Shown piece by piece: positions 1 through 64,000 of a stretch of DNA of 64,000 nucleotides (positions within the stretch are counted from its first letter, which is position 1; each line of letters opens with the position of its first letter). A program made the position numbers and the translations under genes. Where the stretch lies: positions 15,961,819 through 16,025,818 of the forward strand of contig JAHRHZ010000144.1 of the NCBI GenBank assembly GCA_024137785.1, written 5' to 3'. This stretch comes from Ginglymostoma cirratum (Eukaryota). Under the pieces are notes generated by a model, which was not told where the DNA came from, ran no database searches, and saw nothing but the letters and a program-made list of their open reading frames with translations.

Positions 1-12153: not shown

Positions 12154-12660
12154 ATGCTAATGTATGTTGGATTGGAGACAATAGAATGTCGTATTTGGAA
12201 TATTTGGGGAAAATGGAGGACAGAAGTTCTAGCATTACTACCCAAAGCTAAACCACCCAAGTCTGAGCTACATTGTACAGTAATATTTGATGAAACTCAG
12301 AATGAAACACTAGAGAGGCAACGGCATGATGAAGTCATCACCCAGCAGCATTTAAGAAGTAAAGCTATGATAGTAGGAAAGCAGGGAGCTGCGTTGCAAA
12401 TAAGGAAAAATGAATTCTTGGAAAAATGGTATAGTGTGCCAGGAGCCACGCCCCATGTGACACTATTAGTAAATGAGGGATATCAGTCCAAAGACTTAGG
12501 ACCCATGGTAAAGCAAGCAGAAACGATCAGTGATTGGCAAATAGCAGCATCAGGGGTCTGGAAATCTGGGAGCGATGATTATGCTAGAATTGCAGTATGT
12601 ATAGACATGGTGGGAAACCCAAAGGAGGTCGAGGTGACTCCCCAACGGTGGATGCCAGTA
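12154..12660 (+). pseudogene. 2H phosphoesterase (CNPase-like) domain within Pol
   Basis: SELHCTVIF (His at 12271) and PHVTLLV...KDLGPMV (His at 12454), 61 aa apart; resembles vertebrate CNP LHCTTKF/AHITLG. Confidence 0.75.
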
Positions 12661-12699
12661 ACAGTTGATGAAAATGGTCAACAAAAGGATGAGCGATTG

Positions 12700-13545
12700 G
12701 ATACATTGCCGGTCATTTTATGGTCACAACATGACACAGATGTGGGGAAAGTGAAGTCAGCAAATCCAGTAGAGATAAAGTTAAAAAAAGGGGCTATTCC
12801 ACCTAGAAGGCCACAATATCCCTTAAAACCAGAAGCAGAGGAGGGAATAGCAGCAACGATACAGGGATTACTGGAAGCAGGGGTGCTTAGGGAGATGAAT
12901 AGTCCCTGTAACACCCCATTGTTGCCAGTCCTAAAAGTAGATGGGTCAAAGTGGAGACTTGTGCATGATTTAAGAGCAGTAAATGAGGTGGTGGAGGATT
13001 GGCCAGCAGTGGTTCCAAATCCACATATACTGCTGACTAATGTGCCTCCACAGGCAGCCTGGTTTTCGGTTGTTGATTTATGTTCTGCTTTCTTCAGCAT
13101 TCCACTGGCAGAGCATTGCCAGTATTTGTTTGCCTTTACGTACAGGGGTCAGCAGTATACGTACACTAGAATGCCGCAGGGGTTTAAACAGTCACCACAT
13201 GTATTCAACCAAGTTTTAAAGACAGATTTAGAGGGCATGGTGTTGGAAAGTACGCTAATTCAGTATGTTGGTGATTTATTAGTCTGCTCAGAAAGTCAGG
13301 AACGATGTGAGCAGGACAGCCTTTTCCTCCTGGAGAAACTGGCATGTGGAGGTCACAAGGTGTCCAGAAAGAAATTACAGTTTTGTAAGCAGCAGGTTGA
13401 ATATTTGGGTAGACTGATTTCTAAAGGGACTAAGATGATTGCACCAAATCAGGTTGAGGCAATTACTAAAGCCCCCAGACCTAAGATGGTAAGACAGATG
13501 ATGACATTTTTGGGAATGGCAGGATTTAGTTCAGATTGGATAGGG
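12700..13545 (+). pseudogene. pol: Reverse transcriptase (inactivated, 3'-truncated Pol)
   Basis: PQYPL, SPCNTPLLPV, WRLVHDLRAVN, VVDLCSAFF, TRMPQGF, QYVGDLL (YVDD changed to YVGD) and FLGMAGF. No RNase H or integrase follows. Confidence 0.95.
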
Positions 13546-14967
13546 AAAGTGCAGAGCCCACTTTCTTAGCATGGGCACGGGCCCGGAACAACTACTGGTA
13601 TCAATGGGCGAATTATACGGCAGCAATATTGGCCAGACAGGACTGTTTCCTGTGTGATAAGGCAAATCCATCATATTTCGTTGTCCCTATGCCTTATAAC
13701 TCGTCCACCTGCACCCAATGGTGGCTACAACAACTTACCCAATGGCGGCTATAACATCCTGGACAACCATTTGACCCAGATGGTTTATCATCATATAGGT
13801 GGCCCTGTTGTCCTTCTGGTGCCTCCTCCTCCAAGCCTCCACATTCCATCAACACGATGACGTGGGGAGACGGCATCTCCAACAATGGTGTGGCTACAGT
13901 ACTCCTTGGTCTACTAGTGAAACTGCCCACCCATTCCCCATAACTGATTTTAAGGTGCATGAAGATTTGAGCTTTGAATGTTTCAAACGAAATGGTTCTG
14001 TGCCAGTAGGCCATTTTGAAGGCCTGTGTGGGAACACGATTAACATTGAGGCCGCCACAACCTTTGGTGCCATCCTGCACTCTCAGCATATCCCATTAGC
14101 AGATACCTGGTGGCTGTGTGGACGGGAAGGTGGGTTACGTCCGATAATTCCCTCTGACTGGGATGGTATCTGCACTCGTGTAATGGTCCTTCACGAGGTT
14201 GTTGTTTCGCCACAAGCTCAATTTGACGCTCTGTCGCAACTGATTTTATGCCGTCTGAGATGACAGTATGTCCCTGATCCAGCAGTACGAATCGATAGCA
14301 TAGGTCAGCCAAGAGGCATTCCCAACGAGTTCAAGGCCCGAAACGAAATTGCTGCGGGGTTCGAGTCTCTTCTCTCGCAAGTGGTATTAGCAAGAATGCC
14401 GAATGGATTAATTACATCTATTACAACCAACAACGATTTATTAACTACACTAATGATGCCCTCTCAGCCTTGGGGGAGCGATTGGATGCAACTACAAAAA
14501 TGTCATGGCAAAACAGGCAGGTCCTGGACTGGATGTTGGCCGAGAAAGGCAGAGTCTGTGTAATGTTTGGAGAACACTGTTGCACCGTCATACCTAACAA
14601 TACTAGCCCAGGAGGGTCATTTACTTAGGCAATGGAAAAGCTAAAGAAACTAAGGGAGGAGCTCAAGGACAATGCAGGTTTTGGCCATGAGGTTTTTGAT
14701 TGGTTGGATAACGTATTGGGGGTTTGGGGAGCTTGGTTCGCTAAGATTGGAATTACCATAGGTATCTTGTTGTTTGTCATCGCATTTGCATTTTTCTGTG
14801 CTTTACCTCTAATTAAGTCTCTTTTAGTGCGTTTCACTGCATGACAGCTCCTGGTTATTCCAACGACTTCCGGACACTTTTCCCCTTCTGATAATGTTCC
14901 GCCGCTCTATTACTATGATCTGACGTCCGATACGGTGCAGAAGGCTTGTCTGGACGAAGGCGCCTGA
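13546..14967 (+). pseudogene. env: Gamma-type Env (5'-truncated, with stops and frameshifts)
   Basis: SU CxxC (CFLC 13644-13655); furin-like RLR* at ~14252-14263; IDSIGQPRGIPNEFKARNEIAAGFES; ISD QNRQVLDWMLAEKGRVC with CX6CC (14509-14583); TM helix IGITIGILLFVIAFAFF. Confidence 0.92.
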
Positions 14968-15207
14968 GTTACTTCTATGAAATGCGCGAGTTAAGATTGT
15001 AAGGGTCCTCGGATCCTTTTTTCCTGTTCTGGTTATGGAAGGACGGGTTTTTGGCCCAGGGACTCCAGGAGTAGAGAAAGAACCCTTTAAGACTTATGAC
15101 CCCGAAACATTGGCTCTGCCCACTTTTGGGCCTGCAACATCCTATTGGTCATTATGGGGGGTCTAGCCTTATTGTCTTCTTTCTCTAAAGTGAGACCAGT
15201 AGGTCTC

Positions 15208-15218
15208 AAAGGGGGGAA
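15208..15218 (+). promoter_or_regulatory. Polypurine tract
   Basis: AAAGGGGGGAA immediately before the TG of the 3' LTR. Confidence 0.9.
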
Positions 15219-15747
15219 TGTACGGAAAATAAAAGGCAAGGTAGATGAAGTGATACATAAAATGATAGAATGATACATACAATTGTACCTTAGAGAAAAC
15301 CATGGTAGCATGATATGCTTAGGTTAGTCAATCCACGCGATGGGTATTAATAAAAAACAATGGTAGCATAATATGATTAGGATAGTCAAGCCACGTGGCA
15401 TGTAGGCAAATGTTAAAAATCATTGTGGCAGGAGTAATGCATGAATGCAATGATTGATTGAGCGTAGTGTTTTAAAGCAGAAAACAACTGAAGCAAAGAG
15501 TGATTTAGAAGATGAACAGTCTGGGAGAGATAACACATAGTTTTGGAGAGATAACACGGGCTAACATAATTGGTCATGTTGATAACCTCAGAGAAACATG
15601 ATAACTGAGAAAAAGTATAAAGAAGAACAGGCCCCGAGGGTCGGGGGCGATCTGGAAGTTACTTTCTGATTGTCGCAGCTTTTGTTTGCAAATAAAAGTT
15701 TACATTCTTGAGGAATTCTCTACGTCTCCTGGTGATTCTCTACAACA
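15219..15747 (+). repeat. 3' LTR (529 bp)
   Basis: TG...CA termini; matches the 5' LTR; followed by CTGT. Confidence 0.97.
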
Positions 15748-16450
15748 CTGTCAGCTGCAGGTGGCCAGTGGGACATGTTGCTTGATATGGTCTGTAAGCC
15801 ATTGGGACATACAGCCTACTTACCTGGCATCTCACTTGCACTGAAACTCATATCACGTTACTAATCTATGCAAAACGTTAGCAGGCTGTTGGTGGAGAAA
15901 ACAGCTAATGAGTTTACAGCACGGTAACGGCTGGCTTCACCGGTTGTTCAAATGGTGGGGAGACCTTCCCCTCCTAAGGTAATGAGGGAGATTTGGGTGC
16001 CACTCAGACCCCACACTGGTGGACATAGGCCCTTTCATGTTTTTGCACATGTTCACTGAGTGATGGCTTGATTAGGGTAGCCATTATCACACAGGAAATT
16101 TTCAATACCCTCCAGCTCAGTGGCGAACATGCAGTGAATTGATTGCTGGAGCCCTATTCATGAGGTTGCCAATCAGATTGACCTTGTAGTGTTCAGAACT
16201 GAAGGAAAACCAATGTGTATGTTGATTGGTAAATATAGGCTTTTGTTGGACAGTACAAGAGAACCCATTAATGGATTTCTCAACAAGTACACCAAAGAAG
16301 GGGAGCTCATTTGATCGTTCCATTTCAGTGGTAAATTTGAGTGCAGGATGGAGATTTTCAAGGAGCGCAAAGAAATTCTTTGATTCAGCTACAGATTCAA
16401 ATCAACATAACCATATCATCTACATGTTGGTATATGAGGAGGGATAGGAC
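15748..16450 (-). mobile_element. Penelope-like element, RT C-terminus and GIY-YIG N-terminus, right of the ERV insertion
   Basis: Minus strand: HVDD (16415-16426), ELPFFGVLV...TVQQKP...YKVNLIGNLMNRA, and IYEFQCK*DAR*VGC...IKQHVP. Confidence 0.8.
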
Positions 16451-17962
16451 GCTATCTGTCATTTTACTGAAGTATCACAATATATTTGGGAAACGGCATG
16501 GATACTAGAGCTTCAGTACAACCAGGGGTTCACCCCAAAATTAAAGACTTAATAAAAGTGCACAAAGTTCCCAATTCACCTGACTGATAGACTCAAGTTA
16601 ACAGAAAACACTTACCAGCTTTTGCACTTAAACTGTTCATTGCGAATAAGTCAAATCTAACCACAGGCAAACAAAACCATGAATTATCAATATAGAGTTT
16701 CAGCCAGCAGAACTCTTAAGTCTTTTCATAAACCCAGTAATGTTTGTAGCAGTGAACAGCGAGGTGGATAGCCAGGGATTAGGGATTCCGCAGTTTGTCT
16801 CCTGTACAGTGCATGGGTCAGTGTGTAAAATCCTGTTTCTTTAGAGGGCTTCCTACCAGTCAATCATGCAGCCCCTCTCCTTCACTGGTTCAAACACTCA
16901 CCCTGTTTTCCTAGGTGTGGTCATAGCCATTTCCTTCCCAATACACACTTCCAATTTCCCGCACAACAGAACGCCACAGCGAGTTCCACCACCTCTAACT
17001 CTTGGCTGCGGCCCTGCCCATCCATTTCCCTCCCAACCCATCTACGTGAGACTGCATGTGCCCAGCTTTTGTCCCCCAGCCTCTAGCACATGAGGTATGG
17101 TTATACACTATTTCCACCTTGTATTTCCTTTCCAAGACAGACAGCACACATTTATGTCCCCCGAACCCTCCATCCCCTTTCCCCCTAGATTCTACGGATG
17201 GATCTGACAGACTGACTATGGCTTACCTCCTTCAGGGACCAAACTAGACAGCCCCAGACAAGATGTGTTACACCCAATTTATGCCTGTGCATCGTTCCCA
17301 AACAGATTAGCCCTACCTCTCTGCTTCCAGTCGAGTCTCTATGGAGCCATAAGACCGTGAACAACTGCCTGGATTGCAGAGGCACAGACAGATGTCCCCC
17401 TGACAAATCCCCTGGATTGGTACTGGAGGCTGCCCTTGACTTTCTGTGCATACATGAGCATGCACTAACAGAGCAAGCAGTAGCCCTGATATACTGTTTG
17501 GCTCAATCCATGAACTGAATGCCTATGCTTGCATGCAAAAAGTGTCCTTGCAGCCTCCTTTCAATCCTAATTGTTGGTGCACCCTGCAATGCAGGTCTGT
17601 GTTTCTTGAGCATCTTACAAGTGGATCTGAGGGATGCCATGGTAGCAATGTCAGATGCCAATGTCCATGGAAGATGAGTTTGTGGAGCCCATTGGTCCCG
17701 AAGGTTTGGTCAGGCAGCCCCAAGGCTGATTGTGTCTGGATGGGTGGTTTGTGCCGAGAAGTTTCTTTTCAGAAGCAATCAGGCAGGGTGAAGCTGGAAA
17801 GCCTAGCTCCTCCCTGGGGTGTTCTGGCTACAGTGCCCATGGATATCACTCAAAAGCTGCTCACAGAAAGCAGGTACTTACTGACTTCTGGTTTGAGAAT
17901 TCTCAACATCTATCTCATTTGCTACATTTTGTAAGATAGGAAACAGGGCATTAATGAGGTAG

Positions 17963-18135
17963 AAAACAAAAAAAAAATTGCTGGAAAACCTCAGCAGGTC
18001 AGAACTGAGGAAGGGTCACCTGACCCGAAATGTTAACTCTGTTTTTCCCTTCACAGATGCTGCCAGACCTGCTGAGCTTTTCTAGCCACTTTGTTTTTGT
18101 CCCTGATTTACAGCATCTGCAGTTCTTTTGGTTTT
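17963..18135 (+). mobile_element. Penelope-derived insert (family 2) with 14-bp TSD and hammerhead-like core
   Basis: cattaatgaggtag at 17949-17962 and 18136-18149; CTGAGGA-agggtca-cc-tgaccc-GAAA-tgtt at 18005-18034; short inverted arms. Confidence 0.8.
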
Positions 18136-18179
18136 CATTAATGAGGTAGGTTGTGACATTAACAAAAGGTGCTTCACCA

Positions 18180-20280
18180 GCAATCATTCTCTTTAATTAG
18201 CAGCTCACCACTGACTAGGAAGAGACTCATCACTTGGCAAAAGGGAATAATGTAGAAGACCAATGATCTAGACCTTGGTGTGTAGGAAACAGAATCCAAA
18301 TTTGTGATGATATAAAACTTGGAAGCACTGTTAACTGTGAGGATGACTGTGTAAAAGTACAAAAGGACATTGGCAAGTTGGTGGAATGGGTGGATAACTG
18401 GCAGATGTTCAACACAGAGAAGGGTGAGGGTATACATTTTGGCAGAAAGAACATGGAGATAAGTGAAATATAAAGGGCGCAACCCTGATGGGTGTGTGCA
18501 AGAGAAGAGATGCCTGGGTATATGTGAGCATAAGTCATTAAAAGCAGCAGGGCAGGGAGAGGAAACAGTTACTTAACCATACAGTACCAGAGACTTTATT
18601 AATAATGGCAGAGAGAACAGGAACAAGGAAGGAACATGGGATTGTATGGTGGTTCAGTGGTTAGCAGTGCTGCCTCACAGTACGATGGACCTGGGTTCAA
18701 TTCCAGGCTTGGGTGACTGACTGCATGGAATTTGTATGTTCTCCTTGTGTCTACCTGGGTTTCTGCCAGATGTTCTTATTCCTTCCCACAGTTCAAAGAT
18801 GTACAAGTTAAGTGGATTGGCCATGCTGTAGTGTCCAGGGTTGTGCAGGCTCTGTGGTTCAGTGGGGTAAATGTGGGGATAGGCTGGGATGGTCTTTGGA
18901 GGGTCTGTGTAAACTTAATGGGATGGCTCCTTTCAACACTGTAGGGATTCTATGATTCCAAATAATGCTGAACTTGTATATCATGAATAATAGGACTCTA
19001 GAAAGTACAAAGAATCAGAGGGACGTTGGTGTGCTTGTCCGTAGATCCTTGAAGACAGCTATACAGCAACATGGGGTTAAGGCAGGATATGGGATACTTG
19101 CTCTAATTAGTCTTGCATTACACTGCAAGAGCAAGGAGATTATGATAGAACTATATAAAACAGTTGTTTGCTCGCAGCTGGAGTACTGAGTTCAGTTCTA
19201 GTCCCTACACTATAGCAAGGATGTGGTCATGCTAGAGAAAGTGTAAGGGAGATTTACCAGGATATCACCTGGGCTGAAGCTTTTCAGCTATGAAGAGAGA
19301 CTAAAGAGGCAGGGGTTGTTCTTTTATAGGGCAGAGAAGGCTAAGGGGGGAAACATATTGAGGTGTACAAAATAAGGGCTGTATATGTGCAGGGCAAAAA
19401 GGAAATTTTTCCCTGTTAGTAGAGGGATCAATAGTCAGGATGCATAGATTTAAGGAGAGGACAGAGGTTTCAAATTTCAAGTCTGGGGAAATATGTTTTG
19501 ACTGAAGGGTGAGAGTTTCAGGAATTCATTGCTTGAAGCAGTGATAATGGCAGGATCCCTCAACATTCAAGAATATAGGTGAACACTTGAAATATAGATG
19601 AATATAGATGAACACTTGAAATTCCATGCATACAAGGCTATGAGCCAGGTGCTGGAAAATGGAAATAGAGTGGATAGGTATTTGCTGACCTGTGCAGATT
19701 AAAAAAAAGAGGCCCTTTGGCCCATCTCCATCCTGTGAAACCCTTTAATTCTATTATTCTAAGACACTAGTCAGACCTCAGCTGGCATATTGTCTACAGT
19801 TCTGGGCACCAGAAAATATTGGATGTGAAGATATTGAGAAAAAGTGCAGGAGAGATTTACAAGAATGGTTCCAGGGATGGGAAACTTCAATTACGAAGAT
19901 AGATTGGAGAAGATTGGACTGTGTACTTTGGAGAGCAGAAGGTTAAGAGGAGACTTGGAGAAAATTTTCAAAATTACGGGGCTGGATGGAGTTAGAGTGA
20001 AATGGTTCCGTCCCATAAAAGGTGAGGGCACAGATTATTTCAAAAGAACCATGTGATGTAGGTAAAATTGTTTTCACAGAGCAATGAGATGGGGTCTGGG
20101 ATGCACTCTAGAAGTGTGGTGGAAGGAAGTTCAATTCAGGCATTCAAGAGGGCATTAAATGATTATTTAAATAGAAAGAATGTTTTGTGCATTGGGGAAA
20201 AGGCACCACATCACAATGTGGTACAGACACAATGGGCCAAAAAGCCTCCTTTTCTGCACTGTAACAATTTTGTAATTCGA
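18180..20280 (+). mobile_element. Cluster of decayed CR1 ORF2 3' fragments
   Basis: QRDVGVLV, ELYKTVV..QLEY and QERFTRMVPG...YEDRLEK.GL..LE.RRLRGDL, all CR1 RT C-terminal motifs. Confidence 0.8.
18645..18960 (+). mobile_element. HE1-like V-SINE nested in CR1
   Basis: tggttcagtggttagcagtgctgcctcacag...ctgggttcaattcc (A/B boxes), V-domain, tatgattc tail. Confidence 0.75.
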
Positions 20281-20364
20281 TCGATTTATTGAGACATGAA
20301 GATCAATACATGACCACAGACTGAGACACCATCCCAATGTACAGCAGCAAGCAACTTTAAAAAA

Positions 20365-20715
20365 GTATCAATTCTTGGGATTTGGATGTCACTGGCAGGT
20401 CCAGCATTTATTGCCCGTCCAAGTCGAGTGTCATAGAGTGTTAGAGCACACACTGCCAATGATTCTGGAGTCACATGCAGACCACACCAAGTAGAGATAG
20501 CAGATTTGCTGTCCTAAAAAGGACATCGGTGAATGAGATGGCTTTTTATAACAATTGACAGTGGTTACATTGTTGGTATTAAACTAGATTTTTTAAAACA
20601 ATTGAATTCATATTTCACATTTCACCATTTGTCTTAGCAGGATTCAAACCCTTTATACTGAGATTCTGGAGTGCTAGTCCAATGACATTACCACAATGCC
20701 AGTGCCTCCCCATAA
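20365..20715 (-). mobile_element. tRNA-derived SINE
   Basis: Reverse-complement copy of the 20858-21220 family. Confidence 0.6.
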
Positions 20716-20857
20716 CTAACATTCAAACTTCAGAGGATCATAAGAGACACATTAAAGAAAACCTGAAACAGAAGATCAAACAAGGAGGATAACAAACTTT
20801 TGCAGTTTTCACAGAAAGTATGTATCGAAAGCAAGTCAAATAGATCAATGGGGTTGA

Positions 20858-21220
20858 GGGGAAGCGATGGCCTAGTGGTGTTATCACTGGACTATTAATC
20901 CAGAGACTCAGGTAATGTTCTGGGGACCTGAGTTTGAATCACACCGTGGCAGATGGTGGAATTTGAATTTAATAAGCATCTGGAATTAACAATCTAATGA
21001 TGACCATGAATGCATTGCCGATTGTCAGAAAATCCCATCTGGTTCACTAATGTCCTTGAGGGAAGGAAACTGCCATCCTTACTTGGCCTGGCCTACATGT
21101 GACTCCAGACCCACAGCAGTGCGGTTGACTCTTTACTGCCCTCTGGGCAATTAGGGGTGGGCAATAAATACTGCCTAGCCAGTGACACACCTCATCCTGT
21201 GAATGAATAAACAAAAAAAA
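20858..21220 (+). mobile_element. tRNA-derived SINE with CR1-like 3' end
   Basis: gatggcctagtgg A-box and gtttgaatc B-box; ends gaatgaataaac(A)n. Similar copies at 33475-33825 and 61245-61582. Confidence 0.75.
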
Positions 21221-21844
21221 ACTTGATAAAGATTTGTAACAAAAATAAATGAGGGATATCTGTTTCTGAGCAGCTCCCTACCAAATTTATATTTTGTTTT
21301 TCCATGAATCTACTTCATGCTTTGGAAATCGATCCTTTAATATGCATAGTAAAACGGCAGATCCTATTTACATTTCCAAGCATCTTATTTTTAAACCAAT
21401 TAAACCTATTCCCAAAGGAGACCAACTCCGTGCTGGTGTGAGGTTCCACAGGTAGAGACCTATACCTGCAGTCATAGGCAAAAAGTGAGCCATTCTTGCT
21501 GTCTCATCAGAGACACTGGCTGGTGTCTGCCTGGTTGACTATTGCAGCAACAGGGCCAAGCCCACCCCCACACTTGTTCAAGACTAACTTATACACCCAT
21601 AAAACCAATCACGCCTACCAGTAGTTGCTAATTAGTGGCTGGGAGTGGGAGCTATGAACCATCTCCCAGTCTCCAAACAAGGGCTGTCGACATTAATAGA
21701 AGCACTCCCACAGCCAACTCCTCTGAAAATCAGCTGCATCAGCGCAAGTCCAAACCCAAACCCTTCCTGCTCAGTTCCTCACTGGATTCATCAACATGAT
21801 GAACAGAACCATAAGCCTGGCGACGCTTCCTCCTGTCGTATTTA

Positions 21845-22230
21845 TAATGTGGAGGTGCTGGTGTTGAACTGGGGGTGGACAAGGTCAGAAATCACACAAC
21901 ACCTGGTTATAGGTCAACAGAGACAGTAAGAACTGCCAGTAAGATGCAGGAGTCAGACATAACACAGTGTAGAGCTGGAGGAGCTCAGCATGCCAGGCAG
22001 CATCAGAGGAGCAGGAAAGCTGACGTTATGGGTTGGGACCCCTCTTCAGAAATGAGGGAGGGGGAAGGGAGCTCTGAAATAAATAGAGAGGGGAGTATTT
22101 TTTTGACAACACAAGCTTTCGGAGCCTTACTCCTTCCTCGGGTGTTAGTGAGGGAGGTAGTATCAGACACAGAATTTATAAGTAAAAGACCAAAGGGTCA
22201 CACCACTGATGAGGATGTACTAAACAAAAC
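21845..22230 (-). mobile_element. Penelope-derived element (family 3) with a family 1 copy nested at ~21920-22095
   Basis: The reverse complement of 22110-22143 is cacccgaggaaggagtaaggctccgaaagcttg (decayed hammerhead-like core). The family 1 arm is recognisable inside. Confidence 0.5.
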
Positions 22231-22619
22231 TTTCTGTTACAGGTTTTTGGATCTAACTAGTTGTAAATCTGCCCAATAGAAGTTTATTTTTCTAATTGAA
22301 GCCTTGCCCCGACAAATCAGGGTTAAGTGAGTGTGCACCCAATTTTTGGGTCAATGCTCAGTGCCTCCATCACACAATAAATCTCAACCTTTTTAAAATT
22401 ACATTGAGTGTGCGACTCCCATGATATCTTTAAAGGTGGGGCAGTTGTCAGGGTTAAGCCTCAAATTAAGGGGTGTTTTGTGTGACTGATTCTGCAATGA
22501 CAGCTCTATTTTCATTCCAAAGCCTTTAATGATTTCAAGTGGATTTAAAACTCCTTCTGAGTAGGAATTTTCTTTTTTCAAAATAGCCCTTTCATCATAA
22601 TGTTTGTCTCCAGCAAGAG

Positions 22620-23640
22620 AATCTAACCACCTCCCCTTGGCATTCATTAGTGTTGGGAGGTGATGGCTTTGTCCTTTTGTCACTGCACTAGTCATTCTAA
22701 GTCCCAGTAATGTTCTTGCGACCTGGGTTTGAATCACATCATAGCAGATGGTGGAATTTGAATTCATTAAATATCTAGAATTGATACATGAAACAATTGT
22801 TAATCGGGGTCTTAAGATAATCTAGTTCACTGTTGTCTTTACTTGGTGTCACCTATACGTGACTCCAGACCCACTACTATGTGGTTGACATTTAACTGCC
22901 CTTGGAAAATGGCTCAGCAAGCCACCCAGTCATATCAATTGCTAAAAATCCTCAAAAGAGTAAGGAATGAAACCAAACAAAGCACCTGGCATCAACAGAG
23001 ACACCAGAAAAGACAACAGCAATCACCATCTAGTCAGAGATAGTAGGAACTGCAGATGCTGGAGAATCTGAGGTAACAAGGTGCAGGGCTGGATGATCAC
23101 AGCAGGTCAAGCAGCATCAGAGGATCAGGAAAGCTGACGTTTCGGGCTTAGACTCTTCTTCAGAAGAAGGGTTGAAGCCCAAAACTTCAGCCTTCCTGCT
23201 CCTCTGATGCTGCTTGGCCTGCTGTGTTCTTCCAGCTCTGCACCTTGTTATCTCGCCATCTAGTCAGCCCTGCAACGTCATCCTTATCAACATGTGGCGT
23301 ACAACGCCTAAACAGGAAGAGCTGTTTCAGCTACCATTCAAGCAGCAGGCTGATGGTGATCCAGCCAACAGCAGCACCATTCCTGGGCGTGATTTATTGC
23401 CTATCCTTAGCTGCCCAGAGATAATGATGAACCGCTGCAGTCCATGTTGTAGTTGACACACAATGCTGTAGGCAGGGAATTCAAGGATTTTGTCCCAGTG
23501 ACACTGAAGGAACGGCGATATATTTCCAAGTCAGGGTGTTGAGTGGTTTGAAGGGGAACTTGCAGGTGGGTGTGTTCCCATGTGTCTGCTGCCCTTGTCC
23601 TTCTAGATGGAAGGTGCTGTCTAGGGAGGCTCCAACATGC
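22620..23640. mobile_element. Mosaic of SINE and CR1-like fragments
   Basis: SINE blocks at 22680-22930; endonuclease-like VILINMW; minus-strand LINE tail at 23410-23640. Confidence 0.5.
23038..23255. mobile_element. Penelope-derived palindromic insert (family 1), 12-bp TSD
   Basis: ccatctagtcag at 23026-23037 and 23256-23267; ~90-bp inverted arms; minus-strand CTGAAGA...GAAACGTC at 23134-23163. Confidence 0.85.
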
Positions 23641-24126
23641 TTCATCCCTGCAACTTGAGACCTCTTCATTCTCCAATTCTGTCTACCCCTAATTTCCTTT
23701 CCCCCGACATTTGTGGCCATACCTTCATTGAATTCGAGAGCTGGGAACCTGGACCATTCTCCAAGTCTATTTACCCCCCTCTCCTCCATTGGGCATTTCT
23801 TAAAAACATCTTGTTACCTGTCCTAATATCTCCTTGTGCCAGTGTCGAAATGTCAAATTGTGTTTGAAAACACTACTGGGATATTTCCCCATGTTACAAG
23901 GTGCTACATAAGTGCAAGGGCTGTTGTTGTCAGGGGCTTGAAGTGGTCACAGGCAGAGGAGATTTTAATTGCGTACCTCAGAATGTCAAGCACCACTCCA
24001 GATCTCTGCCACTGGGAGCATCATCGCCACCGACAACGTGACCTGGCCCACTAATGTCTATACACTGCAAACAAACTCCCAGGGCTTCCAACCCTAGGTA
24101 GTTTCAAAGGAATTATACTTTTAGCT

Positions 24127-24321
24127 AAGATAACAAGGTGTGGAGCTGGATGAACACAGCGGGCCAAGCAGCATCAGAGGAGCAGGAAGGCTGAAGAAGG
24201 GTCTAGGCCCGAAACGTCAGCCTTCCTGCTCCTCTGATGCCGCTTGGCCTGCTGTGTTCATCCAGCTCTATACCTTGTTATCTCAGATTCTCCAGCATCT
24301 GCAGTTCCTACTATCTCCCAA
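24127..24321. mobile_element. Penelope-derived palindromic insert (family 1), 12-bp TSD
   Basis: atacttttagct at 24115-24126 and 24322-24333; inverted arms around the core at 24191-24218. Confidence 0.85.
24191..24218 (+). ncRNA. Minimal type I hammerhead-ribozyme-like motif
   Basis: CUGAAGA-A-GGGUCUAGGCCC-GAAA-CGUC. The conserved core is present but stem I is weak. Confidence 0.5.
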
Positions 24322-24509
24322 ATACTTTTAGCTGAAGTATATTTACTGAGAATATGCGAAAGGAGCTAGGTAACAGAGAAGTCTGACTTCTGGAACTGGA
24401 GCCTGGGCCTGTAGAGCTCTAGATAAGTTGTCCTTTCCAACACTTAATGTATAGTCTGGTAAATATGAGTGTGGAGCTCATCTTGCTACTGTGATGGAGG
24501 CTTGTAATA

Positions 24510-24752
24510 TTGTGGCACAGTGGAAGTATTCCTACCCCTAGGTTCAAGGCCCACCTGCTCCAGACATGTGTAAGATTATTTCTGAGCATTGTTGATTAGG
24601 AAAAATAGGTTACAATAGGGAAAGGGAAAAGTGATTATTCATGAAGTGCAGTGAAAGTATCTGTACCTTTGAGCCAGGAGGCCTGGGTTCAAGTCCAACT
24701 TGTTCCAGAGGTCTGTAATAACATCTGTGAATAAGTTGATTAGAAAATAGGT
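24510..24752 (+). mobile_element. Two tandem short tRNA-derived SINE copies
   Basis: Units 24510-24612 and 24645-24752 share cagtg..ggttcaag..tccaga..gttgattag.aaaataggtta. A minus-strand relative lies at ~47880-47990. Confidence 0.55.
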
Positions 24753-25884
24753 TATATAAATTCAAGTGCAAAAGGGCATCCCTTCACTAAGCTTTACAGT
24801 ATTTATAAGGTGGTTATAAAGGGGAAGATGGTTGAATATTCATCTCTGACACCTGTAGTCATTCTGGTATATATAAAATAGTTCTTTTTGAATTTTCTCT
24901 GTTGTAAACTTTAAATGACTGACTGCATGACAAACAAATTGCAAAAATAAAACACATGGGCTATCAAGCCAGATCTCATTCTGGTCTCATGACTTGTCTG
25001 GTATTACTAGCCAAGAACAGAGCACCACACCCTGAGGAATAGTCAGGACAATCAAAGGACTAACAACATTTCTTCAGTAACAGAGCTGAATTCACTGTGA
25101 GTTATTTACTTTATGAGGCAGGCTGCATCTTTTAGAAATTGGAATGGAATGTCTGCTGGTGGGCATCATTTGACAAGCAGACTTCGGGGAGGAGAGGCCT
25201 ACGTAAACAGCCCAGCACAGTCCAAAAATGCCTGTGTTCTGGAAGCCACGTTGACAGCAACAAATACCTCCGTGTCTTCAGACCCACACTGTGTTATCTC
25301 AGACTCCAGCATTGGTAGTTCTTACTACCCCTGTGTCTTGTTTGAGTAAAGACAGACACATATCAGAACTCCACTGACAGTTATCCTGAATATATTGAAA
25401 CAGGGGAATATTGTTTTTTTTCCTGGAATATTTACACTGATGAGTTTCTTAGAAAATGAAATGGGACTGAGGGTGAGCAACGAGGTAAATTGTCCAACAG
25501 AAGGGACAGTTTACTTGTTTTTTTTAAAATTCCATATTTTTATACATCGTACAAAGATCCCACAGTCTAGGCGGGATCTCCTGATAAGATTCAGAATAAA
25601 TGCCTCAAACCGACATAGGATGAAAAAGGAAAGAATTTGTGCATCTTCTCATATGCTTTTTGCAGTTATTAAAGAAAGGATTGCAGTTTCAAAACCAGAT
25701 AGTGGATGAAGTTGCTGTTTATGCCCACGGTGAGGCCGTTCAAATTTCCACCAGATATTCAGCAGAAATTCCAGAGAAGCAAAAAAAAACCCACAGGGAA
25801 ATTCTACACCATGTCATCAGACTAAGCAAAACTGAAGTAAAGGCAAAAACACCATGGATAGTGGAGATCTGAGAGAAAAAAAAT

Positions 25885-26452
25885 GACGGTTATGACATTG
25901 TGTTGAGTTTGTTCAGGACATTGGTGAGGACTCTTCTGGAGTATTGGGTCCGGTTCTGGTAATCCTGCTATAGGAAGGATATTATTAAGCTGGAGATGGT
26001 TCAGAAGAGATTTACCAGGATGTTGCTGAGAATGGAGGGCTTGAGTTATAAGGATAAAATAGATAGACTGGGACTTTTCTCACTCTAACTTAGGAGGTTG
26101 ACAGGTGAACTTATAAAGGTTTATATAACTTTGAGAGATATAGATAAAGTGAATGGCAGGTGATTTTTTTTCCTAGGGCAGGAGAGTTCAAGACTAGGGA
26201 GCATATTTTTAAAGTGAAAGGAGAAAGATTTAACAAAGATTTGAGGTGTATGGAATGAACTTCCAGAGGAAGTGGTAGATGCAAGTACAGTTACAATGTT
26301 TAAAGGACATTTGGATAAGTACATGTTAAGAAATGTTTGGAGGGATATGGGCCAAGAGCAGGCAGGTGGGACCAGTTTAGTTTGGGATTATGGTCAGCGT
26401 GGACTGGTTGGACCAAAGGGTCTGTTTCCATGCTGTATGCTTCTATGACTCT
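25885..26452 (+). mobile_element. CR1 LINE 3' fragment
   Basis: cagaagagatttaccaggatgttg...gggtctgtttccatgctgtatg..tctatgactct tail; similar to 47120-47716. Confidence 0.85.
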
Positions 26453-27189
26453 AAAAAATAAGCCGGAAATATTCAGCAGGGCTGGCAGCGTCGGCAAGAG
26501 GATCGGAGCTGATGGGTCAATATGAAACAGGACCATCAGAGGTTGGGATCGAGGTTCTCCATAACTTGCTGATTTACAGGCTTAGGTTCCAGTCCAGCAC
26601 AGGCTATAGGTCATTGTCAGGTAGGTCCACGTTTCCAGGTCAGGTCCACCTGAGGAGATGGAAACTGATCTCAATAGGGATGGGGATTTACTCTCGGGGA
26701 TGGGGTGGTGGGCTGCATTTTGTCTGGACAGGGTTATGGGTCTCCATTTTTGTGCTGCAGCAAGATTGATCTCAGAGGGAAGCAAGTCTGGCCCAGGGGA
26801 AAGAAGGAAAAGGCGAAGGGCATTCGATCCCGGGTATCAGGCTAGGAGGGATGAGAGACAGGGTGAAGATCAGATGGCTGAAGGAAGGAGGAGGAAGCTA
26901 ATAAGCCTGATAAAGAAGGGCAATGGAAGAGGAGAAGGGATGATGGGGTTGCAGGCGTCTGATCAAGGAGACTTAGCCAGGTTGCCACTCTGGATTCAGC
27001 AAGTAAGTGGAAGGGAGTTATGCCTTAATGCGGCAGCACGTCACCTACAAGGCTGTCAGGATTTTGAAGCAAAGGAAACCTGGTTATTCACAGGCACACT
27101 GCCTCATTATAGTTTTTAAAGGGTTATCCTTGGATCAAGTTGGTAACCTGCTCCCTTTACCATGTCCAGTTCAACTAGGAGTGAGCAGG

Positions 27190-27720
27190 GTAGAGACATA
27201 TTCATTCTAGCCCAGTGCTGGCTCTGTCCCGGGAGTGTTTGATGGGGGCAGTGCTGGGGCAGATTTACTTTCAGTTTAAAAGTGGCAGCTTTACCATGTT
27301 GTTACTGCCCTGGGAGTGTTTGGTGAGAACTTTACTTTCAGTTTAAAAGAATAAAGACATATTCATTCTCGTCCTATGCAGCCTCAGTCCCAGGATGATG
27401 GAGATCGTGCAGAAGGAGACTTATTTTCTCTCTAATCCAGTGCTATACTTGCCTTGGGAGTGTTTGATGGGAACAGTGTCAACAGCACTATCATTTCAGT
27501 TTGAAAAAAAATAGGGGTAACTTTACTCTTTAGCTATCACAGCACTGAGTGTTTGATGGGGACAATGTAGAGGGAGTTTCCATTTCAGTTTACAAGAGTG
27601 TGGGAAGTTTTACTCTGTCAAAGCTGATGTCATCCCTGTCCTTCGAGTGCTTGCTGGGGGCAGTGTCAAAGGAATTTTAATTTCATTTTAAAAGGGTAGA
27701 GGAAGCTTTACTTCCTGTTA
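27190..27720 (+). repeat. Degenerate tandem array of gggagtgtttgatgggg.cagtg units
   Basis: The motif recurs at ~27231, 27311, 27456, 27547 and 27645, each followed by tttcagttt. Confidence 0.75.
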
Positions 27721-29724
27721 AAAGAGTTGAGACAGGTTCACGTTGCGTCTTGATTTCCAGCACTTTAAACACACTACTCATCCATAAACCACCTGTTTTG
27801 TCTGATTATGATCGCTGACCCCACATCCCGCTCCACCTCGCGCCCCCCAACCCTCCCAAAAAGTTTCTGGTGGATGACATTCAGCCAGAAAAAAAAGGTA
27901 CATTCATTTAACACTACTACCGCAAAATAGCTCCAGGAGCAGACTCTCTTCCATGGCACAGTACATTTGTTTCCATATCTCATACTCGTCATCGTTCTAG
28001 TGTTTCTGAATGGAACTTTTCAACAAAACTCTCCTAATTAGGATCCGTTTTCTTCAGATCAAGCAGAATTAATTGATCATTTCCCCACTGTTAGCTCAAT
28101 ACAGAGTCTAGTTAGCCAAAGTTACCCCTTGAATTCCTATTGCATTTCAACTCAAGGTTTTCACGTGAAACTCCAGAATAAAACCTCAGTACCCATCCCC
28201 TTCCTTAGAGCCTGTACTGAGGGCAGGATCTGACAGAGGTTAGTGAGGTACATTATTACGCGAATTAAATGCACAAGCAAGTTACAATTATGGGAAGTGA
28301 TGTTAAAAGTTTCCACTTGAAATTTTGTTCACCTTTTTACGTCAAAGCAATTTCTGACCACAAGTCTAAATATGAAGTAATGAATCAGCTTCTCTTTATT
28401 TTCATGCACCACAAGTACTGGCTTCTGTTGCAGAGTTTAATGTTCATTGTATTCCTGACATGAAATTTATGATGTAACTATCAAAGGTGTTGCAATTGTA
28501 TTGAGACATCTTAGAATGGAACATCACGTATGGAGAAAATTTTAAATGAATTTTATTCCATGTTTTGTCATTTGCAATCTGAAGTACTTTGTAATGTACT
28601 TTAATACATTTTACAAGTAACATTTATTTTTGAAAAAAGAAGTATGCCAAATATTTAGCCTCTTCATAAGCACACATTGCTAAACTAATTACACAGCAAT
28701 GAAATGCACCAAGTTGGTGATCCTTGCTCTAAAACAAACCTCAATCAAGAAGGTGGCTTTATTGTCAGTATTTCAACAGGAGATTGTACTCCAATTACTC
28801 CCATTGACTGATGATAGACTTACCACCCTTGTTAATGAACATTTAAAACCCACATCAAAGTTGCCTGATTTCATAGAAAATAAAGGAACATGTAGCAGAA
28901 GTATGCTATTTAGCCCTATGAGCCTACTCTACAGTTCAATAAACATGGATGATCATCCAACTCAATAACCTGTTCCCGCTTTCTCCCCGTAGACTTTGAT
29001 CCCTTAACCCCAAGCATTATGTCCAACTCCTTCTCGAAAACAACATTTACATAGAAAATAGGAGTAGAAGTAGCCCATTCAACCTTTCAAGCCTGCTCCA
29101 CCATTCAATATGGGCATGGCTGATCATTGAACTCAACACCCTAATCCTGCTTCCCCTCTACCCCCCACTATTCCTTGATCCTTTTAGACTAGAGAGCTAT
29201 GTCTATCTTGAATACTTTCTGTGACAGATTTCCACAGGCTCAACATTGTCTTAGTGAAGAAATTTCTTCCTCATCTCAGTCCTAAATGGCCTACCTTGTA
29301 TCCTTAGACTGTGAGCCTGGTTCTGGACTCCCTGGTCACCAAGAACATCCTTCCTATATTTCCCCTGTTTAGTTCAGTTAGAATTTTGTTTGGTCACAAT
29401 GAGATCTCCCCCTTCATTCTTGTAAACCCCAATGAATACAATGCTAACTGATCCAATCCCTCTTCATATGTCAGTTCTGCTATTCCAGGAATCAGTTTCA
29501 GAATCTTCACTGCACTCCCTCCATAGCTTCCACTCCCTTCCTCAGATAAAGAGACCAAAACTGCACACAATACTTCAGGTGTGCTCTCACCAAGGCCCTG
29601 TACAATTGCAGCAAGGCATCCTGCTCCTGTACTCAAATCGTCTCACTATGAAGGCCAATATTCCATTTGCCTTCTTCACTGCCTACTGCACCAGCATTCT
29701 TACTTTCAGCAAATGGTGAACAAG

Positions 29725-30062
29725 GATACCTCATCCCAAGACCAGCCCATCTCATCCCAGCCTCCTTGACCTGTCCATCTTTTCTCCCACCTATCCGCTC
29801 CTCCCACCTCTCTGACCAACCCCCATTCCAACTACCTACCTACACTCACATTTATTGGCTTCATCCTCGCCTCCTTGACCTGTCCGTCTTCTCTCCACCT
29901 ATCTGCTCCTCTATCCACCTTCCATCATCGCCTCCCCCTCTCTGTATTTATTTCAGAGCTCCCTTCCCATCCCCCATTTCTGAAGAAGGGTCCAGACCGT
30001 GAATGTCCTGCTCCTCTGATGCTGCCTGGCCTGCTGTGTTCATCCAGCTCTATACCTGGTTA
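29725..30062 (+). mobile_element. Longer family 1 Penelope-derived copy with pyrimidine-rich body
   Basis: ccccatttctgaagaagggtccagacc...ctctgatgctgcctggcctgctgtgttcatccagctc, nested in CR1. Confidence 0.7.
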
Positions 30063-30882
30063 TACCTAGGTCTTGTTGCACCTCCCCCTTTCCCAGCTAT
30101 ACAGATAATAAATCTGCCTTCCTGCTTTTGCCATGAAAAAAATAACCTCACATTTATCCACATTATACTGCATCTGCCATGTATTGCCCACACACTCAAC
30201 TTGCTCAAATCAAACTGAAGCATCTCTGCATCTCCTTACAATTTACCCTCCCAACCAGCTTTGTGTAATCTGCAAATTTAGGAAGCATTGTAGCTACTTC
30301 CCACGTCTAAACTCAATACGTAATGAATAGCCAGAGTCCAAGCACTGATCCCTGTGGTACCCCACTAATCACTGCCTGCCACTCAAAGAGAGACCCTTTT
30401 ACACTTACTCCTTATTTCCTGCCTGCCAAAAAGTTCTCTATCCAGGTCAGCCCACTAAAGCACATCATACTGGGAATAATTTTATATGCTAATCTCTAAA
30501 AGAAAATTATTGAAACCTTCTGTAAGTTCAAGTAAACTATATATACTGGCTTCCCATTATCATGTCAAAAAAATTCCAGTAAATTTGTCATTCAACAGTT
30601 ACCCTGGAGTAAATCAATGCTGATTGTCTGATTCTGTCACTATCGCCCAAGGGCTCTGTTATGAAATCTTTTATAATGGACTCTAGCATTTTCCCTGCCG
30701 ATGTCAGGCTAACGGGTCTATAATTCCCAGAATTCTCTAATCCCTCTTTTAAATAAAAAAGTTAGGTTACATTAGTTACCCTCAGATCCACAGGAACAGT
30801 CCCAGAGTCTACAGAATCTTGAAAGTTGACAACCAATGGATCAAATATATCTACGAACATTTCCTTCAGTATTCTGGGATGT

Positions 30883-31360
30883 CTAAGGGTTTTGAGTAGA
30901 TTTGTAGTTTGGCCTGCAGGTGTGGTGGTTGGTTGGCTTGCCGAGCTGGTTCGTTGTTTTTCCGCAGACGTTTCATTACCCTGCTGGGTAACACCATCAG
31001 TGCAGCCTCCGATGAAGCGCTGTTGTGTTTTCCCACATGGATAAGGAGAACCACCAATTCAACAGGGACAACACGAAGATCCTAGGACAAGCTAAGCAGA
31101 GACAGGCACGGGAGTTCCTAGAAGCCTGGTACTCCACGAAGAAAGCCATCAACGAACACATAGAACTCGACCCCATATACACTCCACTACGATGGGAAAC
31201 CGGAAGTGAGGTAATCCAGATCAATGGACTCCAGAGTTTAAAAACCAGGCGGGAAAACACGACAGCGCTTCATCGGATGCTGCCCTGATGATGTAACCCA
31301 GCAAGGTAATGAAACGTCTGCGAAACAATGAACCAGCTCGGTGAGCCAACCAACCACAAC
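30883..31360 (+). mobile_element. 5'-truncated Penelope-like element with inverted terminal repeat
   Basis: 12-bp TSD attctgggatgt at 30871-30882 and 31361-31372; inverted arms ~30921-31034 and ~31250-31360; ORF HQFNRDNTKIL...REFLEAWYS...IN (GIY-YIG C-terminus). Confidence 0.9.
31279..31323 (+). ncRNA. Minimal hammerhead-ribozyme-like motif in the PLE terminal repeat
   Basis: gctgcc-CUGAUGA-uguaacccagcaagguaau-GAAA-CGUC-ugcga. The inverted copy at 30962-31005 has an intact stem I (ctgca/tgcgg) and stem II (ttaccc/gggtaa) but reads CUGAUGG. Confidence 0.65.
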
Positions 31361-31878
31361 ATTCTGGGATGTAGATTAATCAAGCCCAAGGGATTTATTG
31401 GTCTCTAATTTCATCAGTTTCCCCCTCACCATTTCCCTTCTAGTACCAATTTCCTTTAGTTCCTCCCTCTCACCAGACTCTGTGTCCCCAATGTGATGTG
31501 TGTCCTCCTTGAACCAAAATATGCATTTAATTCGTCTGTCATTTCTTTATTCCCCTTCATAACTTCTGCAGTTTCTGACTGTAAAGGACCTATATTATCT
31601 TCACTAATTTGTTTTTCTCTTCACACACCTATAGAAGCTTCTACAACCAGTTTGTATGTTCTCCACGGGCTTACTCAAACTTTTATTTCCCCCTCTTAAT
31701 CTGTTTGTCAGCCTTTGTTGAAATCTAAACTGCTTCCAACCTTCAGGTCTGCTGCTTTTTGTTTGGCTAATTTGTAAGTCCCTTCCTTGAATCTAATACT
31801 ATCCCCACTTTCCCCTGTTAGCCATGGTTCAGCCACCTTTCCCATTTTGTTTTTGTGCCAGACACAGAAGTATGTTTG

Positions 31879-32082
31879 GAGATAGTAGGAACTGCTGATG
31901 CTGGAGTCTGAGATAACAAGGTGTGGAGCTGGATGAACACAGCTGGCCAGGCAGCATCAGAGGAGCCCGAAAGCTGACGTTTCGGGTCTGGACCCATTTC
32001 TGAAGAAGGGTCCAGACCCGAAACGTCACCTTTCCTGTTCCTCTGATGCTGCCTGGCCTGCTGCGTTCATCCAACTCCACAA
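31879..32082. mobile_element. Penelope-derived palindromic insert (family 1), 11-bp TSD
   Basis: aagtatgtttg at 31868-31878 and 32083-32093; CTGAAGA-A-GGGTC-CA-GACCC-GAAA-CGTC at 32000-32027. Confidence 0.85.
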
Positions 32083-33099
32083 AAGTATGTTTGTTACATT
32101 TCATCCATGTGCTCTTTAAATCTTTGTCAATGCCTATCCACTCATCCCTTTAAGTCATGCTCCCAGTTTATTATTGCCAGCTCACACCTCATACCATAGT
32201 TTCCTTAATTACATTCAGGACCCTAGTCTCAGAATCAACTAAATTTCTCACCATCTGAACAAAGAATTCTACCCTATTATCCTGCCTCTTTTTCTCCTTT
32301 TTCTGTTCTTCCTAAAAACTAGATACCCTTGAATATTCAGTTGTCATCCCTGGGTCTCCTTGCAACCGTATCTCCATAATCCCAACTCTATCCTCTTCAT
32401 TTATATTTATTTGCATGACTAATTCATCCACTGTATTGCACTGCATGTTAAGACACAAGGGCTTAAGGCTCATCTTTTAAACATACATATCATTCTGAAT
32501 TTTGAACATTTGCTTTATTTGACATTGTGACCCAGTTTAATTCTTGCTCTTGAAATTGTTGTCCAGCACTTATTTCCCATTCTGACTTTTCTTTTGGTGC
32601 TTCTTTCCCTCCTTTTTGTCCCCCTGTTATGGACTCCCATCCCCCTACCATTTTAGTTTAAACTCTCTTTCACTGCGCTGACAAATACTCTCACTGGGGC
32701 ATCATTTTGGTCCTGCTCAGATGCAACCCATCCAACCAGCTTATACTGGTGCCACCACCCCCATTCCTCCCCACAACCTCCACATCCCACTGACCATTTT
32801 AATCATTTTTATGTCACAATGTATTGATAGTTTTGGCCTAGGGTTTAAGGAGCTTCCACTGAATCTTGCTTCAAAAAGATAAAAACAAAACCCAATATAA
32901 CGTGTTATATATTCATCCTTTTGTAAAGCTTAGACATATTAAGAAAGCAGTTATGCTATCATTGAGACTGCACCTATCCTTGTTATTAATCTAGTAGCAG
33001 TTTATTGCACTTTTATTTGAGACACAAATTGTTATCACTGAACTTCTCTTTCACACCCAACAAGGAAAAAAAAGCCACAGAACGGGATCTGACGAGAAA

Positions 33100-33440
33100 C
33101 ACGGAGAGTGGTCTGTATGAGGAATGAACTGCCAGAGGAACTGGGAGATGCAGGTACAGTTACAATATTTAAAAGATATTTGGACAAGTGCATGAATAGG
33201 AATGGTTTGGATGGATATGGGCCCAATGCAGGCAAATTGGACTAGTTTACTTTGGGAAACTAGGTCAGCCTGGACGAGTTGGCTGAAAGGTCAGTGTCTG
33301 TGCTCTATGACTCTATAACTGCAGATGTCGAAAATCTGAAACAAAAAGAGAAATTGCTGGAGAAACCCAGGTCTGGCAGCGTCTGTAGGGAGAAAACAGA
33401 GTTAATGCTTTGAGTCTAGTGACTCTTCTTCAGACCCTTT
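33100..33440 (+). mobile_element. CR1 3' end followed by a family 2 Penelope-derived arm
   Basis: CR1 tail ...ctctatgactcta to ~33316, then ctgcagatg...gctggagaaac...cttcttcag. Confidence 0.7.
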
Positions 33441-33474
33441 TCTCCTTCATACCATTCTCCACTGCCTGACAGAG

Positions 33475-33825
33475 AGGTGGTGGCCTAGTAGCATTATCAC
33501 TGGACTGTTAATCCAGAGATCCAGATAACATTCTGGGGACCTGTGTTCGAAACCCACCATGGCAGATAGTGAAATTTGAATTCAATAAATATCTGGGATT
33601 AAGGAGCTAACGATGACCATGAATCCATTGCCGATTGTCAGAAAAAAACCCCATCTGGTTCGCTAATGTCCTTTAGGGAAGGAAACTACCATTCTTACCT
33701 GGTCTGGACTACATGTGACTCCAGACCCACAGCAATGTGGTTGACTCTTAACTGCCCTCTGGGCAATTAGGGCTGGGCAATAAATGCCAGCGATGCCCTC
33801 ATCCCATTAATGAATAAAGAAAACA
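33475..33825 (+). mobile_element. tRNA-derived SINE (20858 family)
   Basis: gtggcctagtag A-box, gttcgaaaccc B-box, same body and tail as 20858-21220. Confidence 0.75.
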
Positions 33826-34811
33826 AAATGGCAGTATGCTAGTTAAGAGATCATCAGCGGAATTTTCTCCACTTGACATTCAGGCCTCGGCACCATTTGC
33901 AAGTCCTGACTCAGTCTGTCCGAGGTACGCCCTGTGGCATGATCTCACATGAGGCAGCAAATTAACCAGCTGCCTCCACTTTAGCGGCAGGAATATGGCC
34001 AACAGCCCCATGAGAAAAGGCGAGTACAGCTCTGACAGACGGAGGCCCCCACTTAGTAGCCCAAATGCTAAGAGCCAAGACCATCAGACTGCAGCCGAAA
34101 CTGTCTAAAAGATATGCTGCATTCAGTTTCCTGACTCGTTTATACCTTTACCGACGTTGAAATTAAAATTCGGTTGGATGTTACATCAGGAATAATTTAT
34201 TGATTTAGCATGGTCAAAGTTAGAAGGTAGGGACATTGGGGAGACCGAAAGGAACTTGATGCATTCAGAACAAAGTTTTTCTCCTCACCTGTACTATGAG
34301 GGAATAACTGTGAGAGATGGATTCAAGTTGTAGACTCCTTATTCTTCCTTCAGTTGTTTGCTTCAGAAGGGAAAAGGACAAAAACATACTGACCGTAATT
34401 TCCAATGTTCCCAATATTAATGATTACAAAGAATTGCATCTAACAAACCTAAAATTGGACAAAAATGCATATAATGCCAACTGTGTGTGCCAATTTGAGG
34501 TTTTTCTTTTGCTAGCGTGACATTTCTGGTAGCTTAATATATCCAGCTAGAGAGACAATCTATTTTTACTTTTAAATTGATGCAGAATTTCAGTAGCTAA
34601 AGATCCGAGGAAACATGAAGGGAATGGGAGGGTCCTCTGTACATAAAAGCCACATAAAATGAACCCTGTACTTAAATGTTAGGATGCAAAATAATAGATG
34701 TTATATGAAATGGAAAAGGAAATAGTTTGGTATTTTTGAAACTCAGTAATAACGAGTGTCCTTAAAATAGCTAAGCAGTAAGCAGGTCTCGTGTGGTTTG
34801 AGTTAGTTGTG

Positions 34812-35080
34812 TCAGCTCTGGCTCAGATGCACACTCCCTCTGAGTCAGAAGGGTTCTGGACCCACACAAGAGACTTTGTAACAAAAGTTGAACAATGCTG
34901 ACTTTCCAGTACAAAACAGAGAGAGGTGCTGTCACTCAAATGAGGCCTGTTAAATCAAAGTCCCCATCAGGTCTCTCAGTTAAACATCAAAAGATGCCAA
35001 TGGCACCATCTTGTAGAGGAGCATGGGAGTTTGCTGTGGTATGTCCTGCCAATACCTACCTCTCAAATAGTATCATCATG
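34812..35080 (+). mobile_element. DeuSINE/SacSINE1-like fragment
   Basis: ctctgagtcagaagg...ctgactttccagtac...tcctgccaata...cctctcaa. Related pieces at ~42690-42850, ~45330-45480 and ~49860-50040 (minus). Confidence 0.55.
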
Positions 35081-35354
35081 TAAACATTCTGAAAGGTTAT
35101 CAAAGATTTAAATGCGATGGAAAAACAAAATTTGCTTAACAAGGAAAACACCCATTGTAACTTTTTAAAAAGCATTTCTTAATCAGGACCCTGTTCAGAG
35201 TGGGAGTCTCATCATCCAGGCCACTTAAAAATTAAGCTATTTTTGTTCATTAAAATAGATTGTTTTTAAACTGTGTTGTGCTGATTGCACTGACATATCT
35301 AATATTATGGCAGGCCTCATCCTGAAAGGCTGATATAATGGATAAAAACTGAGC

Positions 35355-35830
35355 CATAGAGTCATAGAGCTGTACAGCATGGAAACAAAACCTTCAGTCC
35401 AACTCGTCCATGCCAATCAGATAACTTGAATTAATCTAGTCCCATTTCCCAGCATTTGGCCCGTATCCTTCGACACATTTCCGGTTCATGTATCCATCCA
35501 GATGCCTTTTAAATGTTGTAACTGTACCAGCATCCACCACTTCTTCTGGAAGCTCATTCCGTACATGCACCACTGTCTGCGTGTAAAAGTTGCCCCTCTG
35601 GTCCCTTTTAAATCCTACTCCCTCACCTTAAACCTATGCCCTCAAATTTTGGCCTCCCCGACCCTGGTGAAAAGACCTTGTCTACTCACCTTATTCATGC
35701 CCCTCATGATTTTATAAACCTCTATAAGGTCACCCTTTAGCCTTCAATGCTCCAGGGAAAAGGGCTCCAGCCTATTCCTCCTCTTCCTATGGCTCAAATC
35801 CAACCTTGGCAAATCCTTGTAAAGTGTATT
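35355..35830 (-). mobile_element. CR1 LINE 3' fragment
   Basis: Begins catagagtcatagag (complement of the CR1 microsatellite tail). Confidence 0.85.
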
Positions 35831-36209
35831 TTCAGTTCTTCTGCAGAGGGTGTAACACGGCATAAAGGATAGGTTGCAGTGTTGTTCCAATGCATTGCAT
35901 TGGTGCCATTCTTTAACCCATTTGAATTGTTTTCTTTAATATCACAACACAGAATTGCTTCTCGCACCAGAAGTGTTTGAGATTGTTGACAGATCGTAAA
36001 ATCACAGCAGTGTGTAATCAATGAACTGCCCATGCACGTTGTGTAGAGCCAACACAATTTCAATTTTTACTGCTTAAAATACCAAGCTGGTCCCTACCCG
36101 ACCCCCACCCCCTCTTCATTTAATTTCCTTGTCCTGATTGAAGTGGGGTTCAAAGCTAGTGTCACAAACATTGAACTTTACAAGATGGTTACATTTAAAA
36201 TTGTGTCAA

Positions 36210-36550
36210 CTTTAGAGGAAAAAGAATATTCTGGATGGTCTGCATTGGCAAGGTCCATTGAGGCGAGGGCATCACTGGAGGTGAGATAGCATCGAAGAGT
36301 GGCAACTTTCATCCCAGTGGCATGGACATGGCGAAGGGGACTCATGCTTGGCCACCAGGCCCATGGCAGAACACTTCACAAGAAGGACTGTAAAGTTGAA
36401 CACTATTTATTTCTTTGTTCTTCTACCTTTATATTCTATGTCCTGGTTTATTTTCAGTGTTTTAAGATAATGCCAGAGTGGCGACACTATGCAACACTTT
36501 TCACTGCATCTTGTAACAAAATAGACATGATAATAAATAAATCAAATCAA
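36210..36550 (+). mobile_element. Unclassified retroposon 3' end with aataaataaatcaaatcaa tail
   Basis: A related minus-strand copy lies at ~52600-52990. Confidence 0.45.
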
Positions 36551-38624
36551 AGGATTGTACAAAACCAAAGTTCAAACTTAGACTGATGTGATTTGGGTTT
36601 CTTTTCCCATTGCAACTAAACTGAAACCTATGGAATATAGGTTTTCACGCCTGGACACAGAAAAGGCCAGCTACTTTTTGGAGACAGAGACAGACGGAGG
36701 AGGAGAGAGAAAAAGGAGTTTCTGCTGTGTAGAGCAGGGTGAACAGCTATGTTAACCAATGAACAGAATGCTTGTAGAAGTTAGTTTTCTGTTCAAAAGG
36801 AAGGGGACAGGGTTGGACTTTGAGATTTAAAGATCAAGAAACTGAATGTTTCCAGGTCTGGAATGACATTGGTGATGGTTAGTCAGTAGGGAAATTATAG
36901 GAAGAGCAGAAAAATTTCTGACATTGTAAAGAAAATGTTCAGTTTTCCACCCAAGGTTTTAATGGTTAGATGGGAATCTCACTGGTGAGTGGAGGGGAGG
37001 CCTATTTACACGCAGTGAAATTACAATTGCACAACCTTTGCTCATTTACATGCAGTTTGCTACTTTACAGACAATGGAGAGGAACTAGATGCTGACAATT
37101 CTCAACATGAAAGTCTAAGCCAATGGCTGGTGCTCACCAGTGTCTTTTCCAGGCTAACATTCCCCAACAGCTCAGGGCATGCTACATGGGCCGTGAGCCT
37201 TGCAACCTTCATTGATGAAGATTGACATCAGTACAGCATCAATCTCACCATATCTTGGCACATTTGGGACTCTCAGTTTGGTACTTCAATATAGCACTTG
37301 GGGTTCACCAACCCCTTTCACTGCAACATTACCACCAAACCACTTTGCAGGGAAGAACAGGGTGCATATCTTAGGGCTGTTAGCTCGCTATTTAAGCAGT
37401 CACTCACTGTGCTTGCTCGGACTGTCACAACAGTGCCTTACAGAAACAGAAAGTCAGGCAGCTTCTCACATTTGGCAACAATATACCATCAAGGAAGACT
37501 GGTCCATCATCAGTCAGGAAAGATAGTGAGGTGAACATTAAGGAGGTGATAGTAGTTTCAGGGGAAATAGAGTAGGCAAGATTCTTTGAGTGAAGATGCT
37601 GAATGCAATATTGAGTGTGGTGGACAGTGAGCCTTGGTGGAAGGTGGATGCAATGAAAGATTTAGGGTGAGTGCGGGGTAGCAGAGAAGGGATGGTGGCT
37701 ATTACGCATGTAGAGCTTTGTAGGCAGCATACTGATGGGGGTGGCCTTTTGAGACCAGGCTGGAAGCGTTTGAGAGTTTTGCTGCTGGCATTAGATATGG
37801 CATCCACAGCATGGAAGAGAGCATTCTGCCACTGTTGAGCACAAGGTAGCAACGAAAGCTGTGTTGTGGAGTCTTGGTGCGTAATTTGAGGTCAGCAGTG
37901 TAAAACTGAGAGAGAAAACGCAGTAGGACTGAGAGAGAAACCCTCCATGAATGTCACTGAAATTAACACCGAGATAATTTTTGGGACAAGTCAGCCCATG
38001 GAGGAACTAAGGTGTGCTTTGTTGATGAAAGACTGCTCTGGAATATCATGGCTGAGTGGAATAATTGTTTTGAAAGGCATCAGGTTTGACCTGGTGTGAC
38101 ACGAAGAGATGAGTCTATTGTAAGCTGGGACTTAATGTGGTATTGCTGCACATCTTTCAGAAGTGTAGTGCATTGGAAATGGGGCTCTAAGTACCATCTT
38201 TATTGCATTAATTAATGTTTGACCTGTGTTGTCCTTCATTTCTTACAGTGAAACATGAAAACCTGTCCTTTGATTATTTCTGTCCCTCACAGGAAATTCA
38301 TCTGTTTTAAATGGTTCTCAGTTTCTATGGTGATTGTAAGACTAATGAAGGGCTTCAATAGCTAAATAAAAAAAGCAAAATTGTTTCCGCCAACAGAACA
38401 GCTGGCACTCTCTACCACTCAATACTGCATACGGAGAGCCAGATACAGACTTAAAGCAGTTGGCAGAAGAATTCAAGGGGGAGATGAGAAAAAATGGTTT
38501 GAGAGTGGGTTGGTGCAATCTGGCAGTTCTGAAAGTTCAGTGTACCAGATTCAACAGTAACTTTCAAAAAGGGAGTTGAACAAATACATCTAAATGAAAA
38601 GGAAAGCAATTGCCAGTTTGGAGA

Positions 38625-38737
38625 CCAAAAGAACCATTGATGCTATTCTGGTCCATTGACTAGAAACGTTAGCTCTGATTTCTCTCCACAGATGCTGCCA
38701 GACCAGCTGCGCTTTTCCAGCGATTTCTATGTTTGCA
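38625..38737 (+). mobile_element. Family 2 Penelope-derived insert, 10-bp TSD
   Basis: agtttggaga at 38615-38624 and 38738-38747; gaaacgttagctctg...cacagatgctgccagacc. Confidence 0.7.
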
Positions 38738-39169
38738 AGTTTGGAGAAAGTCGGTGAGCTGAATTGAAGGCCTCTTTCAGAGAGAGTTAATGCATCCATT
38801 TTGGATGAATAGGCTGATTCTTTGGTGAATCATTTGACAAATCTATGACATGGAAATCTGGTTGAAACTTTGCATCTTAGCCAACATGAAGTACATTAAA
38901 ACTCTGATTGGTCCATGACTGAATGGTTAAAAGAATCCCATGATTGGGGTGCTCAGGCATCCACAAATGTTCAAAAATCAATGACCTATATTGTGTTAAC
39001 CCACAGAATGTGGAGCCTTACCCTTCCAGGGCTTGGGATGGAAAAAATATCCCTGTTCCTGATCCATTTTTGCGCATCGTCCATTGCTCGAACTCACTTG
39101 TAGTTTTAAGACTCACTGATGAAGTGGAATGAATTCTGGGTTGGTCCTCCAGTGCAATAGTGCAGAGTA

Positions 39170-39660
39170 CAGAACTATCGAAAGGGTCATACTTGAAGAG
39201 TGCTGTCCTACACTTTCACTGCACTGAAAGTGTACTACAGTTTCAGATGGTTGGTTCTGAGGGAGCACTACACAATTATTGAGATATTGCTATGCTCTTC
39301 GAGGTGCAGTATTGAGAGAGTGCTGAATTGTTGGAAAATCAAGTTAAGGGAGTACTGCACTGACGGGGGTTTGGTTAATATTGTGGGAGTGATGCACAGC
39401 CAGAGGTTCTGCATTGAGGTGGTGTTGCACTTTGGAGGGTCAGTACTAAACAAACACTGCGCAGTTGAAGTACTAGTGCTAAAGAATTGCCACGGTATTA
39501 GAGGTGCTATATTTTAGTTGAGATTAAACCAAGGCCCCATCTGTGTTCATCCAGCTCCACACCTTGTTATCTCGGATTCTCCAGCATCTGCAGTACCTAT
39601 TATCTCTCCCCCATCTGTCCTCTTATGTGGGATGAAAAGGTCCCATTGTTCAATTTCAAA
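39170..39660 (+). repeat. DeuSINE-like element with an internally amplified ~33-bp unit
   Basis: cagtactgagggagtgctgcactg-like unit repeated about 8-10 times, then ttaaaccaaggccccatctg. The SINE 3' half resumes at ~41385-41560 after a CR1 insertion. Confidence 0.6.
39545..39608 (+). mobile_element. Minimal family 1 insert, 10-bp TSD
   Basis: ccccatctgt at 39535-39544 and 39609-39618. Confidence 0.75.
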
Positions 39661-39667
39661 GCAGGGT

Positions 39668-41355
39668 AGACCATAGACCATAAGATTTAGGAGCAGAGTT
39701 GGGCCATTTGACCTATTCAGTCTACACCACCATTTAATCATGACTGATATGTCTCTCAACCCCATTCACCTGCCTTCTCCCCATAAGCCTTGATTCCCTT
39801 AACAATCAAGAACCTATCTATTTCTGTCTTAAATACACTCAATGACCTGGCCTCCACAGCCTTCTGTGGCAACGACTTCCACAGATTCACCACCCGCAGG
39901 CTGAAGAAATTACTTCTCATTTCAGTTCTAAAGGTCATCCCTTCACTCTGAGGCTGTGCCCTCAGGTCCTAGTCTCTCCTACCAGTGGAAAGATTTCTCC
40001 ACACCCACTCTATCCAGGTTTTCAGTATTGTGTAAGCTTTAATCAAATCCCAAAATCCGCCCTTTGCCTCTTTTACCTTTTAAACAGATGAAAAATTTTG
40101 CAATCTTACTTTATATTACTAGTTAGCTTACTCCCATATTTCATCATTTCCTCCCTTATTGCTGTTTTAGGTATCCTCTGCTGGTTTGTAAAGGCTTCCC
40201 AATCCCCTGGTGTCTAACTAATCCACCATGTTCTATACTTGTCCTTTCATTTTTATGCTGTTCTTGACTTCCCTTGTCAACTATAGTTGCCTCTTCCTTG
40301 GAATGAATTTCTCCTGTGCCTCCCGGATTACCCCCAGAAACTCCTGGCATAGCTGCTCCAGTGTCCTTCCTGTTGGGCAAAGAGTGGTTGAATAGCTTGC
40401 TTGATCACTGGGGGTCAGAAGCACGAGGTGGGATCCGATTGAGGTATATGAAATGCGAAAGAGGATTGATAAGTTGGACAATGAACAGATGGTCCCCCTT
40501 GTAGGACAGTTTGGAAGAAGAGGTCACAGATATCGAGTGAGAGAAGGGAGGTTCAAAACTGAGATGGGGAGTAACTACTTCTCACAGAGGCTTTGTGAAT
40601 CTGTGGAACTCACTGCTCCAGAGTGCAGTGGAGGCAGAAACAATCAACAGATTCGAGACAGAAATAGATATGATTCTGATGAAAGGCAGGGTAAAGGGCT
40701 ATGGGGAGAAGACAGGAAAGTGGAGTTGAGACCAGGGTATGATCAGCGTGATCATGTTAGATGGCAAAGTGGGATCAAAGGGCTGAATTACCTACTCCCG
40801 CTCCTAATTCCTATGTTCCTTTGTTCCTATATGGGCTCACCTTGCAACCTACTCTGGGCAACTCATCCCTCATGTCTTTATAGTTACCTTTACTCAATTG
40901 TAATACTGTTACATCTGATTCCAGCTTCTCCCTCTCGTACTGCAGGTGAATTTTATCATGTTACAGCCACTGTCCGGTAGGGGTTCTTTCACCTGAAGCT
41001 CCCTAATCATTACACATCACCAAATCCAGAATTGCCTGTTCCCTAGTGGGGTCTATCACAAGCTGTTCCAAAAACACTGTCTCAGAGACACTCCACAATT
41101 TACCTTTCTTGAGACCCGCTGCCAAAGTGATTTTCCCAGTCCACCTGCATATTCAAGGTCCCTGTGATTATTGTAATTGTGCCTTTCCTGCATGCGTTTT
41201 CTATCTCCTGATTTATTTTCTTCCCCACATCTTGATTATGGCTAGGAGACCTGTACAAAGTTCCCATTAGGGTCTTTTTCCCTTTGTACTTTCTCAACTC
41301 TATCTGCACAAATTCTATACCTTCCAACTCTATATCACTTCTTGTTACTGGTTTA
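39668..41355 (-). mobile_element. Internally deleted CR1 LINE with an opposite-strand CR1 fragment at ~40375-40830
   Basis: RTEMRSNFFSLRVVNLW (RT end) and GTLYRSP...NMQVDWEN (endonuclease) on the minus strand. Confidence 0.8.
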
Positions 41356-42099
41356 GGTAGGTATGTGTTTTGAACAATATTCAACCAACATCAGTTTGAT
41401 CTGGTCATTACCACATTGCCATTTGTCGAAGCTTGCTGCACACGTGTTGTATTTCTTATGCAACGACAGTGTGTGCAGTTTGAAAAGTGCTTCATTGGTT
41501 GCAAAGTGCTTTGGAATATTCAGAAAACATACGGCTCGAAACACTAGTGTCTCTTTTCTTTCATTTGGGATGAATGAGAGAAGTAAATGGGGAATGCTTC
41601 ACAATGCATCTGCGAAGCATCATGAGTCAGTGATTTTAAAAAAAAGACAAGGAAGGGGTCTGTGTTGGAAAAACAACCCAGTGTGTAAATGCTGAGCTTG
41701 CCATCTATGATCAGAATTCTCCCAAAGAAACCAGACTTGAGTGTCCTGCCAAACCTTTACCCCACCCTCAATCTCACGTTGGGAAGGACAAGAAATGTTA
41801 TTTGACTAGAAAAAGGAAGATCATTCTCTATAATTAGTAATTTGTCGACAAAATTGTGGGGTAGCACAGCTTCACAGCAGGCCATCTAAGAGCTAGGAGG
41901 TCACTAACAACTGCAGTCTAATTAATGGCCTTCCCTAAGGATGAGGCACAGCAGGCTACATCCAATCAGAGGACCAAGGGGCCGCGTAAACACAACAGGA
42001 GATAAAGGAAAACAGAACTCGATCAGCCAAGTAAATTGGACAACAAATCTTCCCACAGACCATGCCTGCATGCAGCTGTGAGCTGCAGGTTTGCTTTTG

Positions 42100-42157
42100 T
42101 GCACACACACATACACACAGACACACACGCACAGACAGATACACACACACACATACG
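42100..42157. repeat. Imperfect (CA)n microsatellite
   Basis: Direct reading. Confidence 0.85.
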
Positions 42158-44029
42158 CAATCTCTGCACATTCAGAATGGCAATTTGCTGTCAAGAAAGG
42201 AAAAAAGAAATCACTGATTAACCGCTGCACCAGGAAATAACAGCACCTTCGGGAGGAGAGGGAGGGAAGGAATTTGCAGCCAACTCAACTGCAGTGACAA
42301 AACTGTGGCTAGCTTCTCCTCAACACTTTGCATCCCACAGAAGGTGATCATTTGTGAAGCTGATGTACTTCGAGTCCAGTGGGAGAGAGCAGGAAATGAT
42401 CTGATGTGGCTTCACCATGTTAACAAATTGGCTCATTAACCTCCTTCTGGGTTTTGGTGTGGGAAATGGGCCAGAGAAGTCACGAGGCCATTCTCATCAC
42501 CATGTCTCAAGCAGTTAATGAGATTAGCAAGATGCACGTAACCTTTGTCAAGTGATGAACTGTCCCCCAAGTGTTTTTCCTAGAAGACAATACTTCTTTG
42601 ATATTACTGCTCTGTGATAAGACAAAGTAGCTGAATTGTGTCTGCTTGCTGACAGAAAACTAATATTTCTGATGTCAGTGAGAAAGAAATGTTACAAAGT
42701 GTCTTTCAGGCCCTCAGAGCATTTGGAAACACTTCACCAAAGAAAATACTTTTAAAGCTCAGTCTCCCTGTAATGTGAAAAAACACAGCAGCCAATGTGC
42801 ATGACCAAACTCATACAAACTGCAATGAAATTAATACAGCAATGAGGCAGAGAACAATCAATTCACACATAGGGCCCATGTACCCTGTGTATAAGATTCC
42901 AGTTAACTGAGCGCTCTGTTTAAACTCTCCACAACAGATCAACTCTCTCAAAGTAATTTCTCTTAACCACTCAAACACTGATAATGTTAATTTTTTCTTT
43001 AGCTCCTTACATATTTTGGAGAAAAATCTTTTCTTGATCAAGACCATTAAAACTCCTTCACAAATTGTATTAGCATTCAAAGCTCCAGTTAAGAACAGTC
43101 TCCAAGCAGAGCTTTCGTATCCCATATTAGACACTTCTTTGTGAATCAATATCCCTTAAAAAGCCCATTACGGGGAATATGAACGTGCATGAACTACACC
43201 GAATGCATATAATCATTGAATCAATTTCATTCAATCACAGTTTGTTAATATGGTTTATTAATAACATTGTCTGTGCCTAGGCATTTACTGTGCCAATTCC
43301 AATGCTTACGGTTTTACTGCTGAAGAGGCAGTGAATGGTAGAGAAATTAAAACCAAAGATATTAATGAGGCAGGGATTAGAGAAACAGAGAGATCTTATT
43401 CAATTTCACTTGGCCCATACGTGTGGCTGATGCCAGCAGTGAACCAATGCTAATTAGATTGAGTCTCAGTAAGTGTCAGTGTATGGAATCTGTACACCTC
43501 TAGGTTAGAATGTATATACTCTGTATCCAAGTGAGAGAAGCCTCAAATCTGTACCCCAGGAACAACCAGTGTGTGTCATGCCCAAATCCCAGTGAGAATC
43601 TGTGTCAGATGAACTATACCTCAATGACATTTGATGACTTCACAATTATGTTGGGAAAAGCAAACAAAATACACAGGAGAAACGGGATTATGATATTACA
43701 ATAATGAGCAATCCACCACTATAAATACTGGGCTATTTCATTTCTGTTGACCTTATGGAAAACAAAGGGCATGCTGCTGATCGCATAATGTTCACTTTTT
43801 TGGCAGAAGCTTTGGATTCTTTCCCACAATCTACATCCTTTTGAATTAAAAGCTTAAAAAAAGTCTAATTTTCACTCTATTCCAGGCATCACACGCGTTG
43901 GACAGAATTACTAGAGAGCTGCTCTTTTTTAAATAATGCCATAAATAATGGGCAGTGGAACTTCAAGTTTCCAATGAGTGCTTACACTGAGGTTCATAAA
44001 TGGCATGTAGCAATTATGCCAAACAAATG

Positions 44030-44670
44030 CTAGTCAATTACCATCTCCAGTGGAGAGAATCTAACCGTCATGCCTTGGCGTTCAATGGTATTGCCATCTG
44101 AATCCCTACAATTTATATCAATTCATCAGAAACTGAACTGAACCAATTAATTAAACACTGGTTACAAGAGCAGGTTGGGGACTTGGAATTTTACAGAGAG
44201 TAACTTGCCTCTAACTCCAAAGCCTGGTCACCATCTACAAGGCCCGAGTCACGAGTGCAACAGATTTCCTGGATGAGTGCAACTACAATGCCAAACAAGA
44301 CAAAAAAAAAGTCTACATAAATTGATACCGGATTCATCATCTTCAACATACACTGCCTCCAGCCCCATAGTGACAGGAGTCTGTCATCTACAAGTTGCAC
44401 TGCAACAACTCATCAAGACTCATGTGACAGCACCTTCTAAATCCTTGATCTCTACCACCTCCTTCAACTTCCTCTCCAAGCCACACACCTTTCCTTCACT
44501 GTCACTGGGTTAAAATCCTGGAACCGCCTTTCTAAAACCAACGTGGGTGCACCTAAATCTCAATGGATTTGAGGAAGTCAAGGAGGTGCATGCTACCATC
44601 TGCAAAGGTAATTATTTAGAGATTAGCAGCAAAAGTTGGCCTTGTCAGAGACAATCATAATCCATGAATA
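44030..44670 (+). mobile_element. Decayed CR1-related retroposon
   Basis: cctggtcaccatctacaaggc...ttccttcactgtcactgggttaaaatcctggaa, matching the minus-strand piece at 23410-23640. Confidence 0.55.
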
Positions 44671-46059
44671 AATTGGAGAAAGAAGTATCTTTGCCATGGG
44701 TGAGGTCTAAGACTTTTACATCTACATGAGATTGAAGGTGTTTTACAAGCAGGTGCTGGTGACATTTCTAAAGCTATTTGGATTTAAACTAAATGGAGGT
44801 ACAATTATTCAAGAGTCTCAGTACTAAACATTGTCAGAGATAAACATCCATTTATTCAGATTACCCATTACCTAAGAAAGTTGTTTTTGGCTGTGTCTGT
44901 TCTGTCTGTGATCCTCTTCTTGATCTAATTTCTCCTAGCAAAACTCTTGCACATGATTATGCTCTCAAAGTGCACTTTAAAAATTTCATTCTCAGCTTCC
45001 ACTGAGGTCGCGTTGCTAAGGAACCAACATAAGAGACTGAGAAGGTGAGAGAGCTCGAAGATACGTCATACTCATCCATTTTTCTGTTATATAGAACCAG
45101 AGAGTTTATTGCTAATTGCACTATCTGGTAATCATTTATAGGGGGAGAGATTGAACTGGACCTTGAAAAGCCTCAATCCCCCAAAAACTCCCAGCCTTAG
45201 AAATAATTAAGGAGACACAACCAACCCATTGACTGACCTCAAGACTGTCACTTCCCAAAAAATAAATTAATGTGGAGCAAAGCTTCGACACAACCAGCTG
45301 CACAAGAGTTAAAATATCACTGAAAAAAATTTGCATCTATATAACACATTTCACCACCACTAACTGTTTCAAAGCACTTTACAGCCATTGAAGCTCAGTC
45401 ATTGTTGTAATGTAGGCAATGTGGTAGCCACATTTTGGAAAGAAAGCTCCTACAATCAGCAATGGAGAACTGCCCACTGGTAAGGAATTTCTGAGGAGCA
45501 GAGGGAATTCTATAAACCCTGGAGAAAACAGCTGCATACAGTTTCTTTGGATGGGGGAGGGGTTGCTGGGAACAGAGGTGTGGGGGAAACTCCATGAAAA
45601 TGCTATCTCACTGTCTTTAGGAAATGGTACCTCACACAGTTTTCATTTGTGCCAATACAGTTTAAATGTGGGTGAGCCGCATATTAATTTCATGTGTCTT
45701 TCTAATGCTAGCAGCTCACCTCCCCCAGCAACCAGAAAAGGCTAACCAATCATTTTATCATCAATACTGTGACCTTTTTAAAAATGTTAGTCACAGCTAG
45801 CATGATGAGGACAGATTAATCTTCCAGATTGCTTGCAACAAATATTCTTTCAAACCATCCTCAAAAATTAGATGTTCCCTTTCTTTGATCAGATTTCTGC
45901 TTCTTTTCTACAAGACTCCTCATTGCATCTCTAATACTCTGAACAATTGATCATTATTGACCCTACATCTCAATAGTAAACGAAAGAAGACAATTCACAT
46001 TTGGAGGGAATCAGAGGAGGGGATGAGGCCTAGCTTGAGGGCACTTGGGAAGAGGTTGC

Positions 46060-46703
46060 TGTTATGGACCAGACCAATCCCCCTCAAAATATATTAAGAA
46101 GGTAGCCTAGGCCCTAACTTTTCCTTTTTTAAAGGCAAATAGGAGGTACTGTATTCCAGATGCAATTCTATTGGTCAAACGAATCAAAGTTAAGCGAAAC
46201 ACAATTTATCCAAACATCATAGTTCAGATATAATAAAAAAAGAGGAACTTGGAAGAACTTAACTCTATTGGAAAACTTAACAGAATAATAGATTATTTTA
46301 CGACTAGACAGTAAGTGTTCCAATATTGTAATATCCCATAAACACCCACCGTTAGCAAAAGGCAAATTCAGAAAACAGAATTGTCTGACATGCAACTCCA
46401 ACAGCCTAGAAGGAAAAACATCCAGAGAAAACCCAAAAAGGGAGTGTAGCAGCTGGGAGAGATTCACTGCCTTCTAATCCTGTTGAGACCCCATTAATAA
46501 CTGCTGCTGAAAAAGCTAAAAATCCTGGTTCTATCGGAGCTTGACACCACCCATTCAGGCTGCTTCTAATGTTCCAACTTTTAAAATAAAAACCCATGGC
46601 CTCACAAGCTGCTTACTCCAGTGGTTTTGATAGACTGCTTGGCACCTCCGTCTTAAAACCTCTCAAAAAAAAAAGGACAGAATAACTTCTTAAAGCCACA
46701 ACA
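46060..46703. mobile_element. Possible solo LTR
   Basis: TGTTATGG...CCACAACA termini (7/8 inverted match), 644 bp. No TSD is visible. Confidence 0.4.
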
Positions 46704-47119
46704 ATGTATTTGTAGGATAAAGACAACACTGGAACTATTGGTGAAGAAACTGATCATAAGAAAAAATGCAGAAAGATTTAGGAAAAAATGTTGGTGGTGG
46801 CTGGGCACAAGGAAGCACTCTGCTCCTCCTGACCCACAGAAGTGCAGGTAGAACACTGACTTGTTCCATTTAGCATTCCAAAATTCTTTGTAGTCACTGA
46901 GTTTTCCATGGATGAAAACCCCAATTGGGCTTGGGTGCATTTGATGCGAGGGGACTGGAGGCCATGTCAGTACAAACAAATGGACATTTACTGGTAGTTT
47001 ATACTACAGGGACGGATGTTAGCAGGACTCACTTAGAACCTTATTTTCAAATTTTACACCTAATGTACCTTTCTACATGGATGCCGCTTTTGCACGGTCA
47101 GCACGTTTGCCTTCATTGC

Positions 47120-47716
47120 TCATTCCTTTAACTGTAGGAGTTGGGAATCATGTTGAGGTTGTACAGGATGTTGGCAAGGCCTCTTCTGGAGTAATGCGTG
47201 CGATTCTAGTTGCCCTGTTGTAGGAAGGATAATGTTAAGCTGGGGAGGGTTCAGAAAAGATTTACCAGGATGTTGCTGGGAATAGAGGGTTTGAGTTATA
47301 AGGATAGTCCGGATAGGTTGAGACATTTATTTTTCACTGAAGCATAGGGGGTTGAGGAGTGACCTTATGAAAGTTTATAAAATCATGAGGGTCATAGATA
47401 AGGTGAATGTCTTTTTCCCCTAGGGTTGGGTATTTCAAGACTAGGGGCCATATTTTTAAAGTGAGAAAAGAAAGACTCAATAAAGGCATGAGGGGCAAAT
47501 CTTTTATACAGAGTGGTTTGTCTGCGGAATGAATTTTTCAGAGGAAGTGGTGGATGCAGTTACAACATTTAAAAGACATTTAGATGAGAACGTGAATAGG
47601 AAAGGGTTGGAGGGATAGGGTGAAGCACAGGCAGCTGGGACTAGTTTAGTTTAGGATTATGGTCAGCATGGACTGGTTGGAGCAAAGTGTCTGTTTCCAT
47701 GCTGTATGACTCTATG
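47120..47716 (+). mobile_element. CR1 LINE 3' fragment
   Basis: Collinear with 25885-26452; ends gctgtatgactctatg. Confidence 0.85.
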
Positions 47717-48673
47717 CCGACCACCAACTTCACTTGAAAAATCACTTAATTTTTTAAAAGTTCATTCACAGAATGAGAGTGTCTCTCGCTTTGTTTTTTA
47801 AAAAAATGGCTAACTACCCTTGTATATGACAAACAAGGAGGAGCAGAGTTGTTCTTTTTTTCCTTAATACCACCTATTTTTCCCCTAATCAACCTGTCCA
47901 GAGATGTTAATACACACCACTGATAGATAGAGGATTTGAACCTAAGCCTCCTGCTCCAGGGGGAGGGACACTATCACTGCACCACAAGACAGCCCTTTCA
48001 AGTTACCTTTTACTGTCCATCCTTAATTGCTCAAAAAGCAATTAAGAGTCAACCACCCTTGCTATGTGTATGGAGTCACATGTAGGTCAGGCCAGGTAAG
48101 GTAGGTCAGGCCACATGTAGGTAAGGATACCCTTTGAGGACATTAACAAACCGAATGGGTTCTTCCAATTGAACTTTCTTCCCTCAGATTCTACCTGTTA
48201 ACATAACACCATTGACCCCAATTGTGTAAAGGAGCATACTGATCTAGTCACTACCATTAGCATAAACACCATCTTAAACCCCAGGATTTTTGCTGGCCAA
48301 GATTAAAGTTGAAATATTGAAATTCCGAGTCCTGGATACCTCATTAATTAACTTGAAATAAGCCAAATAAATCACTGATTTCCAGTGTCTCAGGTTTGAG
48401 AATTGTTATACTTCCACTTCCCACATGACCTAATTCTGCCTGATTTTGGGAACTTAAGTACCTTCCCAGGTCAATCTTATCCTTGTTTAGTATGCTCAAA
48501 CCCCATCTGGCATTGCTAGGTAGCAATGGAGGCCCTCAGTGGATTTGCTGTCTTTCTCAATCAGGGAATTAAAACCTGATTGGAAAACCTAACCTCTCCC
48601 TAGTCTGAAGTCACCTGACTCGTCGTAGGCAACAGTCACAACAAGAATTTGAAATAATGAAGTGCTACCAATG

Positions 48674-49205
48674 TAGAACATAGAACATAGAACAGTACAG
48701 CATAGTACAGGCCCTTCGGCCCACAATGTTGAGCCGAACTTTTACCCTAAACTTAAGGTCTATCTAATCTCCACCCCTACCTTATACTATCATCCATATG
48801 CCTATCTAATAGCTGCTTAAACGCCCTTAATGAGGCCGACTACCCTCTCCAGCAATACATTCCATGCCCTTACCACTCTCTGAGTAAAGAACCTACCTCT
48901 GACATCTCCCCTATATCTACCTCCACTTACTTTAAAAATCTGCCCCCTCGTAATACTTACCTCCACCCTAGGAAAACGTCTCCACCTGTCCATTCTATCT
49001 ATACCACTGATCATTTTCTACACCTCTATCAAGTCACATCTCATCCTTTGTTGTTCTAAAGAGAAAAGCCCTCGCTCTCTCAACCTTTCCTTGTAAGACC
49101 TTCCTTCCATTTCAGACAACATCCTGGTAAATCTCCTCTGCACCTTTTCCAATGCTTCCACACATTTCCTGTAATGAGGCGATCAGAACTAGACCCAATA
49201 CTCCA
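48674..49205 (-). mobile_element. CR1 LINE 3' fragment with (TAGAACA)n tail
   Basis: RGRFFTQRVVRAWNVL on the minus strand; tagaacatagaacatagaaca at 48674. Confidence 0.85.
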
Positions 49206-50229
49206 GAGTAGTAAAATATCATAATGTCCTTCATGAAGTAATTTCAAATAAAACCAAACGCAAAGCTACGTGAAAGCATTAAGGCAGGTAGTCTAAGAGG
49301 TAGGTCTTTAAGAATTGTTGTAAATGAGGAAAGTAAGGGAATCTCAGTCCTTAGGGACCAAGCAGCTAAAAACAGAGTGACCCCATGGTGAAGCCAATAA
49401 CCTCAGGAATGCTAAAGAGGCCAGAAATGAGACAATTGTGAGGTTGGACAAGATTACAAAGATAGTGAGGGGTATTACCATTGCAGTATTTAAAAAAAAA
49501 ATACTGTTTAGCTAAGATCCAAGCAAAGGGGTACTCAACAAACAGAACTTGGTGTGAGGAATGATACCAGTAGTTGAGTGGATGTTATGGGATGTGGGAT
49601 TTAAGCTAGGAGTATGTTGTAATAGTCAAAACTGGCAGTTTCAGCAGCAGAGGAGCTGAGTTGGGGTAAGGTTAGGCAATATTAAAGATGTGGAAATGAA
49701 AGAGTTTAGTCATAGAATGTGAACTAAAAGTAAAACCTTTCTAAATTGCTGCTTCAGTTCTCATTGATCCTTCAGGGTTGTTCTTGAATTCTGACGCTTC
49801 ATGCATAGTTTCATAGTTCCTTTACAATGATTAGGTGTCCCATCTTCAGATATTAATTAAGGGACAAATATTGTCCAGAACACTGGGACAACTTTTCTGC
49901 TTTTCTTTGAAATAGTGTCGGGGATATTTTACCCTGACCTGAGAGAGTAGCTGATACATCAGTTTAACATTTGTCAACTCATTGAACAGTGCAGCACTCT
50001 CTCAATACAACACTGAAGAGTCAGGTTAGACCCTCTGTTCTATCACAGGATTGGGCACTAAAACTAAGAATAACGATTCACTTAAGACAGTGTGAGGAGA
50101 TTCCGGTTTAAATTTAAAGGCATAATTCACGAACTGGACGTGAACAAATGGTTCATGTATATTAAAACACAATACAATGACTCTTGACAGTTCTGCTTTC
50201 CTGAATGTGTACAGATCTCTCAGAAGGTA

Positions 50230-51215
50230 TAAAACAGCAAGATGCCTCTTAGTAATGCCATAATTACAGGCTAATCAGTCTGACTTCAGCCGTGGGAAAT
50301 TATTGGAAAAATTCAAAGGGACAACGTAAATCATTGCTAGAGGCACAGTCTAATCAAAGCCAATCATTCCGTAATTGTTAAGGGATAGTTGTGTCTAATG
50401 ACCACAAGTTTTTTTCTTTATTGAGATAGTAATAAGGAGACTTAATGAAGGTAACTTGTTTAATGTAGTTTATATGGATTTCTACAAGGCTTTTGACAAA
50501 GACCCAAATGGCAAACAGGTCAATGAAAGAAAAGCTCATGGGCTCCAAAGCAAGTATTCATGTACAGTCGGATTTGGGTGTGCAGGTTCACAGATCACTG
50601 AAGGTGGCAGAGCAGGTAGGCAAAGTAGTCAAAAAGGCCTATAGCATGCTTGCCTTCATTGGAATGGGCATTGAGTATAAAGATAGCCAAGTTATGCTGC
50701 AACTTTATCGAATTTTAGTTCGGCCTCACTTGGAATATTGCATACAGTTCCGGATGTGGATGCTTTGGAGAAGGTACAGAAAGGTTTACCAGAATGTTGC
50801 CTGGTATGGGGGATTTTAGCTATGAAGACAGGTTAGATAGACTGGGTATGTTTTCACTGAAAAGCAGAAAGCTAAGGGGCAACCTAACAGAAGTTAATAA
50901 GATTGTGAATGGCATGGGTAGTGGAAAGTATGAGGCTTTTTCCCAGGGTGGTAGAATCAATTACTAGAGGACACAGGTTCAAGGTGATGGGGAGAAGTTT
51001 AAAAGAGATGTGTGACGCAAGTTTTTCACAAAGGGTGGTGAGTGCCTGGTACGCATAGCCAGAGGAGGTGGTGGAAGCAGACAGAATAGCAGCATTCAAG
51101 AAGCACCTGGACAAATACTTGAATAGGAAGGGAATAGAGGGATATGGATCCTGTAAGAACTTGCAGGGCCGAAGGGCCTGTTCCTGTGCTACATTGTTCT
51201 TCTTCTTTGTTCAAA
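50230..51215 (+). mobile_element. Decayed CR1 RT fragment
   Basis: VVYMDFYKAFDK, DLGVQVHRSLK and LYRILVRPHLEYC. Confidence 0.85.
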
Positions 51216-53164
51216 ATGGCAAGTTAGGTCTAAAATTGGCTCAGACATAGGAATTGAAATATTATGTTTGATGAATGTTTTCAGTGGGACTCCCCAGAGC
51301 TCGGTACCATGCTGTTACTGATGTATTGATGTATATTGATGACTTAGACTTAAATGTAGGGAGCATAGAATCGTAAAGCAATAGAAAGATTACAGCACGA
51401 TGGAAGACCTTTGTTTGGTCAAGTACAGGTTGACTCTTTTCAAGAACAATGCAGCTAGTCCCATTCTTCCCTTTCTCCATGGCCATACAAATTGTTTCTC
51501 TTCAAATAATTAGCCAATATTCCCCTAATAGCCACAATTAAATCAGTCTCCACCAGGATTTCAGGCCATGCATTTCATATGGAGACTGACATTAATGTGT
51601 GTGCATTAACTTCATTGAATATATCACATAAGCAAAAACAAAAGTGAGATACAAATCTTTACAATTGCTCAAAGATTTTTTAACACACTTAAAAAAGGAA
51701 TACAACGTAGCAGCAGGCCCTACACTGAAACTGTATTAAAATCCATAAAATTCAGTCTCCTCCTCATGTTAAGAACCAAGTAACACATTCCAATCTTCTT
51801 CTTGAATTGCGTCAAGATCTTCATCAGCGACTGAGTCATCATTGGCAGTTACATTTTTATAAATAGCCATCTTTTGTGTTATCACAATGGATATCTCATT
51901 CTTTGGAATGATTTTGTGACAGTCTCAGTTCTGATGCTTTATTTCAGTGTGAAATGATAATAAATACAAAGAGTTGGGATTGGGATTTTCTGTCAAAAGA
52001 TGGGGGCTAATGTTTACTCAGAATTGCTATTTCTGAACTACACATGATACAAAACAGTAGTTAGGTCCATTATTACCAGGATGGAGGAGAACTGCTAAAA
52101 TCCCAGCCCCGTTCCCAATCATTCATAATAGACGCATTGATAAGAGGAGGATGTGTTTATGTTCTTAACCCCAGAACATGTGGAAGATTAAAAAATCAGC
52201 AGCAGGCTTTTTGAGAGTTTAAATAAAGAAGATATTTATTTAAGCACTCACTCAAGGTCTAACATGACAACATCTGTTTGCACAAACACACAGACACGCA
52301 AACACACACACTCACTCAAGGAAAGAACAGTTGAAGAGTATAGTGCAGTTTTACGAGTTATGCAGACGTTAGTAATTCACGTTTTTGTCTTCTTCTAGAA
52401 AATCTGGTTGCAGGCATGAAATATCAAGTGATGAAATGTGGTTTCGGGTGGATTTGACAGCCAAGGTCTTAGGCCAAGGCATTTTAAGGATTTTCTCAAA
52501 GAGATGGACTGTCTGCACATCACAAAGCTAATTCCTTGTTGTGTGGGCACGAGAGGGTCTGTGTGTTGTATTGCTGGATAAAAGAGAAGTTTATATGTAG
52601 ATTTAGGTTTTATTGGCACGTATGCTTAAGAACAGGGATGCAGGAGTACAGTGAAAAATGTATGATGGTGCCATTCCTGATGCCAACGTAGATATAAAAA
52701 TAGAAAAAGAAAGAAATAAGTTAAAAAGTTCAACACTACGGTATCGTCAGCTACTAAGCCATCGATTGTCACTTCGCCACTGACCACCATATGGGCTCAC
52801 ACTGGTCTCCAGCAGCTGCCACGCTCTGTCACTGCAGCTTCCTCCATGACCAAGGGCTCTCCAGCAGGTAAGTAAAGCAAAAACTAAAAACAATAAAAAA
52901 AGAGAAAAGAAGAAAAAAAACAGATTGAATGGATGAGACCTAGGCTCATGAGTCCAGATGCTGCCGACTCCACCATTCCCATCTTGAAACGAATAGGCTT
53001 AAAGACCTTATAATAATACAGATCCTACTTCTTAAGACATTAGATGTTGATACCCTTTCTGTTGTCGCTGTGTCTTACTTTCTGGAGTCAGTTTAAAGTA
53101 TCCAAAGGGACAAACACAGCAGTCTTATATTGGGACTGCCTAAAATGCAGATTTTATTTTATCA

Positions 53165-53415
53165 GAGGATCCTAAAATTATGGAAACACACCAACCCTCC
53201 AAAGAGCATCCCACCCAACCCCACCCCATTTCTGCAGCTAACCCACATACCGCTGGATACTATGGGCAATTTAACATGGCCAATCCACCTAAACCATACA
53301 TCTTTGGACTGTGGGAGGAAACCAGAGCAAACCCACACAGACAGTCACCCAAGGCTGGAATTGAACGCAGGTCCCTAATGCTGTGAGGCAGCAGTGCTAA
53401 CCACTGAGCCATCAT
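53165..53415 (-). mobile_element. HE1-like V-SINE
   Basis: tgtgaggcagcagtgctaaccactgagcca (head complement) and tttggactgtgggaggaaacc. Confidence 0.75.
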
Positions 53416-53649
53416 ATAGTGGAGGCTTTCAGATGATTGACTTTAGCCTGGTTTATTCTTTGAAAATATTCATCTTGAACCAGAGGGAGGGTAATGTTTA
53501 AGACGATCATCTACTTTGTTTCAAAAAAGACCCATTCAGTTTGGGCATACCTCTGAATAGTCTCAGGATATAACACGTTTTTGTCTGGGATGTGTCATTT
53601 TGTCTCTGTTGGCAGCCATCAGTTTTTAAATAAAAGCAAAATACCTTGG

Positions 53650-53915
53650 ATGCTTGAAATATGAAGGAAAATGCAGAAAACACTGGCATCTGTGAAAAAG
53701 GAAACTGAGTTAACCTTTCGAGCCACACTTCTTCAGAACAGGCATCTGTGAGGCTTCTAGGGTGGAGATAGGGAAGATCAAATTCCCTTGACAGAAAGTT
53801 TAGTAAGGTTCTGAAGACCTGTCATATTAGACTCGAACCATTGACTCTTTCTGTCTCCACAGATGTTGCCAGGCTTGCTGAGTTTCTTCAGAGCTTTCTG
53901 CACTTATTTCAGTTT
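53650..53915. mobile_element. Decayed family 2 Penelope-derived palindrome
   Basis: cttcttcagaac ... gttctgaaga...ctccacagatgttgccagg inverted arms. Confidence 0.55.
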
Positions 53916-55204
53916 TTAAACCTGTAAATCACCTGACATTTGGTGGCTGTCTTTGCAGCTAATTTCAAACAGAAAAGGTTTACTTAAAAAAAAAGCTAAT
54001 TTCAAAAAGAAAAGGTTCATTTTAAAAAAAACCCCACATTGTGTTAAGATTATTTTAGCAGATTATATTAGCAGAGACGAAAGGCTGAATAGGCCGGTGC
54101 TGTTTTCTGCAGAAAAGAAGGGGCTGTGTGATTTTTCAAACTTTCCTGGTTCAATGGCTGGAATGATTCTTGAGTTAGCAGATCCCATCTTGGGATTGTT
54201 GGAACGGTTCCATATTCTGATTGCCAGCATTGACCCTGGACTTTTTAGAACGCTGCAAATCATCTCATTTAGTCACTTACAAATGCTTCAAAATTAAAAA
54301 TTAAAATTAAAACTCCTATTCAGGTACCAGGATTGGCATTTAAATCCCTGTGGGCTGTCTGTGGCAGAGACCCACATTAATTGCTCTGTCCCAAGATATC
54401 ACTGCACTGTGGGGAAAATCTGATGAATCACAGTTCATGGATAAATTGTACAGCGACTGAACAATGAAAAGAGGGCAAGAAATCTGAGGTAGAGGTTAGT
54501 CAGGCCTGACTCTGAAAGGCATTGAGAGTTACTTTTATTTTATTTTAATTGAGAGACTCCATGTAGTGGTTTGGCATGTTGATTCCCCTGTGGATTTTGA
54601 TTCAGTCTAAATATTATATCCGCCTTTTATAATTGAGGCTGCAGTGGGAAGCAATTTTTGGCTTCTGTTGTCTTCCTGTCAGAATTCTGTTTGAAATCAC
54701 ATCTTGTGCACAGGCTGCTGTATCTCACACAATTATATTTTGAGCTTGCAATTAAGACAAGCAGCTGAGTGCCAGCGGAAGTCATTTTGTAACGCTTACT
54801 GGGTGAAAGGGGCACAGGCTCACGGGCATCCTTGCAGCTTGACAACCTATCGGTATAGTCAGGCCTTTTGAATAGACTGTGGCCGGGGAAGGTTTGGGGT
54901 GCCGAATCAGGTCTGCATTTGAGTATTCAGCCTCTTTGCAGCATTCAGTGGATAAAAGGGAATAATTCAGAGCTCTCTAGCATTCACGGTCTCATGGGAG
55001 TCACGGGGCCTGAATTATGCCACTTCAGCTGAAACCTTGCCTCCAGTTTCTTTTGTTGTCATGTGATTTCGTGAAGGATGTTTGGCATGTGCGATTACAT
55101 CAAAGAGATACGGCTAAAGTCTGAAGAATTTTCCACGTGTTCTCTATTAGCATTGCACAATGTACATTTTGGTGAAACACAAGTTGTTTCTCTCTTCAGT
55201 CTTT

Positions 55205-55480
55205 CAATAAATTTAAAAGGCATCTGGATGGGTATATGAATAAGTAGGATCTAGAGGGATATGTGCCAAATGCTGGCTAATGGGACTAGATCCGTTTGGG
55301 ATAGCTGGTCAGCATGGACAAGTTGAACTGAAGGGTCTGTTTCCATGCTGTATGACTCTACGACTCTACAACAGATCAGAGAGTTATAGAGATGTACAGC
55401 ATGGAAACGGACTCTTTGTCCATGCCAACCCAGGTATCCCAAATTAATCTAGTCTCATTTCCCAGCATTTGGCCCATATA
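55205..55480. mobile_element. Two CR1 3' ends, tail to tail
   Basis: Plus-strand tail ending gactctacgactcta at ~55368, then a minus-strand tail from ~55378. Confidence 0.7.
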
Positions 55481-55799
55481 TTCATGGCATTGTCATTCAA
55501 ATAGCTTCCTAAGTACATGACTATACTTCTGAAGAAAGGATTTACATTTGGTATATGCCACCCATGACTCTTCTGCTATCTCTCAGTCCTTGTGTTCTCA
55601 ATGTAAGGCATTGCCACTGAGAATCCTGTGCCCAGTTACTGCTGGAATGCCAGACATTGCAGCAGCTTTAAAAGGGCAGGGATGCCTGCCAGAGCCAGGG
55701 CTGATGTCAAGCCCTAGAGTAGCTGGAGCTTACTGCAGTGGACAAAGGAGGGTCCAGCTCAGGGAGACATCACTGCCATGGGATGCCAGGGATCAGCAG

Positions 55800-56560
55800 G
55801 AGGACCAGTGTTTTACAGCCCTGACTCCCGGGAATGAATGAGGCACAGTGCTTAAGCAGGCTGTATATCCCGGGACAGTGTGACAGAACTGCAACGGATA
55901 CTGGAGCAATACCTGGAGGGCTGTAGGAGTGGGAGGCTGTCCTCTCTTGGTGAAAGTGACTACTGCTCTGAACATCCCCGTGTCTGGCTCCTTGCAGGGA
56001 GTTGTGGGAGAGCTGTGTGGGATCTCTCAGCCCTGAGCCTGCGAATGTGTCAGGGCAGTGAGTGATGGCGTATGTGCAAGGTCACGTCAGTTCAGTTGGT
56101 TCCCCGATGAGGGGATCAGTGCTGCAGCCCAGGCAGTGGGATTTGGGAGCATAACTGGCTTTCTTCGGGTGCTGGATGCCATTAAGGGCACACATCATTA
56201 GCGCTTCCTTCGGGCCTGTGCTCGCTCTCCCCCCACCCCCACCCCAACCCCTGTAGCTGCTATGGCTTTTACATTCTGCAGCAGTCTGGCATATTTGATG
56301 CATTTGAGGATTTAGGTGCTGTACAGGAGATATCCACAGTGGCTATAGTGCATGACACCATTGCACAACTCGTTCCAAACCACACACCCCCCAACCCGGT
56401 CCCAGGCAGCACAGATACAATACCAGCCATGCCTCGAACAGGGCCACGGTGAAGCCGAGGGTAGGGGTGCTGCAGATAAACTGCTTCCGCTGCATGGACC
56501 GGTGTGGTGCGGGGGCTACAGACCTTGCAGTACAATCCTGACCGAGTAGCCGCATCTGCT
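55800..56560 (+). pseudogene. Decayed PIF/Harbinger (HARBI1-like) transposase, 5' part
   Basis: VKVTTALN..SGSLQG..GELCGISQ (55941-56033), GFLRVLDAIKGTH (56157-56195), RYNTSH...FRCMDR and LQYNPDRVA, across several frames. Confidence 0.8.
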
Positions 56561-56980
56561 CATGTTCCAACAGAGTGCAGCGATGATGCTGATTGGTCGG
56601 TCGGGGCAAAGATTTGCGTTGGCGCAGTCACTACTACCAAACAGGGGTTTGTGAAGGGAAGTATTGTCAAGGGGCAGTTAGACTTACCCCCACTCACCCT
56701 GCAAACACTACTTCAGTGTTTCTCCCTCCCTCCTTCTCCAATGAAAAAAAAAAAGCCGCTATGAAGACCACAAGTAGCAGAGTGAGTATAAACCTACTGG
56801 AGCTCGGGGCACATTGTAGCTGTGAGGAGAAAGCCGGGGTGACGTCACAGAGATGCTGTGGCCTGATTCACTGGTAGGAAATCTGCACTAAATTTGAAAA
56901 AGAACACAGCAAAGAAGTATCGATAAACTTAATTGACTCAATAAAGTAATTAACTCAATAAAGTAATTAACTAAGTAGAA

Positions 56981-57924
56981 ATGGCTGGACAGGTGGTGTG
57001 TTGTAGCTGTATGATGTGGGAGCTGGCTGATCCCATTGCGAACGGTGGTGACCACATCTGCAGCAAGTGTTGGTTGCTCGAGGAGCTCCGGCCCAGAGTT
57101 GATTAGCTGGAATTTGAACTTCAAACACCGCGGCACATCCGGGAAGGGGAGAAGTACCTGGACACTGTGTTTCAGGAGGCAGTCACACCTGGTAGATTAA
57201 GTACTTCAAATTTGGTCAGTGGCCAGGGACAGCAGGGTGTGACTGTATGTGAGGCAGGTAGAGGGACCCTCCAGTCTGGAACAGAGGAGCCTCAGCTCTT
57301 GACCTTGTCCAACAGGTATGACGTACTTGCTCCCTGTGTGGATGAGGAACAGAGCTGCAGGGAGGATGAGCCAACTGACCGCTGCACTGTGGTACAGGAG
57401 GCCATTCAAAAGTGGGGAGCAAAAAGACAAGTGATAGTTGTAGGGGATTCTATAATGAGGGGGATAGATAGTATCCTTTGTAAGCAGGATCGAGAGTCCC
57501 GCTTGGTGCGTTACCTGCCTGGTGTCAGGGTTAGGGATATCTCTGACCGGCTTGAAAGCGGGAGGGGGAGGATCCAGTTGTTGTGGTCCACGTTGGAACA
57601 AACAACATTGGCAAGACGAGGAAAGAAGGCCTGTTCAGGGACTATCAGGAGTTAGGAACAAAATAAAAGGGCAGGTCCTCAAGAGTTATAATCTGATTAC
57701 TGCCCAAGCCACGTGCTAATTGGCATAGGGACACGAGAATAAGGGAAGTAAACACGTAGCTAAAAGAGTGGTGTGGGAAAGAGGGGTTCCTTTTCATGGG
57801 GCTTTGGCATCAGTATTGGAACAGGAGGGATCCGTACCATTGGGACGGTTTCCACCTGAATAGAGCTGGGACCAATGTTCTAGCGAAAAGGGTAAATAGG
57901 TTGGTCAACAGGACTTTAAACTAG
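56981..57924 (+). pseudogene. CR1 ORF1 (zinc finger, coiled coil, SGNH esterase)
   Basis: MAGQVVCCSC...HICSKC, VIVVGDS, HVGTNN and DGFHLN; contains stops and frameshifts. Confidence 0.85.
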
Positions 57925-58179
57925 AAAGTGGTGGGTAAGGGAGTGGTGAAGCTTGCCCCAGTGGGAAACAAAGCAGCAGGTTTACATTAGTAGGAGTAGA
58001 TTCCACTGTGTGAAAAAAATATGAAAAAATTGACAGGAAAGGAGAATTCAGGTGAGGTTGTTAAAGTCTCCAGCATGGACCCAGATAGGACAGAGTGTTT
58101 GGAAACAGTTAGGAATCAAAACTTCAAGCACACTGGTTAAAGGGATGACAATGAGAAGAGGGATGATTAATACTGATTG

Positions 58180-60962
58180 GACTGAAGGTGTTATATCTGA
58201 ATGCAAGCAGAGAAATAAGGTAAATAAGATTGTGACGCAGATCGAAATTGGCAGATATGACATGGTGGGCATCACAGAGACATGGCTGCAAGGGGTCAGG
58301 ATTGGGAGCTGAATATCTCAGGATATCAATCTTATTGAAAAGACAGGCAGGGGAGCAGAGGGGGTGGGGTTGCCTTCTCAGTAAGAGATGAAATTAAATC
58401 AATAGCAAGAAACAAAGTATGGTCATATGGTGTAGAATCTATGTGAGTAGAGTTGAGGAATCGCAGAGGTGAAAAAACCAAAGTTGGAATTATGTACAGG
58501 CCTCCAAATAGTAGTCAGGAGCTGAGGTACAAGATACACCAGGAGATAGAAAAGGTGTGTAAGAAGGGCAAAATTACGGGAACCATGGGGGATTACAATA
58601 TGCAGGTGGACTGGGAAAATCATGTTGACAGTGAATTGCAAGAAAAGGAATTTATGGAATGTCTATGGGATGACTTTTTGGAGCTGCTTGTGGTGGAGCC
58701 CACTAGGGAACAGGCAATACTGGATTTAGTGTTGTGCAATGAGGCAGACTTGATGAGGGATCTTAAGGTGAAGAAACCCTTAGGAAGCAGTGACCATAAT
58801 ATAATTGAAATTACTTTGCAATTTGAGAGGGAGAAGATAGAATCAGAGGTGATGGTATTACAGTTGAATAAAGACAACTACAGAGGCTTGAGGGAGGAGA
58901 TGGGTGGAATTCACTGGAAGAAGAGACTGGCAGGAAAGAGAGTGGAACAGCAATGGCAGGAGTTTCTAGGAATAGTTCAGGAGACATAGCAAAAATTCAT
59001 CCCTAGGAAAAAGAAGCGTGGTACAGGAAGGATGAGGCAAGCATGGCGGATTAGGGAAGTCAGGAATACCATAAAAGCAAAAGAGAAAGCATATAATGTG
59101 GCGAAGGGCAGTGGGAAACCAGATGATTGGGAAGCTTACAAAGACCAACAGAGGGCAACAAAAAAAGAAATAAGGAAGGAGAGGATTAAATATGAGGGTA
59201 AGCTAGCCAGTAATATAAATAAAGACTGTAAGAGTTTCTTCAGATATATAAAGGACAAGAGAGAGGCAAAAGTAGACATTGGACTACTAGAAAATGGTGC
59301 GGGAGAGATAGTAGTGGCCAATAAGGAAATGGCTGAGGAAGTGAATAATTACTTTGTGTCAGTCTTCAGTAGTAGAAGACACGAAAAATATCTCAAAACT
59401 TCAAGACAGTCAGGGTGCAGAGCTGAGTATGGCGGCCATCACCAAGGAGAAAGTGCTCGTAAAACTGATGGGCCAGAAGGTGGATACATAACGTGGACCA
59501 GATGGACTATACCCCAGAATTCTAAAGGAGATAGCTGAAGGCATAGTGGAGGCTTTACTGGTGAACTTTCAGGAATTGCTAGAGTCAGGGGCGGTCCCAG
59601 AGGACTGGAAAATCGCTAACGTGACGCCCCTGTTTAAAAAGGGAGTGAGGCAAAAGACGGAAAATTACAGGCCGATTAGCCTAACCTCGGTCGTGGGTAA
59701 GATTTTGGAGTCCATTGTGAAGGATGAGATTTCTGAATACTTGGAAGTGCATGGCAAAATAGGGCAAAGTCAGCATGGTTTCATCAAGGGGATGTCATGC
59801 CTGACAAATCTGTTAGAATTCTTTGAAGAAGTAATGAGCAGGTTAGACCAAGGAGAGCCAAAGGATGTTATCTACTTGGACTTCCAGAAGGCCTTTGACA
59901 AGGTGCCGTACAGGAGGCTGCTGAGTAAGATAAGGGCCCAAGGTGTTAGAGGCAAGATACTAGCATGGATAGATGATTGGCTGTCTGGCAGAAAGCAGAG
60001 AGTGAGGATAACAGGGTCTTTCTCAGGATGGCAGCCAGTGATAAGTGGTGTTCAATAAGGGTCAGTGTTGGGACCACAACTTTTCACTTTGTACATTAAT
60101 GATCTTGATGAAGGAACTGTGGGCATTCTGGTTCAGTTTGCAGATGATACAATGATAGGCAGAGGGACAGGTAGTATTGAGGAGGTGGTGAGGCTGCAGA
60201 AGGATTTGGACAGGTTAGGAGAGTGAGCAAAGAGGTGGCAGATGGAGTAAAACATGGGAAAGTGTGAGGTCATGCACTTTGGTAAGAAGAATAAAAGCAT
60301 AGACTATTTTCTAAATGGGGAGAAAGTTCAGAAGTCTGAAGTGCAAAGAGACTTGGGAGTTCTAGCCCAGCATTCTCTCAAGGTAAACTTGCAGGTTGAG
60401 TCAGTAGTTGGGAAGGCAGATGCAACTTTGGCATTTATTTTGAGAAGACTTGAATATAAAAGCAGGGATGTACTTCTGAAGCTCTATAAGGCTCTTGTCA
60501 GGCCACATTTGGAGTAGTATGCGCTGTTTTGGACCACATACCTCAGGAAGGATGTACTAGCCCTGGAGCAGGATCAGAGGAGGTTCACGAGAATGGAAAG
60601 CTTAACTTATGAAGAATGTTTGAGGGCTCTGGGTCTATACTCGATGGAGGTTAGAAGGATGTGGGGGGGGAATCTAATTGAAACTTACAGAATACTGAAT
60701 AGCCTGTACAGATGTTGGGAAGATGTTTCCATTGGTAGGAAAGACTAGGAGCCGAGGGCACAGCCTTAGAGTAAAGGGAAGACCCGTTAGAACGGAAATG
60801 AGGGGAAACTTCTTCAGCCAGAGAGTGGTGAATCTATGGAATTCACTGCCACAGAAGGTTGTGGACGCCAGGCCATTGAGTATACTTAAGGTGGAGATAG
60901 ATAAGTTCTTGATTGTCAAGGGCATCAAGGGTTACGGGGAGAAAACGGGAGAATGGGGTTGA
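58180..60962 (+). pseudogene. CR1 ORF2 (APE endonuclease and RT)
   Basis: GITETWL, YRPP, MGDYN, ILDLV, SDH; NYRPISLTS, YLDFQKAFD, GSVLGP and FADD (60137-60148); multiple stops. Confidence 0.93.
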
Positions 60963-61046
60963 AAAACTTATCAGCCATGACTGAATGGTGAAGCAGGCTC
61001 GATGGGCTGAATGGCCTAATTTCAGCTCCTATGTCTTATGGTGTTA

Positions 61047-61245
61047 TGCTCTTTGCTATGCTCGACACTGTTGGAACAAACAACAAGATCATGTGCTGGA
61101 TACTGATAAACTGATGGAATGGGTGCAGTCTCCTGAGGAGGATGAGTACATCAAGGAGGAAGAAGATCTCCTTGACAATGACAGGGCTCAGTTCTGTCAG
61201 ACTCTACACGCCAGCCAGGACCTGACTGACATTCATTTCCAATAG
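61047..61245 (+). pseudogene. Harbinger transposase C-terminal remainder
   Basis: LCYARHCW...acidic EEDE tract...ASQDLTDIHFQ*, resembling the CCxLHN...acidic tail that follows LQYxPxRV. Confidence 0.6.
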
Positions 61246-61582
61246 CGGTAATGTCTTTGGACTAGTATGCCTGAACTCCAGGCAAATGTTCTGGAAACAT
61301 TGCTTCAGATCCCACCATGGCAGATAGTGAGATGTGATTCTGTAATTAAGAGTTAGCCTAAAGGTGACCATCTATCCATTGTTAATTATCGAGAAAATCC
61401 ATCTGGTTCACTAATGTCCTTTAGGGAAGGAACTCTGCTCTCCCTTACCTGGTCTGGCTCACATGTGACTCTGGACCCACGGCAATTTGTTGATTCTTAT
61501 CTGCCCTCTGGACAAGTTGGGAGGGGCAATGAATGCTGGTTCAGCCAGTGGGTCCCATATCCCACCAACGAATAAAAAAAAT
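61245..61582 (+). mobile_element. tRNA-derived SINE (20858 family)
   Basis: catctggttcactaatgtcctttagggaagg...ccttacctggtctgg...gaataaaaaaa. Confidence 0.7.
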
Positions 61583-63654
61583 CAGTGGTGCTTAAAGCAT
61601 AAAATAGTCATTGGTCATCATGCCAGCATTTGGTTTGCATTTTGGAGGTGATCTTTAATCTCTGTTGATTTATTTGTATTCCCTTTCGCTGGCTCTAAAT
61701 AAAGGCTTTGGAATTGTCTGATTGCTTGCCTGTATGTAATGTTCCCCTACTGGCCAATGCAAAGCTTTCAGTCCACATTCGGGCAATGGCGACAAGATTC
61801 ATGGTGACTGAGACAGGGTGTTCACACAGGATGTAGCTAAGGAGAGCTAAAGTGTCTGGCTTGGTGGTGAATCAGTGGCTGGGGTGAAAGACTGGGGCTG
61901 TATGTGCAAGGGTCACATGCGTGGGCAGTGTGGCTTGTGACTGTTGTGCCAGTGAGGCACAACACTGGACTGCCAACTGTCGTCTGGAAGCACAGCAGCC
62001 TTTCAAAGATGATCCAGGCGCAAAAGATGCCAGTCTTTTGGCAGATACATTCTGAATGCAGCTTGCTGTGAAAACAGCGCGTGGTAACACAGGGATAGAA
62101 TGGCTTGTGACTGACATGAAAGTGTTAGATAGGTGAGCTTCTTAGGATAAGGCAAAAAACTTGCAATAAAAAGCCCTCATTTTGCACTCGGCCAAAAAAT
62201 ATTAGGATACTGCCCAAAGTTTCTTTCTTTTCCTTTCCTGCATACTTTCTGTTCACGTATTTGCAGCTTTCTATTCCTGTCTGGGGACCTCATTTCATTC
62301 ACATCACTTGACTCTGCTCTCTCAACTTCAGTGACTATATCAGATCTGAATTTTGGCTTCGACTGTCAATCCTACTAGTGATTGTTTTGTCATAATTAAA
62401 GACCCTGGCTTACATTATTCTATCGGTGGATTCTTTGATGTTGGCACTTTCTTTCTGACTTCCACTTATGCACTGTAGGTGGAATTTGGATGATGAGAAG
62501 GTTACCATGTTCTCCCTTTAGTCATATTTCTACTTTCCAGCAAATGATCAACAAAATAGACAAAGTTTCGGTCCAATCTTTACTATGTATGTGAACACAC
62601 CTATTCCCTTTGCAACGACTCCAAGCAAATACTTTTTATCACCTTATGGATTTTCATCACAATCTTCTGACTGGCTCTGGACTCCCTTACGTTTCAATCG
62701 TCCTCAACCTGTTTTGTTTTTCTCTTGCTTTGCTATTGACATCTTTTCAAGAGCAACAGAAGTAGGCAATAGATGCTGTGCTTTGCACTGACTCTCTTTT
62801 ACCGTTAAAGATGAAAATAAATCGTCAGTCTTAAGCCAACTAAACCATATCCACTCAGCATGTTTAAGCGCTCACTTGACAACTAAGCAACCTGTCGTGG
62901 ACTTTTTCAGTTATCCTGTAAGAGAACAGAAAATTGTCTAGCTTGTGTCGGAGAGAAACATAGAAATTACTGCCTGACTTGACATTTAGCAAATGTATCT
63001 GAAGTGATCTTTTCACAATCTGTGCACTTCTTTCAGCAGCGCCACCCCTAACTGACCATAAGAAGGTTGGTAAGATAAAAAGATAAAATTGCAAGGGTTA
63101 TACTGGAATATGCTGAGTTTGAGTTCCTCTCCTAGCTTTAAGTGGAATACAAATATATTCTTATCTTGTTTAGTAAAGGTAACTTCTCTTGCACTTGAGT
63201 TGATGCATAAATTGAAAAATGCCATAATTGTACTTTATGCAATGAATTGTTTTGCTGTACTTATAGATATTCTATGAATAACGCATATCGTAACCACCAA
63301 AAAGAAGCTTTTGTGTGGATTATGTAGCAGTTATTGCCAGCGTGAACTCAATGGGCTGAAGGGCCTTTTCTGTACTGTATGACTCTATGATTGCGCCTCT
63401 TTGCTTATAAGGGGACCTTATTTGACTCTCTCTGGGACTCATTAAACCACACCCCCTGCCCACTCTCAGTTTCAGACCACTCCCGCATCCACAATCAAAG
63501 AGGCACAGTGCTATGCTGATGTGACCTCTGCAGCCCACCAGCAATATTCAGACACGGCGAGCATCTGAAAACAGTTTGGGACGGTATGGCCAGCTCATGA
63601 AGCAGGTACCCATGTAGATGGAATTCAGAAAGTTCAAAGGAAGCTTTGAAGGTG

Positions 63655-63772
63655 AGAAGGACTGCAGACTCTGGAAGCCAGAGTCAATAGGTGTGAGGCT
63701 GGTAAAGCACAGCAGGTCAGACAGCATCAGGGGAACAGGAAAATCAACGTTTCGGGCCGCAACCCTTCACAA
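63655..63772 (-). mobile_element. Single arm of a family 1-related Penelope-derived element
   Basis: actgcagactctgga...cacagcaggtcagacagcatc...acgtttcggg...cccttc. Confidence 0.6.
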
Positions 63773-64000
63773 GGACTGGAACTGTTTTGAAATCTGTCTT
63801 CTCCATTGCAGTGTAGGAAAGCTGATGATTTGAATCAAATGGTCAAAGTGCATAAACCATTTAAACCATCAAACTGTTGATAATTTGCAATGAAAGGTTG
63901 CTCCTCAGTTGAACAGGTTTGTGCCATTTTAAAACCAGGTGTTATTCGAATGCATTAGTTATACTGCACCAACATTATTTTAGCCCCACTGACAGGTTTT

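What the first reader, a model, noticed from the sequence alone, without database searches (positions are those of the whole stretch)
12154..12660. CNPase-like 2H phosphoesterase domain inserted between protease and RT in a shark-type ERV Pol
Seen: after the protease (DTGA/GRD) and before the RT start (LWSQ..DVG..PQYPL) there are ~150 extra residues with two HxT motifs, SELHCTVIF (12271) and PHVTLLVNEGYQSKDLG (12454), 61 aa apart. Both motifs are intact. Established: paired HxT/S motifs define the 2H phosphoesterase fold (vertebrate CNP has LHCTTKF and AHITLG; coronavirus ns2 and rotavirus VP3 2H domains degrade 2-5A; phage Acb1 degrades cyclic oligonucleotides), and MLV-type Pol has no domain here. 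Inference: this lineage packages a protease-released phosphodiesterase. It could counter nucleotide second-messenger immunity (2-5A, cGAMP) or process 2',3'-cyclic RNA ends such as damaged primer tRNA. I recall 2H-like segments being noted in some fish retroviral polyproteins, so the domain type may not be new, but I know of no established function for it.
Basis: partly seen in the sequence, partly recalled or inferred. Interest (0 to 1): 0.82.

Follow-up and report, generated by a model that had tools for sequence, protein, structure and literature searches.

The report
CNPase-like enzyme domain in shark retrovirus
A broken endogenous retrovirus carries, between its protease and reverse transcriptase, a conserved domain predicted to fold like the nerve enzyme CNPase; this domain type was already noted in fish retroviruses, and it likely trims cyclic phosphates from RNA ends, although that is untested.

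Summary
His codons lie at 12271 and 12454, 61 residues apart, in a ~170-residue insert between protease and RT. Models of this copy and of a paralogue match CNPase best. VIA-align gives CNPase Z 15.4, against 8.1 or less for 2-5A and cGAMP phosphodiesterases. The insert was under purifying selection (dN/dS 0.11-0.20; 35 of 39 copies keep all four motif residues). It sits at the same place in teleost ERVs and three further ERV lineages of this genome, and matches walleye retrovirus polyproteins. The domain type is in print for fish retroviruses (PMC9503650, PMC4977317), and this scan noted it before in another genome. This copy is dead: stop at 12129, a frameshift in the insert's first codons (so 12154 is out of register), and RT tail, RNase H and integrase deleted. 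2-5A antagonism is unlikely as the general role, since teleost hosts lack OAS/RNase L yet keep the domain. Most likely role (about 45%): a virion-borne 2',3'-cyclic phosphodiesterase acting on RNA ends. Release by the protease is unproven. Verdict: new member of a known kind, function untested.

The parts
8581..9103 (+). 5' LTR
   Evidence: Direct repeat of 15221-15747; 512 of 527 columns identical, 11 substitutions and one 4-base indel
9108..9128 (+). Primer-binding site for tRNA-Ser(UGA)
   Evidence: After TGG, 17 of 18 bases match the complement of the 3' end of a host tRNA-Ser(tga) gene
9799..11738 (+). gag, broken; ends in an amber codon in frame with pro
   Evidence: tblastn with a natural paralogue: stops at 10753, 10762 and 11631, frame change between 11466 and 11523; TAG at 11736-11738 read from the sequence
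11739..12128 (+). Retroviral aspartyl protease (DTGA), followed by a stop at 12129
   Evidence: Pfam RVP E 2e-10; stop position
12132..12660 (+). CNPase-like 2H phosphoesterase domain, frameshifted in its first codons
   Evidence: Model pLDDT 91; Foldseek rows all CNPase/RICH; paralogue model Z 15.4 to CNPase; frame change near 12172-12179
12271..12279 (+). First HxT motif (HCT)
   Evidence: His kept in 38 of 39 and Thr in 37 of 39 copies
12454..12462 (+). Second HxT motif (HVT)
   Evidence: His kept in 39 of 39 and Thr in 38 of 39 copies
12718..13563 (+). Reverse transcriptase, N-terminal part only; the rest of RT, RNase H and integrase are deleted
   Evidence: Pfam RVT_1 E 6e-25; match to the paralogue's 1462-residue frame ends at residue 611
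13539..14955 (+). env remnant joined to the pol break; stops and frame changes
   Evidence: tblastn with paralogue env; Pfam TLV_coat E 8e-5
15221..15747 (+). 3' LTR, preceded by a polypurine tract

Best explanation
The ~170 residues between protease and RT of this defective endogenous retrovirus carry two HxT motifs and are predicted to fold as a CNPase-like 2H phosphoesterase, which in the replicating ancestor was likely made as part of Gag-Pol, likely packaged together with RT, and likely opened 2',3'-cyclic phosphates on RNA ends such as a nuclease-damaged primer tRNA or genome. Shown: position, motifs, purifying selection on variants shared among copies, and spread across ray, shark-like and teleost ERVs. 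Predicted: the fold. Inferred: catalysis, packaging, cleavage from the protease, and the substrate. Whether the domain is also cut from RT is open. This copy itself is a decaying fossil and cannot make the domain through Gag-Pol.
For: Fold: CNPase 2xmi Z 15.4 (rmsd 3.8, 164 aligned), next chain Z 9.7. All listed Foldseek rows with E <= 0.001 are CNPase/RICH for both models. Motifs: both HxT/S are present in 91 of 100 rows covering both, and the two His columns are the most conserved; likewise 22 of 24 long Pol proteins; mean pairwise identity of the domain is only 31%. A Gly 15 residues after the second His is in 72 of 74 rows and in host CNP. Selection: dN/dS 0.20 within and 0.11 between subfamilies, against protease 0.15/0.07 and RT 0.12/0.05. 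Omega is 0.13 for variants in 4 or more copies and 0.55 for private ones (p 5e-6). Position: in 71 of 72 proteins with a second domain the 2H follows the protease and/or precedes RT or RNase H. 2H distances track RT distances (rho 0.75; 0 of 2000 permutations). Location in Pol ties its dose to RT (established retrovirology). 2H enzymes resolving RNA 2',3'-cyclic ends is established (PMC9503650 section 21). The domain persists in hosts that lack OAS/RNase L.
Against: No activity is measured, and fold does not fix the substrate; 2H enzymes are promiscuous (own knowledge). Identity to CNPase is only 12-18%. Profile comparison with the host CNP exon is insignificant (probability 1-2%). The Arg two residues before the second His of host CNP is not among the four commonest residues of that column in the viral family. 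CNPase leaves a 2'-phosphate (own knowledge), which may not give RT a good primer. Other retroviruses replicate without the domain, and a clade of 5 RT loci in this genome has no hit.
Confidence: 0.45

Rival explanations
1. The domain destroys a cyclic nucleotide immune signal (2'3'-cGAMP or free 2',3'-cNMP) made when reverse transcripts are sensed, as phage Acb1 and poxvirus cGAMP phosphodiesterases do.
For: The host has STING, and zebrafish has cGAS and STING (10.1101/693333 passages). Acb1 is the only Pfam row for this copy (E 0.1). Acb1 and penguinpox cGAMP PDE are 2H folds on the same list. The domain is somewhat less constrained than protease and RT.
Against: Acb1 Z 7.5 and pox PDE Z 6.5 against CNPase 15.4. 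The Pfam score is 12.8 bits against a cut-off of 27. Expression only through Gag-Pol readthrough gives few copies for clearing a diffusible signal (inference).
Confidence: 0.2
2. The domain binds RNA or the primer tRNA as an accessory of RT and stays fused to it; the histidines serve binding more than turnover.
For: 33 of 88 proteins spanning the 2H/RT border share a conserved HG[RK][ED] motif there, which does not look like a cleavage site. The domain is always next to RT.
Against: All four catalytic-type residues are among the most conserved columns. In this family 32 of 38 copies have a hydrophobic-Pro pair at that border, as in type 1 retroviral cleavage sites (the site type is from own knowledge).
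Confidence: 0.13
3. The substrate is ADP-ribose 1'',2''-cyclic phosphate or a related NAD-derived product, working with macro domains that some fish ERVs also encode.
For: 2H domains resolve this product (PMC9503650 section 21). Fish epsilon-like ERVs sometimes encode macro domains (PMC4977317 passage).
Against: The plant Appr>p CPDase scores only Z 7.5. Pfam found no macro domain in the 25 Pol proteins scanned.
Confidence: 0.1
4. The domain is a 2',5'-phosphodiesterase that degrades 2-5A to block RNase L, like coronavirus ns2 and rotavirus VP3.
For: This host has OAS-family exons at three gene-like places. The elephant shark has OAS1 and RNase L (PMC1845163 passage).
Against: Teleosts lack OAS and RNase L, yet most named carriers are teleost ERVs, and 22 of 24 long Pol proteins keep both motifs. 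ns2 Z 8.1, VP3 7.3, AKAP18 7.2. A Pfam search for RNase L in this genome gave only exons that look like IRE1 to me (label recalled).
Confidence: 0.07
5. This particular copy was co-opted by the host and makes a 2H-RT fragment from the ATG at 12154.
For: A 476-codon open frame spans 12139-13569, and its translation still gives a confident model.
Against: The frame begins out of register. The LTRs differ by only 2%. The pol-env join is seen in 1 of 39 copies. Private changes in the domain are 4 non-synonymous and 3 synonymous, too few to show constraint.
Confidence: 0.02

Closest known systems
2H/CNPase domain of fish epsilon-like retroviruses (walleye dermal sarcoma virus A4GTG3, walleye epidermal hyperplasia virus 1 Q9WHI8, Q2VF30; teleost ERVs of Basta et al. 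2009)
   Same: Best structural matches among viral models: TM 0.87, 0.76 and 0.71, E 5e-13 to 5e-9. Teleost ERV Pol proteins have the same PR-2H-RT order. Already noted in print.
   Different: 16-27% identity. The host here appears to be a cartilaginous fish (nearest named relatives are from a ray, 54-57%). BFVD labels two of the matches 'Envelope polyprotein'; that they are Pro-Pol is my inference. [quoted passage not shown]
Vertebrate CNPase / RICH catalytic domain (PF05881; 2xmi, 1woj, 2i3e)
   Same: Closest solved fold (Z 15.4). Same hairpin, motif 2 and Gly+15 layout as the host CNP exon.
   Different: 12-18% identity, below the Pfam cut-off, 30-45 residues shorter than the solved catalytic domains, embedded in Pol, and without the P-loop domain or CAAX tail that host CNP needs to inhibit HIV-1 assembly (PMC10761555 passages).
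Viral 2',5'-phosphodiesterases (MHV ns2, rotavirus VP3, AKAP7/18) and cGAMP phosphodiesterases (Acb1, penguinpox PDE)
   Same: 2H fold with two HxT/S motifs, carried by viruses.
   Different: Z 6.5-8.1, far below CNPase. Those are stand-alone or capsid-linked proteins rather than parts of Pol (own knowledge).

Membership tests
2H phosphoesterase superfamily | Two conserved HxT/S motifs | tested here: met
2H phosphoesterase superfamily | Two-lobed duplicated fold | tested here: met
   Predicted models match 2H structures only; the top 21 VIA-align rows are known or likely 2H proteins by their titles
2H phosphoesterase superfamily | Both histidines face each other in the central cleft | not tested
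   Model coordinates were not inspected; implied only by the structural alignment
2H phosphoesterase superfamily | Metal-independent phosphoesterase activity | not testable with these tools
   Needs an assay
Fish epsilon-like retroviral Pol 2H domain | Lies between protease and RT in Pro-Pol | tested here: met
Fish epsilon-like retroviral Pol 2H domain | Homologous to the domain of walleye retroviruses | tested here: met
   BFVD TM 0.71-0.76, E <= 5e-9
Fish epsilon-like retroviral Pol 2H domain | RT groups with reference epsilonretroviruses | tested here: inconclusive
   RT falls in a 99/97 clade with teleost ERV proteins, but no reference virus was in the tree
Vertebrate CNPase (PF05881) | Pfam score over cut-off | tested here: not met
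   1 of 74 members reaches E 0.011; the genome search with the family finds only the host gene
Vertebrate CNPase (PF05881) | N-terminal P-loop domain and C-terminal CAAX | tested here: not met
   Flanked by protease and RT instead
Vertebrate CNPase (PF05881) | CNPase-type catalytic fold | tested here: met
   Z 15.4, rmsd 3.8, 164 aligned
Vertebrate CNPase (PF05881) | 2',3'-cyclic to 2'-phosphate hydrolysis | not testable with these tools
   Needs an assay
Viral 2',5'-phosphodiesterases (ns2, VP3, AKAP7) | Closest fold is the ns2/AKAP7 type | tested here: not met
   Z 7.2-8.1 against 15.4 for CNPase
Viral 2',5'-phosphodiesterases (ns2, VP3, AKAP7) | Hosts have an OAS-RNase L pathway | tested here: inconclusive
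   OAS exons in this host, RNase L not found by Pfam; pathway absent in teleost hosts
Acb1 / poxvirus cGAMP phosphodiesterase | Family score over cut-off | tested here: not met
   12.8 bits against 27; best member E 0.017
Acb1 / poxvirus cGAMP phosphodiesterase | Cleaves cyclic dinucleotides | not testable with these tools
   Needs an assay

The most novel reading that the evidence does not exclude
A large clade of aquatic retroviruses packages a fifth Pol enzyme, a CNPase-derived phosphodiesterase that enters the cell with the core and destroys cGAMP or heals nuclease-cut primer tRNA: the first retroviral enzyme aimed at nucleotide-based innate immunity.
Probability: 0.3. Interest if true: 0.75.

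Novelty: new member of a known kind. Interest (0 to 1): 0.36.

Why it matters
The domain's existence in fish retroviruses has been in print since 2002/2009, but my five searches on it found no test of its function. It extends the domain to four ERV lineages of an apparently cartilaginous-fish genome. It shows the domain was under purifying selection close to that on protease and RT. It narrows the substrate: CNPase-type fold, and 2-5A unlikely. If activity on cyclic RNA ends or cGAMP were shown, it would name a new retroviral enzyme and point to an RNA-damage or second-messenger defence in fish. The broken copy in this window adds nothing special to that test.

Tried and rejected
Sequence-level searches do not see the fold: PDB phmmer gave no hit under E 1; the A1 profile was swamped by protease columns; hhalign against the host CNP exon was insignificant. 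A tree against host CNP was therefore not built, and a capture from host CNP is neither shown nor excluded. The ESM Atlas gave phage proteins with tRNA_lig_CPD (18-31% of members) and 2H-SAK at 0.94-0.96, a lead only. Expression: no RNA holder listed. Laid at 85% likeness over 8400-13800, one poly(A) set gave a mean depth of 0-4 per direction over the domain and the other none; this is trace and not locus-specific. The viral-contig search could not run on the alignment. A test of whether the domain decays in a five-copy subfamily lacking RT C-half and RNase H had too few changes. No amphibian carrier appeared among named hits, but amphibians were not searched directly. Trl1-type CPD structures are not in the VIA-align list, which does not exclude them. 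Basta 2009, Mazumder 2002 and Fodor & Vogt 2002 were not held. No literature search on cGAMP with retroviral 2H domains was completed. Target-site duplication: a 4-base CTGT repeat flanks the element only if the 5' LTR has lost its first TG; left open.

Full report
Observation. The window holds a provirus from 8581 to 15747. Its LTRs differ at 11 of 523 aligned bases plus one indel. Its primer-binding site matches a host tRNA-Ser(UGA) at 17 of 18 bases after TGG. Pfam finds a retroviral protease (11739-12128) and RT, and nothing significant between them. The two motifs are real: His at 12271 and 12454, 61 residues apart. Such a pair arises in 0.22% of 100,000 shuffles.

State of this copy. Against a natural paralogue with an unbroken PR-2H-RT-RNase H-integrase frame, this copy has three stops and a frame change in gag. 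It has a stop at 12129 and a frame change near 12172-12179 inside the start of the insert. Pol ends at paralogue residue 611 and is joined to a broken env. That join is seen in 1 of 39 copies.

Fold. A paralogue's whole domain (L002, 93% identical) folded with a 74-row alignment gives pLDDT 93; the window's own translation gives 91. Foldseek returns only CNPase and RICH among the listed rows with E <= 0.001 (TM by query 0.55-0.69, identity 12-18%). VIA-align over 48,161 chains ranks mouse CNPase at Z 15.4 (rmsd 3.8, 164 aligned). Next come bacterial and archaeal 2H enzymes (Z 8.7-9.7), Usb1 8.5, MHV ns2 8.1, Appr>p CPDase 7.5, Acb1 7.5, rotavirus VP3 7.3, AKAP18 7.2 and penguinpox cGAMP PDE 6.5. 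Sequence methods barely see the link.

Conservation and selection. The genome has 63 matches to the domain, a lower bound. I analysed 39 copies: the 30 loci and 9 of the 11 stretches (two were duplicates). 35 of 39 keep all four His/Thr residues. dN/dS is 0.20 within the larger subfamily and 0.11 between subfamilies, against 0.15/0.07 for protease and 0.12/0.05 for RT; the pairs are not independent. Among 36 copies of the larger subfamily, variants found in 4 or more copies have omega 0.13 and private variants 0.55 (p 5e-6), the same pattern as protease and RT. Selection therefore acted while the element replicated and relaxed after insertion. A search of 1.84 billion representatives gave 157 hits, of which 150 were listed. 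Of 157 aligned rows (including the query and some cluster members), 100 cover both motifs and 91 have both; the two His columns are the most conserved. These hits were picked by likeness to the query, which inflates the count. Still, mean pairwise identity of the domain among 17 Pol proteins is only 31%.

Spread. Named relatives are ERV-type Pol proteins of a ray and many teleosts. In 71 of 72 proteins with a second domain, the 2H follows the protease and/or precedes RT or RNase H. 2H distances follow RT distances (17 proteins, rho 0.75, 0 of 2000 permutations; four rows dropped as near-duplicates or rearranged), which fits one old gain. I took 20 of the 142 RT matches. 14 of 20 have a 2H hit upstream of RT, one of them from the focal family. 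The RT tree (16 of these 20 plus 17 others) places the rest in three further lineages. Five loci without a hit form their own clade, and one is a likely loss. Among viral models the best matches are Q2VF30, walleye epidermal hyperplasia virus 1 and walleye dermal sarcoma virus (TM 0.87, 0.76, 0.71).

Processing. A Gln followed by two hydrophobic residues occurs at the PR/2H border in 19 of 29 database proteins (shuffle mean 7.0, maximum 17 in 2000). This fits the Gln-at-P2 rule reported for the walleye virus protease (PMC3185560 passage). At the 2H/RT border, 32 of 38 copies of this family have a hydrophobic-Pro pair, but 33 of 88 database proteins have a conserved HG[RK][ED] motif instead. 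Release from the protease is likely; release from RT is open.

Mechanism. The best-supported reading (0.45) is a virion-borne 2',3'-cyclic phosphodiesterase acting on RNA ends such as nuclease-cut primer tRNA or genome. It rests on the CNPase-type fold, the conserved catalytic residues and the fixed place beside RT; substrate and packaging are inferred. Against it: fold does not fix substrate, the Arg before motif 2 of host CNP is not typical of the viral family, and a 2'-phosphate product may not help priming. Clearing cGAMP or cNMP (0.2) is possible, since the host has STING, but those enzymes are structurally more distant. A non-catalytic RT accessory (0.13) and an Appr>p enzyme (0.1) remain. 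2-5A antagonism (0.07) cannot be the general role: teleosts lack OAS and RNase L (10.1101/693333 and PMC1845163 passages) yet their ERVs keep both motifs. It is not excluded for sharks, which have OAS.

Literature. PMC9503650 (passages and section 21) names 2H domains in fish retroviruses and walleye dermal sarcoma virus, citing Mazumder 2002. PMC4977317 (passages) says fish epsilon-like ERVs sometimes encode CNPase or macro domains, citing Basta 2009. Those two primary papers and Fodor & Vogt 2002 were not held, so what they show on position and cleavage is unseen. PMC4422223 on shark ERVs has no occurrence of 'phosphodiesterase', 'CNPase' or 'domain' in its main text (supplements not read). 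PMC10761555 (passages) ties host CNP's anti-HIV effect to its P-loop Asp72 and prenylation, parts the viral domain lacks. PMC6307210, PMC11696070, PMC3985635, PMC3790719 and PMC3716682 (passages) did not bear on the question. Searches found no functional study of the retroviral domain; the library lacks most subscription papers. This scan reported the same idea in another genome (e1-7811984), which is not independent support.

Verdict. A real, conserved, CNPase-like 2H domain in a dead copy of an epsilon-like ERV. It is a new member of a known kind, with an untested but testable function. Interest 0.36.

Noticed in passing
window 9557-9723: A ~150-base insert in the ERV leader, bounded by a 17-base direct repeat and holding 44-base inverted arms. 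Read depth there is thousands of times that of the rest, so it is a very high-copy host repeat that likely jumped into the provirus.
   Followed up: partly
L012, L019, L020, L027, L037: 5 of 39 copies share a deletion from about pol residue 550 to 1109 (RT C-half and RNase H) but keep protease, 2H and part of integrase: a likely non-autonomous subfamily.
   Followed up: partly
P0079, P0100, P0110, P0133, P0144: Database proteins with 2H and RNase H but little or no RT between them. They may be deleted elements or gene-prediction artefacts.
   Followed up: no
L103: A copy nested in a 2H-bearing ERV lineage whose protease lies about 48 codons from RT, with no 2H hit: a likely loss in that copy.
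   Followed up: partly
L091, L095, L097, L098, L105: A separate RT clade (100/100) with no 2H hit in the ~1.5 kb upstream of RT.
   Followed up: partly
L044-L049: The host genome has OAS-family exons at two tandem places on one contig and one on another, plus STING and one CNP gene.
   Followed up: partly
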